Below, piece by piece: positions 1 through 64,000 of a DNA stretch of 64,000 bases (position 1 is its first letter; each line of letters begins with the position of its first letter). The translations under genes and the position numbers were made by a program. This stretch comes from Enterobacteria phage GiZh. The DNA is taken from the sequence record NC_054903.1; one strand, written 5' to 3'. The notes below the pieces were generated by a model. That model was given only the letters and a program-made list of their open reading frames with translations. It did no database searches and was not told where the DNA came from.

Positions 1-400
1 GATTTAAATTATTCCATACATAATAAATAAAGTATGATAAAGCATCTTCACTCGCAATTATAAATTTATTTCCTTCATTTATTTTCCAGTCATATACTGA
101 ATCGTACGAATAAAAAGATAAAGGATTACCATTATATTGTTCTGCGCTAACATTAATGTATTCGGATTTAGTAAATGCTTCAATTGCTCTAAACGGACTA
201 TTTGGCACAGTTTCAATAATTCCGATCTTTTTAAGTTTTATTTCAACATCTTCTGGAACTGGCATTGAAACGAAATTTTCTACGAGATACATAGGGTTAC
301 AATAACCCTTATCAATCACTACGGCTACAGTAATTGGAACATCTTTAGCAAACGACATGCTATTACTGCTAATATACATTTCAAACAAAATCGCTTCCAT
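1..400 (-). CDS. hypothetical protein, 3' end beyond window edge
   Basis: ATG at 400-398 (minus) with GAGGAAAA RBS; 133 codons open to position 1 ([21 protein letters not shown]...); absent from ORF track because no stop in window. Confidence 0.5.
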
Positions 401-408
401 AATTTTCC

Positions 409-750
409 TCAATCACAAGATGTAGATGAACAACTAGAATCACAAGAACTTCCACATGAATCACCTGCCCATACATGAACAGGAACATTGGTGTCATATG
501 AATCAGAACTAGACTGTGTATTCTGTGCATTAGATGATGTAGTAGGTACTGACCAGCGCCAAGGATTTTTATAATATTCTTGGGCTTCTTCATAAGTCAT
601 AGTAACTGCTTCTACTGTTCCATCTCCCATATAAACATATTCAACTACAGTTAAAGGAAGATAGTCATTTGAAATAGGAACTACACCTTCTCCCGGAGTT
701 GTAGAGAAAAAATCTGTAAAGAAATTTTTAAACCAATTAAAGATAAACAT
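409..750 (-). CDS. hypothetical protein with Ser/Cys-rich C-terminal tail
   Basis: 113-aa ORF, stop abuts next gene start; C-terminus [17 protein letters not shown]. Confidence 0.5.
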
Positions 751-962
751 TACAAAAAGCCTCTTTGAAATTCGACTCTTTGAAATCCACCCCAGTCAGT
801 ATATCGCATTTCAGCATTGAACTCGACTGAACCATCTGCATGCATCATGAATGAATGCGTGACGACATCACAATCCCAGCTTTTCATACCCCATTTATCA
901 GAGATAGCTTTATCAAGAACCTTCTGAAGGTCTTCATTTGGTTTAATCCAACGATTTAACAT
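750..962 (-). CDS. hypothetical protein
   Basis: 70-aa ORF, ATGA-type junction with downstream ORF in same-strand operon. Confidence 0.45.
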   Translation of the reverse strand: MLNRWIKPNEDLQKVLDKAISDKWGMKSWDCDVVTHSFMMHADGSVEFNAEMRYTDWGGFQRVEFQRGFL

Positions 963-1060
963 AGTGTTCTCCTCTATAAGATATTTTTATTATACCACAC
1001 TCATTTTGACATGTAAACCATAAAATGAAAAAAGGAATCCCGAAGGATTCCTTAAATTAT

Positions 1061-1318
1061 TTAACCACCTACACCAGGTGTAGGTGTAACAGTCCAAAGA
1101 CCTTCATTAGCAGTGATCCATTCAGTACGCTGATTTTCTTCATATACTGTAGAATATGCTGCTTTTTCAGAAGGGAATGTCTGATAATGAGCACCAGAAA
1201 TTTTGTGAACATCAGAATAAAGAGGGAAAGCTACAGAAATTTCTTTACCCTGAATTGTACCACCATCAACTGCTTGGTCAAATGTTTTGATATTAACATA
1301 ACCGCGAGTACTAGCCAT
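1061..1318 (-). CDS. soc: small outer capsid protein Soc
   Basis: MASTRGYVNIKTF...ISVAFPLYSDVHKISGAHYQTFPSEKAAYSTVYEENQRTEW matches recalled T4 Soc; ATG verified at 1318-1316. Confidence 0.9.
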   Translation of the reverse strand: MASTRGYVNIKTFDQAVDGGTIQGKEISVAFPLYSDVHKISGAHYQTFPSEKAAYSTVYEENQRTEWITANEGLWTVTPTPGVGG

Positions 1319-1334
1319 GTAATTCTCCTTTTAT

Positions 1335-1544
1335 TTAAATTACATGATTATTTATAATAAATTCTCGCGGAACGTTAAAATACCCGATTTTAGTTAATAT
1401 AACAACATCGCCGTTAATAATTACCGGAGAATAATCTTCTGGAGCATTAAATTTCCAATGGGCTCTAATATTATATCCATCAGAACCAAATGCTCGCGTA
1501 GCTGGTCTCCCAGCTTTTTGCCATGCGTAGAAATCAAATTTCAT
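1335..1544 (-). CDS. hypothetical protein (soc.1 position)
   Basis: 69-aa ORF between soc and gene 56; this interval holds soc.1/soc.2 in T2-type phages (segF in T4). Confidence 0.5.
   Translation of the reverse strand: MKFDFYAWQKAGRPATRAFGSDGYNIRAHWKFNAPEDYSPVIINGDVVILTKIGYFNVPREFIINNHVI
1349..1356 (-). promoter_or_regulatory. T4-type late promoter (TATAAATA on minus strand) upstream of soc
   Basis: plus-strand tatttata about 30 nt upstream of soc ATG; soc is a late gene in T4. Confidence 0.55.
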
Positions 1545-1735
1545 TTTGAATGCTCTATAATTAATTTTAAAGCTTCTTCACTGACAAAAATTTCGTCAGG
1601 ACCTTCTATAACTTCAACCATACGAAGTTGATTAGTTAAGAGCTCACATACGAGCTCCTTGTTATAATCTTTAAATAGCTGGTCAATACGTTTCTTATGG
1701 GCTTTCTTGAGCTGACGCTTATTTAAACGAGCCAT
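1541..1735 (-). CDS. hypothetical protein (soc.2 position)
   Basis: 64-aa ORF, overlapping stop/start junctions with neighbours. Confidence 0.5.
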   Translation of the reverse strand: MARLNKRQLKKAHKKRIDQLFKDYNKELVCELLTNQLRMVEVIEGPDEIFVSEEALKLIIEHSK

Positions 1736-2253
1736 TAATAACCTCGGTCTTGACGAGCGAAGTTTTCAGCATTTTTCAGATAATAAAGTTTAAATATTTC
1801 TTCAGCTGACATTCCAAGAGCAATGAATTTATTCATGAAAAAGTGAAATTGATCAATCAGTTCAAATTTAATTTCAAGCTGATCTTCAGGAGATAAATCT
1901 TGAATTTTCTTGGATTGCATTTCAGAATAACGTTTCTTCCAAGGTTTCCATACAGCAGAAGCTTCTTTTTCGCCATTACTCATACCACCGAGAGAAGTAT
2001 ATAGCTCGCGAGTTTCGTCTGCGATATAATCGTCTTGGTTTCGCAACCAAGCAAGAACTTCTCCCGCAGTTTCAAGTGAATCAGGATGACGATTTGTTTC
2101 TGGTTTATCATTAGCCAAACGAATCTGTAAATGCCGCTGCATGTCAAGCATAACCTGCAGTGGGTCAATATTGTGCATAATATTCTCAGCATATGCACGA
2201 TTTGCTTTATCAACACCTTCGATCAAATGAGCACATTCATTAAAGTAAGCCAT
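1735..2253 (-). CDS. 56: dCTP pyrophosphatase (dCTPase/dUTPase) gp56
   Basis: From internal ATG at 2253-2251 (RBS AAAGGAAA): MAYFNECAHLIEGVD...KNAENFARQDRGY, 172 aa, matches recalled T4 gp56; track N-terminal extension judged artifact. Confidence 0.85.
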   Translation of the reverse strand: MAYFNECAHLIEGVDKANRAYAENIMHNIDPLQVMLDMQRHLQIRLANDKPETNRHPDSLETAGEVLAWLRNQDDYIADETRELYTSLGGMSNGEKEASAVWKPWKKRYSEMQSKKIQDLSPEDQLEIKFELIDQFHFFMNKFIALGMSAEEIFKLYYLKNAENFARQDRGY

Positions 2254-2287
2254 TATTTTTCCTTTCAATTCATGGGTTAGTAGATTA

Positions 2288-2312
2288 ATTATACAATAAA
2301 TATATAAAGCAA
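2288..2312 (-). promoter_or_regulatory. candidate MotA-dependent middle promoter for gene 56
   Basis: minus-strand TTGCTTTA (MotA box) then ~11 nt then TATAAT, about 35 nt upstream of gene 56 ATG. Confidence 0.4.
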
Positions 2313-2324
2313 TAAGGAGGACAT

Positions 2325-2525
2325 ATGGTACAAAAATTAATGGCACTTGTTAATGCCATCAAAGGTAATAAGAAACGTATAGCTTTTACTATTTCTGCTA
2401 TGGTAGGAATTTTACTCTGGAACTTTATTTTATCACCAATTGCAATTGCACATGGTGTTAATATTCCAGTAGTTACTCTTGATACATTTGTAGATTTAGC
2501 ATTTGCTTTAGTTGGGTTAATTTAA
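2325..2525 (+). CDS. hypothetical small hydrophobic protein (opposite strand)
   Basis: ATG 2325 preceded by AAGGAGG at optimal spacing; 66 aa, hydrophobic; only plus-strand ORF with a strong RBS in the early region. Confidence 0.3.
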   Translation: MVQKLMALVNAIKGNKKRIAFTISAMVGILLWNFILSPIAIAHGVNIPVVTLDTFVDLAFALVGLI

Positions 2526-3550
2526 ATCTTAGCATATTTAGATAACCGCATTTTAGCCATCAACCCCTGGGCAATATTATTTTTCATATATTCCATAATT
2601 TGTTCAGGGGTTGCACCTTCCTTTCTAATCATATCATTAACATCTTTTGATTTCCAGGGAGATTTATCCCAAAACATAACCCTTTCTCCTGCATCAACTA
2701 ATTTAGTCATTCGCTTAATAGTGTCAGGATGACGAGGTTCATTATCTAAGACCCACACACGCCTATCTTTAAATGGAACAACTTCTAGGTCTAATTGACC
2801 ACCCGTAATAGCTATACCATTTTCAATAAAAAGTGAATCTATAGGTCCTTCTAAAACATATACATCACCATCTTTAACTCGTTCGACTCCATATATTTTT
2901 GTTGCCTCAGGATAAGCTTTGATGGTGATATATTTTTGAGGAGCATCTTTCTTTAATGCACGTCCTTGAAAAGACTCAGCTTTTCCATTAGCATTATAAA
3001 TTGGAATAACAAGACGAGGCTCAGAAATTTCCTTTTTGTATGTTCCCGGTGCTATGCTATTAACTAATTTAGGCCATTCAGTTGTAAACCAAAGATATTT
3101 CCATTTATCCTTTGGAATACAACGAGCTTTTACATATTTTATAATTGCATGGTCTTCCGCCAGTTTATCTAATCGAACACATGACGGAAGAGATTTAATT
3201 ATTTTCTTCTCAGGTTGTTTAGGAAGTTCTTTAGGTTTTTCTACTGGACGACTTTTACCTTTTTCTTTTCTTATTTCAAAGATATACTCACGATATAAAT
3301 CAGGTTCAAACTCCTTTAAATATATTCCGATTGGTGCATGATAGTTACAGTTATAACAATGAATATTTCCTTCATTATTATCACCATAATACCATCCACG
3401 AGCTTTATTCTGGTCGGTTTTTGAATCTCCACAAACAGGACATCTAAACCGTAATTTAAAAGTTGAACTATTATTTACTTGTGTGAATTTAGGTAAATGA
3501 GCTAATGCACGGTATGCAAACTCATTATCAATCCAAGGTATTGATGACAT
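2522..3550 (-). CDS. 61: DNA primase gp61
   Basis: 342 aa; MSSIPWIDNEFAYRALAHL..., zinc ribbon CPVCG...CYNC, TOPRIM-like VLDNEPRH; ATG verified at 3550-3548. Confidence 0.9.
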   Translation of the reverse strand: MSSIPWIDNEFAYRALAHLPKFTQVNNSSTFKLRFRCPVCGDSKTDQNKARGWYYGDNNEGNIHCYNCNYHAPIGIYLKEFEPDLYREYIFEIRKEKGKSRPVEKPKELPKQPEKKIIKSLPSCVRLDKLAEDHAIIKYVKARCIPKDKWKYLWFTTEWPKLVNSIAPGTYKKEISEPRLVIPIYNANGKAESFQGRALKKDAPQKYITIKAYPEATKIYGVERVKDGDVYVLEGPIDSLFIENGIAITGGQLDLEVVPFKDRRVWVLDNEPRHPDTIKRMTKLVDAGERVMFWDKSPWKSKDVNDMIRKEGATPEQIMEYMKNNIAQGLMAKMRLSKYAKI

Positions 3551-3713
3551 TTTTACTCTTCTTTTTCTTTAGATTCCTCTTTTTTTTAGGAATCTGTTCA
3601 GGACCTTTATTTACTACAGCGCCTGATGTTGTTCCAGTAGAGATATTTTCAGGATTACCACCTGAATCTCCAGCTACCATATCTTCTTTAATAAATTCTT
3701 TATATGTTTTCAT
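3528..3713 (-). CDS. small basic protein with capsid-targeting-like N-terminus
   Basis: ATG 3713-3711 with AGAGGT RBS; N-terminus MKTYKEFIKE; C-terminal KKKRNLKKKKSKN; 23-nt out-of-frame overlap with gene 61 start. Confidence 0.5.
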   Translation of the reverse strand: MKTYKEFIKEDMVAGDSGGNPENISTGTTSGAVVNKGPEQIPKKKRNLKKKKSKNVINTLD

Positions 3714-3714
3714 A

Positions 3715-4071
3715 TTAACCTCTATTCATAAAAGCATTAAAAATTTGGTCATCAATAGATGGAATAGCAACCTTTTCGGCATCATTTAGCAAATCATTAA
3801 TTTCATCAGATAGCATAACACATGTGCCTTTATTTCCTGTAATTGTTACTGCGCAATTACGAACGTTTTCTTTATCAAATTTTAGGTTAATATTTTCGTA
3901 GTGAAAATCCTTTAATGCCGAATATATCTTTAAAATGAAATTGTCTTTTACTACAATAAACCCAACCTCACTATTAAAACGCGGTTCATGGAAACTGTAA
4001 TAAACCTTTTCATCTATAAAATCGTATGAAATTTTTTCCATTTTTAAATATGAAAATTCAGAACTATACAT
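3715..4071 (-). CDS. hypothetical protein (61.1 position)
   Basis: 118 aa; ATG verified; C-terminus SIDDQIFNAFMNRG shared with next gene. Confidence 0.55.
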   Translation of the reverse strand: MYSSEFSYLKMEKISYDFIDEKVYYSFHEPRFNSEVGFIVVKDNFILKIYSALKDFHYENINLKFDKENVRNCAVTITGNKGTCVMLSDEINDLLNDAEKVAIPSIDDQIFNAFMNRG

Positions 4072-4072
4072 A

Positions 4073-4705
4073 TTAACCTTTATTCATAAAAGCATTAAAA
4101 ATTTGATCGTCAATAGAAACTTTTACTTTAGGCTGTTCTTCAAACGGTAATTCATATCCACATATTACAATTTTGTGATCGATACCAAAATACACAGAAG
4201 CAATATTATTAATATTATTTTCAGTGAAATCTAAATCAACATCAATATCTTTTTGACTAACGCTCAAAGGATAATTAATACGAATAATTCGATTATCTTT
4301 AACAAAGATTCCACCGACATACTCTGTGCTGCGTTTAAAGTTTACACGTTTCCTAAATGAAAAATATTCAGGTTCTTTATGCGCTCGACTCATAGGGCTT
4401 AAAGTGTATTCCGAATATGAAATATCAAATCCTACACCTTCAATATGAGCCAAAGTGTCATGATTAAACCAATTATAATCGTATGCCAAATCCATTAAAT
4501 TGTAATATGTGAAAGGCACCGGATTAACATCATATGTTGTACCTTTAAAATCTGCCCAGGCAACGATTTCGTTATCTTTAACAATTACAAAAATTGTGCC
4601 AATAAGATATCCACGGTTATTTTCATCAGGTGTTATATTATAACATTGTGCATCAGGAAATTTACCGTATTTAAACGGTGGATTTTTGTGCATATAATAA
4701 ATCAT
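4073..4705 (-). CDS. hypothetical protein (61.2 position), two internal repeats of a VKDN module
   Basis: 210 aa; ATG verified; GTIFVIVKDNEIV and GGIFVKDNRIIRI modules; C-terminus SIDDQIFNAFMNKG. Confidence 0.55.
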   Translation of the reverse strand: MIYYMHKNPPFKYGKFPDAQCYNITPDENNRGYLIGTIFVIVKDNEIVAWADFKGTTYDVNPVPFTYYNLMDLAYDYNWFNHDTLAHIEGVGFDISYSEYTLSPMSRAHKEPEYFSFRKRVNFKRSTEYVGGIFVKDNRIIRINYPLSVSQKDIDVDLDFTENNINNIASVYFGIDHKIVICGYELPFEEQPKVKVSIDDQIFNAFMNKG

Positions 4706-4706
4706 A

Positions 4707-5000
4707 TTATTCGCCTGTGATTTCGGTTACGATATTTTTGTTATTAAAGTTTTTATCGCAATACAGAACATAATTATACTGCATTACACCACCAGACTTA
4801 AGCTGTTTTTGTACTTCAGCTTTCATTTCAGGACGATCGCGCTCAACGATATTCATAATATCCGCTTCAATTTGAGTTTCAACTTCAGTCTGATCTGCAG
4901 TCATAGACCATTCACACAAATCTTTATCATAGCCTGCCATAGCAGGCTGAGCAGCACAAGAAGCCAAAGTAAAAATTGTAGCAAAAATAAATTTTTTCAT
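4707..5000 (-). CDS. sp: Spackle-like periplasmic protein
   Basis: 97 aa with signal peptide MKKFIFATIFTLASCAAQPAMA; size and position between 61 and dmd as in T4. Confidence 0.75.
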   Translation of the reverse strand: MKKFIFATIFTLASCAAQPAMAGYDKDLCEWSMTADQTEVETQIEADIMNIVERDRPEMKAEVQKQLKSGGVMQYNYVLYCDKNFNNKNIVTEITGE

Positions 5001-5060
5001 GATAATCTCCTCAGTAGTTTATGTTTATATAGTATCTCAATTTCCAACAAAAGTAAACAG

Positions 5061-5318
5061 CTATTTTAAAACTTCTGCGTAATCACATGTTACAAACTGT
5101 TTCTCTAGCTTAACGATTTTACGAAAATGCCTTTTACACTGACGAATCTGCCTCTTCGTAGGACGTACAACAAACTTAATAAATTCCACTCGACCAAATG
5201 GAGGACTTTCTTCTGCTGGAATATCTAACACCAATTCCCATGTATCCGCAATAAGCGCTTTGAATTGCGTATTTTTCCTGACGTTATACGGAGTAGGTTT
5301 AAATAAAACAATATGCAT
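5061..5318 (-). CDS. hypothetical protein (61.4 position)
   Basis: 85-aa ORF, ATG verified, 2-nt gap to dmd. Confidence 0.5.
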   Translation of the reverse strand: MHIVLFKPTPYNVRKNTQFKALIADTWELVLDIPAEESPPFGRVEFIKFVVRPTKRQIRQCKRHFRKIVKLEKQFVTCDYAEVLK

Positions 5319-5319
5319 A

Positions 5320-5502
5320 TTATCCTCGGCAATCTACTTCACATACTTTCTTGTCATCAATGAAAGCTTTAACTAATGCTTTATTAACTTCAGCATATTG
5401 AGTAGTAGCCCATTGAACGTCATCTTTCATCATTGTGATTTCTTTAGTAAACATGCTTTCATTCTTAAACCACCCCATAAAAACTACCTTTACCAATTCC
5501 AT
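5320..5502 (-). CDS. dmd: Dmd antitoxin-type protein (discrimination of mRNA degradation)
   Basis: 60 aa MELVKVVFMGWFKNESMFTKEITMMKDDVQWATTQYAEVNKALVKAFIDDKKVCEVDCRG; size and position match T4 Dmd. Confidence 0.8.
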   Translation of the reverse strand: MELVKVVFMGWFKNESMFTKEITMMKDDVQWATTQYAEVNKALVKAFIDDKKVCEVDCRG

Positions 5503-5531
5503 AACAATCTCCTCATTTAACCAACAAGACT

Positions 5532-5561
5532 ACTATACCATAGTCTTGTCAGCTTGTAAAC
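5532..5561 (-). promoter_or_regulatory. T4-type early promoter upstream of dmd
   Basis: minus strand: AT-rich UP, GTTTACA, 17-nt spacer, TATAGT. Confidence 0.5.
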
Positions 5562-6988
5562 TAAAATTTTAATTCATTTGCCAAAGCATCTAACTGAGCT
5601 CGAGCGGATTCGTTTCTTTGATAGCGATTCTGTTCAGCCTGAATCTGCTGTGAACCTGCTACTTCGTTCACTTCAGTTGGAGTAGAATCTTGTTCAATTT
5701 CTACCCATTTTTGATTTCCTTTTTGAACACCCATCAAAAACTTATTCCACTTATTCTTATCACCATATCGTGATTTGATTTGCTTAATAAGTTGTTGTTC
5801 AGCAGCTGCCAACTCCTCGGTTTCAATGACCGCAAGCATAAAATCGGCTGTCGCTGGAAGACCAGCAGATTCTGCGATATCACTCATGTTAACATCAGAA
5901 GAATCCCAAGCTTGTTTACCAACCTGTGCTGCAGTCCAAAGAACAGTTTCGGTTTCAACAGCAAGAGCACGCAATTCCTCTGCAATAGCTTTAACAGTTG
6001 TGTAACTATTTTCTGAATAAACTCTAATGCGGCAAGATTTACAAATACCTAGATAGTCGACAATAATGATTGTTGGAACAAAATTCTTTTTGAGCTTCAA
6101 TTCATTCAAGAGAGACCTGAATGTGTTAGCATCTGCTCCACCAGTAGGGTACTGTTTAACGATTAAACGACCAAGAGTAGATTTCTCACGCCATTTTTCC
6201 ATTTTTCCTTTATACTCAGCGTAAGAAATATGTCCATCATCAATATCGTCAAGAGAAACATCGAGCATGTTAGCATCAATACGTTTAGCACAGACTTCTT
6301 CTGCCATTTCCATGGAAATGTAAAGAACATTATGTCCGAGCTGTAAATAATCTGCTGCCAATGAACACAATCCTAATGACTTACCAACGTTAACGCCAGC
6401 CATTAAAACGTTCAGCGTTCCAGTTTCAGCTCCGCCTTTCGTAATTTTGTTTAGAATTCTGAGTTTAAATGGAACCTTACGAGCTTTATTCATATAAGAT
6501 AGCCAACGTGCTTCGTAGTCATCCATCCAATCATGACCAACGTAGCTATCAAATGAAATTGATAATGCTTGACGCATGATGTCAGGAATAGCACCAACAT
6601 CCGGCATTTTCTTATTTCGTTTTTCCGGAGGAAGCTCAGCATTAGTTTGAATTTCGATTATTTTAGACGTAGCATTAAACATCGCCCTTTGCTGAACATA
6701 TTTTTCTGTTTCTTTTACTAACCAGCTGTGGTCTTCTGGAGAATCGGCTAGTTTTGAAATAAGTGTTTTTACACCAGAATATTCCGTTTCAGTAAATGAA
6801 CTATTTTCTAATGCAACATTTAACGCATTAATAGATGGAACGCTATGATACTCATTAACATGAGATTTAATTAATTTGAATGTATTTTTAGCTGGACCAC
6901 TTTCAAAATATTCTGAATCCATATATGGCCAAACTTTTGAAAAATAAGCTTGATCAAATATGAGATGAGAAAGAATAATTTCTACCAC
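5561..6988 (-). CDS. 41: replicative DNA helicase gp41 (DnaB-like)
   Basis: 475 aa; Walker A GVNVGKS; MVEIILSHLIFDQAYF...; apparent GTG start. Confidence 0.95.
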   Translation of the reverse strand: MVEIILSHLIFDQAYFSKVWPYMDSEYFESGPAKNTFKLIKSHVNEYHSVPSINALNVALENSSFTETEYSGVKTLISKLADSPEDHSWLVKETEKYVQQRAMFNATSKIIEIQTNAELPPEKRNKKMPDVGAIPDIMRQALSISFDSYVGHDWMDDYEARWLSYMNKARKVPFKLRILNKITKGGAETGTLNVLMAGVNVGKSLGLCSLAADYLQLGHNVLYISMEMAEEVCAKRIDANMLDVSLDDIDDGHISYAEYKGKMEKWREKSTLGRLIVKQYPTGGADANTFRSLLNELKLKKNFVPTIIIVDYLGICKSCRIRVYSENSYTTVKAIAEELRALAVETETVLWTAAQVGKQAWDSSDVNMSDIAESAGLPATADFMLAVIETEELAAAEQQLIKQIKSRYGDKNKWNKFLMGVQKGNQKWVEIEQDSTPTEVNEVAGSQQIQAEQNRYQRNESARAQLDALANELKF

Positions 6989-6997
6989 ACTTACTCC

Positions 6998-7360
6998 TTA
7001 AAAGAATTTAAATTTTTTCTTTGACCTTTTATTAAATGCATCTTGTAGTTGCATTGTAATACATTTTTCTACATGAGGAGCTAACTCAGCTTTTCTTTCT
7101 TGGTCAAGAACAGCAAAGTCCATTACGACTTTTCCATCAACCCAATCTAATTTTGTCACATACACAATGTGTGTAGAACCGTCTTCTAGTTTAATGACAA
7201 TCTCCTGGATAACATTTTCCATGGCAGATTTAATTATCTTAAGAGATTCATTAAAAAGACGTTCTTTTCTTTCTTCTTCCCCCTCCGAAGAGGGGGATTC
7301 ATCGATAATTTCTAGATCTAAATCTAAATCATCTTTATTCATTAAATTCTTCCATATCAC
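6998..7360 (-). CDS. 40: gp40-like head vertex assembly chaperone
   Basis: 120-aa ORF between uvsX and 41 as in T4; acidic N-terminus DLDLDLEIIDESPSSEGEEE. Confidence 0.6.
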   Translation of the reverse strand: MIWKNLMNKDDLDLDLEIIDESPSSEGEEERKERLFNESLKIIKSAMENVIQEIVIKLEDGSTHIVYVTKLDWVDGKVVMDFAVLDQERKAELAPHVEKCITMQLQDAFNKRSKKKFKFF

Positions 7361-8516
7361 TTAACTGCTCGAGGTCAGTTTCTAAATCAGCAGCTGATTT
7401 ACTTTTACTTTCTGGAGATTTAAATTTTTCAACCTTTGAGTTAATCAATTCATCAACTTCAGCTTCAACAATTTCATTACTATCAATAGCACCTAACTGA
7501 TAAGCACGTTTAATAGCATCTCGGAATGGTTGATGCTTAAATAAAGGACCCCAGAATGTGGTGCAGTTGGTATCTTTTGCACGCCAAGATTTTTCTTCGC
7601 GAATCATCTCACCGGTTTCTTCATCAAGAAATTCACGAGCATACCAACCATTTTTAGGTTTTACCACGAATCCTAATTCTAGAGCCATATCTAACAATCC
7701 AGAATAAGGATCGATACCGCCGTCAAATTTAACATCAATAAAGAATTTACTTTTTTCTTTAACGGTACGAGATTTTTCTACATTTAGAACAAATTGATAC
7801 CCCTGAAGATCAGAACCATCTTTAATCTGGCGTTTACCGATAATGAATACAGTATCAGCCGAATACATTACGCCTGTACCACCTGTCATCACGGTTTTAC
7901 TAAACATTTCAATTGTTTCAATTGTATGGTTAACCGCAACACATGGAATATTTTTAATGCTAAAATAAGGAGTAACAATACGGAATAATGACTTCAGTGA
8001 TTTAGCACGAGTCATATCTGCCACAGATTTTTCATTCAAGGCATCTTCCGTTTCTTTCTTAGAAGCCATATTACCGATTGAGTCGATGAATACAATAACC
8101 TTTTCACCACGCTCAATAGCTTCAAGCTGATTCACCATATCAATTTTCAGCTGTTCAACTGACTGGATTGGCGTATGAATTACTCGTTCCGGGTCAACTC
8201 CCATGGATCGCAAATAAGCTGGAGTAATACCAAATTCGCTATCATAGAATAGACAAACCGCGTCAGGATATTTGTTCAAATACGCCGCAACCATAGTCAA
8301 AGACATATTTGATTTAAAGTGTTTAGAAGGACCTGCAAAAATAGTTAAACCAGACTGCATGCCGCCATCAATCGCACCAGAAATAGCAATATTAAGCATT
8401 GGAATTTTTGTACGAATTACATCCTTTTCATTAAAGAATTTAGATGTAGTCAGTTCAGCAGTCATTTTAGAAGTGGAAGCTTTAATCAAACGGGATTTTA
8501 AATCTGCAATAGACAT
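7335..8516 (-). CDS. uvsX: recombinase UvsX (RecA/Rad51 family)
   Basis: 393 aa; ATG verified; Walker A GPSKHFKS; near-identical to recalled T4 UvsX over most of its length. Confidence 0.95.
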   Translation of the reverse strand: MSIADLKSRLIKASTSKMTAELTTSKFFNEKDVIRTKIPMLNIAISGAIDGGMQSGLTIFAGPSKHFKSNMSLTMVAAYLNKYPDAVCLFYDSEFGITPAYLRSMGVDPERVIHTPIQSVEQLKIDMVNQLEAIERGEKVIVFIDSIGNMASKKETEDALNEKSVADMTRAKSLKSLFRIVTPYFSIKNIPCVAVNHTIETIEMFSKTVMTGGTGVMYSADTVFIIGKRQIKDGSDLQGYQFVLNVEKSRTVKEKSKFFIDVKFDGGIDPYSGLLDMALELGFVVKPKNGWYAREFLDEETGEMIREEKSWRAKDTNCTTFWGPLFKHQPFRDAIKRAYQLGAIDSNEIVEAEVDELINSKVEKFKSPESKSKSAADLETDLEQLSDMEEFNE

Positions 8517-8593
8517 TCATTTTTTCCATAGGCATCATTATATTTTCCTCACTGGTTAAAGATAGAGTAATTATAACACAATAAATTTAGGCA

Positions 8594-9436
8594 TTAATCA
8601 ACTGCTATTGGATGAATAGCATTAAACTTATGAAATGCTTCTGATTTTTCTTTACGCGAAACACACATGCGAAGAACCTTTAGTGGTTCATCTTCTTCAC
8701 CCAACGATTTTCGTTTTTCAATATTAGAAGTTTTCCAACGAGCTTGCTCTGGAAACTCTCTATTGATTTGCTCAAGCGCTCTATTATGTTTAGAATTACT
8801 GCGAATTGAACTGCACCCGCCAGGAGCTTGTGCTTTTCCAGATACAACCAGATATTTGAACAAGGCCAAATGCGGATAACCTTGATTAATTAAATTGAGA
8901 AATGCATACATATCTTCGCACAAATCAATTTTTCCATACCCAATTTGTTCTGTCGTAAGTTTTCCAAGGTCATACCATGTATTCGTGAATCCATATGAAT
9001 TTTCACGATAATTACCCCAAGATGAAGTAATTTTAAAAATAGGTAGACGAGCATGGCCATGATAATACCCACAATCCATGGCATCCTCAACATATTGAAT
9101 CAATTCATAGAACTGTTCACGAGTCAATTGATTGACTTTATCCACACAACGACGATCATCTCTTTTTCGCATTGAACTCATACGAATAGTAGTATCATCG
9201 TCAATCATCCAGATTCGTTGACCTGCATACATATCAGTAATTGCTTTACGAGTGCCGGCAATTCCGTTTACATCATCAGGAATAGTTACAATTTTAGCTC
9301 TAGACCCGTAAGCGTCATAATAAGCTTTTTCTTCGTGTTCACGCACTACAATATGGGGTTCATAATCAGTCGGAAACATATCAAGGGCAGAAACTGCCCC
9401 TACACGTTGATAGCTCGGAATTACGAATTGAATCAT
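8594..9436 (-). CDS. putative glycosyltransferase (occupies the T4 segA/beta-gt position)
   Basis: 280 aa from verified ATG 9436-9434 (ATGA overlap with gene 42 stop); DxD-like IDDDTT motif; does not resemble recalled T4 beta-gt. Confidence 0.45.
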   Translation of the reverse strand: MIQFVIPSYQRVGAVSALDMFPTDYEPHIVVREHEEKAYYDAYGSRAKIVTIPDDVNGIAGTRKAITDMYAGQRIWMIDDDTTIRMSSMRKRDDRRCVDKVNQLTREQFYELIQYVEDAMDCGYYHGHARLPIFKITSSWGNYRENSYGFTNTWYDLGKLTTEQIGYGKIDLCEDMYAFLNLINQGYPHLALFKYLVVSGKAQAPGGCSSIRSNSKHNRALEQINREFPEQARWKTSNIEKRKSLGEEDEPLKVLRMCVSRKEKSEAFHKFNAIHPIAVD

Positions 9437-10173
9437 TTCCACTCACCGTTATAATCTTTTTTCACAATATGAGTTTCGCCAGTATTCCACCAATGATCAA
9501 CCAAGTAAAAATGACGAGAATATACATGAAGACTTCCAACATTCCATATAATAGAACCTGCTTTATACTGACGAGTTGAATCGCCTGCATTCAAATCAGA
9601 TACTAATTTATCTAATACGTATTTTTGCCATGCATAATCATTACGGAATCCGAAGACCACGTCATTTGAGCGCATGCTTACTACTGCATTGACTTTCTTA
9701 TCACGAATCAGGTACTGTACTGTATTAGTACACATGAAATCTGACATACCATCTTTATTGTAGTCAAATTGCATGGATGGACGAGTATAAATCATGATAC
9801 CACGTCGAGAATCAGGATTTTGACCAAGTTCAGCTAAACACATATCATACTGGGCATAGTTATCTTCTGACCAAATAGCCCAACCATAATTCGAGTTAAT
9901 TTCGCCTTTAGAAGATGCTACCTGCTGCCAAATCTTTGGTGTTTCACCTGGAATATCTTTAACAAACAAGCTCTTAGATTTATACCATTCAAGTTCACGC
10001 TGAATGTATTCATCATTAAGAGCGCCAAAAATAAACGGTTCATCTGCTACAAATGATGCGCCAATAATTTCAATAGTTTTAACACCAGTTTTATCAACTA
10101 CGAAATCTTTTTCCTTTAATGCAAGCCCCAAATGAAGACGGATTTCTTCAACTGTCATAGAGTCACTAATCAT
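9433..10173 (-). CDS. 42: dCMP hydroxymethylase gp42
   Basis: 246 aa; MISDSMTVEEIRLHLGLALKEKDFVVDKTG...; ATG verified. Confidence 0.9.
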   Translation of the reverse strand: MISDSMTVEEIRLHLGLALKEKDFVVDKTGVKTIEIIGASFVADEPFIFGALNDEYIQRELEWYKSKSLFVKDIPGETPKIWQQVASSKGEINSNYGWAIWSEDNYAQYDMCLAELGQNPDSRRGIMIYTRPSMQFDYNKDGMSDFMCTNTVQYLIRDKKVNAVVSMRSNDVVFGFRNDYAWQKYVLDKLVSDLNAGDSTRQYKAGSIIWNVGSLHVYSRHFYLVDHWWNTGETHIVKKDYNGEWK

Positions 10174-10326
10174 TTAAACCTCAATTGATGCATTCATATT
10201 TAAATTGTAACAGTAATAAACCCCACCCTATGATAAGAGTTGGAATCATAGCAGGAACTGTTACGCTATAGTATATACTTATTATAACCATCAAGATTAA
10301 AAGCAACACTGTTATAATTTTGCTTT

Positions 10327-10578
10327 TCATTCTTTCTCTCTGATGATAATTACCTGATTTGGCTGTGCAGACTTTTTAGTTTCACTAGCAATTGACCAAA
10401 TAAATGTAATAAACCAACCAATAATTGACCAGTTAAACAGTAAAGACGTGAAAAAGATTCCTACTGTCGATTTTGACCCACGCATCAAGGCGATAAACCA
10501 TGGAAGCATGTATATAATAATAGCCAACACACCTGAAACTAAAACCATAAAAATTGAACCTGCTACTAAAGTTTCCAT
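10327..10578 (-). CDS. imm: Imm superinfection immunity membrane protein
   Basis: 83 aa, two hydrophobic helices (METLVAGSIFMVLVSGVLAIIIYMLPWFIALM...); ATG verified. Confidence 0.8.
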   Translation of the reverse strand: METLVAGSIFMVLVSGVLAIIIYMLPWFIALMRGSKSTVGIFFTSLLFNWSIIGWFITFIWSIASETKKSAQPNQVIIIREKE

Positions 10579-10593
10579 GTTTTCCTCACTTAG

Positions 10594-10968
10594 TCAATTT
10601 TTTTTTACACATGAATTATAAGAATTCACTACATACTCCATCGGAGCATTTTTACCAGTACGCCATTGGTAATTATTAGCCCAATTAGCCCAAATTTCGG
10701 CGCAGTAGTTTTCAATTTTTTCTTCGCGTGTAATTACATCAGAATTACGATATGCTTGAGCAGATTCATCTGGACGAATAGCTTCGTCAAAATTCGCCTG
10801 CATTTGTTCTACTGTTTGCTTTGGAGCTTCTTTATAACACTTGACATTAGGATTATAAAATTTGCTTGAACAGTTTACAATTTTTCCTACACCAGACTGA
10901 TTTACTACCGGTCCTTGAGCTACACAACCAGTAAGACCTAATGCAATAACCAAAATAGCGATTTTCAT
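10594..10968 (-). CDS. predicted lipoprotein
   Basis: 124 aa; signal peptide with lipobox MKIAILVIALGLTGC; ATG verified. Confidence 0.6.
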   Translation of the reverse strand: MKIAILVIALGLTGCVAQGPVVNQSGVGKIVNCSSKFYNPNVKCYKEAPKQTVEQMQANFDEAIRPDESAQAYRNSDVITREEKIENYCAEIWANWANNYQWRTGKNAPMEYVVNSYNSCVKKN

Positions 10969-10978
10969 AATAATTTCC

Positions 10979-11215
10979 TCAAATGCAAGTAGTAATTACT
11001 CCAGTAGTGCTTATGCAGGTATTACCCATTTGCACACCTAAAGATCCATTTGTATTCACATGAAGATTATCATCAATTTTAACTGATATTTTACCATTAG
11101 TGTGAATAACGGTGCTAGATTCAATCACAGGTTGAGTATCATTTTCAACACTAACAAATGGAACTGCTGCTAATGCAACTAAACAAACTGCTAAGCATCC
11201 CATAACAATTTTCAT
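10979..11215 (-). CDS. small secreted protein
   Basis: ATG 11215-11213 with GGAG RBS gives MKIVMGCLAVCLVALAAV... signal peptide; track start 11227 is TTG inside the promoter leader. Confidence 0.5.
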   Translation of the reverse strand: MKIVMGCLAVCLVALAAVPFVSVENDTQPVIESSTVIHTNGKISVKIDDNLHVNTNGSLGVQMGNTCISTTGVITTCI

Positions 11216-11252
11216 TTTATTCTCCAAATCTGTATCAGTAGTTGATAGTTGT

Positions 11253-11282
11253 ATAGTACCATGGAAGAACAGTCTTGTAAAC
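11253..11282 (-). promoter_or_regulatory. T4-type early promoter
   Basis: minus strand GTTTACA, 17 nt, TACTAT plus AT-rich UP; part of a 34-nt block identical to 54261-54294. Confidence 0.55.
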
Positions 11283-11369
11283 AGTTTTGTGAAAATTTTT
11301 TAGGGAATTCTAAAGGTCCAGAATCATCTGTTTTTCATAAGTATAGATTTATATTACTTGTATGAAAAA

Positions 11370-11385
11370 GGGACCCGGAGGTCCC
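11370..11385 (-). terminator. intrinsic terminator downstream of gene 43
   Basis: GGGACC-tccg-GGTCCC hairpin followed by U-run on minus strand. Confidence 0.6.
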
Positions 11386-11398
11386 TAGATTTATTCTA

Positions 11399-14095
11399 TC
11401 AGCCAAACAGGAAGTCTAACGAAGCTTTTTCTTCATAGTCCATACCAGCCGATTCACACATGCCTGCAAGCGGTTTAACAAACGATTTTTGGAACAAAGT
11501 TGAGTAGTCAATCCAAGACAATACGTCAGAACGAATTTCTTTTGGAAGTTCTGTGCCCGACGGCCAAGCAATGCACTTGTCACCAAATGGATTTCCTTCA
11601 CGCAATGGAAGAACCATTACTTTATTTCCATCCAAAATTGGAGCTACACCTAAACCGTTAACAGCTCGACGATAAGTTAGCACACCACGAATATGGAACG
11701 GGCATTTAAATCCTGGCCAACCTTTATCATCATATTTCGCTATATCGTTCGCAGTTTTTACTTCAGCGATAACTTTATAGTCAAGTTGACGATATTCTTT
11801 CTCGAAGTTCTTGTAGTATTCTTGAACAGACTCTTCACCTTCCTGAAGAATACGACGAATACTTTCTTCGAGTGCTTCTTGCACTGCTTTTGGTGTTGAA
11901 CTCTGCTGAGTTTCCATACCCATGATTTTTAGATGCGGTTCAGCAAATCGCTTATCTTCCATATCATAAACGTTCAGAGCATAACGCTTTTTCGCTTTCC
12001 AAAATCCGCCAACGCCCTTTGAACCAAGTGGAGGGCAAGAAATAGCTTCACGGTCCATATGCATCAGATGCTCGCGGTTATTCATATAATCACATAACTC
12101 ACGATATGCAACATCAATCATAGGTTCCATCTTTTTCTTACCGAATTGATTCATGAATTCAACTAAATCGTTCTGCTCTTTGAATCGGTCAAGACCAACT
12201 TTTTCAATAACTTTATCTACACAAACATATACCGAATCAGTATCACCTGCTGCGATGAAATCTTCGCCATTAGTTCCACATACTTTATTCAGATACTCAT
12301 TAATTTTACGAGCAATCCACTGAATACCAACTTGACCAAAAATTGTGATAGCAGTAGCATTTCGCAAATCATAGTAACGGAAATGAATGTTACCAAGAGC
12401 ACCATAAAGACTATTAATAAGAATTTTACGGTTCAGCTGATTTGTGTTAGCAAGTGTAGCTGCTTTTTCACATTCTTCAATCAAACTATTGAGAACAGAT
12501 TCAGTATAATTCGATAGTTCATTTAAGAAATCATCACTGAACTTAACATATCGTTCAACTTCAGGTTTAGTTGAACAAGACCCTGCGCCTTTCATAATAA
12601 TCTTTTTAATAGCTTCGGCATTCATTTCTTCAGCGAACATTTTCTTTTTCCAATCTTTACGCTGGAAAAATACTTTAGCGATTTCCTTTGGAATGATACC
12701 TTCTTGATGCTTATCGTACATCCATCCATTCGGAGAACAAGAATATTCATCACTCGGTTTAGGAGCTGTTCCTGCGATATATTCATGAATTGGATGAACT
12801 TTAAACTGCCCACGAATAGTCTCAGGACTAATGTTAACCTGACGAATAATGCTCGGATACAGAGACGTCAAGTCAAAACTCATAATATATCGACGAGCAA
12901 TTGGTTTAGGTTCAAACACAAATGCACCCGGAAAACTCTGTTTAACATGCGAACCTTGTTGAGGAATAACCTTATGTTCACCTTTCAATGAGTTAAAAAT
13001 AATAGCATCCCAGGTTTTAATAGGACTCATTACACCAGAAAAAGGCATTTTAGCGTAATAAGACATACTTAAAACTAGATCGATAAACCCGCGGATTTTA
13101 TCAATTGCTTGAACTGATTCTACGTCAATGATGTTATAACTAATGTATCGTTGATGATTAGTCTCACGAAGTTTATTAATAGGACCGTCGTATGGTAATT
13201 TACCTTTTTTGGTTTCATGCTGAGCAACTGATTCCAAAGAGAATGACGGCAAATTAGTAAATGCGAATTTCTTATACAAATCTAAATAATCAAGAATAGA
13301 TACGCCATCAATAGAATAAATTTCTTTGCTACCGTACATATTTTGGATAAGTTTAGATTTTACTCGACCGATTGGAGAGAAGCGTTTCATACTACGTTCA
13401 CCGAGAACCATTTTAACGCGATTCATGATATACGGAACGTCAAATCCCTCAATATTCCAACCAGTAAAAATAGCAGGTCGTTTCTGTTCCCAAAGATTGA
13501 TATATTCCATGAGCATATCACGCTCGTTATCGAATGGCATATAAATTACTCGGTCAAGAATTTCTTGAGGAACTTCATCACCACCTTCACAGTCAAGCTT
13601 AGCAGCTAACTTTGCATCCCATTTTGATACTGAACCGTACATTGAATTCAAAAGGTCGAAAACATAAAAACGGTCATCAATTGAATCGTAATGAGTGATA
13701 GCATCAATTTCATATTCTGCTTTCATTGGGTCAGGAAATTTATCACCAGTAACCTCAATGTCACAGTTAGCTACACGAACAAATTTTCGGTCATAAACAA
13801 TTTCTGAACCATATGTATCACTGATATAAGCGAGTTTAAAATCGTTCATACCGAGAGCTTCGAGACCGATGTCTTCCATTCGCTTCATCCAGTCTCGAGC
13901 ATCTTTCATTGATGGAAATTTTTGAGGAGCGCAATTTTTACCATAGATGTCTTTGTATTTTGACTCTTCCTTACAATGTCTAAACATAGTTGGAAGATAT
14001 TCTACTTCACGAGTACGTTCCTTTCCGTTTTCATCAATATAACGTTCAACAATGTTATTTCCGACTGTTTCAATAGAGATATAAAATTCTTTCAT
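11399..14095 (-). CDS. 43: DNA polymerase gp43 (family B, with 3'-5' exonuclease)
   Basis: 898 aa; MKEFYISIETVGNNIVERYID...; exo and polymerase motifs (DIE, YGDTDS); ATG verified. Confidence 0.97.
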   Translation of the reverse strand: MKEFYISIETVGNNIVERYIDENGKERTREVEYLPTMFRHCKEESKYKDIYGKNCAPQKFPSMKDARDWMKRMEDIGLEALGMNDFKLAYISDTYGSEIVYDRKFVRVANCDIEVTGDKFPDPMKAEYEIDAITHYDSIDDRFYVFDLLNSMYGSVSKWDAKLAAKLDCEGGDEVPQEILDRVIYMPFDNERDMLMEYINLWEQKRPAIFTGWNIEGFDVPYIMNRVKMVLGERSMKRFSPIGRVKSKLIQNMYGSKEIYSIDGVSILDYLDLYKKFAFTNLPSFSLESVAQHETKKGKLPYDGPINKLRETNHQRYISYNIIDVESVQAIDKIRGFIDLVLSMSYYAKMPFSGVMSPIKTWDAIIFNSLKGEHKVIPQQGSHVKQSFPGAFVFEPKPIARRYIMSFDLTSLYPSIIRQVNISPETIRGQFKVHPIHEYIAGTAPKPSDEYSCSPNGWMYDKHQEGIIPKEIAKVFFQRKDWKKKMFAEEMNAEAIKKIIMKGAGSCSTKPEVERYVKFSDDFLNELSNYTESVLNSLIEECEKAATLANTNQLNRKILINSLYGALGNIHFRYYDLRNATAITIFGQVGIQWIARKINEYLNKVCGTNGEDFIAAGDTDSVYVCVDKVIEKVGLDRFKEQNDLVEFMNQFGKKKMEPMIDVAYRELCDYMNNREHLMHMDREAISCPPLGSKGVGGFWKAKKRYALNVYDMEDKRFAEPHLKIMGMETQQSSTPKAVQEALEESIRRILQEGEESVQEYYKNFEKEYRQLDYKVIAEVKTANDIAKYDDKGWPGFKCPFHIRGVLTYRRAVNGLGVAPILDGNKVMVLPLREGNPFGDKCIAWPSGTELPKEIRSDVLSWIDYSTLFQKSFVKPLAGMCESAGMDYEEKASLDFLFG

Positions 14096-14155
14096 AGATA
14101 TTCCTTAGTTTATAGCCCGAGTTATTAGGCTCTTGATATATTATACTCCAAATAA

Positions 14156-14169
14156 GGGGCCGAAGCCCC
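14156..14169 (-). terminator. UUCG-tetraloop hairpin / terminator upstream of gene 43
   Basis: minus strand GGGGC-UUCG-GCCCC followed by U-rich tract. Confidence 0.55.
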
Positions 14170-14173
14170 TTGC

Positions 14174-14437
14174 TTAAATTAGTACTATTTGTCGGTGAAA
14201 AATTGTCATTCCATCTGCATTAATTGACTTAACGACTGCAGTAAAGTGTTTTTGTTCTGGGTGAATTAATTTTTGAAATTCTACCTGAAATTTTAGTTGA
14301 AGGTTTTCTGGTAAATCGAAAAGTGTTTCTGTTGCAGAAAGATTATATTTTTCTTTAAGAGACGCCATGTATTCTTGTGGAGTTATAGCAGTCATATTAA
14401 TTACCAATCGTATATTTAGGAACGAGTTTCCATTCAT
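14174..14437 (-). CDS. hypothetical protein between regA and 43
   Basis: 87-aa ORF; alternative ATGs at 14395 and 14368; start uncertain; overlaps regA 3' end. Confidence 0.4.
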   Translation of the reverse strand: MNGNSFLNIRLVINMTAITPQEYMASLKEKYNLSATETLFDLPENLQLKFQVEFQKLIHPEQKHFTAVVKSINADGMTIFHRQIVLI

Positions 14438-14765
14438 GTTTTTGTTTAAAAGAAATAACTCGGAAGTTATTAGTTAAATCTTTCATAAAAGTTCTTTGAC
14501 CAGGAACGATTTCAATCAGCCCCCAATCTTCTAACAACCATGCAATCGAATCACGACGAACTTCATCTTCTTCTGTCATTTCAACTTGACGACCATCCAT
14601 ACGAAGCATTTCTTTAAAATGAACGATATAGTATAGTCCTTTTTTCTGAAGAATATGACAGGACTGATACAGAACTTTATCTTTATTATTAGCAATTCCC
14701 ATACGAGTCAAAGTTTCTTTTACTTTCAGAAAATCTTCAGGTTTTTTAAGAGTAATTTCAATCAT
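14397..14765 (-). CDS. regA: translational repressor RegA
   Basis: 122 aa, size and position as T4 RegA; ATG verified. Confidence 0.85.
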   Translation of the reverse strand: MIEITLKKPEDFLKVKETLTRMGIANNKDKVLYQSCHILQKKGLYYIVHFKEMLRMDGRQVEMTEEDEVRRDSIAWLLEDWGLIEIVPGQRTFMKDLTNNFRVISFKQKHEWKLVPKYTIGN

Positions 14766-14766
14766 T

Positions 14767-15330
14767 TTACCATTCCAATGCTAGTTTTTTGAGTTGTTTC
14801 TGTTCTTTTACGTTCTTAGTCACTTCTTTCAAAAAATCATCCGTGACTAAACCTTTTAGTTCTTTTAATACTAAAGGAAGTTTTCCATTTTTAGTAAGAA
14901 TTGATTTATAGTTAATTGCATCATTTGTATTAACTTGATACCGCTTAGCAATTAACTTAATAATCAATACTTCGGTGGAATCTTCAACTAGTTTTGCCCA
15001 TTTACCATATCTTTTACCACGAGGAACTGCAGCCATTAGATAATTAAAATGAGCTTCATCACTTAAGCCTGATCCAATTAAATTCATAGCATATACAGCT
15101 GGCATGCACTCTGGAAATTGTGATAATGCATTTTCAACCATGAATTTTGAATAATCTTTTTGAGCAATAGAGCATTTAGTTTTATTATTAATAGCTCCAA
15201 TTATTTCAAAAAACTCATTTTCAGCTTTTTCTTTAAAAGAATCAGCAGCGGATTGGACAGCTGTCCAATCTTTTGAATACCAAGCAACTTGATGCTCGTT
15301 TAATTGAATATCATCTTCAAATAAGCTCAT
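14767..15330 (-). CDS. 62: clamp loader small subunit gp62
   Basis: 187 aa; [22 protein letters not shown]...; between regA and 44. Confidence 0.9.
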
Positions 15331-15331
15331 A

Positions 15332-16291
15332 TCACTTCCACTGCATTTCGCATGCTAATTGAATGAAAAGATATGCTAAATGTAATTCCGTATTAGCCGC
15401 AATTCCATGATACTGGTTATTTTCACCAACAATTTCATACATACGAATAATACTTTGCGGAGTTACGCGTGTATAGATTTCTTCGGCAAGTTTACCAACG
15501 AACCACGAATAATCAGCCGCATATTTTGGTGCTAAAGCTCTGAGTTGTTTAACATCTTTATTTTTGAGAGACTCAAGAACATCATCAATAGCACCACGAT
15601 CGTTAGTAACCAGTGATAAAATACCAGCATCCAAAACACCTTTAGACGAATAACTATCGAGCTCGCCAATAGTTTTACGAAAATCAGGAAAATTCTTTTT
15701 AACCAAAGCTGCTACAACTTTCATATCAGCTATAGCAATTCCTTCATGCTTACAGATTTCAGTCAATCGACGAATCATCTGCTTCATCATTTCAATTTTA
15801 TCTTCATCGGTTGGTTGACCGAACGTAATAACTCGGCAGCGTGACTGAAGTGGTTTAATAATACCATCAATATTGTTAGCAGTAATAATAATACTACAGT
15901 TTGAACTATAAGCTTCCATAAAGGAACGAAGATGTCGCTGAGACTCTGCTAACCCTGAACGGTCAAATTCATCAATAACGATTACTTTTTGACGACCATC
16001 AAATGAAGCTGCACTAGCAAAATTAGTTAAAGGACCACGAACGAAATCAATTTTACAATCTGACCCATTCACAAACATCATATCAGCATTTACATCATGA
16101 CACAATGCTTTTGCTACAGTTGTTTTACCTGTTCCTGGAGAAGGAGAATGAAGAATAATATGTGGAATCTTACCTTTACTTGTAATAGATTTAAAGGTTT
16201 CTTTATCAAAGGCGGGAAGAATACATTCATCGATAGTAGATGGACGATATTTCTGTTCAAGAATGTGTTCTTTTTCATTTACAGTAATCAT
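15332..16291 (-). CDS. 44: clamp loader ATPase gp44 (AAA+)
   Basis: From ATG 16291-16289 (RBS GAGGAAA): [18 protein letters not shown]..., Walker [11 protein letters not shown]; track start 16306 is TTG. Confidence 0.95.
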
Positions 16292-16325
16292 AATTTCCTC
16301 ATTCAAGTTTTAGTGTAAATTATAA

Positions 16326-16339
16326 AGGGCCGAAGCCCT
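16326..16339 (-). terminator. UUCG-tetraloop hairpin between genes 45 and 44
   Basis: minus strand AGGGC-UUCG-GCCCT; could attenuate or structure the 45-44 transcript. Confidence 0.5.
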
Positions 16340-16342
16340 CTA

Positions 16343-17029
16343 TTAAAAATCGTGGGTAGAATCAGCTTCAAGAGCTACTACATAATTCGCATGTTCACCT
16401 TCAAATTTAGCAGCACCTTGTTTACCTTTTGCCCAGAGCAGAAGTTTATAATTTCCTGGTTGCATTTTCATATTTGCCATATTGATAATGAAATTAAATG
16501 TATTTTCACCATCATAATCACCAAGAGTCAAAGAATATTTAACACGAGTCAAAGCAGAATCTTCTACTTTATTAAAACCGTTAATTACGATTTTACCTTC
16601 TTTTACCGTGATAGCAATTGTATCAATTTGCAGACCACGAGATACACGCAACAGTTGTTGAAGGTCTTCAGCTTTAATTTCAGTAACAACAGATGCTACC
16701 GGGAATGGAATTGGTTTATTAGGAGCAACTACTGTACTCGGATCGGCTGCTGGCCAAAAAATTGTTGAACGAGCATCAGCAATTTTAATATTTCCATCTT
16801 CTGACTGGGAAATTTCTGCATCATCATTAACTAGAGACAGAATACCAAGAAAACCGTTCAAATCGTAAATCGCTACATCAAAATCAATAGTGTCAGAAAT
16901 ATTTGCTTCTGCATAAGTTGTACCATTAACTGCGCGAGTCATAATAAATTGACCTGATTTAAGCATAATGCCAGAGTTAATAGTAGCGAAATTTTTCAAA
17001 ATATTCAGTGTGTCTTTAGATAATTTCAT
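16343..17029 (-). CDS. 45: sliding clamp gp45
   Basis: 228 aa; MKLSKDTLNILKNFATINSGIMLKSGQFIMTRAVNGTTYAEANISD...; ATG verified. Confidence 0.95.
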   Translation of the reverse strand: MKLSKDTLNILKNFATINSGIMLKSGQFIMTRAVNGTTYAEANISDTIDFDVAIYDLNGFLGILSLVNDDAEISQSEDGNIKIADARSTIFWPAADPSTVVAPNKPIPFPVASVVTEIKAEDLQQLLRVSRGLQIDTIAITVKEGKIVINGFNKVEDSALTRVKYSLTLGDYDGENTFNFIINMANMKMQPGNYKLLLWAKGKQGAAKFEGEHANYVVALEADSTHDF

Positions 17030-17913
17030 TTCAATTTCCTATTTACATAATAGTTAGACCAGGACCGTACAGCACCCTGATAAGATTCGTCGTTAAACCC
17101 ATTAGCTACTGCAATTTTACGAAATTTATTATAACTTGGTTTTCCGTAAGCATGCCATAAAGATTTTAATTCATCTTCATGTTCAATCCAAGTTCCTCTA
17201 GCTTTAGATTTTCTAAATTTTGATTTGAATTCCGGTAAATTATTTCTAACAGTTGCTTGAATTGAAGCTCTCTGTCTTCTTTCAGCATTATTCCATAATT
17301 CTTTTTGAGATTTAGAAATTTTTGATCTTACACTTTCTGAATTCATTATATCACTAAACTTTTTAGCATAACTACAATCAAGATATTTCAATTTCATCTT
17401 ATTTGAGAGTTTAAGCTTTTTCTCATCGGTCCAGTGATTCTTCATTGAATTAGATATTTTGTATTTTACTTCAGAACTATGTTTGTAACCTTTACGAATA
17501 CCGACATACTCAGGCGTAATTTCAGATTGCGAAAGCTTTACAATTTTTCCAGTTAAAACATTTTTATATGTTCCATATCCTTTAGCACCAATTAAAGTAT
17601 TTTCATCTGCGTATGCTTTATTAAAATATTTTATATTACTCTTTGCTTTAACTTTTAATTGAAAAAATCTCTCCAATTTTCTTGGATCTAATATAGTTTC
17701 AGCTAAAATTTTGACGGTATATTTAGTGGTTTTAATAAGTTCAAAATATTCATCGCTATAACTCGATGACACGCTTCCAGTATAAATCTTTCCAGCTGAA
17801 TCAATTATATTTGTTCCATCGAAAATTGCGTTAATTTTTGAACCTATATAATAACACGGAAAAATATTTTTAGCTTCCCGCTCTGGAAAGCTAATAAGAT
17901 ATACTAAATTCAT
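17026..17913 (-). mobile_element. freestanding GIY-YIG-like homing endonuclease gene (between rpbA and 45)
   Basis: 295 aa; N-terminal VYLISFP-(10)-YYIGSK (GIY-(X10)-YIG pattern); Lys-rich C-terminal half with NUMOD-like repeats; no gene sits here in recalled T4 order. Confidence 0.55.
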
Positions 17914-18299
17914 TTATTAAACTCGGCCACAATTGTTTCCGCAACAATTTGTGCAGCAACAATCAGACGTTCATCTGCATTACCGCAATAATCATCTTCA
18001 AGGCGTTCACCACATGAAGTCATAATAAATTTAGCACCGGCGTTTAGGGATTCTGTAGTATGTTTGCGCATTAGTTCAATCCATTTATTACTTACTTCAC
18101 GATCGATAGCTTCATAATACGCATGACGAGCAGGTGCAGATTTAATTTTGTTCTGAATAACTTCCATTGCGTTATCAGAAAGAGACAAAACCCATGCGCG
18201 ACGAATTTTATTTTGGTTTTGTGGATTTGATTCAGAACGCACGTGTTTTGGCTGAATATCTTTTACATCAACAGTATAATTCACAGTAATTTTAGTCAT
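17910..18299 (-). CDS. rpbA: RNA polymerase-binding protein RpbA
   Basis: 129 aa, position between 46 and 45 as in T4; ATG verified. Confidence 0.75.
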
Positions 18300-18308
18300 A
18301 ATACACCT

Positions 18309-18497
18309 TTAGTCATAATAATCAGTAACAGTCCAAGCTTCATTTCTATTGGACATTATTTTTGTATATTCTGCTTTAAATGCATTCCTAAGCATAGATT
18401 CAGTAACTATATGCTCTTCATTAGAAAAATTATTTCTCAGAATATATCGTTTTATTTCAGGAAAAGTTAATAAATGCTGTCCAGTTGAATATTCCAT
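18309..18497 (-). CDS. hypothetical protein (45.2 position)
   Basis: 62-aa ORF between gene 46 and rpbA. Confidence 0.5.
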   Translation of the reverse strand: MEYSTGQHLLTFPEIKRYILRNNFSNEEHIVTESMLRNAFKAEYTKIMSNRNEAWTVTDYYD

Positions 18498-18552
18498 GTT
18501 TTTCCTCCATAGAGATTATACTCTAATAAATTAAAGCATAATCTCTTATAAA

Positions 18553-20235
18553 TTAAACCATTACAGTAAATCGACCAACTTTCTTCATTTGAAGATGCTG
18601 ACCATATTCTTGCGGGTCATGGTCTTTATGCGAAATTATAAAAACATTAGTGTTTTTCATTGAATTTATAATATTAGCTACACCTTTAATACCTTCGGCA
18701 TCAAATGACCCATCAAACACTTCATCGAGTATTAACGTACTAATACTAACACCAGATACAATAGAAGCAATATCACGCCAAGTAAATAAAAGAGCAATAT
18801 CAATTCGTGCTTTTTCACCTTCACTAAATGAAGCATAACTAAAATCTTCACGACCACGGGATTTAATTGTCTCATTAAATTCTTCATCTAATGTAAACAC
18901 ATAATCCGCTTCCATTATTTTAAGATAATGGTTAATCTGCTTATTAAATAATGGAATGTACTTTTTAATAATAGCACCTTTAATACCAGAATCTTTGAGC
19001 ATATCAGTCAAAATTCCTCGGTGGTATTTTTCCATTACTAAATTAGTTTTTGTCTTAACAATTTTATCAAGTTCTTCTTGAAGCAGTGCTATTTCATCAG
19101 CATGGTCAATAAACTCAGAAGATGCTTTTTCTATAGCTGCTTTAACTTTTTTAGCTTTATCTACCGTCGTGATTAGAGATTGCTTTTTATTGCGAATATC
19201 ATTTGCCAACGACTGCTGGGTTTTAATATTATCTCGGTATTCATCAACAAGAACTTTTAAATTATCACGGTGCGTTGAAAGCTGTTCAAACGAATGCGTA
19301 CATTCAGAAACTTTATCTTTAATTTTAGAAACAACTTTATCGCCGGAACTTAATTGTGACAAACAGGTTGGACATAATCCACCTTCGTGATACATATTAA
19401 TGACTTTATTATACGAGTCAATTTTTGATTTAATTAAAACTGCTTCTTGACCGATTTTATTAAATGCATCAGTCGGGTCTTCATCTAAAACAATATTAAC
19501 TAATCTTTCGTTAGCTTCTTCTATTTCCGATTTTAACGTTCTAGCTTCTTTTGCCAAATCATCATACATATTTTGCAGACGAGTAAGGTTGTCACCAGAC
19601 AATTTTTTCTGGCGTTCAACATTATCATTATATATTTTAATTTGTTGGATAATACTATCTTTTTTAACATCAAGCACTTGGTTTTGTGAATTTAATTCAC
19701 GTATTAGTGCTTTATTAAGCTTATCCATTTCAGCTAATGTTCCTACCTCAAGCAGGTCTTCCACAAGCTTTCTTCGTGCAGGGGTCGACAAACCCATGAA
19801 AGGGGTATACCCTGCTGTACCAAGGACAACAATCTGCTTGAAACTGGCATATGACATTCCGATAAGCTGTTCAAATTCTGCTTGGAAATCTTTACTGCTG
19901 GCAGATTCATTAAGACGTGTACCGTTAACGGTGATTTCGAAAACGTTCGGTTTTTGTCCTCTTTTGATATAGTACTTTTTCTCATCATATTCCATCCACA
20001 ATTCAACTAAAAGTTCTTTCTTATTTGTGCTGTTTATTAATTGACCTTTCTTTACATCACGAAATGGCTTGCCAAAAAGCCCAAATGTGATGGCTTCTAA
20101 CATAGTAGACTTACCACCGCCATTTCGTCCAGTAATAAGAGTTTTTTGAACCTTATCTAATTGAATGTCAATAGGATTTCCACCTACTGACATTATATTT
20201 TGATACCTAACTCGGTTTAGTTTAAAATTCTTCAC
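18553..20235 (-). CDS. 46: recombination endonuclease subunit gp46 (Rad50/SbcC-like ATPase)
   Basis: 560 aa; Walker A GRNGGGKST, coiled-coil middle with CPTC zinc hook, signature and Walker B near C-terminus; apparent GTG start. Confidence 0.95.
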   Translation of the reverse strand: MKNFKLNRVRYQNIMSVGGNPIDIQLDKVQKTLITGRNGGGKSTMLEAITFGLFGKPFRDVKKGQLINSTNKKELLVELWMEYDEKKYYIKRGQKPNVFEITVNGTRLNESASSKDFQAEFEQLIGMSYASFKQIVVLGTAGYTPFMGLSTPARRKLVEDLLEVGTLAEMDKLNKALIRELNSQNQVLDVKKDSIIQQIKIYNDNVERQKKLSGDNLTRLQNMYDDLAKEARTLKSEIEEANERLVNIVLDEDPTDAFNKIGQEAVLIKSKIDSYNKVINMYHEGGLCPTCLSQLSSGDKVVSKIKDKVSECTHSFEQLSTHRDNLKVLVDEYRDNIKTQQSLANDIRNKKQSLITTVDKAKKVKAAIEKASSEFIDHADEIALLQEELDKIVKTKTNLVMEKYHRGILTDMLKDSGIKGAIIKKYIPLFNKQINHYLKIMEADYVFTLDEEFNETIKSRGREDFSYASFSEGEKARIDIALLFTWRDIASIVSGVSISTLILDEVFDGSFDAEGIKGVANIINSMKNTNVFIISHKDHDPQEYGQHLQMKKVGRFTVMV

Positions 20236-20495
20236 AAAAGATTCCTTTTAATGTATCTTTTAGACCATTCTATCATATCATCATAATCTAAAAAGTATTC
20301 ATCAAATTCAGCCATGCAAACAACACCTTGTGCTGTTTTTGATGTAATATAAATTATTCCAACATATCTAGAATCTTCTTCGGTATAATCAATATTTGCT
20401 ATGAATTCATCATTAATGTCAAATGTCGAAAACTTCACAGTATGCATCCTTAATACAAGATACAGCCATATCTCGTAATGATTTAGGTGTGTCAT
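20232..20495 (-). CDS. hypothetical protein (46.1/46.2 position)
   Basis: 87-aa ORF; alternative ATG at 20447; overlaps upstream ORF. Confidence 0.45.
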   Translation of the reverse strand: MTHLNHYEIWLYLVLRMHTVKFSTFDINDEFIANIDYTEEDSRYVGIIYITSKTAQGVVCMAEFDEYFLDYDDMIEWSKRYIKRNLL

Positions 20496-20682
20496 TATCT
20501 AAAATGTTGAAGTTAAAAGATACAGCCCAGTCAGTGCAGACTGTAACCTTTTTAATACAATTATCTTCAACCTCTAGCGGTTCAAACCAATATTCAATAA
20601 TTTCTTTATGTCCAATATCATCTTTTACTTCGCATTCAAAATGCTGACTCATCATAACATTTTTAAATTCATCAAAAGTCAT
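20419..20682 (-). CDS. hypothetical protein (46.1/46.2 position)
   Basis: 87-aa ORF, ATG verified, ATGA-type overlap with gene 47 stop. Confidence 0.5.
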   Translation of the reverse strand: MTFDEFKNVMMSQHFECEVKDDIGHKEIIEYWFEPLEVEDNCIKKVTVCTDWAVSFNFNILDNDTPKSLRDMAVSCIKDAYCEVFDI

Positions 20683-21698
20683 TGTGTTGCCTCTACATAT
20701 AGCTGATTTGCATATTGAATAAGTGCTTCGCGATCAGAATCAGTGATGTCTGGAATTGCATTAATGTATTCTTCCATCAATGTCTGAAGAGATTGAACTT
20801 CAACTTCTTCACTGTCATCTGACTCAACAGAGTTATCAATCTTTGACACAACTCGTAATGAATGCACAACTTTTTCTAGTTCAGATTCGAACTTCGTTAG
20901 ATTTTTGTCTACTTCAGTTACTATAACACGTACTGATAGATTTGTAAAATCTTTATAGTCAATTTTTCCTTTAAATGGATAATGAATTCTACGATGCCAT
21001 GTAGTATTGTTTGGAATAAATTCCATTCGTTCTGTTTCTGTATCAAACATCCAGAACCCGCGAGGGTCATTCTCGTCACCTGCAGTTAGTGTCCATGGTG
21101 TCCCAATATATCTGACGTTAGCAGCCTCAGAAATAGTATGGAAGTGACCAGACCACACTTCCTTATAAGTCTTAAGGAAATCAGGTTCAAGACCGTGAGA
21201 TTTCATTCCTTTATAAAAATAAAATCCGTTCAGTTCCCAGTGACCAACACAAAAAGAAGCAGAAGAAGTTTTTATGTGCTCGAGAATTTCACCAGTATTT
21301 TCTTCACACATCCAAGGAATTAAATCAATTAAACATCCGTCAAAATCTACTGTAGTAGGCTTATCATATACTTTAACATTAGGATATTTAGCCAAAAGCT
21401 CAGTAGAGGCATTTGGATGCATTACATTTTTGTAGTGGAGATCGTGATTTCCTACAATAGTATGTAATGTGATTCCAGCATCATCAAGCATTTGAACTAT
21501 TTCACGAGCAAACTCCATAGTTTTATGCGTGATTGCTTTTCGCACATCAAAAATATCACCGTATTGAATCCAGGTAGTAATTCCATTTTTCTTAGAATAT
21601 TCTATCGCTTGTTTAATTCCATCAATTTGAATACCGCGAATCCACTCATCATCAGCTTTAACGCCTAAATGCCAATCACCCAAGTTTAGTATTTTCAT
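20679..21698 (-). CDS. 47: recombination endonuclease subunit gp47 (Mre11/SbcD-like)
   Basis: 339 aa; phosphoesterase motifs GDWHLG, GDIFD, GNHD; ATG verified. Confidence 0.95.
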   Translation of the reverse strand: MKILNLGDWHLGVKADDEWIRGIQIDGIKQAIEYSKKNGITTWIQYGDIFDVRKAITHKTMEFAREIVQMLDDAGITLHTIVGNHDLHYKNVMHPNASTELLAKYPNVKVYDKPTTVDFDGCLIDLIPWMCEENTGEILEHIKTSSASFCVGHWELNGFYFYKGMKSHGLEPDFLKTYKEVWSGHFHTISEAANVRYIGTPWTLTAGDENDPRGFWMFDTETERMEFIPNNTTWHRRIHYPFKGKIDYKDFTNLSVRVIVTEVDKNLTKFESELEKVVHSLRVVSKIDNSVESDDSEEVEVQSLQTLMEEYINAIPDITDSDREALIQYANQLYVEATQ

Positions 21699-22299
21699 GG
21701 TGTCTTTTCCATCCTAATTTAGCTGCTTTTGAAACCAGTTCTTTAATTTTTCCTTTTGTCCATTCAGGACCAGGAGGTTCATGACATAACATTTGCTTAA
21801 CTCCGTTATTATACCATTTTTTACCTTTATTATGTGATGAAGCTTTAAATTTATTTGACCTTCCTTTTACATAACCTTCTGGAATATAAGGTAAAAATGC
21901 AGATTTTCCTGTTAATGGATCATGTGAATGTATATTTCCTTTACAATTATGAGAACCATATAATGGATGATTTTTTCCTTTAATATCTCTTCCAAATGAA
22001 CCTTTTGGAGCAGCATATGACATATTAAAGAATAATGGATTTTTAACTGCATCATGCAATCGTTGATAATATAACTCGCATTTAATAGCTTCTTCACGCG
22101 TATCAAATTCAGCTAAAATGCATGAATCAAATAAGTGAGGATTATCTGAAAGCTCTTTATTATAAATTTTCTTATACTTTTTAGATAAAACTGAACCATG
22201 ATATCCAGCTAAATGCCTATCTAAAGACGTAGATCCAATATAAAAAGGAGGAAGTTTATCTCCACTATATATTGTTAAATAAGTTATATATTTTTTCAT
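21676..22299 (-). mobile_element. freestanding GIY-YIG-like homing endonuclease gene (between 47 and a-gt)
   Basis: 207 aa; YLTIYSGDKLPPFYIGSTS, then R/H (DRHLAGYHG), E (REEAIKCE), N (KNPLFFN); basic Gly/Lys-rich C-terminus; ATG verified. Confidence 0.55.
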
Positions 22300-22460
22300 A
22301 TATCAAGAACCGTCATTGAAATGCAAAATAAAATTATTGAAATAAATCCATCTGGCGTGCTAAAGAACCCAATCCAACATGCTCTAGCAAATAGATAAAA
22401 TGCAAGAAAAAGTATCACATATCCAAGAAATATCATTATATCAAACTCCGTATAAAGCTA

Positions 22461-22477
22461 AAGGGCCGAAGCCCTTT
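22461..22477 (-). terminator. UUCG-tetraloop terminator at the end of a-gt
   Basis: minus strand AAAGGGC-UUCG-GCCCUUU followed by U/A-rich tract. Confidence 0.55.
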
Positions 22478-23678
22478 ATTTTGTAATAATGTCAAACTGT
22501 TCTTTAAAGCAGAAGCTTGAATCTTGGTGCTGATACAAAAATTCATATGCTTTTTCTCGCTCACGGTCATAAAGAGCTCGGTCAGATGACAGTTCTTTAA
22601 TACGTTCAAATGTTGATTCCATATCATTTTCATCAAACCAAATGATACCGCTATCATGCGAGGTCAAAGGAGTATTATCAACACGGAATTTTAAATTTTC
22701 GCCAGTAGATTTCCAAAATACCGGAATTGTTCCACATGCACCAAGCTCGAGATGAGTATATTCTAAAGAGCGCTGTAGATATTTTTTATCCAACTTACTC
22801 AACTGATAACCAAAACCGGATTTACTCATACGTTCAAGCATTTCGCTATTTACATAACGGTCAAGAATTTGCGTTGGCAAATTAGGAGCAATTTTAATTT
22901 GGTCTACTTGATGAAGACGATAATACTCGTATGGAATTCCTTTTTCTTTAATAGGAATGAACGCTGGAGAACGTTCCAGACCTTCCATAATAGTACTTAG
23001 TCCTGCAGGTTTAAGATGTTTTTCATGAAAATCAAACATCTGATAAAAACCTTTCCATGTAGTCGTACGACCAATCCAACGGTTGATATTCATGTTAATT
23101 TCAGAAACATCTTTCCAGTAGGTTGATCGAACCTTCGCAATATCCATAGGAGGCTGAAAGTTATATACTGTCGGTGCTTCTTCAATATCATCAAACAGAG
23201 AAACAGTTTCTGGATACCACTCTTTCATCAGAACTTTATTAAAATCACCATTATCAGAATGGCTAAAAATAACATCAGCTCGACGAACAGTTTCTTCTAA
23301 TCCCAAATTTCGACGCAAAGAAAGAGAAGAATGGTCATGCTGATAAACTACAACACGAACAGAAGGTTTAATGTTATCAATAATTTTTTTATAGTTATTA
23401 ATAGTGTCTTCTTCAACCGAAGTAGCAGGAACTGAATTGATAATTAGAATATCACAATCATTTACCAGCTTAAGTGTTTTATCGTATTCTTTTGCCAATA
23501 AAACCGGAATTGAAAATGATTTATAATCATGCGCGCAATTACGAGTAAATGATTTATCTTTAGCATAAACCAAAGTTACTTCATGACCATTTTTAATAAA
23601 CCAATCACGTTGCTCGAGTGAGAATTTTGTTACACCACAACCTTCAAGACCTCGAGCCATAAAAATACATACTTTCAT
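22476..23678 (-). CDS. agt: DNA alpha-glucosyltransferase
   Basis: 400 aa; MKVCIFMARGLEGCGVTKFSLEQRDWFIKNGHEVTLVYAKDKSF... matches recalled T4 a-gt; ATG verified. Confidence 0.9.
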   Translation of the reverse strand: MKVCIFMARGLEGCGVTKFSLEQRDWFIKNGHEVTLVYAKDKSFTRNCAHDYKSFSIPVLLAKEYDKTLKLVNDCDILIINSVPATSVEEDTINNYKKIIDNIKPSVRVVVYQHDHSSLSLRRNLGLEETVRRADVIFSHSDNGDFNKVLMKEWYPETVSLFDDIEEAPTVYNFQPPMDIAKVRSTYWKDVSEINMNINRWIGRTTTWKGFYQMFDFHEKHLKPAGLSTIMEGLERSPAFIPIKEKGIPYEYYRLHQVDQIKIAPNLPTQILDRYVNSEMLERMSKSGFGYQLSKLDKKYLQRSLEYTHLELGACGTIPVFWKSTGENLKFRVDNTPLTSHDSGIIWFDENDMESTFERIKELSSDRALYDREREKAYEFLYQHQDSSFCFKEQFDIITK

Positions 23679-23702
23679 TTAATATCCTCATTGTTTTGGT
23701 TT

Positions 23703-23727
23703 ATTTTACCAAAAATTTATAAAGCAA
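23703..23727 (-). promoter_or_regulatory. candidate MotA-dependent middle promoter for a-gt
   Basis: minus strand TTGCTTTA box, ~11 nt, TAAAAT, about 25 nt upstream of a-gt ATG. Confidence 0.4.
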
Positions 23728-23729
23728 TA

Positions 23730-23747
23730 TAGGAGCCGAAGCTCCTA
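23730..23747 (-). terminator. UUCG-tetraloop hairpin
   Basis: minus strand UAGGAGC-UUCG-GCUCCUA. Confidence 0.45.
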
Positions 23748-23921
23748 TCCGCATAATACACCGTATAGAGGCTCATTAGAGCTTCTAAATTTTATACGCT
23801 TATATGTTATAGTTCCTTCTGCTTTAGCTTTATCATGAGACTCTTTAAAGCGTCTCATCATTTCCTCTTTAGAGGAACGAATTTTATTATAATCTATTTC
23901 AGAAGTCTGGGTGTTCATCTT

Positions 23922-24128
23922 TCATAGTTGCCACCATTTTTTGACTTGATAGGAATCAACCCACACTTTCATATTAGGGTCTGCTCTTACAATAGGAGGA
24001 TTAACTTCTTTAATTGAACTATCATGGTATTCTTTTTCAGAAATTTTCACACAAAGATGACCATTCAAAGATTCAGTAAATCCTGCATTAATTTTAAGAC
24101 GCTTGAATTTTACGTGTGTAAGCATCAA
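23922..24128 (-). CDS. hypothetical protein
   Basis: 68-aa ORF in same-strand operon between 55 and a-gt. Confidence 0.4.
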   Translation of the reverse strand: MMLTHVKFKRLKINAGFTESLNGHLCVKISEKEYHDSSIKEVNPPIVRADPNMKVWVDSYQVKKWWQL

Positions 24129-24411
24129 TCATATCCTCAATTTGCGATCTAGTAGTCTTCCAAAGAATACTGATGAGTTCATCGTTATATGGCTGTTTTA
24201 GAATATCCCGACTTTTCTTGATAGCATATTCGTATTGAGCAAAATTATTATTTTCAGCTGCGATCTGAGCGTGCTTATAAAGACGATTCAGTTCACGTTT
24301 GTTTTTAGACAATAACTTATTTGCTTTTCTTTCTGCTTCAAGACGGTTCTTTTCTTCAATAGAAGAAATAAGCTTTTCCACTTCATCATTAATTTCGGGT
24401 TTATCAGTCAT
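24094..24411 (-). CDS. hypothetical protein
   Basis: 105-aa ORF, charged/helical; overlaps neighbours. Confidence 0.45.
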   Translation of the reverse strand: MTDKPEINDEVEKLISSIEEKNRLEAERKANKLLSKNKRELNRLYKHAQIAAENNNFAQYEYAIKKSRDILKQPYNDELISILWKTTRSQIEDMIDAYTRKIQAS

Positions 24412-24412
24412 A

Positions 24413-24631
24413 TTATTTCTCTAATATAAAATAAAAATCATCATCTGTTAAATGATACCTGTAATTTAATTCTACACCATTAGATTTAAAAGCGGTATCA
24501 TACGGATTTTCTGGATCAATATCAATGTCAAGAGCTAAAACTTCCCTGAGATACATTTTAAGCAAATAGGGAATAGCTTCAACTTCAGGTATTTCTTCCA
24601 AGAATCCGGAGAGGTTAATCGTTAGCCTCAT
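24413..24631 (-). CDS. hypothetical protein
   Basis: 72-aa ORF immediately downstream of gene 55. Confidence 0.45.
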
Positions 24632-25172
24632 ATAAAAAATCCAAACTAGGAGAATCGTCTACAACACTTTTCTTTTCAGCCCCCGGTGTTCTATAGGTTG
24701 ATTCTTCGTAATGCGTCATTTTATCGTAGATGTCTTGAATAAAAGTTTCATCTACTAACGCAACCATATCGTCGTCACGACTGTCATAGACATTGTGAAC
24801 GAAGTAACTATATTTCTTTGCAACTTCCTTACGTTCTTTTTTAATACGCTGGACGAATGCATTAAAACAAGCTTGAGTTATATACGCATGTGGGTTTTTA
24901 TATTTCGTTTCATCAAAATTATGAAGCCCCTTAATAGAAGCTTCTATACCATCTGCAATCATTTCTTGTTTCCAAGACTGGGTGTATCCTGAAAAGTTGA
25001 AACGTTTAGATAAGCCTTCTGCAATAAGCATAATGGCTAATCCGATAGTATCATTCTGACGAACTACTTTATTTGGGTCTTTATTATTTGCTAATTCTGT
25101 TTTCCAATCAATAATAGCTTGTAAAAGCTCTTTATTGTTTACGTAATTATATTTAGGCTTAGTTTCTGACAT
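24615..25172 (-). CDS. 55: late-transcription sigma factor gp55
   Basis: From ATG 25172-25170: [54 protein letters not shown]..., 185 aa. Confidence 0.9.
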
Positions 25173-25250
25173 TTTCACCTCTTAGCTCAATTCATAGATC
25201 TATTATATCATAATATTTGAAGATCTATCTTAAAGCATAGAGGATATCAG

Positions 25251-25520
25251 TTATCTAAGTAAACAGTATGCTTGGAATACTTTCTCCATCATCTTTTTAA
25301 ATTCATGAATATCTATATAATGACTAGTTAGATCAGCATGATATAAAAAGTCTAAAAACTTTTCATGTGTACTAACATATTCACTTTCATTTAATTCAGA
25401 AACATGGCTTTCCCAATATCCAACACCAGTCTTATTTGGGAAAAATGAAATTTTCATGTATTGGTCAACATAGAAAATGCCATAATTTTCAATAGTAATA
25501 GAAATATTAATAAATTTCAT
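25251..25520 (-). CDS. hypothetical protein
   Basis: 89-aa ORF upstream of 55 in same operon direction. Confidence 0.45.
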   Translation of the reverse strand: MKFINISITIENYGIFYVDQYMKISFFPNKTGVGYWESHVSELNESEYVSTHEKFLDFLYHADLTSHYIDIHEFKKMMEKVFQAYCLLR

Positions 25521-25732
25521 ACATTCATCAACTTAGCCGCTCCAAGAGCTGCATCTAGTGAATCAAATTGGTCAACATATTCAATCAATTCGCCGTAATT
25601 GGCATATAACCACCATTGGCTAAATTCATACTCAAGGATGAATCCATTTCCTTCAATTTGAGTTAAACCATTGCCGTTTGTATTTACTTCATATCCGGCA
25701 AGACGCAAATCGTTAATAAGAGCTTCGTTCAT
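25517..25732 (-). CDS. hypothetical protein
   Basis: 71-aa ORF, ATGA-type overlap. Confidence 0.45.
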   Translation of the reverse strand: MNEALINDLRLAGYEVNTNGNGLTQIEGNGFILEYEFSQWWLYANYGELIEYVDQFDSLDAALGAAKLMNV

Positions 25733-25734
25733 AA

Positions 25735-26061
25735 TTATACCTTAGTAATTTTCAGGTCTGCAAATTTTTTCTTGCGTTGATTTTTCATGCGACGAATAGT
25801 TTTATCGGAAATTTCATGCTTTTGATAAGCTTTAGATTCTACACCAAAAGCTTTAACATCAAATTCTGACAAGATATATTGAACCAACAATTCACGGACA
25901 GTATTGCGTCCAATCTTCTGATCATTCTGTTTCATCATTTGATGAAGCTCTTTTTCCCATTTATCCAAAATTTGAGGAGTTACAATATCGCCTTTTTCTA
26001 GCAAAGAAACTACTTTATCATATGCGTAAGAATTGATGGCGTTTTTAATTTGAATAGTCAT
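25735..26061 (-). CDS. hypothetical protein
   Basis: 108-aa ORF, basic C-terminus. Confidence 0.45.
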   Translation of the reverse strand: MTIQIKNAINSYAYDKVVSLLEKGDIVTPQILDKWEKELHQMMKQNDQKIGRNTVRELLVQYILSEFDVKAFGVESKAYQKHEISDKTIRRMKNQRKKKFADLKITKV

Positions 26062-26099
26062 ACATTATCCTCAATTGCATTAAAATTTTATTATCCAAA

Positions 26100-26115
26100 A
26101 AGGGCCGAAGCCCTT
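26100..26115 (-). terminator. UUCG-tetraloop hairpin / terminator
   Basis: minus strand AAGGGC-UUCG-GCCCUU directly after stop of 26114-26314 ORF. Confidence 0.5.
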
Positions 26116-26314
26116 AGCTAAACTTTTTGGCACCCTTCCAGCCTTCGTACATCATTGCGGCTGATATTAATATTGCTCCTGAGCAACTTGAATATTTGTG
26201 ATTCCAAAACCAGTTTAGAAAAACTTCATCATCAATACCTTGGGCTATCATATTTTCAAAGAACTGACGACGAGATTCGGCAATTCGTTGTGATAATTTA
26301 GATTCAGGATTCAT
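26114..26314 (-). CDS. hypothetical protein
   Basis: 66-aa ORF. Confidence 0.45.
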   Translation of the reverse strand: MNPESKLSQRIAESRRQFFENMIAQGIDDEVFLNWFWNHKYSSCSGAILISAAMMYEGWKGAKKFS

Positions 26315-26530
26315 TTAAATTTTCCAGTTACCATTTTCATCAATAAATTTAATCCAGTCATTTACTGACCACTTAGTTGTATCGCCTTTTGGAGTAACAT
26401 TTAAAGTATATAGCCCTTGCTTAAAAAGCATTCGTTTGATATTCATATTTTCCTCAGCTGTAACGATAACACTCGTTTGATTTACGTTTAGCAACTCGTT
26501 GAGAAGTATTATAATCAAAATCATCGTCAA
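26315..26530 (-). CDS. hypothetical protein
   Basis: 71-aa ORF; start probably the internal ATG near 26446 because of overlap. Confidence 0.35.
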   Translation of the reverse strand: MTMILIIILLNELLNVNQTSVIVTAEENMNIKRMLFKQGLYTLNVTPKGDTTKWSVNDWIKFIDENGNWKI

Positions 26531-26792
26531 TGTAAACTGATTTTTTCAACTTTCTTACTTCACCACGTAATTGGCGATTTAGCTCATCTTTAACTTCTGA
26601 ATCAATACCTTTCATTCTACGCCATTTATCTGAGCGAAAAATGTTTTCAACCATATCTTTATGACTTACCCCATCAGGAGCTTTACGCTTTCCGAAATAG
26701 TCATAATCACGAACTTTCAAGTCTTTACGACGATACGTTTTACCCATGGAGTTTAATTTCCTTAGCAACTGAACTAAATACAGCACGATCAC
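26454..26792 (-). CDS. hypothetical protein
   Basis: 112-aa ORF, basic. Confidence 0.45.
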   Translation of the reverse strand: MIVLYLVQLLRKLNSMGKTYRRKDLKVRDYDYFGKRKAPDGVSHKDMVENIFRSDKWRRMKGIDSEVKDELNRQLRGEVRKLKKSVYIDDDFDYNTSQRVAKRKSNECYRYS

Positions 26793-26922
26793 AAATCATG
26801 TGTTTATGTAACTTGAGTATAATATAGCAAACTTCAAAACTATTTACATGAGTAACACGAACAGCATTACCATTAATGAGATAATACTGTCCCTTTTTAA
26901 TTTCTTTATCAACCACAACCAT
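26740..26922 (-). CDS. hypothetical protein
   Basis: 60-aa ORF just downstream of an early promoter. Confidence 0.4.
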   Translation of the reverse strand: MVVVDKEIKKGQYYLINGNAVRVTHVNSFEVCYIILKLHKHMICDRAVFSSVAKEIKLHG

Positions 26923-26946
26923 ATCAATTCCTCAAAGGTAATTCAT

Positions 26947-26977
26947 GTGTTAATAATACCACAGTTTGAGCTCGTTG
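26947..26977 (-). promoter_or_regulatory. T4-type early promoter
   Basis: minus strand UP, GTTTACA, 17 nt, TATTAT. Confidence 0.5.
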
Positions 26978-27063
26978 TAAACAACTTTGTGAAAATTATT
27001 TTAGGGAATGATAAGAAGGGAACGATAGCTTAGAATGGTAATATACAGAATGTAAGAAAGAAA

Positions 27064-27076
27064 GGCCCAGAGGGCC
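27064..27076 (-). terminator. intrinsic terminator downstream of nrdH
   Basis: GGCCC-ucu-GGGCC hairpin then UUUCUUUCUU on minus strand. Confidence 0.55.
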
Positions 27077-27080
27077 CGTC

Positions 27081-27389
27081 TTAGTCTTCTATGATATCTC
27101 TATCATATCCAAGTGAAATGAGAGTTTCTTTGAAGTGTTTAATGTTCTTTTGTCTAGAATCATTAATGAAAATGACTGGATAACGAATGTTAAGAGATGT
27201 GAATCCAGCGCGTTTAGCAAGAGATACAATCAGCGGACGATCATACTCAATCTTACCATTATTTGTAAGAACTTTATAGAAAGTAAAAGGAGCATTGAGC
27301 TCCTTTAGAAGTTTTGTAACTGATTGACATCCAGGACAACGACCTACTTCATCTGGAATTCCATAAACTTCAATCTTATTTTGTTTCAC
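27081..27389 (-). CDS. nrdH: glutaredoxin-like protein NrdH
   Basis: 102 aa; redox motif CPGCQS; adjacent to nrdG/nrdD; apparent GTG start. Confidence 0.75.
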   Translation of the reverse strand: MKQNKIEVYGIPDEVGRCPGCQSVTKLLKELNAPFTFYKVLTNNGKIEYDRPLIVSLAKRAGFTSLNIRYPVIFINDSRQKNIKHFKETLISLGYDRDIIED

Positions 27390-27391
27390 AA

Positions 27392-27604
27392 CTATTCCTT
27401 ACTAAGAGCAGCATTCAGCTTGTTAGTAATTTTATCCAGACGCTTATTGAACTCACTAGAAGATAAGCCCTTTTCTGGAGAAATTAAACTAATAACGAAA
27501 AATACAACAATAAAAGGAATAAGGAAAATAGCTCCAACTGCCATGAACAAAAAGAATGTTACAGTTGTAAGAAAATCAGCTAAACCTTTACGAAATTTAT
27601 ACAT
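27392..27604 (-). CDS. small membrane protein
   Basis: 70 aa, two predicted TM helices. Confidence 0.45.
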   Translation of the reverse strand: MYKFRKGLADFLTTVTFFLFMAVGAIFLIPFIVVFFVISLISPEKGLSSSEFNKRLDKITNKLNAALSKE

Positions 27605-27719
27605 ATTTTACCCTTAATTGATTAACCAAGCATTGATAAGCACTAAACTATACTGTGAATAAAATTCTGGACCAAAATGAAAAATCATATCATTTATAGT
27701 ATCCATAATATAATTCAAT

Positions 27720-28190
27720 TTAATCATGTTTCCACACCCCATCGGTATTTGACCAAAGTCGCTGATTATCTGATCCTCGCCACAGCTTTTTGGTCGGAAG
27801 ATTTTTCTCATACTTCCCATCAATAATAACATCAACATATTTAAGCATTTCTAGTTGTTTAATATCTTCAAACTTATATCCTGTCCACAACCAAATGCTT
27901 TTACTGGGATAAAGATTTTTTACTGTTTGAACGATGCAATGAATAACATCTCGGTTATCAGGATAGAGAGGGTCTCCTCCAGTTATAGTTAATCCTTCTA
28001 TATAATCATTATTCAAACATTCAATTAATTGCTCTAGTGTTTCACCAGTGAATGGAATACCATTTCTAGCATTCCATGTTGATTTATTATAACACCCTTC
28101 ACATTTATGCAAACAACCTGTAACGAAAAGAACGACCCTGCAACCAGGGCCATTCACAAAATCACAGGGATAAAATCTATCGTAATTCAT
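27720..28190 (-). CDS. nrdG: anaerobic ribonucleotide reductase activating protein NrdG (radical SAM)
   Basis: 156 aa; N-terminal Cys cluster CDFVNGPGCRVVLFVTGCLHKCEGCYN; overlaps nrdD stop. Confidence 0.9.
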   Translation of the reverse strand: MNYDRFYPCDFVNGPGCRVVLFVTGCLHKCEGCYNKSTWNARNGIPFTGETLEQLIECLNNDYIEGLTITGGDPLYPDNRDVIHCIVQTVKNLYPSKSIWLWTGYKFEDIKQLEMLKYVDVIIDGKYEKNLPTKKLWRGSDNQRLWSNTDGVWKHD

Positions 28191-30004
28191 TGGTGTTTAA
28201 CCCTATGCATGATTTCTTTATTTTTACCGAGATTAAATCCGCGCTCGTTCGGATTTCCCAAATAACCACATGTTCTTCTTATGGTATTCATCTTTTTAGG
28301 ATCAGTTTCTCCACAAATAGAACAAACAAATCCGTTTTCAGTAGGAGTCATTTCATGGGTACTTCCACATGTAAAACATTTATCTACTGGCATATTAACA
28401 CCAAAATAATCTAAATGTTGTGCAGCATAATCCCATACGGCCTCAAGACCTTTTAAGTTATTTTTCATATCAGGAAGTTCAACATAAGAAATGTGACCAC
28501 CTGTCGCAATGAAATGATATGGCGCTTCACGAGAAATCTTTTCAAACGGAGTAATATTTTCTTCTACTGAAACATGGAAACTGTTAGTGTACCAGCCTTT
28601 ATCAGTAACATCTTTTACACTTCCATATTTTTCTGTATCAAGTTTACAGAAGCGATAACAAAGGTTTTCAGCAGGAGTCGAATATAAACTAAAAGCAAAT
28701 CCAGTTCTTTCAGTCCACTGTTTAAGATGAGCATTCATTTTAGTTAAAATTTCTCGTCCAATATCACGACCGACAAGAATATTCAATTCGTGAATACCAA
28801 TGTATCCTAAAGACACTGAACTTCTACCGTTTTTAAATAACTCAATTATGTCGTCATCAGGTTTAAGACGAACCCCGAATGCACCTTCTTGGTAAAGAAT
28901 AGGAGCAACAGTAGCTTTAACTCCTTTTAAGGAACTAATTCTACACATCAAAGCTTCAAAACACAGATCCATTCGTTCATTGAATAATTCAACAAATTTC
29001 TGTTCATTGAACTGTGTTCCAATATAAGAATCTAACGCGATGCGAGGAAGATTCAGTGTTACAACACCAAGATTATTACGTCCATCAAGAATTTCATTAC
29101 CAGTCGAATCTTTCCATACGCTCAAGAAACTACGGCAGCCCATTGGAGAAACCGGAACTGAAGAACCAGTAATAGCTTTATTATTCTTAGCTGAAATAAT
29201 ATCAGGATACATTCTTTTGCTTGCACATTCTAGAGCAAGCTGTTTAATATCATAGTTCGGATCGTCTTTATAAAGATTAACACCTTCTTCAACGAACATA
29301 ACAAGCTTAGGGAAAATAGGAGTTATCCCATCACGACCGAGACCTTTAATACGATTTTTCAGAATTGCTTTCTGAATCATTCGTTCAGTCCAGTCAGTTC
29401 CTGTACCAAATGTAATTGTTACAAAAGGTGTTTGTCCGTTTGAACTAAAGAGAGTATTTACTTCATATTCATAAGCTTGGAATGCATCGTATACGTCTTT
29501 TTCTGTTTTAGATTGAGCATAATTCAACGCATCAGCGATTTGCCATTTTTCTGCATCCTCAATATGTTTTGCATAGGTGCGTTTAACATAAGGAGAAAGT
29601 ACTTTATCTACATTCGCAAAAGTCGTTCCGCCATATTGATGGGAAGCAACTTGCGCAGTAATTTGTGCCATAATTGCAGTAGCAACGCCAATTGATTTAG
29701 GAGTTTCAATCTGTGCATTACCAAGCTTAAATCCGTTCTCAAGCATTCCTTTTAAATCTACTAAACAGCAATTAGTAAATGGAAGAGCAGGGGAATAATC
29801 AATATCATGGAAATGAATAATTCCGCTTTCATGCGCTTTCATAATAAAAGACGGGACCATATTTTTGGCAATGTGTTTAGACACAATACCAGCCATAAGG
29901 TCCCGTTGAGTTGGAAAAACACGAGAATCTTTATTAGCATTCTCGTTTAAAAGGTCTTTATTAGTTTTATGAATCAATCCTTCAATTTCTTTTTCAATTG
30001 TCAT
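28187..30004 (-). CDS. nrdD: anaerobic ribonucleoside-triphosphate reductase NrdD (glycyl radical enzyme)
   Basis: 605 aa uninterrupted; C-terminal glycyl radical motif RTCGYLGNP and Zn-ribbon CFTCGSTHE...CSICG. Confidence 0.95.
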   Translation of the reverse strand: MTIEKEIEGLIHKTNKDLLNENANKDSRVFPTQRDLMAGIVSKHIAKNMVPSFIMKAHESGIIHFHDIDYSPALPFTNCCLVDLKGMLENGFKLGNAQIETPKSIGVATAIMAQITAQVASHQYGGTTFANVDKVLSPYVKRTYAKHIEDAEKWQIADALNYAQSKTEKDVYDAFQAYEYEVNTLFSSNGQTPFVTITFGTGTDWTERMIQKAILKNRIKGLGRDGITPIFPKLVMFVEEGVNLYKDDPNYDIKQLALECASKRMYPDIISAKNNKAITGSSVPVSPMGCRSFLSVWKDSTGNEILDGRNNLGVVTLNLPRIALDSYIGTQFNEQKFVELFNERMDLCFEALMCRISSLKGVKATVAPILYQEGAFGVRLKPDDDIIELFKNGRSSVSLGYIGIHELNILVGRDIGREILTKMNAHLKQWTERTGFAFSLYSTPAENLCYRFCKLDTEKYGSVKDVTDKGWYTNSFHVSVEENITPFEKISREAPYHFIATGGHISYVELPDMKNNLKGLEAVWDYAAQHLDYFGVNMPVDKCFTCGSTHEMTPTENGFVCSICGETDPKKMNTIRRTCGYLGNPNERGFNLGKNKEIMHRVKHQ

Positions 30005-30474
30005 TTTAAACTCTTTCTAAGCTGCTTCTTAAATGAAGCTATTAATTGTGTTTTAGTGTCAGATTCATTATATTCAAATCCTCTTTGAAGCATCTCAGCC
30101 ATCATTTCCTCTTTTCCTAAACGAGAAAATTCCTTTGATTTATCTCCAACGAAGTTAGGGTGAATATTATTTTGGGTGTAATCGGATTTTAAATAAGTAA
30201 GTAAATTTTCTAGCCATTCAAGATAATCAACGCCTTGTCCCTTTAAGCCAGAACGATTAAATTTATGCTTCATTTGACCTTCCGCAGCATTGCAGAGATT
30301 ACAGAGCAATCCACGTACCTTTCCTGCTTTTGGTCCATTTAATTCATGGTCATGGTCAAGGTGATTAGCTTGAACATCAGGATTTAGTTCTCGTTGGCAA
30401 ATTAAGCATTTACCGTTTTGTGCATTATAAAATTTTTGTTTTTCTTCTTTATATAATTTGCCAGTCAATAACAT
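30001..30474 (-). CDS. 49: endonuclease VII (Holliday junction resolvase) gp49
   Basis: 157 aa; MLLTGKLYKEEKQKFYNAQNGKCLICQ...HLDHDHELNG matches recalled T4 gp49. Confidence 0.95.
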   Translation of the reverse strand: MLLTGKLYKEEKQKFYNAQNGKCLICQRELNPDVQANHLDHDHELNGPKAGKVRGLLCNLCNAAEGQMKHKFNRSGLKGQGVDYLEWLENLLTYLKSDYTQNNIHPNFVGDKSKEFSRLGKEEMMAEMLQRGFEYNESDTKTQLIASFKKQLRKSLK

Positions 30475-30523
30475 AATAAAACCCTTACCTTAAATAGATA
30501 AGGGTATTTATTATTTTCAAGTA

Positions 30524-30988
30524 TTAAAACGCTCGGTCAGAAAAAGAAATTTGAGTTTCAAGCCATTCAATATATTCTGCCGCGGCTTGCATTAAATTTC
30601 CTTCATAATCATCAATATCTTTTTTCAACGCCGATTTAGATAATGCATATGAAATTCGTTCACCCTGAAATCCAGCTTTAGGTTTATGAAGAACTTGATC
30701 AATTCGTTCTACAACTTCTTCAATTTCGCCATTTTCTGCGGATTCAGTATTCCACAAGCACCAATACGTAATTGGCTTATCATAGATGTTAATAATCTTT
30801 CCATCAGAAAGTTCAATTTCAATAATTCCAGTATCAGGTTCTATATCATCTTCGCATTCTTTTGCAAGTTCACGAACTTTAAAGACAGTACCTGCACTAA
30901 GTTCCGGCCAGTAATTACACAGCCCTTTATCAGCACGATTAATTCTAAACCACTTATCTACTGCAATCATGTCCCATCTCCATATCAA
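30524..30988 (-). CDS. hypothetical protein (possible pin position)
   Basis: 154-aa ORF immediately downstream of gene 49; synteny only. Confidence 0.45.
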   Translation of the reverse strand: MIWRWDMIAVDKWFRINRADKGLCNYWPELSAGTVFKVRELAKECEDDIEPDTGIIEIELSDGKIINIYDKPITYWCLWNTESAENGEIEEVVERIDQVLHKPKAGFQGERISYALSKSALKKDIDDYEGNLMQAAAEYIEWLETQISFSDRAF

Positions 30989-31093
30989 TTAAGTCATTTA
31001 TTGTTGGTTCATTATATACTGTTTCTTCATCAGTGTAAACCGGTTCTTCCGGCTCTGGCTCTACAGTTTCCCATCTAGCCGCCCACCAAGGTT

Positions 31094-31414
31094 TTATAGC
31101 GTAATCCATTCTCGTACTGTCTGAGTTACTACACGTTCATGGGGCTCGACTAGTTCAACAGTCGGAACTGCATAATACCAGTCAGAATGATAAGAACCTG
31201 ACCGAGATTCATTTACAGCCACATGTACATTATGTTTTGGACTAAAGTAAACACACTGACGATATTGACATTTACCATCTTGCACCCAGTCTTCTATTTC
31301 GACAGGTTTAAGATAATCGGAAAAATCGAAATCATAGTTTTCCGAAAATGCATCATGGTCTTCAATGATTTCGCTCAGAACTGCATCAACATCTAATTTA
31401 TTTTCAATAGTCAT
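31094..31414 (-). CDS. hypothetical protein
   Basis: 106-aa acidic ORF. Confidence 0.45.
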   Translation of the reverse strand: MTIENKLDVDAVLSEIIEDHDAFSENYDFDFSDYLKPVEIEDWVQDGKCQYRQCVYFSPKHNVHVAVNESRSGSYHSDWYYAVPTVELVEPHERVVTQTVREWITL

Positions 31415-31597
31415 TTTTCACCAATTAATTTCGCAATTTATTAAGTTCTTCATCATCAATCCAGGATTCTAGTCCTGATGGCAGGGCACATTCAATTTCC
31501 CAAAGAAGTTCTTCAATTTTCTGAAGACGTTCTAGTTCTTCGGCTGGAATAGCAACCATTGACGGAGCTCGTGATACATTAATATCGTAAATCATAT

Positions 31598-31813
31598 TTA
31601 CCCCAATTTAACCATACAATCGCCGTATTTCCACTTAGAAATAGACTTTTCACCATTAGAATAATAAACTTCGAGTTTAGCACGATTATTTTTAATTTGA
31701 ATAACCTTTGCTGTCATCAAAGTTCCATACCCATAATAAACTGCAACTTCATCACCTACATATACCGCGCTTCCACGATAATCATGGATATAATCAGTTC
31801 CTTCGAGCATCAT
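31598..31813 (-). CDS. hypothetical protein
   Basis: 71-aa ORF, ATGA overlap with nrdC stop. Confidence 0.45.
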   Translation of the reverse strand: MMLEGTDYIHDYRGSAVYVGDEVAVYYGYGTLMTAKVIQIKNNRAKLEVYYSNGEKSISKWKYGDCMVKLG

Positions 31814-32073
31814 TTAAAGTATTCTCGCAGTTGGTCAAATCCACCAATATGACTTCCATCAGGAGCAAATACCTGAGGCATTGTCAAGCCGATTTGAGTA
31901 TCACGACCTAGTTTAGTCAGAAGCTCAGCGATTTTCTCATCATCAAAAACACCTTTTTCCGGCATAATGTTGATAAATTCAAACGGCTGTTTCTTCACAG
32001 TCAAAAGACGTTTTGCATTATCGCAATACACGCATTTATGAATGTTGCTATCATAACCATATACTTTAAACAT
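31810..32073 (-). CDS. nrdC: thioredoxin/glutaredoxin NrdC
   Basis: 87 aa MFKVYGYDSNIHKCVYCDNAKRLL... with CVYC redox motif. Confidence 0.9.
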   Translation of the reverse strand: MFKVYGYDSNIHKCVYCDNAKRLLTVKKQPFEFINIMPEKGVFDDEKIAELLTKLGRDTQIGLTMPQVFAPDGSHIGGFDQLREYFK

Positions 32074-32074
32074 A

Positions 32075-32317
32075 TTATTCCTTAATTCCTAGTACTTGTT
32101 TAAAAGTCTCGTCGTAATCAAGACTTTGGCCCGTTTGTTCTTTATGTTTGTATATAATATCACTTACTTCTGATAGCATATTTTTATATGAACGAGTTAA
32201 AGCAGATTTAAGCACGCTGTATCTATCAGGAAATTTACCATGTTCATTATAATAAGCTATTGCTAATTCACGGACTGCCTTTTCAGCAGTCTCCATATAT
32301 TCTTTACGCTTGGTCAT
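32075..32317 (-). CDS. hypothetical protein
   Basis: ATG verified at 32317-32315 ([18 protein letters not shown]...); track extension overlaps upstream gene. Confidence 0.45.
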
Positions 32318-32621
32318 TTTCTTCTCGGTCAAATCGGTGTTTACAATGGCGACATTTATAACGAAGATTATTAGTCTGCCAATGGACCAATTGCACCTGT
32401 TCAGTTCCACATTCAGGGCAATTAGGAACGTTTTTAGAAGCCCTTTCGCGACGTTCAACCATAGCCATAATAGCATCCCATGCTGGAGGTTTAAAGTCTA
32501 AATCATCACAACCATGAATCTTTCCACGCATTTCCAGATCGTCTTCTTCACCAGCCATAATAATTTTAATTAGACTGGAATTACTTGAAGCTGCAATATC
32601 TTCTAATAGACGCTTTTTCAT
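32304..32621 (-). CDS. zinc-ribbon protein
   Basis: 105 aa; CPECG...CRHCKH four-Cys motif. Confidence 0.5.
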
Positions 32622-33547
32622 TTCAATACCTCAATAGCATTACGTAAACCATTTGCTTTTGCATTAAGAGCTTTTAACAATTTGGTGTGTTCGGCAATCT
32701 GGGCTTCAACTTCAATCAAACGGGCATTGAGATATTCACGTTCTTCACTCAGATTATCAACCTTTTCTACTTTAGGTTCTTTTACAACTGTCTTATATGT
32801 ATTAGGGTTCTTCAGTTTAATTAGAATGCGTGAACTGTATAACATTGAACCATTATCTTCGGTTTCGTCATACATTTCCACTACGTCCATAATTTTTAAC
32901 ATCATGCGGAGTTTATAAGACAACGAACGAATAGTTTTGTTGTGCTTATTAATTTCTTTAGCTGTCATGGTGCCAAGATTACGTGAGTAATAATAAGGAA
33001 CCTGGATATTAATTAATACTGATGAACCACCTGGCTTGTGTGTTACTTCATCAGCAATAACCCAGTCCTTAACATGAACTGTATTTGTACGGTCATCGCC
33101 CGCGGTAAATAGTTTGCGAGCATGCTTAAAAAGCATATTCACTTGGTCATTGAATTGACAAGCAAATTTATCAGCAAATTTAGTTTCAGGAATGGTAGAT
33201 AACCAATCAGCCAAATGAGTCTTTTTAACATCGTTAACAATAGTAAATTCAACCAAATCGGTTATAGATGTCTCAGATTTAATAAAGCTCGGCTTCATAA
33301 AGTTTTTAATGTTATCGTGAGCTACAGTAGAAGATAACATACGAGAACGTTTAAACCATTCAAGCAAATTACCTAACGAATGAGAATAAGCGTTTTGAGT
33401 ATCTTTACAGATATGATTTTCCTGGCCAACATATTGAAGGAAATCACGAAGAATATTATTGATTACTGCTCTGTGTCCGATCTGATAATTACGATGTTTA
33501 GTAATAAGACTGTCAAAATAATCAATGTAATGTTTACGAGTTTTCAT
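32618..33547 (-). CDS. hypothetical protein with C-terminal coiled coil
   Basis: 309 aa; N-terminus MKTRKHY; C-terminal heptad-like helix [37 protein letters not shown]. Confidence 0.55.
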   Translation of the reverse strand: MKTRKHYIDYFDSLITKHRNYQIGHRAVINNILRDFLQYVGQENHICKDTQNAYSHSLGNLLEWFKRSRMLSSTVAHDNIKNFMKPSFIKSETSITDLVEFTIVNDVKKTHLADWLSTIPETKFADKFACQFNDQVNMLFKHARKLFTAGDDRTNTVHVKDWVIADEVTHKPGGSSVLINIQVPYYYSRNLGTMTAKEINKHNKTIRSLSYKLRMMLKIMDVVEMYDETEDNGSMLYSSRILIKLKNPNTYKTVVKEPKVEKVDNLSEEREYLNARLIEVEAQIAEHTKLLKALNAKANGLRNAIEVLK

Positions 33548-33599
33548 GTTCTTCTCACTTGGTTAATGATTTATGCTCCGAGCCATCCTTGGCTTTAAA

Positions 33600-34601
33600 T
33601 TACTTAATTAACTGTAAAGCTTGTTCAAGACGATCCAAGCGATTGACAGATTCTTCCCAAATCTTTTTAGCCTGCTCATATTCTTTCTGCGCTTTATTAG
33701 AAATTTCTAGAACTTCTTTATAAGCTTTTTCTAATGCAATAACTTCTGGACGAATTTCTGCCGGTTCAGGCGAATCATCAAGATTATCCATTAGTTCCTC
33801 AAGGGTAGTTTCTTCTTTAGGAGTATTCACAATTTCCTCACATTTTTGTTGATAAATTTCTTTATCAGTAGGTGAATAAGCACATTTCACTTCACGAAGA
33901 CTAATTACAATTTTATATCCTTCCCATCCGCATATATTCTTAAAAGGATATGTATGAATATTTTCTACTGTTTCCATACAAAGTAATGCAGTCTCTAACT
34001 GACGAGTTATAGTGCTAGCAATTGAGAAAAATTTATTAATATTCTTTTGGTTAGCGTTTGGTGTAAAAAATCCATAATTCACAAAAATAGCTACTTTATT
34101 TTCATCAAGCTCATATTCTTTTACGATAATCATATCAGAAGCCAAAGGATGAATTTGACGATAATCGCCATAACATAATTTAGAAGCTGATTTTAGAATT
34201 TGTCCTTTGAAAAGTCTGAAATTACTAATCCAACGACGAGTAAAAATATTCTCAGGGTCTTCTTTATTATTAAGATGATAAGAATTAACATCACCGAACC
34301 AATTATATCCTACTACATCTTTGGTTCGTTTAATTTCTTTCCCAAAATTACCAAGAATATCCCGATTAACCAAATATGAAAGAAGACGAGACTCTTTAAA
34401 AGTTTTCTTGATAACATCTTTATCTACACGGCTAGAAATTTTACGAATTTCATGAATAAATTTAGTAGAAGAAACAATACTTGCATCAACACTATTGAGC
34501 CATTGATTGATAATAGAAAGAACGATATTTTGACCAAACATCGGTATAGCTTTATCATCAATAACGCTATTGAATGATTTGATATATTCGTTACGAGTCA
34601 T
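33600..34601 (-). CDS. hypothetical protein with C-terminal coiled coil
   Basis: ATG 34601-34599 with GAGGAGA RBS (MTRNEYIKSF...); track N-terminal extension covers the early promoter; C-terminal amphipathic helix. Confidence 0.55.
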   Translation of the reverse strand: MTRNEYIKSFNSVIDDKAIPMFGQNIVLSIINQWLNSVDASIVSSTKFIHEIRKISSRVDKDVIKKTFKESRLLSYLVNRDILGNFGKEIKRTKDVVGYNWFGDVNSYHLNNKEDPENIFTRRWISNFRLFKGQILKSASKLCYGDYRQIHPLASDMIIVKEYELDENKVAIFVNYGFFTPNANQKNINKFFSIASTITRQLETALLCMETVENIHTYPFKNICGWEGYKIVISLREVKCAYSPTDKEIYQQKCEEIVNTPKEETTLEELMDNLDDSPEPAEIRPEVIALEKAYKEVLEISNKAQKEYEQAKKIWEESVNRLDRLEQALQLIK

Positions 34602-34629
34602 ATTAATCTCCTCAGTAGAAAGTAAGAAC

Positions 34630-34659
34630 ATTATACCACATCCTTGTGGCAAAGTAAAC
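34630..34659 (-). promoter_or_regulatory. T4-type early promoter
   Basis: minus strand GTTTACT, 17 nt, TATAAT. Confidence 0.5.
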
Positions 34660-35663
34660 TAGTTCAGTGCATTTAGTGCATTGTTCAGTTTAGAACGTTG
34701 CTTCGTGAGATTTTTGACTTTTTCTTGTGCTTTTTCTAGCATCTTTTCAGCTTCTAACACTTCATTGGTCGCTTTAACGAGTTCATCATCTACTGCCTTG
34801 ATGGACTTCTCAATCGCATCCGCGTGCCATTTTTCAACAGGTTTAAGACTCGGATTTTCAACAGGAAGAAAATTCACTTTATTAAATTTCCATGCATCTT
34901 TATTACCTGAACTATACATCCAAAATTTAGGATCGTTTGATGAGTAATTAGTTTGGGGTTCAGGTTTTTTCTCTTGTGTAACTTCGTCCTTTCTCAAAAA
35001 ATCATATTTAAATGAAACGATCATATCAAGTTCATATGTTGTCGTATCTAATTTAAATCGTTCGAAATGCTGCGAAATCTTAGATTGAACAGCAGCAACA
35101 ACATCCATATACTTAAATGCTTCTGTCAGCTGTGATTTAAGACATTCACAAATTGAAAGAGAATTTTTTGTATTAGGTTTAAAGCTAATTCGTGCAGTTC
35201 TATTATTTTCTTTAGATGGTCTTACTTCCATTTGAAGAGTATAACCATCAAATTTCAGATTCTTTAAGTTAATATCAGAACCTTTTAATCGACTAGCAGT
35301 AGACAAAATTTGCTTTAATTGTTTACGGAATAGAGCAATAAATCTCCATTCAAGACGATAATGATTTGGATTGAAAAATCCAGATGATAAATCGACCTTA
35401 CTCTGACCGACGCCTTGAACAAATAGAGGATTTTTATAATCAATAGTTTTACAGAAATCGGTGAGCTGCTCACGAGCAGTCATTTGTGTAATATATCCCG
35501 CTTTACTAAAATGACGTAACCATTCACTGCTATTCATATATTTAAAGTGAATATCACGATTAACTTTATCAGGGTCTAAATTATTTTGGCACAAAAATGT
35601 CATAACATTACGGGTATAGCTGGCATTACGAACCATATCTTCAATTTGAGAACGAGTTTTCAT
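34659..35663 (-). CDS. hypothetical protein with C-terminal coiled coil
   Basis: 334 aa; N-terminus MKTRSQI; C-terminus KMLEKAQEKVKNLTKQRSKLNNALNALN. Confidence 0.55.
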   Translation of the reverse strand: MKTRSQIEDMVRNASYTRNVMTFLCQNNLDPDKVNRDIHFKYMNSSEWLRHFSKAGYITQMTAREQLTDFCKTIDYKNPLFVQGVGQSKVDLSSGFFNPNHYRLEWRFIALFRKQLKQILSTASRLKGSDINLKNLKFDGYTLQMEVRPSKENNRTARISFKPNTKNSLSICECLKSQLTEAFKYMDVVAAVQSKISQHFERFKLDTTTYELDMIVSFKYDFLRKDEVTQEKKPEPQTNYSSNDPKFWMYSSGNKDAWKFNKVNFLPVENPSLKPVEKWHADAIEKSIKAVDDELVKATNEVLEAEKMLEKAQEKVKNLTKQRSKLNNALNALN

Positions 35664-35671
35664 AGTGTTCC

Positions 35672-36580
35672 TTAAGATTTAAGTAAATCAACAATTTTAA
35701 TTAATTTTTCACGCTCAGATTTAGCTTTACTACTCAATCCAGATAGTCTGAAAATTTCATCGTCATACTGTTGAATAGAAATATTCAGCTCTTCAATTTG
35801 CTTATTAAAATAATCAATTTGTTCAGAATGTTTTTCGTTACTACGAACTGGTACAGGTTTTGTAGGCAATTTAGTTGAACTGGATTCATCCGGGCGATAA
35901 ATTAAAATACAACTTGAACCAATTGGACATTTTGCACCAGATGAATATTCTAACGTTCCAGCTTCTTTTAAAACTTCAAAAGCTAAACAGAGATGATGCC
36001 CCATATTAACATAATCTGTAGAGCGAGCTCTGACGTAATAATCATCGCCGCGAATACTAAATTTAAAGCATTTAAGGTCTTCTGTATTATTGGTCTTAAA
36101 AATCATTTGTTTATCTAGACCTTTAGCTAATCGAGCGCCTAATGCTAATAATCGTCGTTGATTTTCCCACAAATCTGCGATCATTTGGTCAAATGATAAT
36201 TTCGGCATTAGTCGACCATAAAGGTCATATCCTTTATTATAATTACGAAGAATTTCACTCGCGTTAATACGAGACAATGCTCCAATTTTATTAAGGGCTT
36301 TCATAATGCGATTAGATAAACCCATTCCAGACCCGTTTGTTCGCTGTAAATGTTTTTCTAATCCAAATCCAATATCAACTTTAAACTTATCTAAAATTTC
36401 TGCATGAACATCTCTGTCAATAACATTCAAATCCAAAGTTGGGTTAAATCTATGAAAAAATTTATCTGGCTCTCCACGACGAAGTATAGTCCATTCATTC
36501 AATTTTTTATTAACTAAAGATTTAATTACTGCATTGACATTATTAATTACTACTGACATATTTTCCTCACTCAATTTCAA
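35672..36580 (-). CDS. hypothetical protein with C-terminal coiled coil
   Basis: 302 aa; C-terminus QIEELNISIQQYDDEIFRLSGLSSKAKSEREKLIKIVDLLKS. Confidence 0.55.
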   Translation of the reverse strand: MKLSEENMSVVINNVNAVIKSLVNKKLNEWTILRRGEPDKFFHRFNPTLDLNVIDRDVHAEILDKFKVDIGFGLEKHLQRTNGSGMGLSNRIMKALNKIGALSRINASEILRNYNKGYDLYGRLMPKLSFDQMIADLWENQRRLLALGARLAKGLDKQMIFKTNNTEDLKCFKFSIRGDDYYVRARSTDYVNMGHHLCLAFEVLKEAGTLEYSSGAKCPIGSSCILIYRPDESSSTKLPTKPVPVRSNEKHSEQIDYFNKQIEELNISIQQYDDEIFRLSGLSSKAKSEREKLIKIVDLLKS

Positions 36581-36974
36581 TTTTACTAAATATACAGAAT
36601 ATGATGGAAAAGACTATATAAGCACCACACACAGATTGAACTAATACCATTCCAAAGAACCAAACAATATTATCAAACAATGTCTGTTTTACGTCGAAAG
36701 GACGTAAACTTACAGTAATATTATCACCTTTTTCTATTGAAGAATACATCTCCGGTGAAATATATTCGCTAAATCTATAACCGTCTTTAAGTTCATATAC
36801 GGCAATAAACGATAAACTAGACCCCTTTCCTTGAGTTCCTGTAAGGGTATTAACTACAGTAACATCATAATCTTTATAATGCATATAATCATTAATAGCA
36901 TAATAACCATATGCAATTACTATACATAAACAACATATCAATAAATTCAATCTTTTAATTATCAACTGTTTCAT
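36567..36974 (-). CDS. membrane protein
   Basis: 135 aa with N- and C-terminal hydrophobic helices. Confidence 0.5.
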   Translation of the reverse strand: MKQLIIKRLNLLICCLCIVIAYGYYAINDYMHYKDYDVTVVNTLTGTQGKGSSLSFIAVYELKDGYRFSEYISPEMYSSIEKGDNITVSLRPFDVKQTLFDNIVWFFGMVLVQSVCGAYIVFSIIFCIFSKIEIE

Positions 36975-37029
36975 AATAATCTCAGTTAAAAGGGCTTAGA
37001 ACCATTATACCATCCTTGGTATAAAGCGG

Positions 37030-37557
37030 TTATGCGAGTACCGTCTTTAACCGTTCTTCAAACTTCCGAAGAGTATTCTGGCGTTCAGCTCTTTGCTTTT
37101 TGTAAGTTTCAATACGCTCTGAAATGAGAGTGTATCGTTCATTTACTGATTCTTTCATAAAATCAGGAATTTCACGAGAAGCTTTAATCTCGTCAAATTT
37201 ATCAATAACTGCTTGCTCTTCAGCAATTAAGTTATCATACATCAAAATATCTTTCTTGATGAACTCAATATCTTCTTGAGTTACACGAGATAATTTAGAT
37301 GCTTTATCCTTTTTGTACTGTTCGTTAGTATCACGAGACCAGTGTAATGTACGATTTTTATTCGTATTCTTGTAAATTTCTACAATACCAATCTCATCGA
37401 TAATAATGATCCAATTCCAACGGGATTTGTAAATTTGTCCTCCATCAACCGTGATTTCACCTCCAATTGAGATGTCATTAAAGAACTTGCTTTGTGCTTC
37501 AGATTTAAATTTACCATCGTTGTAATTTACCAAGTTAAAAATATCTTTAGCATTCAT
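37030..37557 (-). CDS. hypothetical protein with C-terminal coiled coil
   Basis: 175-aa ORF just downstream of an early promoter; helical charged C-terminal half. Confidence 0.5.
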   Translation of the reverse strand: MNAKDIFNLVNYNDGKFKSEAQSKFFNDISIGGEITVDGGQIYKSRWNWIIIIDEIGIVEIYKNTNKNRTLHWSRDTNEQYKKDKASKLSRVTQEDIEFIKKDILMYDNLIAEEQAVIDKFDEIKASREIPDFMKESVNERYTLISERIETYKKQRAERQNTLRKFEERLKTVLA

Positions 37558-37584
37558 TTTTGTTCCTCCGTAGTTGATAGTTGT

Positions 37585-37615
37585 ATAGTACCACAGAGGA
37601 ACGGTCTTGTAAACA
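37585..37615 (-). promoter_or_regulatory. T4-type early promoter
   Basis: minus strand GTTTACA, 17 nt, TACTAT; contains the conserved agttgatagttgtatagtacca block. Confidence 0.55.
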
Positions 37616-37616
37616 A

Positions 37617-37931
37617 CTAAAAGAAACTTCTTTCACAATTTTTTCCACTGAACCATGCGCTCACTGCTTTCTTAGTCTCAGGAGCGGTGTTATCCATAAA
37701 CCATTCAAATGCAGCCTTTTTATGATTCTGGAGGGCTTCTCGGGCTTTAATCTGCTCACGGTCTATTAACACTAACATATGAGCCTTTCTTGTCACCAAG
37801 GGCTTCTTATGATTTTTTGAATATTCCCAATCATTTGTCCAACGCATTGTCGTTGCGAACTGAAATACTGCTTCTTTAATTTTAGTTTCGTAAATTTCAC
37901 GAGCCTTTGAGTATAACATCACTACCTCCAT
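37617..37931 (-). CDS. hypothetical protein
   Basis: 104-aa ORF. Confidence 0.45.
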   Translation of the reverse strand: MEVVMLYSKAREIYETKIKEAVFQFATTMRWTNDWEYSKNHKKPLVTRKAHMLVLIDREQIKAREALQNHKKAAFEWFMDNTAPETKKAVSAWFSGKNCERSFF

Positions 37932-38020
37932 TTACCAGTTTAATTCTAGTCATCTTTTTGATGGCAGTCCATATAATCTATTTCTGAACTGCCTTTTTGT
38001 CTTAGAAGTCCTCTTATGAA

Positions 38021-39001
38021 TTATTTCAGAAGAGTAACCTCAGCAATTTCTTCCCAACCATTTTTGTCGGTCATAATAAAGTCAGCAAGATAAAGAGCAG
38101 TACGCAGTGAAACATTGCGTAAACGATTAACATTGACTTTCATCCATGATAATGCTTTATAAGTTTCTTCATCAGAAAGACCACGCTTTTGCATCATGTC
38201 GGTTGAAAGAATAACATCTTCAACCCTGACCATAATTTCTTCATTAGTGTGAACACCCAAATCTAAATAAACTGAGCGGGACACTAATGCTTGTAAGTGT
38301 GGAGCAAGTTTAGTACCACGGTCTAATTCGCGGTCAATGTCAACGTTTGTGATAAAAACAATCGTTCCTTTAAATTCAAACTCACGGTCAATGCCTTTTT
38401 CTTCTAAGTAAGAAGACGCAGTGCTCCAGCAGACTTTACGGGTCTCTCCAGTGTCCAGAGCAGCTTTTAGAAGATTAAGAATGTCCATATCAGAGAAAAC
38501 ATCCACATCATCAATCAAAAGGACAGAATTCTCTTCACGATTATTCCAAAGCTGCTCATAAAGACCAATACCAGAGATTTTACCATTAATGCTTTTATAT
38601 TCAATGTATCCAATATCATTTGCTTTATTTAAAGCTTTATCTAAAGAATACGTTTTACCAATACCTGCTGCGCCGGAGATAATTAATGAACGAATATTTC
38701 CATTAATAATACCATTCGTCATCATTCCCATAACATTAAATCTTTTATTAATGCGGGTTTTCATATCTTCATATGATTCTTTAACTTCTTCAACTTTTAC
38801 ACCATCATATGAAATATCTGATTTGTAAACCCAAACACCGCGACGTTTACCGTCAATTTCAACAAAAACTTTACCATCTCCTTGTGCATCTACCGGAGCA
38901 TTATCTGGGAACCATTCGCCTAAGAGCTCAAAAGTTCCAGAGATTTCTTTACCGAAGTAGATACCCTTATTGATAGTTACAGTTTTCATTTTATTCTCCA
39001 A
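38021..39001 (-). CDS. P-loop NTPase (AAA-like)
   Basis: 326 aa; Walker A GAAGIGKT, Walker B VLLIDDVD. Confidence 0.6.
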   Translation of the reverse strand: MENKMKTVTINKGIYFGKEISGTFELLGEWFPDNAPVDAQGDGKVFVEIDGKRRGVWVYKSDISYDGVKVEEVKESYEDMKTRINKRFNVMGMMTNGIINGNIRSLIISGAAGIGKTYSLDKALNKANDIGYIEYKSINGKISGIGLYEQLWNNREENSVLLIDDVDVFSDMDILNLLKAALDTGETRKVCWSTASSYLEEKGIDREFEFKGTIVFITNVDIDRELDRGTKLAPHLQALVSRSVYLDLGVHTNEEIMVRVEDVILSTDMMQKRGLSDEETYKALSWMKVNVNRLRNVSLRTALYLADFIMTDKNGWEEIAEVTLLK

Positions 39002-39023
39002 ATCCGTATCAGTTGATAGTTGT

Positions 39024-39054
39024 ATAGTACCATAAAGCTTTATGCTTGTAAACC
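39024..39054 (-). promoter_or_regulatory. T4-type early promoter
   Basis: minus strand GTTTACA, 17 nt, TACTAT, AT-rich UP; conserved block copy. Confidence 0.55.
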
Positions 39055-39086
39055 GTTTTGTGAAAAATTTTTGAAATAAAAAAAAA

Positions 39087-39104
39087 GGGAGCCCGAAGGC
39101 TCCC
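39087..39104 (-). terminator. intrinsic terminator
   Basis: minus strand GGGAGCC-UUCG-GGCUCCC followed by nine U. Confidence 0.7.
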
Positions 39105-39106
39105 TA

Positions 39107-40120
39107 TCATTTATAATAACTTCGGTGGTTTTCAAGATAGACCTTCTCAAGGAAGTCATCCCAGAAACTCATGTCTACTGTTTTAGGCATACCGTTCTTA
39201 GAAGCTTCAGTAGATGCTGCTTCTACTTGATCGACCACATCTTCCAAAAACTCTTGAACTGTTTTAAATGGATGTTTACCCAACTTCACGTCGAGAATAA
39301 ATGGAGCATCTTGAAGTGGATAGACTAAGTCACCAGTTTTGTAAATTTCCAATAGTTGGAGTCCACCACGACAAGCATGACTCAAAGCTTTCCAGTCAAT
39401 ACCTTCATTGGCTTCGGCCTTACGAGCACGTTCACCATATTCAGCATCTAATTTGTTCAGTGACTGCTTAAGCTCAATAAGAGAAAGCGTTGTCTGATAT
39501 TTACGACCCAACACAGTGTAGAACGTTTGTGGGCCTGTTTTCTCATGATTATGGAACACCCATTCACAGAATTCGTTTTCTGGAAGACGATGCTTAATAT
39601 CTTCAACTTTAGTGCGACGCTGCTTAATAGAACCATCTTCTTGGTAATCAATCCACTGCTCAGGGATTTGATTAACTACTTTCAATACATCACGTAATGC
39701 AGCCAAACGAGAACCTTTGACACCGTATTTAGAAGCTTGCTTGCGGACATATCCTAAATATGATTTCATGTTAGTCGTATAAAAACGAGAACGGTTGTCT
39801 TGAATAAACTTCCACACATCAGGCAAATCAGATTTAACCACTAGTTCAGGTGGAGTGTGAAGCATATCTAATGCTACGGTTTCACCATCTGCTGCTAATT
39901 TAAAGAAATATTTAAGACTGTATAGTTCATGGTCAATATCATCTTTAGTGTTTTTAGATGATGTGTTGTTAGTGTTTTTACTCATATGCTCTTTAACATT
40001 TCCGATAAGAATATCGCGAGCAGGAGGAACAAAGATTTCTTTAAAATCTACATCAGATTCTGGAGTAGAAGTTCCATAAAGATGACTACCAAAATAGCTT
40101 TTCATTACTGTTTTCATCAT
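39107..40120 (-). CDS. hypothetical protein
   Basis: 337-aa ORF; stop directly followed by strong terminator. Confidence 0.55.
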   Translation of the reverse strand: MMKTVMKSYFGSHLYGTSTPESDVDFKEIFVPPARDILIGNVKEHMSKNTNNTSSKNTKDDIDHELYSLKYFFKLAADGETVALDMLHTPPELVVKSDLPDVWKFIQDNRSRFYTTNMKSYLGYVRKQASKYGVKGSRLAALRDVLKVVNQIPEQWIDYQEDGSIKQRRTKVEDIKHRLPENEFCEWVFHNHEKTGPQTFYTVLGRKYQTTLSLIELKQSLNKLDAEYGERARKAEANEGIDWKALSHACRGGLQLLEIYKTGDLVYPLQDAPFILDVKLGKHPFKTVQEFLEDVVDQVEAASTEASKNGMPKTVDMSFWDDFLEKVYLENHRSYYK

Positions 40121-40578
40121 TCAGCCTTATATTCAATAACAGGACATACTTTAGCTTTACGCGCTTTTAAAAATTCGACGATAACCGATTTCTTGGGTTG
40201 AATAGGAGGTAAACCTTTATACGCCCTATCAATATTTTCTACGTGTAAAGCATAATCCTTTTTCCATTTATAATCTTTATATTTTTCACGCAAATGTGCA
40301 GGAATAACAAATGAACCGATAATAAGTAAAACAACCAAAAGCGCAAGTATAAATGCCGATGGAAGAAGAGTCCATAAACTACCGAAAATAAGCCAACGTT
40401 GTAGGCTTTCTGCACAAATAATTGTTAGCCCTACGAGTATAGCACATCCAAAAATAGAAACGAAAAATGTAGGAATGGCAATAGACCAAAAATATGCGCA
40501 TAGTGTCTTAGGTCGTTGCCATTCATCGTTAAACAATTTGAATAATTTATAATGCCAAGAGTTTTCATTAATAATCAT
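40117..40578 (-). CDS. membrane protein
   Basis: 153 aa, two or three predicted TM helices. Confidence 0.5.
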   Translation of the reverse strand: MIINENSWHYKLFKLFNDEWQRPKTLCAYFWSIAIPTFFVSIFGCAILVGLTIICAESLQRWLIFGSLWTLLPSAFILALLVVLLIIGSFVIPAHLREKYKDYKWKKDYALHVENIDRAYKGLPPIQPKKSVIVEFLKARKAKVCPVIEYKAE

Positions 40579-40580
40579 AA

Positions 40581-41102
40581 TTATCCTTTCATTGAAGGTG
40601 TAACAGTTGTTAAATACTTAATCATAGCCTCAGCTTCTGATTTTGATAGTGAAATTTCTTCACCGTTTTGGCGAATAGAAACAAAATCTGGATGACGATC
40701 ACCACCAGCTTTTAAAACACACATATAAGTATCAGCTTCGCCTTCAATATTTGAAATGATTGAAGCAGTTCCACACGAATGTGGTTTTTGATAAATCAAT
40801 ACAGCTTTTCTTCCACCATTTGACTGTTCATAGGCTTTTAATACATCAAACAAATCAGTTCTTTTATCAATAGCTAAAATGTTATTTTCATCTTCAATGT
40901 TAAATCCTTCGGATACTTCATAAAGCGTTACCCATAAATCACCAATGTCAATAACAGCATTTACTTTTCCACGGCTTTCAAGAGTATGACAAATTTTCTT
41001 GATTTCGTCATAACTCATTTTAATAATATCATCTCCTTGAATAAGAAAGATGTCATTTTTAAATTCAACACGAATTAAACCACTTTCACTTGAAATAAAC
41101 AT
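40581..41102 (-). CDS. hypothetical protein (paralog of 41109-41480)
   Basis: 173 aa; C-terminus KSEAEAMIKYLTTVTPSMKG parallels the neighbour's KDEAIALKTYLDSVIPTMISK. Confidence 0.5.
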   Translation of the reverse strand: MFISSESGLIRVEFKNDIFLIQGDDIIKMSYDEIKKICHTLESRGKVNAVIDIGDLWVTLYEVSEGFNIEDENNILAIDKRTDLFDVLKAYEQSNGGRKAVLIYQKPHSCGTASIISNIEGEADTYMCVLKAGGDRHPDFVSIRQNGEEISLSKSEAEAMIKYLTTVTPSMKG

Positions 41103-41108
41103 ATTTCC

Positions 41109-41480
41109 TCACTTTGAAATCATAGTTGGAATGACAGAATCAAGATAAGTCTTTAGTGCAATAGCTTCGTCTTTGGTAAATGTGACAATATGTGCTCGAG
41201 AATCATCATTTTGGCGAACAAGTACGACATCGCCATCTTCATAAGAAGTCTTGACATCCAAAGTCGTAGTATAGTTTGCAGCTACTGGATTAATAATGTT
41301 AGCACCGCGATCTTTAGCCCATTGAAGTTTAGCCTTTTCGGGTGTTTCGGCTGTTTCAGATTCTAAGAATTCTTTCACCTTGGCAACGAATGTTGCCCAA
41401 TTGTTGATAGAAAGACACATAAATTCAGTTTCAAATATTACCGCCGTAAAGGCCACGATAAAAACGAACTTGGAGGTCAC
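41109..41480 (-). CDS. hypothetical protein (paralog of 40581-41102)
   Basis: 123 aa; shared C-terminal motif with neighbour. Confidence 0.5.
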   Translation of the reverse strand: MTSKFVFIVAFTAVIFETEFMCLSINNWATFVAKVKEFLESETAETPEKAKLQWAKDRGANIINPVAANYTTTLDVKTSYEDGDVVLVRQNDDSRAHIVTFTKDEAIALKTYLDSVIPTMISK

Positions 41481-41664
41481 CTGTAATATTAGTTACACCG
41501 GTAACTCCTGAGGGAGCATAAGATAAAATCGCAGCCAGTTCCATAGGAAGAATAGTAATACTATCGTCTTCCTGCGTCAGAACGTATACATTACCGCGTT
41601 TTTCGATAACTAGGTCACCGAACAAATCAGTTGTTTCAATTACAGCTTTCATATTATTTACCAA
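41431..41664 (-). CDS. hypothetical protein
   Basis: 77-aa ORF overlapping neighbours; start uncertain. Confidence 0.4.
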   Translation of the reverse strand: MVNNMKAVIETTDLFGDLVIEKRGNVYVLTQEDDSITILPMELAAILSYAPSGVTGVTNITGDLQVRFYRGLYGGNI

Positions 41665-41839
41665 TTAAAGTTTCAATATAAGAATCAAGATTTACTTTAG
41701 CTTCTTCCATAAGAGTTTTGTATTTAATCTTGTTAGCATGTCCGGAGAAAGCTGATTCATCAATAATTGTTGATGTATGAACAGCTTTACTATACGTCTC
41801 AATTAATTCTCTTAATTTAAAAGCCTGCTCACTTGTCAT
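41654..41839 (-). CDS. hypothetical protein
   Basis: 61-aa ORF, first gene downstream of early promoter at 41972-42002. Confidence 0.45.
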   Translation of the reverse strand: MTSEQAFKLRELIETYSKAVHTSTIIDESAFSGHANKIKYKTLMEEAKVNLDSYIETLIGK

Positions 41840-41971
41840 TACATACTCCTCTGAATCATATCAATAATGTTGTTTACCAAATTATAAGTAAACATTGGGT
41901 AATTATATTGAATCATCACATACACAACAAACAAAACTTTCATTCTCTTCTCCTTGGCAGTTGACAAGATT

Positions 41972-42002
41972 ACTATACCATAACCTTGCCAACTTGTAAA
42001 CC
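41972..42002 (-). promoter_or_regulatory. T4-type early promoter
   Basis: minus strand GTTTACA, 17 nt, TATAGT. Confidence 0.5.
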
Positions 42003-42003
42003 A

Positions 42004-42177
42004 TTAAATGACGTTTTCAATAAAATTCTGAAGCTTTGTGTGAGCATCAACCATGATTTTCATTTCTTCTTTGGCGAAAGCTGTACCTCTTTCCCGAGCA
42101 GAATACTCATAGTCAGAAACTGCATTAGCATATTCTTCAATTAGCTTCATTAAAAACATCTGCTTTTCAGTTTTCAT
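42004..42177 (-). CDS. small hypothetical protein (57 aa, below ORF-track cutoff)
   Basis: ATG 42177-42175, MKTEKQMFLMKLIEEYANAVSDYEYSARERG..., stop at 42004; ATGA-type junction with upstream ORF. Confidence 0.4.
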   Translation of the reverse strand: MKTEKQMFLMKLIEEYANAVSDYEYSARERGTAFAKEEMKIMVDAHTKLQNFIENVI

Positions 42178-42361
42178 TATTCCACCTAATCATTTCAAGA
42201 TATTGAACTAATTTAGCTTTAGATTTGTCCAAATCCTTTTTAGCTGCTTCTATACCGTCGTATGAATATCCTTCACAATGCTCAACTGCTAATTGGTATG
42301 AATCTATTTCAATATCATGCGCTAATTTAATGATTTTTTCAAACTGTTCGCGTGTTAGCAT
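42167..42361 (-). CDS. hypothetical protein
   Basis: 64-aa ORF. Confidence 0.45.
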   Translation of the reverse strand: MLTREQFEKIIKLAHDIEIDSYQLAVEHCEGYSYDGIEAAKKDLDKSKAKLVQYLEMIRWNNEN

Positions 42362-42363
42362 AA

Positions 42364-42603
42364 TTAAACTCTCGTATTATGATCGATAATTTCATCAAGA
42401 AACATATCTAACGCTTCTAAAGCATTATCAACTTTAGCTTCAAGTTCATCAATACCTTTATTTGCAATGCCTGACGAAAACCAAGCAAAGTCACTAAGTT
42501 CCTCGTCTGCTTTACGAATTAAAGCTACCAATTCTTTAATCTTATCCGCTTGCTCTATACTAATCATTATTCCACCACATATGACAGAGAGAATATTGCA
42601 CAC
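42364..42603 (-). CDS. hypothetical protein
   Basis: 79-aa acidic helical ORF. Confidence 0.45.
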
Positions 42604-42800
42604 GCCATGTGAGTTGCAACTTCATCACACATATTATAACGTTTCTTAAGAAATTCTACAAGTTCTTCACTAGTAACTTCATCCATGTCGACGAAAAAAT
42701 CACCATTAATGATGACGTAGATATTTCCTTCTTGATTGAGTGCTTCAATTTTCATGATGTTCTCCTCTTTATCCGATAGTTGTATAGTATCACAGCTCAA
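42567..42800 (-). CDS. hypothetical protein
   Basis: 77-aa ORF downstream of early promoter. Confidence 0.4.
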
Positions 42801-42814
42801 ACGGAAAGTAAACC
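42784..42814 (-). promoter_or_regulatory. T4-type early promoter
   Basis: minus strand GTTTACT, 17 nt, TACTAT. Confidence 0.5.
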
Positions 42815-42829
42815 GGTAAAATGAAAAAA

Positions 42830-42845
42830 GTCTCCCGAAGGAGAC
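42830..42845 (-). terminator. intrinsic terminator
   Basis: minus strand GUCUCC-UUCG-GGAGAC followed by UUUUUU. Confidence 0.65.
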
Positions 42846-42850
42846 TAATG

Positions 42851-43237
42851 TTATTCGAGGGAAAGAAGATACTTACTCTGGTAAAACATTCCAGTAATAT
42901 CATCTATCGTGCTTTGGATGGCTGGAGGCATTTCTTTATAAATGCTGTTAGATTGGTCTAGTATGTGATCAATCATTTTAATTGTGTCGGTAGGAAGTTT
43001 ACTGGCATCTGGAATTGAAGGCGTGTATTTTCTACCAGAATACCCCAAATATTGCTCACCAAATTTATCAATCAAATCTGGCAACTCGGAGAAAATAAAA
43101 TCGTATGCTTTGTGTCTAGCATAACTTTTAGTTTCAAAATGTGCAGAATGAAAATAAGCTTGTGCAGCCATTAATAAACCTAAGTATTCATCTGCCTTTG
43201 AAGGTTTTCCACTTTGTGAAAAGTCGCTGAATTTCAT
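42851..43237 (-). CDS. hypothetical protein
   Basis: 128-aa ORF, stop just upstream of terminator. Confidence 0.5.
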
Positions 43238-43527
43238 TCAGTCTCCAATTTAATGTTCATAATTCTAGCGTATGATTGTGCCATCTCCGCGCCTCGTTCT
43301 ATACATTCAAAATCAGAAGAGCACGGGTCATTTTTATAGGTCGTTCTCATAAAACTATAGAATTGTTCAGACGATTCTACGCTTTTATTTTCAAAAAGTG
43401 TATAAACGTGCCTAATACCAGATTCCATAAATTTATCAAAATGAGGATCGACATTCGCTTCAATCGATGGAGATAAAACAAATGACAATCCTAGCATGGC
43501 AAAAAGTGCCGTTGCTTTTAAGGCCAT
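43234..43527 (-). CDS. secreted protein
   Basis: 97 aa with signal peptide MALKATALFAMLGLSFVLSPSIEA. Confidence 0.5.
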   Translation of the reverse strand: MALKATALFAMLGLSFVLSPSIEANVDPHFDKFMESGIRHVYTLFENKSVESSEQFYSFMRTTYKNDPCSSDFECIERGAEMAQSYARIMNIKLETE

Positions 43528-43539
43528 AAAGGCCTCCTA

Positions 43540-43752
43540 TCATTTTTGTCCTGTATTTACTTTATGCCGATGCACGGCCTTAACTTTATCAAGGTATTTT
43601 TCAAAATTTCGCAATCTAGTATAGTCTGCCGGAGATTGGTTGAGTGATACTTCTCGACGCAAAGCTGAAATGATATTTCCAACTTCCCTACGAATTTCAT
43701 CTAATTGAAGAACAGTAAGATTGCGAAGTTGCTTTTCAGTTAATTGTAGCAT
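43540..43752 (-). CDS. hypothetical protein
   Basis: 70-aa basic ORF. Confidence 0.45.
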
Positions 43753-43794
43753 ATATACCCCTTTAGTTAGATAAACCTATTTATAACTTTTGCA

Positions 43795-44376
43795 CTAACC
43801 GAGCTTTTTAGTTAATTCATTCCAATGTTTTCTGCACAAAGAAACATAAATTTCATCACCAATACAGATTTGATTACCTTCTTTAACTGGTGTTCCATCT
43901 TCCATTAATCGAGCTGTCATAATCGCTTTTTTGCCGCAATGACAAACTGCCTTTAGTTCAATAAGTTTATCTGCAATCGCTAAAAGTTCTTTAGAACCTT
44001 CAAACAATTTTCCAGCGAAATCAGTCCTTAATCCATAAGCCATAACAGGAACATTATATGTATCAACAATTCGGCTCAATTGATGCACCTGTTCAGTTTT
44101 TAAAAACTGAGCTTCATCTACAAATACGCAATGAATATCTTTTTGTGCTTCAGCCCATTTATAGAACTCGAAAATATCCATATCATCTGTAATAATATTC
44201 GCTTCCTGTTTAATTCCAATGCGAGAAACAACTTCACAGACAGAATCGCGAGTATCAATAGCAGGCTTAAGAACTAATACACTCATTCCACGTTCTTTAT
44301 AATTATGTGCAGCAGTCAAAAGAGAAGCAGATTTTCCAGCATTCATTGCTGCATAAGTAAAAATTAAACTCGCCAT
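43795..44376 (-). CDS. tk: thymidine kinase
   Basis: 193 aa; Walker A AAMNAGKS; C-terminal Zn motif CHCGKK...C; ATG verified. Confidence 0.9.
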   Translation of the reverse strand: MASLIFTYAAMNAGKSASLLTAAHNYKERGMSVLVLKPAIDTRDSVCEVVSRIGIKQEANIITDDMDIFEFYKWAEAQKDIHCVFVDEAQFLKTEQVHQLSRIVDTYNVPVMAYGLRTDFAGKLFEGSKELLAIADKLIELKAVCHCGKKAIMTARLMEDGTPVKEGNQICIGDEIYVSLCRKHWNELTKKLG

Positions 44377-44385
44377 ATCACCTTC

Positions 44386-44571
44386 TTAAAGCGTATTCAC
44401 ATAAGCTATTAATTCATTTTCTTTCTTATCAAACCGATCAGCAAATTCTTCCTGCTGTTCTGGAGATAGCGGGCCGTATTCATCATAAAAGGTGTTTGCT
44501 TCTATATGCTCATCTAGAAGTTCATGGATAAGCTCAAACAATTTATCTTTTTGTTCTTTGCTTAGACTCAC
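44386..44571 (-). CDS. hypothetical protein
   Basis: 61-aa acidic ORF upstream of tk. Confidence 0.45.
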   Translation of the reverse strand: MSLSKEQKDKLFELIHELLDEHIEANTFYDEYGPLSPEQQEEFADRFDKKENELIAYVNTL

Positions 44572-44740
44572 AGTATGTCAATCCCCAAAAGTTTTAAAAT
44601 GACTCGTTTCTGATTCATAACCGCTACGATTGAATGACCGTTGGGGTCTTTTTGACCTGATCCAATTATAAATCCTTTTTGCGCAGAAAGTTCAATCAAA
44701 ACATCAAGTTCACGTAATAATTGATATTTTAAATCATCAT

Positions 44741-44968
44741 TCATTTTGGTTTACCTTCTTTAACGAAATCAGGATAAGGATAAAATCCTGAATAAAATCC
44801 TTCACCTTTATGATTGATGCATCCTTTATTAGAACAATAGCACCAATAATCGAAATCACAAGCCATTTCATCGTTGCATAAAGCAAAAACAACCGGCCAC
44901 TTACACTTTTCACAGTGGGCATTTTTAAGAATACTAGTTTGGCTCATAACCATGTAACCTTTAAGCAA
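44741..44968 (-). CDS. Cys-rich small protein (putative zinc-binding)
   Basis: 75 aa with CEKC...C..C and C..C.C...C..H patterns; competing overlapping frame 44737-44922 not preferred. Confidence 0.4.
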   Translation of the reverse strand: MLKGYMVMSQTSILKNAHCEKCKWPVVFALCNDEMACDFDYWCYCSNKGCINHKGEGFYSGFYPYPDFVKEGKPK

Positions 44969-45156
44969 TATTCTTCTACATGTTGTTTACGACCTTTCTT
45001 ATCAATAAAGGTATATTCAACGAATGTTCCAATGTAGTCTTTATCTACATCATGTGGACTATTAATTGGACATTTAGTACGGCAAATGCGTTCCCATTGA
45101 CGAATAATTACTGCTTTGTTTTTAGGATCAAACGGATGCGGGTAATGTACTTTCAT
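44944..45156 (-). CDS. hypothetical protein
   Basis: 70-aa ORF. Confidence 0.4.
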   Translation of the reverse strand: MKVHYPHPFDPKNKAVIIRQWERICRTKCPINSPHDVDKDYIGTFVEYTFIDKKGRKQHVEEYCLKVTWL

Positions 45157-45607
45157 AATCCACCACTATTAAATCAATATCAGGAGTAAACATGTCGATT
45201 AATTTAGAAACCTTATCCCAATCGCCGCCAGCAATACCACAACCTATGCGTGGAATGTAAATTACCGGTTTAAACAAAAGGGTTTCTGCCTGTAGATTTA
45301 ATTCTATCATGCAGTTTACTAAAGCACCATAATCAAGATTAGGACCTGGTTCGTATTGCGTATACAAGTTATAACATATGCCAAAACCATTAGGTTTATG
45401 TTTAAAAACAATAGACATATCGCCTAATTTATCACGAGAACCGTACTCAGTAGTGGTTTTATCTATTTCTAAAATTTTGGGATAGGCTCTTGCTAATTGA
45501 CCCGCTACACCTGAACCCATAGTATGAAAACAATTGCACCCGTGCGCAATAATATTACCTTGAAGAAATAGGGCGACAATATCGCCCTTGATATATTTTG
45601 CAATCAT
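45128..45607 (-). CDS. macro domain protein (ADP-ribose binding/processing)
   Basis: 159 aa; Gly-rich motifs NCFHTMGSGVAGQL and IGCGIAGGDW typical of macro domains. Confidence 0.6.
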   Translation of the reverse strand: MIAKYIKGDIVALFLQGNIIAHGCNCFHTMGSGVAGQLARAYPKILEIDKTTTEYGSRDKLGDMSIVFKHKPNGFGICYNLYTQYEPGPNLDYGALVNCMIELNLQAETLLFKPVIYIPRIGCGIAGGDWDKVSKLIDMFTPDIDLIVVDYESTLPASV

Positions 45608-45945
45608 CTAGTACTCAATCCTCGATTATAAGAATCTACCAAACGGTCAACCATTGAATGACAAGCGGCTTTATCTTTCTCCTCCGCAACTGAACATTCT
45701 AAGGTATTCCACTTTTTAGCATATCGTTTTAATAATGTATCGTTTTTGTATCTACTTGATTTATCTCTTTCTCCGTCTTTATATGCATATATTAATTTCT
45801 GCGCAAATTCAGCTTGGCATGCTTTATTTTTCCCGCAATAATCCGCTGCAGTACGGTTTACATACTCTCTAATTTCAGTATATGATGTATCTGCTAACGC
45901 AGAAAATGAAATTAATCCTATACATAAAACCAAAATTTTAGTCAT
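45604..45945 (-). CDS. secreted Cys-containing protein
   Basis: 113 aa; signal peptide MTKILVLCIGLISFSALA. Confidence 0.5.
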   Translation of the reverse strand: MTKILVLCIGLISFSALADTSYTEIREYVNRTAADYCGKNKACQAEFAQKLIYAYKDGERDKSSRYKNDTLLKRYAKKWNTLECSVAEEKDKAACHSMVDRLVDSYNRGLSTR

Positions 45946-46483
45946 TTACTATTTCCAAAAGTTTATTATTTTTAAGGTAATTAGCCTTTTCTAGGACTTC
46001 AGAAGCATATTTAGAACCTGCTTTAACATTCCATCCCGAATTATAAGAGGATATTGCTTTTCTTATATCGCCCTTATGTATATTTAACCAATAAGAAAGT
46101 TCAATGTACGCCCAGGAAGCTGAATTGGATCGTTTATTCAACATTCTTTTTATTTCAGCATCGGTCATATTATAACCAAGTTCCTTAACTCTTGCTCGCA
46201 TAGTAGGCAAATAATTTTGGAACATTCCATAAGCGTGATGCTTTGGTTTAGATTTTAAATTAACTCCGCCAGAGCTTTCTTGCCATAAAATAGCAGCCAT
46301 TATATGACCTAATCCGCTCTTGTGGATATTTTTGTGTGTTTTATATTTTCCATCCTTAGAAAACTGTTCCCCGAATTGATACGCGTAACGCATGTTATCG
46401 AGTTGGACATTACTGAAAGTATGCTCGGAGCTATGTGCCATCATTGAAATGGCCAATAGACCAGCGAGTAGTGCTTTTCTCAT
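45938..46483 (-). CDS. putative secreted lytic transglycosylase (SLT-like)
   Basis: 181 aa; signal peptide MRKALLAGLLAISMMAHS; catalytic-type ILWQESSGG and downstream YGMFQ. Confidence 0.5.
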   Translation of the reverse strand: MRKALLAGLLAISMMAHSSEHTFSNVQLDNMRYAYQFGEQFSKDGKYKTHKNIHKSGLGHIMAAILWQESSGGVNLKSKPKHHAYGMFQNYLPTMRARVKELGYNMTDAEIKRMLNKRSNSASWAYIELSYWLNIHKGDIRKAISSYNSGWNVKAGSKYASEVLEKANYLKNNKLLEIVND

Positions 46484-46490
46484 GCTTACC

Positions 46491-46952
46491 TCATTGAGTT
46501 TTAATTACTGCTTTAGAAGCCTTTCCTGGTAAACGACGACTGTTGATAATTGCCATCCTGCATTGAAGTGACGGGTTTTTGAACTTCTCATTAGGCTTAC
46601 AAACCGTAAATCCAAGCCAAAGATTTCCATCTGTGATTTCTAAACGTCCAGGACGATATTCAACCCCATCAATAAAATCCTCGTCAATGTCAGGACGCGG
46701 AGGCATACTCAGGAATTCATTAACTTCTAAAACATGGTCTTTTATTTTATGGAATAATTCAAAAACATATGTCTCATCAATCTCCCGTTGAATTGCACGA
46801 TCAAGAAGATGCTGAGAATATTTTAGATGAAACGATGAGACCCCTGCTGCTTTTGATGCCTCACGAATCTCATTGTTAATTTGACGAAACTCCGACTCAA
46901 AATGACGACGAAGCTTATTTCGACGGATAAAAACTTCTGTGTTGATAGTCAT
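46491..46952 (-). CDS. regB: endoribonuclease RegB
   Basis: 153 aa, size and position as T4 regB; early promoter immediately upstream; ATG verified. Confidence 0.7.
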   Translation of the reverse strand: MTINTEVFIRRNKLRRHFESEFRQINNEIREASKAAGVSSFHLKYSQHLLDRAIQREIDETYVFELFHKIKDHVLEVNEFLSMPPRPDIDEDFIDGVEYRPGRLEITDGNLWLGFTVCKPNEKFKNPSLQCRMAIINSRRLPGKASKAVIKTQ

Positions 46953-46979
46953 GTTATTCTCCTCTTAACTGATAGAAAA

Positions 46980-47010
46980 ATTATACCACAGTCAAGAGGA
47001 AAAGTAAACA
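46980..47010 (-). promoter_or_regulatory. T4-type early promoter upstream of regB
   Basis: minus strand GTTTACT, 17 nt, TATAAT. Confidence 0.55.
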
Positions 47011-47011
47011 G

Positions 47012-47332
47012 TTATTCTTTAAATCTAATCAATTTATTCATAGACTTTGAAACTTCTGCACGAACCTCACGTAAGTTTTTAAGCTGTTCAAGACGCTGCT
47101 CATAGTAAGCAATTTCATCTTCTTCGAGACAGTCCTGTGAATCTTCTTTAAGATAACGTGCATAGTCCTGAAAAGCTTTACGGACTACTTCCTGAAAGTC
47201 ATCAAGACTTTGAATTTTCTTAGGAGCGGCAGATACACGACGAGGTGCAGTATAATACTCATAACCAAACCCTGCACTTAATTGAGCCATTAGTATTTTT
47301 CCTCTGGTTGGAACACTGCACGACAAGCCCAC
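47012..47332 (-). CDS. hypothetical protein (vs.3 position)
   Basis: 106-aa ORF. Confidence 0.45.
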
Positions 47333-47592
47333 ATACTGGCTTCTTTGAGTTTCGTTTTAGCAATAGTTAACTGATCGAGGCTTTCAGCGTAATTCTTCGC
47401 GAGTTCATCATCTTCACAGCTATCAAATGCTTCCCAAAATTCATCGTATAAAGCATCAAAGATAAGTCCTAAACGAACTTCAGCGTCTTTAATAGCATTT
47501 ACTTTACCGATTTTTTCGTCGGTATGCGGCTTATAACCTTTAATATCTTCAATCATATTTGACTTCCTCACCAGTGCATAAATCATATTCAA
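47290..47592 (-). CDS. hypothetical protein (vs.4 position; possible Acb2-type cyclic-nucleotide sponge)
   Basis: 100-aa ORF; call by synteny with T4 vs.4 only. Confidence 0.35.
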
Positions 47593-47770
47593 CTAAACGA
47601 ATAGGTTCATGAATGCCATATCCTTGAACAGAAATTTCTGTCGTAGGATAAATTCCATCAATATCACCCATATTCCAGGCTTCATTAAATTGCTGTTCGC
47701 CTGAATTACTAAACCACTCGGCGAAAGCATTTAGCACATCTTTAGAACCTTCAATAATTATCTTTGCCAT
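47549..47770 (-). CDS. hypothetical protein
   Basis: 73-aa ORF. Confidence 0.45.
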   Translation of the reverse strand: MAKIIIEGSKDVLNAFAEWFSNSGEQQFNEAWNMGDIDGIYPTTEISVQGYGIHEPIRLVEYDLCTGEEVKYD

Positions 47771-48132
47771 TACAAACTCTCGGTGAAGGTACGAGCGATA
47801 ACGTCGCGCTGCTGTTCCGGAGTCAGAGAATTAAAGCGAACTGCATAACCTGATACACGGATGGTCAGCTGCGGATATTTTTCCGGATGCTTAACTGCAT
47901 CTTCCAGAGTTTCACGACGCAGAACGTTAACGTTCAGGTGTTGACCACCTTCAATTTTAACTGTAGGCTGTGGTTCAATTTCAATTTCACGGGCATGCAA
48001 ACCGTAGAAAATTTCTGGGTCTACAAAAGAGTCCTCTTTAAAGGTTTTAGAGACAATAATTCGTGCTTGAATACCATCTTCAAAATAAATAGTACCTTTA
48101 TGTGTGCCTTCAAGAATTTGATATGCTTTCAT
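47770..48132 (-). CDS. autonomous glycyl radical cofactor (GrcA/YfiD-like)
   Basis: 120 aa; C-terminal glycyl radical motif [25 protein letters not shown]. Confidence 0.75.
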
Positions 48133-48138
48133 ATAACC

Positions 48139-48519
48139 TCAATTAGAAAATAAATTTATCCAAGATTGTTCTTTAATTAAAAATGGCTCAGAATCATATG
48201 CCATTAAACTTTGGGTAATTAGTCCTTTAAAAGGCCCATCAATAAATTCCATGGTAAAATATGGAATTTTATTCATTAATCTTGCATTAGGAGCAGTGCA
48301 CAAAACTCTGCATCCTTTGAATACGCCTTTTTGTAATTTGTATTGCTTGGGATAAAATTCGCTTAAAATGTTATTATTTGCCAAAATTTCAAAATGATTT
48401 ACCAATTTATTTTTAATAGTTTTTGGCGAAAAATAGAGATATTCGAAAAGCTGTGTGTCTGTCATCATTGCATTCCGATTACGAAAAACTGTGGACGAGT
48501 AATACCACCAATGCAACAT
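48139..48519 (-). CDS. hypothetical protein
   Basis: 126-aa ORF; overlaps upstream ORF by 55 nt. Confidence 0.4.
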   Translation of the reverse strand: MLHWWYYSSTVFRNRNAMMTDTQLFEYLYFSPKTIKNKLVNHFEILANNNILSEFYPKQYKLQKGVFKGCRVLCTAPNARLMNKIPYFTMEFIDGPFKGLITQSLMAYDSEPFLIKEQSWINLFSN

Positions 48520-49052
48520 TTACTATTACAGCAGTAGTGTACAGTGTCAATATGGACGCTATAAATCTTATCCATATCAGGAGATTTGACAGGCTCATCA
48601 ATTATATACAAAATTCGCGAAAGCGATAAACCTCTGAACTTGCTTCCTTTATTACCGATAAAACTACGGACAGAATCGGTAAATAAACGGAATCGAATAT
48701 CATCGCTAGAATAACGAGAAAATTCTTTTTTAATGTGGCCTGCAGAAATTTTAGCGTAAGCTGAAGTATTAGAAAGAACAATAACTGTTCCACCATCATA
48801 CAGCCAATTAGCGGCAAAGTTAGTTACTGCAGTTGATTTACCGGATTGACGTCCACCATCTATACGAAGTGTGCAGTACTGTTTAAGTAATTCTTCAAAT
48901 GGTGGGATATAATCGTTTTTACAAATTTCTTCTACTCTAGCATCAGAATGGTGTGTAAAAGCATTCATCAGGGATAGATAAGGACCAGTTAAAAATGTTC
49001 TCATTTTATTCTCTCTAAATTTGGGCCATTCCGTGGCGCATGAATTGTCCAT
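48465..49052 (-). CDS. P-loop NTPase
   Basis: 195 aa; Walker A GGRQSGKST, Walker B-like LYIIDEP; start may be internal Met. Confidence 0.5.
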   Translation of the reverse strand: MDNSCATEWPKFRENKMRTFLTGPYLSLMNAFTHHSDARVEEICKNDYIPPFEELLKQYCTLRIDGGRQSGKSTAVTNFAANWLYDGGTVIVLSNTSAYAKISAGHIKKEFSRYSSDDIRFRLFTDSVRSFIGNKGSKFRGLSLSRILYIIDEPVKSPDMDKIYSVHIDTVHYCCNSKCCIGGITRPQFFVIGMQ

Positions 49053-49145
49053 TTCTGTATTTACCCATTACCGCACTCAGGCTCGACCTTATCACAGGTT
49101 GGCGGGAATCCCTCACAGAATCATGAGGTCCAGCTTGTTCCCATA

Positions 49146-49619
49146 TTATTTGAACGATTTAACGTACTGAATAGAACCTTTACTATTCACAAAGGCAATT
49201 TTACCATTTTTATTATACATGGTAGCAGTACGTTGATAACCATAAGTTTGTTTACCAGATTGATAACCAACTAATGCGAAATTATCTTCGCCCATTTTAT
49301 TCTGTTTAGCGCGAATGCGTTCATGACCATGTGCCATAAGAACCTTAGCATCACCAGTTGCAATGGATCGACGAGTTTTTTCATCTTCAACTGTATTAAC
49401 AAAGTCGTCAAATGAATCAAATTTAGCATGAGATTTATTATACAATTTTCCATCTACTGCATAATTATATCCCTGTACATCCATCTCAACTTCTGTACCA
49501 TCATCCAATACAGCAGTGATTTTTTGACCTTTTTTAAATTTCAAAAGATCAGTAAAAGATTCAGCAATAATTTGAGAATTAATAGCTGCTTCAGTGATAA
49601 ATTCTTGATATGTTTTCAT
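49146..49619 (-). CDS. internal protein candidate (capsid-targeting-like N-terminus)
   Basis: 157 aa; N-terminus MKTYQEFITEA matches the recalled CTS of T4 internal proteins. Confidence 0.6.
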   Translation of the reverse strand: MKTYQEFITEAAINSQIIAESFTDLLKFKKGQKITAVLDDGTEVEMDVQGYNYAVDGKLYNKSHAKFDSFDDFVNTVEDEKTRRSIATGDAKVLMAHGHERIRAKQNKMGEDNFALVGYQSGKQTYGYQRTATMYNKNGKIAFVNSKGSIQYVKSFK

Positions 49620-49628
49620 ATGTTTCCT

Positions 49629-50045
49629 TTAAATGTAAATATTTTTACCGTAATACTTATACCAATGTGGTTTCATTAAAATTTTTTCATCAAGTCGTTG
49701 TTGACTCAATTTAATAGCTGATTTGCATGGATTATAATCATTTTTCCATTCTACTGGAATATCGCTGATGTCAGGAACTTCAGTATCTTTTATACTGAAC
49801 CCGCGTTTTAAGCATTCCGTTATAATGTCTAATTGACTCTTTCGCAAAAATTCTAACTTATCGTAAAAGAACGTAACATGACCAGAACCTAAAATAAACT
49901 CGGAAGATATTTTAAAATCTTTAACGCGCTTACCGTTTGCCACATGCTTACGAACTATACCAAAAACACGCGGCAATTCACGGTATTCTGCGATTAAATG
50001 TTGATCAGCAAGTTCAGATACTAAAGTCAAATTAATACGAGTCAT
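49629..50045 (-). CDS. denV: endonuclease V (pyrimidine dimer glycosylase) DenV
   Basis: 138 aa; [29 protein letters not shown]... matches recalled T4 endo V. Confidence 0.95.
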
Positions 50046-50070
50046 TTTATCCCTCCAATTAACTGTGAAT

Positions 50071-50101
50071 ATACTATCACAATTCTAGGAGAAAGTAAAC
50101 A
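50071..50101 (-). promoter_or_regulatory. T4-type early promoter upstream of denV
   Basis: minus strand GTTTACT, 17 nt, TAGTAT. Confidence 0.5.
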
Positions 50102-50104
50102 ACT

Positions 50105-50635
<531 letters not shown>

Positions 50636-51091
50636 TTAAAAGAGGCTGTTCATTATTCGGTAAAGTGAAGGACCCATCACATATTGCCACTGAGTACGAG
50701 GAATAAGAGCAAAAGCATCCATCTCTGGAATCATAACACCATCTTTATTTTCAAAATAAGACTCGCAATGGCAATTTCTAAACATCTCATGCTCTACTGG
50801 AATCGTATAATAAAACAGCTGTAAGTCTTTATTACTAGAATATTTAAATACACCTAGGTCTTCTAGAAGGTCTGGATTATAATTGCTAAAACCGGTCTCT
50901 TCTAAGCATTCTCTTCGTGCTGCATCTAGTGCGCTCAAATCAGAATTTTCTACACGGCCTTTTGGAATATCCCAACGATGTGCCATCATTCCAGGCTTAC
51001 GAGAACCAGTAACCCGTCCCATGAATAAATCTTTATCTTCTGTCATAAAGATAATACCAGCTGATAATGTTTTCATTTTAATTTCCTGCAT
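50636..51091 (-). CDS. nudE: Nudix hydrolase NudE
   Basis: 151 aa; Nudix box GRVENSDLSALDAARRECLEETG. Confidence 0.85.
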   Translation of the reverse strand: MQEIKMKTLSAGIIFMTEDKDLFMGRVTGSRKPGMMAHRWDIPKGRVENSDLSALDAARRECLEETGFSNYNPDLLEDLGVFKYSSNKDLQLFYYTIPVEHEMFRNCHCESYFENKDGVMIPEMDAFALIPRTQWQYVMGPSLYRIMNSLF

Positions 51092-51561
51092 TCGGTGATA
51101 AAATTATTTAAATTTTGAGTGTATTTCTTTTCATCAAAAATCTTTTGCTGCCTACGTAAACGCCATGGCATTTCAATGAACACGCACCATATTCCTGATA
51201 GTACTGCTGCTGTAAAAATATTAACAAGTATAATTAAAAGAATCCAATCTTCCGTTCTGCCTACTGGACTTTCTCCAAAGAAGCAAAATACAAATGATGT
51301 CACAGGAAAACTAATAATATACCACAGAATAACCTTCTTATCTGTGAACCAATCAGCGTTCGTTAACTTAGCACGACCATTTTGAATACACACGAATTTA
51401 TCATCTGTTACAGTAGATGGCTTAACTGCTTGATATCCCATTCTAAACTCCCTAATTAATCGTTTCTTTGTATCTTCAGAACAGCCGCTCCAGTCAACTC
51501 TATCGACTGAAATGCCATCGTCCCCATCATCTAAATCATACCAGCGAGTTTTTAAAATCAT
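51073..51561 (-). CDS. membrane protein
   Basis: 162 aa, several hydrophobic helices. Confidence 0.5.
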   Translation of the reverse strand: MILKTRWYDLDDGDDGISVDRVDWSGCSEDTKKRLIREFRMGYQAVKPSTVTDDKFVCIQNGRAKLTNADWFTDKKVILWYIISFPVTSFVFCFFGESPVGRTEDWILLIILVNIFTAAVLSGIWCVFIEMPWRLRRQQKIFDEKKYTQNLNNFITECRKLK

Positions 51562-51932
51562 TTGATTTTCCTACAATCATTCACGAATTCTTTCATTGAT
51601 TCATTTTCAATATAAGACATGTAGTTATTATATTCTTTTAATTGTATTTTGTAATCCTTTTTTCTTTGCCAATTTATTTTAAAATTATCATAATGAAAAT
51701 ATAAAATAATACCAAAGAATGAAAATAATGAAATCGCTATAGTATAATGAAGTTCACTCCAAACTTCTATTATATCTACTATACCGCTGACATTACTGCG
51801 GATGTTTAAAATAATACAGTCAATCATTAATCCAATAAGACTACCAGCAAGAGCTGCAGCCAACGCCACAGCAAAAATTAAAAATGACTCAGAAAAAGAA
51901 TATTTGTCTTTATTTAGTTTTGGCTTTTGCAT
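51558..51932 (-). CDS. membrane protein
   Basis: 124 aa, hydrophobic helices. Confidence 0.5.
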   Translation of the reverse strand: MQKPKLNKDKYSFSESFLIFAVALAAALAGSLIGLMIDCIILNIRSNVSGIVDIIEVWSELHYTIAISLFSFFGIILYFHYDNFKINWQRKKDYKIQLKEYNNYMSYIENESMKEFVNDCRKIK

Positions 51933-52306
51933 CGTGATTCCTTAACAAATTTCATAATTTCGTTAAATTCATGCATATCTAATTTAAGCTGGTGTTCCTT
52001 TTTAATCTTTTTACACTGAGCTTTCCATTCACGTACACGTTTACGATAATGCCTTCCTTGATACCAATATCCTACCCAATTTACAGGTACCAATAAAAAT
52101 GGAACTACTAATGGAAGAATTAGTGTTGCTCCAAATATTGCACCAGATTCAATATCAGTCATAACGTCTATAACTATTCCAGCAATCAACAGAATCACAA
52201 ATGATACGGCTACCACAGGACCTATTAACACATCAGTAGAAATTATCTGACGCTTTAATTCATACTTTAAGGGTTTACTTGGAAGATACATTGATGGCTT
52301 TGACAT
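51914..52306 (-). CDS. membrane protein
   Basis: 130 aa, two TM helices. Confidence 0.5.
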   Translation of the reverse strand: MSKPSMYLPSKPLKYELKRQIISTDVLIGPVVAVSFVILLIAGIVIDVMTDIESGAIFGATLILPLVVPFLLVPVNWVGYWYQGRHYRKRVREWKAQCKKIKKEHQLKLDMHEFNEIMKFVKESRCKSQN

Positions 52307-52880
52307 ATTCTCTGCATTCCTTCACAAATTTTTCTAATAATAAATCGCTTTCAAAATTGGGATTTTCTACGAATTTATCAAAAAGATTATCGACAATAGT
52401 TAAGATATTCTTTTTACTAAGAATACGTTTATTTTCATGCTTCGTTTCAGAATCAACTATAAGAGTAAAGAAATATTTCTTGCCCTGAAATTTTACAGTA
52501 GTATCAATATAGAATAAATTTGACTTTTGTAAATTACGTTTAAACCATGCATCACTTAAACTATAAACGCCAAGATAATCATAATCGTCGTTTAAATAAC
52601 AGACCGTCCATTCAGGAGAAACAAAATCAGTAAATTCAACGTCAAAATCGCATGTTAATAAATGAATTGATTCAATACTGTTAATAAGTATTCCAGGACG
52701 TATTAAAGACTTTTTACCTTTATAAAATCCAGAAAGACTTTCATCAGTTTCATATGAAGAACCCCAATAATAATTACGTCCTTCTGCCATACGTTTAAGA
52801 GCATTTAATAATTGGTCTGGAACATCAACCTGTCTTTGGAACTCTTCAAACATTGAATTGAAATCACTTTGCATTTTCAT
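52275..52880 (-). CDS. hypothetical protein
   Basis: 201-aa ORF. Confidence 0.5.
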   Translation of the reverse strand: MKMQSDFNSMFEEFQRQVDVPDQLLNALKRMAEGRNYYWGSSYETDESLSGFYKGKKSLIRPGILINSIESIHLLTCDFDVEFTDFVSPEWTVCYLNDDYDYLGVYSLSDAWFKRNLQKSNLFYIDTTVKFQGKKYFFTLIVDSETKHENKRILSKKNILTIVDNLFDKFVENPNFESDLLLEKFVKECREYVKAINVSSK

Positions 52881-52900
52881 TCCTACTTACTCCAAGTAAT

Positions 52901-52916
52901 AGGGGCCGAAGCCCCT
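52901..52916 (-). terminator. UUCG-tetraloop terminator
   Basis: minus strand AGGGGC-UUCG-GCCCCU then U-rich. Confidence 0.55.
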
Positions 52917-52921
52917 TATCA

Positions 52922-53515
52922 TTATTTCAGAGAATTAATGTATTCCTGAACATCGGCAGAGGTAGTTTCAACCCCAGAAATATTGCCATTAAAGGTTTCA
53001 ACTCGAGCAAGAGTATCTTCAATATCAACCTTAGTCAGTGCTGCAATTTCAACTACATCATCAGCAGTACTAATTCCGAGGGCATTCGCGGCGCGAGTTT
53101 CACGGATATATTCCAATTTAACTGCAAGTTCTTGGCGAGCATCATCTAACTCAACTACTTTCTTGGCAATTTCAATTCGCATTTCAGCATAACCATCAGC
53201 TTTAGTAGTCAACTGCTCAGCTGTTCGACGATATAGTAAACCGAGTTTAGCATGCATTGTTACATCTTGACCTTCAGAAAGAAGCTTGCGAATTTCACGC
53301 TCTTTTGATTCGGCCTGCTTATTCTTTTCGACAATAAGTTCACGAATACGCTTTTCTTCATTAATAGATTTAACAGAAGCAGTTTTTAGATCTTTAATCT
53401 TATCAAGTAGTTTTGCTGCCGCAGCAGTATACTGTTCTTCAACAGATAGATTTTTAGCCATAGCAGAACCAAGTTTAGTGCGAATAAACTCAACAATTTT
53501 CTTCAGCATGTTCAT
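52922..53515 (-). CDS. coiled-coil protein (PspA/IM30-like architecture)
   Basis: 197 aa, long heptad-rich helices; first gene after early promoter at 53560-53590. Confidence 0.45.
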
Positions 53516-53559
53516 AGCATTTCCTTTAGTTAATTAAGGGTTTTATAATCCGTGGGAGT

Positions 53560-53590
53560 ATTATACTCTACTCCCAAGAGTTTGTAAACT
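53560..53590 (-). promoter_or_regulatory. T4-type early promoter
   Basis: minus strand GTTTACA, 17 nt, TATAAT. Confidence 0.5.
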
Positions 53591-53919
53591 TATTCTTCGT
53601 CCAATTCATCAATAAATTTATCGATACTACTATTAATAGACTCATCGATGATTAACAAAGCATCATCTATAATATTAATATTTTCTAAAGCATCAATATA
53701 AGCTTGATTGACTATAGACCATGCCCTTTGAAAATATGGGGCTTCATCATCAGGACTGAACCAACGTACACCTTCAAAGATACGTTTAGCATAATCCAAC
53801 ACCCATTGTACAGGCATGTTTTGAGAGCGTTCATTAAACTCTTCAAAGTCCTTAGATTCAAAAAGCTCTTCAGGATAATAATTTCTATTACAAAAAGCTT
53901 TACTAAAGTTACGTTTCAT
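53590..53919 (-). CDS. hypothetical protein
   Basis: 109-aa acidic ORF. Confidence 0.45.
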   Translation of the reverse strand: MKRNFSKAFCNRNYYPEELFESKDFEEFNERSQNMPVQWVLDYAKRIFEGVRWFSPDDEAPYFQRAWSIVNQAYIDALENINIIDDALLIIDESINSSIDKFIDELDEE

Positions 53920-53975
53920 AATGTTCTCCTCAAAGTTATAGGCTCATAATATCTCAATCATGAGCCTGTGTAAAC

Positions 53976-54239
53976 TTATTTCATATTATTGAAATATTCT
54001 TCAGCAATTTCATCATTATCATGATAAACTTTAGAAGACAGTTTAACATAACTTTCAGCAGTGAACATGTTAATCACAACCTTTACAGTATACCACTGAC
54101 CATCTTCATTACCCATTACTGCGTAAGTTTCAAACAACGGATGATCAGGACCGATAACTTTAATATCATTCACTGTACGACCGAAATCTTCTGAAACACA
54201 TTTCATAAAGAAGTTGAACAGCTCACCGTAATTATCCAT
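53976..54239 (-). CDS. hypothetical protein
   Basis: ATG 54239-54237 with GGAGAA RBS (MDNYGELFNFF...); track start 54302 lies upstream of the promoter -10. Confidence 0.5.
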   Translation of the reverse strand: MDNYGELFNFFMKCVSEDFGRTVNDIKVIGPDHPLFETYAVMGNEDGQWYTVKVVINMFTAESYVKLSSKVYHDNDEIAEEYFNNMK

Positions 54240-54282
54240 TTCATTCTCCAAGTTATTTTCTGTATCAGTAGTTGATAGTTGT

Positions 54283-54313
54283 ATAGTACCATGGAAGGAC
54301 AAGGATGTAAACC
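54283..54313 (-). promoter_or_regulatory. T4-type early promoter
   Basis: minus strand GTTTACA, 17 nt, TACTAT; 34-nt block 54261-54294 identical to 11231-11264. Confidence 0.55.
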
Positions 54314-54445
54314 GTTTTGTGAAAAAATTTTTAAAAAGTTTTGGGGAATTCTAGGGCAGGGAGGGGAAATCAAAGGATAGGATAATATATTATAAAGGGT
54401 AGAAACTAAATGATGTCTAGAGAGGCCTGGAAAGGCCTAGATACC

Positions 54446-54475
54446 AAAAAGCCCCAACCTTTCGGCTAGGGCTAA
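54446..54475 (-). terminator. intrinsic terminator downstream of internal-protein gene
   Basis: GC-rich hairpin with GAAA loop and UUUUU on minus strand; near-duplicate of 55001-55027. Confidence 0.6.
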
Positions 54476-54480
54476 GAATG

Positions 54481-54954
54481 TTATTTGATTTGTTTAGCAG
54501 ACCAAATGCGGTCTTTAATAATTTTTTGGATGTCTTCAACATATTCAAGAGAGTGAACATGTGGGTTATCTTTGAAACTATAAGCACGAGCTAGCTTTTG
54601 GCCTTCAGTTTTAATTACTAAAAGCTCTTTAAGGATAGCTTCATATTTGGAGATAATTCCTTTAACAATATTTTTCTCTTGTGCGACTTTAGGATCTGCT
54701 TTAGGAGCAGGTTTACCTGAAGCCTTTGCAAAAGCAGCTCCAGTAGCAACTAAACTTTTCCAGGCCATACTAACTGCATTTCCCGTAAATCCTTCCGCTT
54801 TCATATCGCGAGCAAATTGGAATCGTGACTCATCGGAAGCATCTTTATAGGAATATTTACCCGCGGCAATGGCAGCTTTTGCAACAGCTTGAATTTCAGT
54901 GCTAGATGCTTCATTTAACACCGCTTCATTTAAAAATTGAGCATATGATTTCAT
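54481..54954 (-). CDS. internal protein candidate (capsid-targeting-like N-terminus)
   Basis: 157 aa; N-terminus MKSYAQFLNEA; Ala/Lys-rich; own late promoter and terminators on both sides. Confidence 0.55.
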   Translation of the reverse strand: MKSYAQFLNEAVLNEASSTEIQAVAKAAIAAGKYSYKDASDESRFQFARDMKAEGFTGNAVSMAWKSLVATGAAFAKASGKPAPKADPKVAQEKNIVKGIISKYEAILKELLVIKTEGQKLARAYSFKDNPHVHSLEYVEDIQKIIKDRIWSAKQIK

Positions 54955-54990
54955 CTTATTTCCTGTTTTAATTTGTAGATTTAATATACT

Positions 54991-54998
54991 TATTTATA
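54991..54998 (-). promoter_or_regulatory. late promoter (TATAAATA)
   Basis: plus tatttata about 40 nt upstream of ATG at 54954. Confidence 0.5.
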
Positions 54999-55000
54999 CT

Positions 55001-55027
55001 AAAAAGCCCCAACCTTTCGGTCGGGGC
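55001..55027 (-). terminator. intrinsic terminator at the end of the tRNA/stable-RNA transcript
   Basis: GCCCCGACC-gaaa-GGUUGGGGC plus UUUUU on minus strand. Confidence 0.65.
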
Positions 55028-55030
55028 TAA

Positions 55031-55344
55031 GCCTTGCGGCAACCTTGTCGGGGTTCCACCTGCTAAGGCAAGTGTTTGTACGAAACGCCGGGATTCGAAC
55101 CCGGTTATTAAGTAGTTGACGCTACTCAATATTTTTAAAAGGCCATATCTCGACCATATCCGAACGTTCCGTCAAAAACGCTACTCGGCTTACGGCAAAG
55201 ATATTTCCTCGAATCGATAATTCGGTGCGCCGTTTCTGCTGTGATGTAAGGGGGCATTAACCGATCGTAAAGATTTGTTAATGCCAGTCCTTACCCAGGG
55301 AACATCAGTCCGACGACTTACCGGTAGCGACCCGGTTTCTTGTT
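55031..55344 (-). ncRNA. candidate small stable RNA region (T4 rnaC/rnaD-like) with tRNA-like 3' domain
   Basis: no credible ORF on either strand; minus-strand T-arm-like CCGGGTTCGAATCCCGG at 55088-55103 followed by acceptor-like strand; a complete cloverleaf could not be closed. Confidence 0.35.
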
Positions 55345-55420
55345 TGGTCGAGGCAGTAGGGATCGAACCTACGACCTAGGACTTAGAAGGTCCTTGCTCT
55401 TCCTTCTGAGCTATGCCTCG
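55345..55420 (-). tRNA. tRNA-Arg (anticodon UCU)
   Basis: cloverleaf folded by hand: acceptor CGAGGCA/TGCCTCG, anticodon loop CTTCTAA, T-arm GGTTCGATCC, 3' ACCA. Confidence 0.85.
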
Positions 55421-55424
55421 GATT

Positions 55425-55499
55425 TGGCGGACGTGATAGGATTCGAACCTATAACCAATCGCTTAACAGGCGATCGCTCTGCCATTGAGCTACACATCC
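55425..55499 (-). tRNA. tRNA-Asn (anticodon GUU)
   Basis: acceptor GGATGTG/CACGTCC, anticodon loop CTGTTAA, T-arm GGTTCGAATCC, 3' GCCA. Confidence 0.85.
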
Positions 55500-55503
55500 A
55501 AAT

Positions 55504-55590
55504 TGGTGGGGAGTGATGGAGTCGAACCACCCGAGTCGCAATGACAATGGATTTACAGTCCACACCGCTACCTCTACGGGATAACTCCCC
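55504..55590 (-). tRNA. tRNA-Tyr (anticodon GUA)
   Basis: acceptor GGGGAGT/ACTCCCC, anticodon loop CTGTAAA, long variable arm, T-arm GGTTCGACTCC, 3' ACCA. Confidence 0.85.
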
Positions 55591-55602
55591 TAATTCATAA
55601 TT

Positions 55603-55677
55603 TGGTGGCCCTGGGTGGAATTGAACCACCATCTGGCGATTATGAGTCGCTTGCTTGAACCTTCCAGCTACAGGGCC
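55603..55677 (-). tRNA. tRNA with anticodon CAU (Ile2 lysidine-type or Met)
   Basis: acceptor GGCCCTG/CAGGGCC, anticodon loop CTCATAA, T-arm GGTTCAATTCC, 3' ACCA. Confidence 0.8.
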
Positions 55678-55678
55678 T

Positions 55679-55754
55679 TGGTGCTGATTGACGGAATCGA
55701 ACCGCCGACCTTCTCATTACAAGTGAGTTGCTCTACCTACTGAGCTAAATCAGC
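55679..55754 (-). tRNA. tRNA-Thr (anticodon UGU)
   Basis: acceptor GCTGATT/AATCAGC, anticodon loop CTTGTAA, T-arm GGTTCGATTCC, 3' ACCA. Confidence 0.85.
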
Positions 55755-55759
55755 AAAAC

Positions 55760-55849
55760 TGGCGGAGGCGATAGGATTTGAACCTATGAGTCGCCGGAGC
55801 GACTGCCGGTTTTCAAGACCGGTGCATTAAACCACTCTGCCACGCCTCC
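55760..55849 (-). tRNA. tRNA-Ser (anticodon UGA)
   Basis: acceptor GGAGGCG/CGCCTCC, anticodon loop CTTGAAA, long variable arm, T-arm GGTTCAAATCC, 3' GCCA. Confidence 0.85.
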
Positions 55850-55851
55850 AG

Positions 55852-55925
55852 TCTCCATACAAGGATTTGAACCTTGGACCTCCTGATCCCAAATCAGGCG
55901 CTCTACCAAACTGAGCTACACGGAG
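55852..55925 (-). tRNA. tRNA-Pro (anticodon UGG)
   Basis: anticodon loop TTTGGGA, T-arm GGTTCAAATCC; CCA not encoded. Confidence 0.8.
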
Positions 55926-55935
55926 TAAATTAAAT

Positions 55936-56009
<74 letters not shown>

Positions 56010-56013
56010 AAAT

Positions 56014-56101
56014 TTGGTGCGAGAAGTGGGACTCGAACCCACAAGGAAATCATTCCGCAGCATTTTAAGTGCTGTACCTTTACCAATTTGACCATTCTCG
56101 C
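56014..56101 (-). tRNA. tRNA-Leu (anticodon UAA)
   Basis: acceptor GCGAGAA/TTCTCGC, anticodon loop CTTAAAA, long variable arm, T-arm GGTTCGAGTCC, 3' ACCA. Confidence 0.85.
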
Positions 56102-56102
56102 G

Positions 56103-56175
56103 CTGGGAATAAAGGACTCGAACCTTTGCATCCTGGAATCAAAATCCAGTGCCTTACCAACTTGGCTAATTCCCA
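56103..56175 (-). tRNA. tRNA-Gln (anticodon UUG)
   Basis: acceptor TGGGAAT/ATTCCCA, anticodon loop TTTTGAT, T-arm GGTTCGAGTCC; CCA not encoded. Confidence 0.85.
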
Positions 56176-56272
56176 ATTATTAACAAAGGCTCTTAAGCAA
56201 GAACCCTTGATGATAGAGGGTATTAATCAGTGCGATATGAGTTAATAATAACAAATAATTCTTAAAGCATAT

Positions 56273-56566
56273 TTACCATTTATGATAATACATATTTACG
56301 ATGCATTCAAGACCCAAAGGATTCTTGAAAATATCATATTCAAGAGGACCTTTTTCTGTTTCAATAAAGAAATCAAAATTTACTGTATTAAATTTACGGT
56401 CTTCCTTTACTAATTTAACTTGTGAAGATGAACGGTCAATGTAAACCTTTTCAACTTCAAAATATGTTAAAATGCCATAATCATCAATCAAGGCTTTAGC
56501 CGCGTCTTGATCATATTTATATCCATTTTCAATGGACGATACTTTCGCATAAAGAATCATTATCAA
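56273..56566 (-). CDS. hypothetical protein
   Basis: 97-aa ORF just upstream of the tRNA cluster. Confidence 0.45.
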   Translation of the reverse strand: MIMILYAKVSSIENGYKYDQDAAKALIDDYGILTYFEVEKVYIDRSSSQVKLVKEDRKFNTVNFDFFIETEKGPLEYDIFKNPLGLECIVNMYYHKW

Positions 56567-56943
56567 CCTTCATCAACAATAGTATGCGTATTGGCATTTA
56601 CAATTTGCCACCAATCAAAGCGATTGGAACCATAATCTGGTTTGTTTTCATTTTCTTTGATAATGTCACGGAGTTCATCTTCAGTGGCGGCTTTCGCGAT
56701 TAAATCAGCATATCCACCACGAGGATAATAATTATCACCTGCAAAAAGTAAAAAGTTTGGTTTAATGTTATTGAACTCTTCAAGAGTAATAACCTTTCCT
56801 GACGGTTGAACAATCTCTACATATTTATATCCCAATTTTTGAGCAGCATCTACTGCTTCAAGCAAAGTATCATGAGCCCATCCAATTTGACAACCTGGCT
56901 TTTCAGATGGATTAGCCTGATAATCCGCATACACTTTGTACAT
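56563..56943 (-). CDS. hypothetical protein
   Basis: ATG verified at 56943-56941 (MYKVYADYQANPSEKPG...); track extension overlaps upstream ORF. Confidence 0.5.
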   Translation of the reverse strand: MYKVYADYQANPSEKPGCQIGWAHDTLLEAVDAAQKLGYKYVEIVQPSGKVITLEEFNNIKPNFLLFAGDNYYPRGGYADLIAKAATEDELRDIIKENENKPDYGSNRFDWWQIVNANTHTIVDEG

Positions 56944-56944
56944 T

Positions 56945-57130
56945 CTATTCACCTTTAGAAATTTTATCCATAACGATAGCAATTAAACCAATTAAAAATG
57001 CTACTACAAGTGAAAACACATTTTCTGCTGTAGTCAATAATCCGCATATAAATCCAACAAACATTGAAAAACTAAAAGCAGAAGCAGAAATTGCAATAGC
57101 AACATTTCGAATTAATTCACAACGTTTCAT
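56945..57130 (-). CDS. small membrane protein
   Basis: 61 aa; ATG 57130-57128 with GAGGAGAA RBS; two hydrophobic segments; directly after early promoter. Confidence 0.5.
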   Translation of the reverse strand: MKRCELIRNVAIAISASAFSFSMFVGFICGLLTTAENVFSLVVAFLIGLIAIVMDKISKGE

Positions 57131-57158
57131 TTTATTCTCCTCGGTAGTTGATAGGGTA

Positions 57159-57189
57159 ATAGTATCACTACCCTATCTAAAAGTAAACT
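57159..57189 (-). promoter_or_regulatory. T4-type early promoter
   Basis: minus strand GTTTACT, 17 nt, TACTAT. Confidence 0.5.
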
Positions 57190-57422
57190 TATTTTTTACG
57201 AAAAATTGATTTATTTTCTGCTGCCCATTTTTCAATAACTGCAGCAGGACCAGTAACAACAATTTTATCACCGTAATCTTCTGCGGCGAGTTGACCGAAA
57301 TTATCTAATGCATCACGAAGAACTCCATGAGGCATTTCACCCATTTTATCTTTCTTGCCGGTGTAAATAAACTCAACTTTTACATCAGAAGATTCAGCGA
57401 TAAACTCTTTGAAAGTTTTCAT
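57189..57422 (-). CDS. internal protein I-like (capsid-targeting N-terminus)
   Basis: ATG 57422-57420 gives MKTFKEFIAESSDVKVEF... (77 aa); track start 57488 is TTG inside the promoter -35; position upstream of 57B/57A as T4 ipI. Confidence 0.6.
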   Translation of the reverse strand: MKTFKEFIAESSDVKVEFIYTGKKDKMGEMPHGVLRDALDNFGQLAAEDYGDKIVVTGPAAVIEKWAAENKSIFRKK

Positions 57423-57456
57423 TTTGATTTCCATTTGGTTTTGTTTTGATAGAGTA

Positions 57457-57487
57457 ATAGTATCACTACTAAAACCCTGTGTAAACA
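57457..57487 (-). promoter_or_regulatory. T4-type early promoter
   Basis: minus strand GTTTACA, about 18 nt, TACTAT. Confidence 0.5.
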
Positions 57488-57498
57488 ACTTTGTGAAA

Positions 57499-57756
57499 TT
57501 ATTTTAAATCTTCTAATCGTTTCTTCATCTTAGAACCATTTTTAGCAATTTCTCCTGCATCTGAGCATAATGCTAAAAGCGCTTTAACTTTAGTTTGGTC
57601 TCCTTTAAAAGATGAAGGATCGACTGCAGCAGCAAGTTCTTTAATACGAGAGAAAAGACGCTCAGCTTCAGCTAAAGCCATTCCAAGCTTTACTTCCATA
57701 CCGTGGGAAGATTCGGTGATAGTAGTTTTTGTAGCAAACTCTTTGAAAGTTTTCAT
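57499..57756 (-). CDS. internal protein candidate (capsid-targeting-like N-terminus)
   Basis: 85 aa; N-terminus MKTFKEFATKT; ATG verified; own early promoter. Confidence 0.55.
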   Translation of the reverse strand: MKTFKEFATKTTITESSHGMEVKLGMALAEAERLFSRIKELAAAVDPSSFKGDQTKVKALLALCSDAGEIAKNGSKMKKRLEDLK

Positions 57757-57786
57757 TTTATTTTCCTAATTAATTTTGATGAGATA

Positions 57787-57817
57787 ATAGTATCACTACC
57801 TCATCAACGTGTAAACA
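57787..57817 (-). promoter_or_regulatory. T4-type early promoter
   Basis: minus strand GTTTACA, 17 nt, TACTAT. Confidence 0.5.
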
Positions 57818-57828
57818 ACTTTGTGAAA

Positions 57829-58525
<697 letters not shown>

Positions 58526-58526
<1 letters not shown>

Positions 58527-59239
58527 TATAGTACCTTTAGTGTATTTTTAATTTTAGAAAAAAGTTCTTCAAGAGAACCATCGTTTGTAATTACTAAATC
58601 GCCATCACGAATTGGCAATCCAGCTTCTGTAATATGAGTATCATTGGATTTTTGACCAGGACGAACTACATGAATTACTGTAGCACCCATCTCCCTAGCC
58701 GCATCCATTTCATGATCTTGACGAGTATCAGGAACGATATAATAATCATAACCTGAGTTAAATTTATCAAGATAATCTAAAGCAAATAATTTTACCCAAT
58801 ACATGCGGTCGAAGTTATTAACAATCAAATCCGTACCTAGGGCTTGCATCAGACGACGGACTGACCATTGATCTTCAATATTATTTATAACGTCAGCAAT
58901 CTTATTAAATGCTACGAAATTAACTGCGTCATCAAAAACAAACACACCTTTAATTGGGCTTTTACTATTAAGATAGCAAAATGCTTGTTCCATAATCGTA
59001 ATTACTTCTAATTTAGTCAGATTTAAATTAGTCTCACGATCATAGTCAATTCCTTCAAACTCTTTACGAGTTAAGCAAGGATAGTCAGTGTTTTCTGCAA
59101 ATACGCCCCATGCATAAGCTAATGCATCTTTAATAGGACCAGCAAGTTGATATTTAACTGCAGAATAATTATTCATGATAAAATCTGCAGTAGTATCTTT
59201 TCCACTACGCTTTACACCGCTTAAAAAGATTAGTTTCAT
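58526..59239 (-). CDS. 1: deoxynucleoside monophosphate kinase gp1
   Basis: ATG 59239-59237 with GAGGAGAAACAC RBS: MKLIFLSGVKRSGKDTTADFI... (P-loop); track N-terminal extension rejected. Confidence 0.9.
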
Positions 59240-59288
59240 GTGTTTCTCCTCAAATTTAATTAAGATTATAACACACAAAACTGAAGCA

Positions 59289-59819
59289 TTAAACTTCTGC
59301 TATAATTTTACCATCTTTTTCTACTTGAAAATAGGTGTAAGGAATCGTTGCAGTACATACTAAAGCCGGGTCTGAATCTTCTGTGTAGCTAAATTCTACT
59401 TCAGACAGGTCAGAAACCCAAGGCTTATAAAAATTTATTGACATCACGATTTCAGTTTTGCTATTATCTAAGATGTAAAGCGTAATGTATTCAGGACCTG
59501 TTTTTTGAGCAGTATTTTCACCTGTAAGATAGTTGCTAGTTCCTAGCATCCATTCATACATTCCTATCCACGACTTAAGTTCTTCATCAACTATAAATCT
59601 CACAATGAGTGGATCATACTCGAATGTAACACCTGGACGTTGTGCTCGGCCCAGTCCAAACGGCCCAGTCACGGTATCAGTAACAGGTATTCTAATTCCT
59701 GGAATAGGAACTGACTGAGCATTTAAAGTAAAAGCAGATGTAGTATTACTATGTGGTATTGATACTACAAAGTTAGTTGTATTTGCTTGGTTAAAAATTT
59801 GTTGCAGAGCTTGCGACAT
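59289..59819 (-). CDS. 3: tail completion / sheath stabilizer gp3
   Basis: ATG verified at 59819-59817 (MSQALQQIFNQANTTNF..., 176 aa). Confidence 0.8.
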   Translation of the reverse strand: MSQALQQIFNQANTTNFVVSIPHSNTTSAFTLNAQSVPIPGIRIPVTDTVTGPFGLGRAQRPGVTFEYDPLIVRFIVDEELKSWIGMYEWMLGTSNYLTGENTAQKTGPEYITLYILDNSKTEIVMSINFYKPWVSDLSEVEFSYTEDSDPALVCTATIPYTYFQVEKDGKIIAEV

Positions 59820-59925
59820 ATATTCCTCATAATGCTTTATAACTGTTGGTGGTATAATGGGTCTAAGTCCCTTCCATTCAATTCCATTTAGAACAAACAA
59901 CAGAAAAGAATGGAAGATAATAGAA

Positions 59926-60750
59926 TTAGATATTTGACCAGACTTTGTTTGCAGAGAAACGTTTTCCTTTTGAAACGAACTGCTGAAGTGGCATCAACAC
60001 AACGTTCGCCCAATCTTTCGGGGCGATTTCAACAAGGCTACCCATAATATTACCAGGTATATATGCCTTAATCATTTGGTCTGCACCCCTAAATCCTTTC
60101 ACTTGACTCCAATCAATTTTTAATTTCGTTTTATTAGTAATAGTAGGTGTATTTGAATATTGCTTTAAAAGCTCTTCTAGAAATTGCTGACGAGCTTTAG
60201 GTGGAATATAGTGCAAGTTTAATCCGTACATTAAATTATGCTTACCTAAACCAAGGTAAATTATCAAAGGAAATTTATCCCAGTAAGGAAGAGTTTCCTT
60301 GTGTTTAGCATCATAAGCAAAAGCATATATTCGTCCCGGCTGCGGGCGAACAACTTTATGTCCTTTTACTTGCTTAATAGTTTCAGCAAACCACTTTCTG
60401 GTTTTATTATTAATTGCTGCGCCTTCATTACGAATTTTATCACGCAATGTTTGCCTGAATGAATTTATCATAAGCAGTTGTCTTTCTTGCTTATTGAGTT
60501 TATTCATTGGTTTTGATTCAAGCTTTTGAATCTTTTCAGCCGTTTTAATTCCTGAAGCATATTTTGACATTGCCGAAGTAAACGTAGAGTATTTGATTCC
60601 TCTTTCTTCAGCAAATTGTTTTCCTGTCATTCCTTTTGCTTTGGCCTTTTTATATTCAAGACCTATTTGAATCCATTTCTTTTCGTTTAATGATTGCTTA
60701 ACCTTTGGAACTTGGGGAGTGCTTTCATTAATTATTTGAAAAATAGCCAT
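59926..60750 (-). CDS. 2: DNA end protector protein gp2
   Basis: 274 aa basic protein; size and position as T4 gp2; ATG verified. Confidence 0.8.
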
Positions 60751-61202
60751 TATGCCCCCTTAAAGCCAAGAGCTCGTAATCCATCTTCTGTTAGAATTCT
60801 AAATTTTATTCCACGCTTTTCAGCTAAAGACTGTGCTGCTTTCCATTTGTCAGTATTAACAGAATATGTATAAATTTCATTCATAAATCTTTTCTTCGCT
60901 GCGGTTGTTAGATGTGCTGGTTTAACTGGTGGTTGTGTTTCTTTTTTAGGTTTTATTTCAATAAAAAATTCTTGTCCAGAAGAATCTTTCATCCAAATAT
61001 CCATGAAGTATCTACGTTTTTTCCCTTCTGCATTACAAAAATAAGGAATTACTGCTGTTTCACTACCCCATGCAATAATTTCTGGATTTTTATCTAACCA
61101 TTCAAAAAAGAATTTTTCCCAATTTGATCTATACGTAATTTTTTTAGGGTCACCTCTATACTTTGATATATTTTTAGGAACCCATTTTCCAGAATATGCC
61201 AT
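60750..61202 (-). CDS. 4: head completion protein gp4
   Basis: 150 aa; size and position as T4 gp4; ATG verified. Confidence 0.8.
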
Positions 61203-61213
61203 TGGATTCTCCT

Positions 61214-61221
61214 TATAAATA
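61214..61221 (+). promoter_or_regulatory. late promoter (TATAAATA) for gene 53
   Basis: tataaata about 30 nt upstream of gene 53 ATG. Confidence 0.6.
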
Positions 61222-61230
61222 GATAATATA

Positions 61231-61238
61231 TTTATAAA
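61231..61238 (-). promoter_or_regulatory. divergent late promoter (TATAAATA on minus strand) for gene 4
   Basis: plus tatttata about 30 nt upstream of gene 4 ATG. Confidence 0.55.
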
Positions 61239-61249
61239 CAGGAGGGCCC

Positions 61250-61840
61250 ATGCTCTTTACATTTTTTGATCCGATTGAATATGCGGCCAAAACGGTGAAT
61301 AAAAACGCGCCGACTATTCCTATGACAGATATTTTTAGAAACTATAAAGACTATTTTAAACGCGCTCTTGCGGGATACCGCTTACGTACTTATTATATTA
61401 AAGGTTCACCACGCCCGGAAGAATTAGCAAATGCTATATATGGAAATCCACAGCTGTATTGGGTTTTATTGATGTGTAATGATAATTATGATCCGTATTA
61501 TGGATGGATTACTTCGCAAGAAGCTGCTTATCAAGCATCTATACAAAAATACAAAAACGTAGGTGGAGACCAAATAGTATATCATGTGAATGAAAACGGT
61601 GAAAAATTTTATAATTTAGTATCATATGATGATAATCCATATGTTTGGTATGATAAAGGCGATAAAGCTAAAAAATATCCTCAATATGAAGGAGCGCTTG
61701 CTGCGGTCGATACGTATGAAGCTGCTGTTCTTGAAAATGAAAAACTTCGTCAAATAAAAATAATAGCAAAATCAGACATCAATTCATTTATGAACGACCT
61801 TATACGTATAATGGAGAAATCTTATGGAAATGATAAGTAA
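61250..61840 (+). CDS. 53: baseplate wedge protein gp53
   Basis: 196 aa; ATG 61250 with AGGAGGG RBS; MLFTFFDPIEYAAKTVNKNAPTIPMTDIF... Confidence 0.9.
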   Translation: MLFTFFDPIEYAAKTVNKNAPTIPMTDIFRNYKDYFKRALAGYRLRTYYIKGSPRPEELANAIYGNPQLYWVLLMCNDNYDPYYGWITSQEAAYQASIQKYKNVGGDQIVYHVNENGEKFYNLVSYDDNPYVWYDKGDKAKKYPQYEGALAAVDTYEAAVLENEKLRQIKIIAKSDINSFMNDLIRIMEKSYGNDK

Positions 61841-63551
61841 TAACCTCAATTGGTTTGTTGGTGTTGTTGAAGATAGAATGGACCCATTAAAATTAGGTCG
61901 TGTTCGTGTTCGTGTTGTTGGTCTGCATCCACCTCAAAGAGCACAAGGTGATGTAATGGGTATTCCAACTGAAAAATTACCATGGATGTCAGTTATTCAA
62001 CCTATAACTTCTGCAGCAATGTCAGGAATTGGAGGCTCCGTTACTGGTCCGGTAGAAGGAACTAGAGTTTATGGTCATTTTTTAGACAAATGGAAAACTA
62101 ACGGAATTGTCCTTGGCACGTATGGTGGAATAGTTCGCGAAAAACCGAATAGACTTGAAGGATTTTCTGACCCAACTGGGCAGTATCCTAGACGTTTAGG
62201 AAATGATACGAACGTATTAAACCAAGGCGGAGAAGTAGGATATGATTCGTCTTCTAATATTATCCAAGATAGCAATCTAGATACTGCGATAAATCCCGAT
62301 GATAGACCGCTATCAGAAATTCCAACTGATGATAATCCAAATATGTCAATGGCTGAAATGCTTCGCCGTGATGAAGGATTAAGACTAAAAGTTTATTGGG
62401 ATACTGAAGGATATCCGACAATTGGTATTGGTCATCTTATCATGAAGCAGCCAGTTCGTGATATGACTCAAATTAATAAAGTTTTATCAAAACAAGTTGG
62501 TCGTGAAATTACCGGAAATCCAGGTTCTATTACAATGGAAGAAGCGGTAGCTTTATTTGAACGTGATTTGGCTGATATGCAACGTGACATTAAATCACAT
62601 TCTAAAGTTGGCCCAGTTTGGCAAGCAGTTAATCGTTCTCGTCAAATGGCATTAGAAAATATGGCATTTCAGATGGGTGTTGGCGGTGTAGCTAAATTTA
62701 ACACAATGTTAACTGCTATGTTAGCCGGAGATTGGGAAAAGGCATATAAAGCTGGTCGTGATTCATTGTGGTATCAACAAACAAAAGGCCGTGCATCCCG
62801 TGTTACCATGATTATTCTTACGGGAAATTTAGAATCATATGGCGTTGAAGTGAAAACCCCAGCTAGGTCTCTATCAGCAATGGCTGCTACTGTAGCTAAA
62901 TCTTCTGACCCTGCTGACCCTCCTATTCCAAATGACTCGAGAATTTTATTCAAAGAACCAGTTTCTTCATATAAAGGTGAATATCCTTATGTGCATACAA
63001 TGGAAACTGAAAGTGGACATATTCAGGAATTTGATGATACCCCTGGGCAAGAACGATATAGATTAGTTCATCCAACTGGGACTTATGAAGAAGTATCACC
63101 GTCAGGGAGAAGAACAAGAAAAACTGTTGATAATTTGTATGATATAACCAACGCTGATGGTAATTTTTTGGTAGCTGGCGATAAAAAGACTAACGTCGGT
63201 GGGTCAGAAATTTATTACAACATGGATAATCGTCTCCACCAAATAGATGGAAGCAATACAATATTTGTGCGTGGCGATGAAACTAAGACGGTTGAAGGTA
63301 ATGGAACTATCCTAGTTAAAGGTAATGTTACTATTGTAGTTGAAGGTAATGCTGACATTACAGTTAAAGGAGATGCTACCACTTTAGTTGAAGGAAATCA
63401 GACTAATACAGTAAATGGAAATCTTTCTTGGAAAGTTGCTGGGACAGTTGATTGGGACGTTGGTGGTGATTGGACAGAAAAAATGGCATCTATGAGTTCT
63501 ATTTCATCTGGTCAATACACAATTGATGGATCGAGGATTGACATTGGCTAA
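61824..63551 (+). CDS. 5: baseplate hub / tail lysozyme gp5
   Basis: 575 aa; MEMISNNLNWFVGVVEDRMDPLKLGRVRVRVVGLHPP, central lysozyme domain, C-terminal beta-helix VEGN repeats. Confidence 0.97.
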   Translation: MEMISNNLNWFVGVVEDRMDPLKLGRVRVRVVGLHPPQRAQGDVMGIPTEKLPWMSVIQPITSAAMSGIGGSVTGPVEGTRVYGHFLDKWKTNGIVLGTYGGIVREKPNRLEGFSDPTGQYPRRLGNDTNVLNQGGEVGYDSSSNIIQDSNLDTAINPDDRPLSEIPTDDNPNMSMAEMLRRDEGLRLKVYWDTEGYPTIGIGHLIMKQPVRDMTQINKVLSKQVGREITGNPGSITMEEAVALFERDLADMQRDIKSHSKVGPVWQAVNRSRQMALENMAFQMGVGGVAKFNTMLTAMLAGDWEKAYKAGRDSLWYQQTKGRASRVTMIILTGNLESYGVEVKTPARSLSAMAATVAKSSDPADPPIPNDSRILFKEPVSSYKGEYPYVHTMETESGHIQEFDDTPGQERYRLVHPTGTYEEVSPSGRRTRKTVDNLYDITNADGNFLVAGDKKTNVGGSEIYYNMDNRLHQIDGSNTIFVRGDETKTVEGNGTILVKGNVTIVVEGNADITVKGDATTLVEGNQTNTVNGNLSWKVAGTVDWDVGGDWTEKMASMSSISSGQYTIDGSRIDIG

Positions 63552-63561
63552 TATACTTCCA

Positions 63562-64000
63562 ATGAGCGCTGATTTAGGAGAATCCATGGAAGGTTCTTCT
63601 ATCGACGTCACCTTTACCGCTCAATTAGAAACAGGTGAAACGTTAGTATCTATAAATATAACTAGTTACGAAGAAACTCCTGGGGTTTTAGTAGAAGAAA
63701 ATCGCTTATACGGAACGTATGAATCTGTATTTGGTTTTGGAAATGACGCGTTGAAATATCGTTTAGGTGATGAATTTAAAACTGCTGCTTCATGGGAAGA
63801 ACTTCCTACTGATTCTGACACTCAGTTGTATTTGTGGAAAGCTCCTCAAAATCTCCAGAAGACATTCACTTACGAAGTAACATTAATATATGACTACCAA
63901 GAACAAAGTGAATCTGGAGGTTCTGGCAGTAATTCTAGGTCATCTTCTGATACTACTGAACCGACGGATCCTCCTGCTCCAGTAAGAAAAACTCTAGTTA
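63562..64000 (+). CDS. hypothetical protein (5.1 position), 3' end beyond window edge
   Basis: ATG 63562 (MSADLGESMEGSSIDVTFTAQLETG...) open to end of window; Ser/Gly/Pro-rich segment near 63900. Confidence 0.5.
   Translation, partial: MSADLGESMEGSSIDVTFTAQLETGETLVSINITSYEETPGVLVEENRLYGTYESVFGFGNDALKYRLGDEFKTAASWEELPTDSDTQLYLWKAPQNLQKTFTYEVTLIYDYQEQSESGGSGSNSRSSSDTTEPTDPPAPVRKTLV

Follow-up and report, generated by a model that had tools for sequence, protein, structure and literature searches.

Organization of the ip5-ip6 internal-protein locus of Enterobacteria phage GiZh

Internal proteins (IPs) are pre-made effectors delivered with phage DNA, and they have been characterized as diverse defence proteins with only a capsid-targeting leader (CTS) in common (PMC3012670). 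Phage T4 carries one ipI gene between 57B and trna.4; the single ipI at this site, stated in an earlier note on the DNA studied here, is confirmed by the T4 gene order 57B-ipI-trna.4. T4 IPI/IPI* inhibits GmrS/GmrD, a type IV restriction enzyme from E. coli CT596. In T4, Ip1, Ip2, and Ip3 inhibit one GmrSD enzyme each, in every case a different one and without cross-protection, and all proteins encoded at the two Ip loci have been proposed to have GmrSD variants as targets; ten further ip genes, assayed against five more active GmrSD systems, yielded no new inhibition (Silas et al., 2025; PMC12373910). That different Ips act against different GmrSD-type enzymes has been put forward in the literature (Rao and Black, 2010; Silas et al., 2025), where the question of which targets Ip5 and Ip6 have has also been posed.

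The architecture of the IP locus has also been described. Analogous elements at this locus were noted by Repoila et al. (1994), as cited by Arbiol et al. (2010, PMC2839356), and on the strength of that citation the arrangement is already known, its first description dating from 1994. Arbiol et al. (2010), to whom over 30 IP variants were known, considered that these elements may drive IP shuffling (PMC2839356). Comeau et al. (2014) took the same view for phages PST and T4, between which they found five IP differences (PMC4122927).

In this study, we analyzed a stretch of 64,000 nucleotides of Enterobacteria phage GiZh (NC_054903.1), hereafter the window, with particular emphasis on positions 57189-57756, where the earlier note had recognized two adjacent internal-protein genes. 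Both open reading frames (ORFs) are present as placed, on the minus strand and of the IP type, and the interval runs exactly from the ip6 stop through the ip5 ATG. Judged by their sequences, these genes are ip5 and ip6, already named internal head protein genes of T6-type phages. Our explanation of the region as a whole, in which we place high confidence, is that ip5 and ip6 are unrelated IP-class genes residing as self-contained cassettes in the polymorphic 'ipI locus'.

The genes around the locus are all encoded on the minus strand, in the order gene 1 (dNMP kinase), 57A (58284-58526), 57B (57829-58284), ip5 (57499-57756), ip6 (57189-57422), trna.4 (56945-57130), trna.3, trna.2, and the tRNA cluster. 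The variable IP locus has conserved borders: on the left 57B, annotated as gp57B in PST and T4, and on the right trna.4, which encodes a 61-aa hydrophobic protein (phrog_1692; tRNA.4 in the PST, JLBYU24, and T4 annotations). The ip5 gene (ORF-A; ipV in PST) encodes 85 aa with the N-terminus MKTFKEFATKTTITESS, and ip6 (ORF-B; ipVI in PST) encodes 77 aa with the N-terminus MKTFKEFIAESS. A promoter/hairpin cassette on the same strand precedes each of the three small genes: the PeSL-like cassette 1 (57757..57828), after which AGGA and a spacer of 7 nt lead to the ip5 ATG, cassette 2 (57423..57498) before ip6, and cassette 3 (57131..57188) before trna.4, the latter two recognized from the promoter motif, RNA folding, and cassette alignment. 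Separately, 57B (57829-58284, minus strand) matches over its full length the Pfam family Acb1 (PF23474, E 2.6e-60), an anti-CBASS cyclic-nucleotide phosphodiesterase, and is called 'RNA ligase' in RefSeq-style records; an anti-defence gene therefore adjoins the IP locus.

Both MKTF starts have an AGGA or GGA Shine-Dalgarno sequence 7 nt to their 5' side. The earlier note regarded the N-termini in the automated ORF list as artefacts running across the promoters, which is correct for ip6 but not for ip5, the latter being listed from its true ATG. The 99-aa form of ip6, annotated as such in some GenBank records (e.g., JLBYU24), begins at a TTG at 57488 and crosses the promoter, and is therefore an artefact. 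An in-frame ATG four codons upstream of the ip6 start (MEIK-MKTF, 57434), used by some database entries, has no Shine-Dalgarno sequence. Mis-annotation of Ip6 is recurrent in public records, the TTG-initiated 99-aa form or the MEIK- extension entering the promoter and hiding the N-terminal CTS.

The ip5 promoter comprises GTTTACA, a 17-nt spacer, and TACTAT with a TG-extended -10, whose TG stands two bases ahead of it, at 57816-57787 (-35 GTTTACA at 57816-57810; -10 TACTAT at 57792-57787), and a promoter of identical description precedes ip6 at 57486-57457. Before trna.4 stands a GTTTACT variant at 57188-57159 (-10 TACTAT at 57164-57159), which begins right after the ip6 stop. The motif GTTTACW-N17-TAYWAT is thus found in three copies within 660 bp, one before each small ORF. 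Throughout the 64-kb window it matches 17 times, always on the minus strand, compared with 0.03 matches expected from shuffled sequences, and these are therefore real T4-type early promoters, which bears out the earlier claim of a canonical early promoter before each of the two genes. They also fit TTTACW-N17-TAYWAT, the consensus reported for PST/T4 PeSLs (PMC4122927). Neither a late promoter (TATAAATA) nor a middle promoter was found in the intergenic regions before ip5 and ip6.

Hairpins accompany these promoters. When five cassettes were folded, z-scores ranged from -3.2 to -4.5, none of 200 shuffles was equally stable, and the hairpin enclosed the -10 region. In cassette 1, the hairpin at 57807-57776 has the -10 box in and next to its loop (-15.5 kcal/mol, z -3.7, 0/200 shuffles as good); cassette 2 contains an interrupted hairpin within 57488-57441 (z -3.2), and cassette 3 forms a perfect 12-bp hairpin at 57177-57150 (-17.4 kcal/mol, z -4.5). 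A terminator scan found no U-tract or terminator-like site at the hairpins, and they are therefore not classical terminators. Covariation analysis of ten cassettes gave 75.7% pairing in the outer stems vs. 74.2% in shuffled controls, values that are indistinguishable; since pairing was no better than in the controls, we claim no selected RNA structure, and any function of the hairpins as RNA or DNA structures is unproven.

Ip5 is 100% identical to RB15 ip5 and Ip6 is 100% identical to PST ipVI; the UniRef name of the latter is Ip6, and the sources name the two proteins Ip5 and Ip6. Ip5 belongs to phrog_3499 ('internal head protein'; full-length match, E 1.2e-49) and Ip6 to phrog_8111 ('internal virion protein'; full-length match, E 3.5e-51), both small families confined to T4-like phages. 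The 1.4-kb locus has matches in 757 phage records and is at least 80% covered in 263 of them, among which are Escherichia phage JLBYU24 (99.7% over the locus), the nearest full genome, Yersinia phage PST (98.6%), and T6 (98.2%). Close Ip5 proteins (at least 80% identity, tblastn) occur in 267 phage records and close Ip6 proteins in 244, and the two are among the commonest Ips in sequenced Tequatrovirus genomes. T6 has ip5 and ip6, T2 has ip5, and in RB15 the site is occupied by four ip genes in the order ip5-ip9-ip7-ip8. The two-gene arrangement of the window is the standard one of T6 and PST, real but ordinary, and adds no new kind of element or arrangement. In a separate group of T4-like coliphages, 228 records carry an approximately 47% identical paralogue of Ip5 beside the lysozyme gene, which places it in the second IP locus (e.g., NC_024794, 63938-64189, and NC_028780); mature domains of the Ip5 type are therefore present at both IP loci.

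Alignment of the window with T4 reveals how the genes are exchanged. The two sequences are near-identical up to and including the first leader codons, a stretch that takes in the end of 57B, the first promoter/hairpin, and the 5'UTR; the mature domains cannot be aligned, and identity returns at TTTCACAAAGTTGTTTACA, which forms the left half of the following promoter. T4 lacks ip6 and rejoins the window at the right half of the trna.4 promoter, which makes ip6 a clean insertion relative to T4. The promoter/hairpin motifs that enclose ipI in T4 enclose ip5 in the window, where ip6 forms an additional cassette.

The same pattern emerged when three cassettes of the window were aligned with two of T4 and five of RB15, ten in total. 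These share the invariant core GTGATA(C/T)TATTA, on either side of which three types of left half and three types of right half are freely combined, which indicates crossovers inside the promoter core. Cassette 1 hardly differs from the cassettes that follow 57B in T4 and RB15. The left half of cassette 2 equals that of the cassette found after T4 ipI and after RB15 ip5, and its right half and 5'UTR equal those of the cassette before RB15 ip8. The trna.4 cassette of T4 has the same left half as the ip6 cassette of the window and the right half of the window's trna.4 cassette. We also observed that the ip6 cassette of the window (57441-57488) and the trna.4 cassette of T4 form hairpins that are interrupted and bulged, as the two arms of each derive from different cassette types; these bulges look like scars of past crossovers in the GTGATACTATTA core. 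Homology is not limited to the promoters: a 32-nt exact repeat, GATTTAAAATAATTTCACAAAGTTGTTTACAC, is shared by the ends of 57B and ip5, including the last three codons and the stop (GAT TTA AAA TAA), and the starts of ip5 and ip6 share 31 nt at 94% identity, which carries the homology into the first ~20 nt of the genes.

Ip5 and Ip6 both start with MKTFKEF, in which F4 and F7 are the aromatic residues, and an I-x-E motif follows. Within the CTS, positions 4 and 7 are important for targeting, and positions 8 and 10 are important for its processing (PMC9026906). The capsid-targeting-like leader that the earlier note had seen on both proteins is therefore present, with the targeting positions 4 and 7 kept and an I-x-E end. 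From motif matches, the Ip5 leader MKTFKEFATKTTITE is predicted to be cut by gp21 after E15 (I13-T14-E15|S), a site that resembles the I-T-E|A at residue 19 of T4 IPI, and the Ip6 leader MKTFKEFIAE after E10 (I8-A9-E10|S), as in T4 IPII and IPIII. The predicted mature proteins would comprise approximately 70 aa (Ip5, pI 9.2) and approximately 67 aa (Ip6, pI 6.5, with 11 basic vs. 11 acidic residues). In AF2 models, the leaders are unstructured (pLDDT <50) and detached from the folded domains. The two genes carry the marks of the CTS-bearing IP class, namely an MKT(F/Y)(K/Q)EF leader, an (L/I)-x-E site, and a position in one of the two variable IP loci, which are 57B-trna.4, where ip5 and ip6 lie, and the neighbourhood of gene e.

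Other CTS-like leaders were encountered in the window. An ORF of 61 aa at 3528-3713 (minus strand), directly upstream of the primase gene 61, is a homologue of T4 gp61.1 (phrog_1823) and starts with the CTS-like MKTYKEFIKE|D (MKTFKEFIKE|D in T4 gp61.1), followed by a low-complexity, Lys-rich peptide; it could be an unrecognized packaged peptide. A third CTS gene at 49146-49619 (minus strand; 157 aa, MKTYQEFITE...) belongs to the Ip4 family (phrog_3155) and has the length and position of PST ipIV. It lies in the second IP locus, with the neighbours 49629-50045 and 50105-50599. There, denV stands between the lysozyme gene e and ip4, at the place where PST has ipIII; neither ipII nor ipIII was found in the window.

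We propose that each cassette consists of five parts: an early promoter of the T4 type with an overlapping hairpin, a short 5'UTR containing a Shine-Dalgarno sequence, the CTS, a variable mature domain, and a stop codon with the next promoter's left half behind it. The CTS would dock Ip5 and Ip6 into the scaffolding core of the prohead, where the prohead protease gp21 would cut the leader after the Glu of I-x-E (E15 in Ip5, E10 in Ip6), and the mature proteins of approximately 7.5 kDa would remain in the DNA-filled head and enter the host with the DNA. After injection, their most likely function would be to block particular host defence nucleases as ready-made inhibitors, with GmrSD-family type IV restriction variants that cut glucosyl-hmC DNA as the foremost candidates. 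We infer packaging, cleavage, and injection from the leader motif and the analogy with T4 IPI-III, and the analogy also points to the anti-restriction role. Cassettes may be swapped, gained, and lost at short homologies provided by the recurring promoter/hairpin motifs and possibly by the leader codons that the genes share, and such exchange would explain the presence of ipI in T4, ip5-ip6 here, and ip5-ip9-ip7-ip8 in RB15. The host-defence role suggested in the earlier note agrees with the favoured published view of the IP class; it is the current hypothesis for that class and not a new one. Finding the targets of Ip5 and Ip6 would aid host-range prediction for therapeutic T-even phages.

Some evidence bears on which enzymes these targets may be. 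T6, carrying ip5 and ip6, and T2, carrying ip5, are both still restricted by GmrSD-ECOR21 and GmrSD-ECOR17 (PMC12373910), which makes these two enzymes unlikely targets of Ip5 and Ip6 at their natural dose. This restriction, together with the ten ip genes that found no match among five GmrSD systems, is the ground for a rather unlikely reading in which Ip6 or Ip5 is an injected inhibitor of a host defence outside the GmrSD variants characterized so far, possibly not of type IV at all.

We find it unlikely that Ip5 and Ip6 are packaged in a mainly structural capacity, neutralizing the charge of condensed DNA or assisting head assembly with no specific host target. Such a role was long supposed for IPII and IPIII; in T4 heads, lysines of internal proteins lie in contact with the phosphates of the DNA (PMC3012670), a T4 IPIII mutant has a head-assembly defect (PMC9026906), the non-T4 Ips are so far without a target (PMC12373910), and mature Ip5 is basic. 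Mature Ip6, however, is near neutral and hence a poor DNA counter-ion, all three T4 Ips are specific anti-restriction proteins (PMC12373910), and close relatives swap the locus wholesale for unrelated proteins, which fits accessory arms-race genes.

It is very improbable that the two products are early cytoplasmic proteins that are not packaged at all, their shared 5' codons being kept only as homology for cassette recombination. The early promoters, the only ones at both genes, and the 94%-identical repeat that enters the first ~20 nt of the genes are consistent with this explanation. The leader, however, is kept at the protein level across unrelated Ips, including the positions found experimentally to be important for targeting and cleavage, I-x-E ends both leaders despite their unequal lengths, and ten such residues are enough to package foreign proteins in T4 (PMC9026906).

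The relation to T4 IPI was assessed by sequence and by predicted structure. In BLASTP against T4 IPI, Ip5 aligns over residues 1-26 only (14 identities) and Ip6 over residues 1-14 only, and Ip5 and Ip6 match each other only over residues 1-17. IPI, Ip5, and Ip6 belong to separate PHROG families (4363, 3499, and 8111, respectively), and Ip7, Ip8, and Ip9 are different again. A tblastn search with mature IPI across the window returned nothing (E of 0.46 or worse). There is no Pfam or NCBIfam family for Ip5 or Ip6, and none for T4 IPI in NCBIfam. No PDB chain, IPI included, was found by sequence below E 0.7 for either protein. AF2 models, built from shallow alignments, predict an all-helical two-helix hairpin for Ip5 (pLDDT 71) and a small ferredoxin-like beta-alpha-beta-beta-alpha-beta domain for Ip6 (pLDDT 81), whereas IPI* has been described as two beta-sheets with helices flanking them at the N- and C-terminus (PMC3012670). 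Structure searches gave no match for Ip5; the Ip6 model matched Ip6 of VR7 best in BFVD (E 8.5e-12) and otherwise only generic ferredoxin-like structures, and neither protein matched IPI. When Ip6 was used for an exhaustive profile search of 1.84 billion representatives, 7 matches at E <=0.001 were obtained, the five best being Ip6-like phage proteins or fragments, and no remote link to any characterized family emerged.

With similarity limited to the leader, separate PHROG families, no tblastn match, and predicted folds that appear to differ, neither gene is an ipI allele or a diverged copy of one; the alignment to T4 IPI called for in the earlier note thus speaks against the 'second diverged copy' of ipI that it had entertained. 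The idea that ip5 and ip6 are duplicated, diverged ipI alleles encoding IPI-family GmrSD inhibitors of shifted specificity is hardly tenable and is refuted at the level of sequence homology: both genes occupy the genomic slot of ipI, the leaders are common, and the Ip5 leader MKTFKEFATKTTITE is nearer to the 19-residue IPI leader MKTFKEFTSTTTPVSTITE than to the IPII/IPIII type, but past the leader there is no similarity to IPI or between Ip5 and Ip6, the remote-homology families differ, structure searches did not match IPI, and the predicted all-helical Ip5 appears not to agree with the described IPI* structure. On sequence grounds, there is no ipI in the window, and two unrelated IPs stand where T4 has IPI.

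Compared with known systems, Ip5 and Ip6 resemble T4 IPI in genomic slot, in the upstream promoter/hairpin cassette, in the kind of leader, that of IPI ending in I-T-E, and in being small once mature (67-76 aa). They differ from it in the mature domain, which is unrelated by sequence and by PHROG family and whose predicted fold appears to differ from the published description of IPI*. The cassettes resemble PeSLs (Arbiol et al., 2010; Comeau et al., 2014) in that an early promoter is combined with a hairpin, small variable ORFs are flanked, the region is hyperplastic, and half-sites are reassorted between phages. Nevertheless, the T-even elements of the IP locus are analogues rather than homologues of the RB49/phi1 PeSLs (Arbiol et al., 2010; PMC2839356), from which they differ in their T4 early-promoter consensus and in AT-rich stems of variable size; in the window elements, the hairpin encloses the -10 box and is not followed by a U-tract. 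The closest counterparts are RB15 Ip5 and PST Ip6, identical proteins in the same 57B-trna.4 slot with the same promoter motifs, from which the locus of the window shows no substantial difference.
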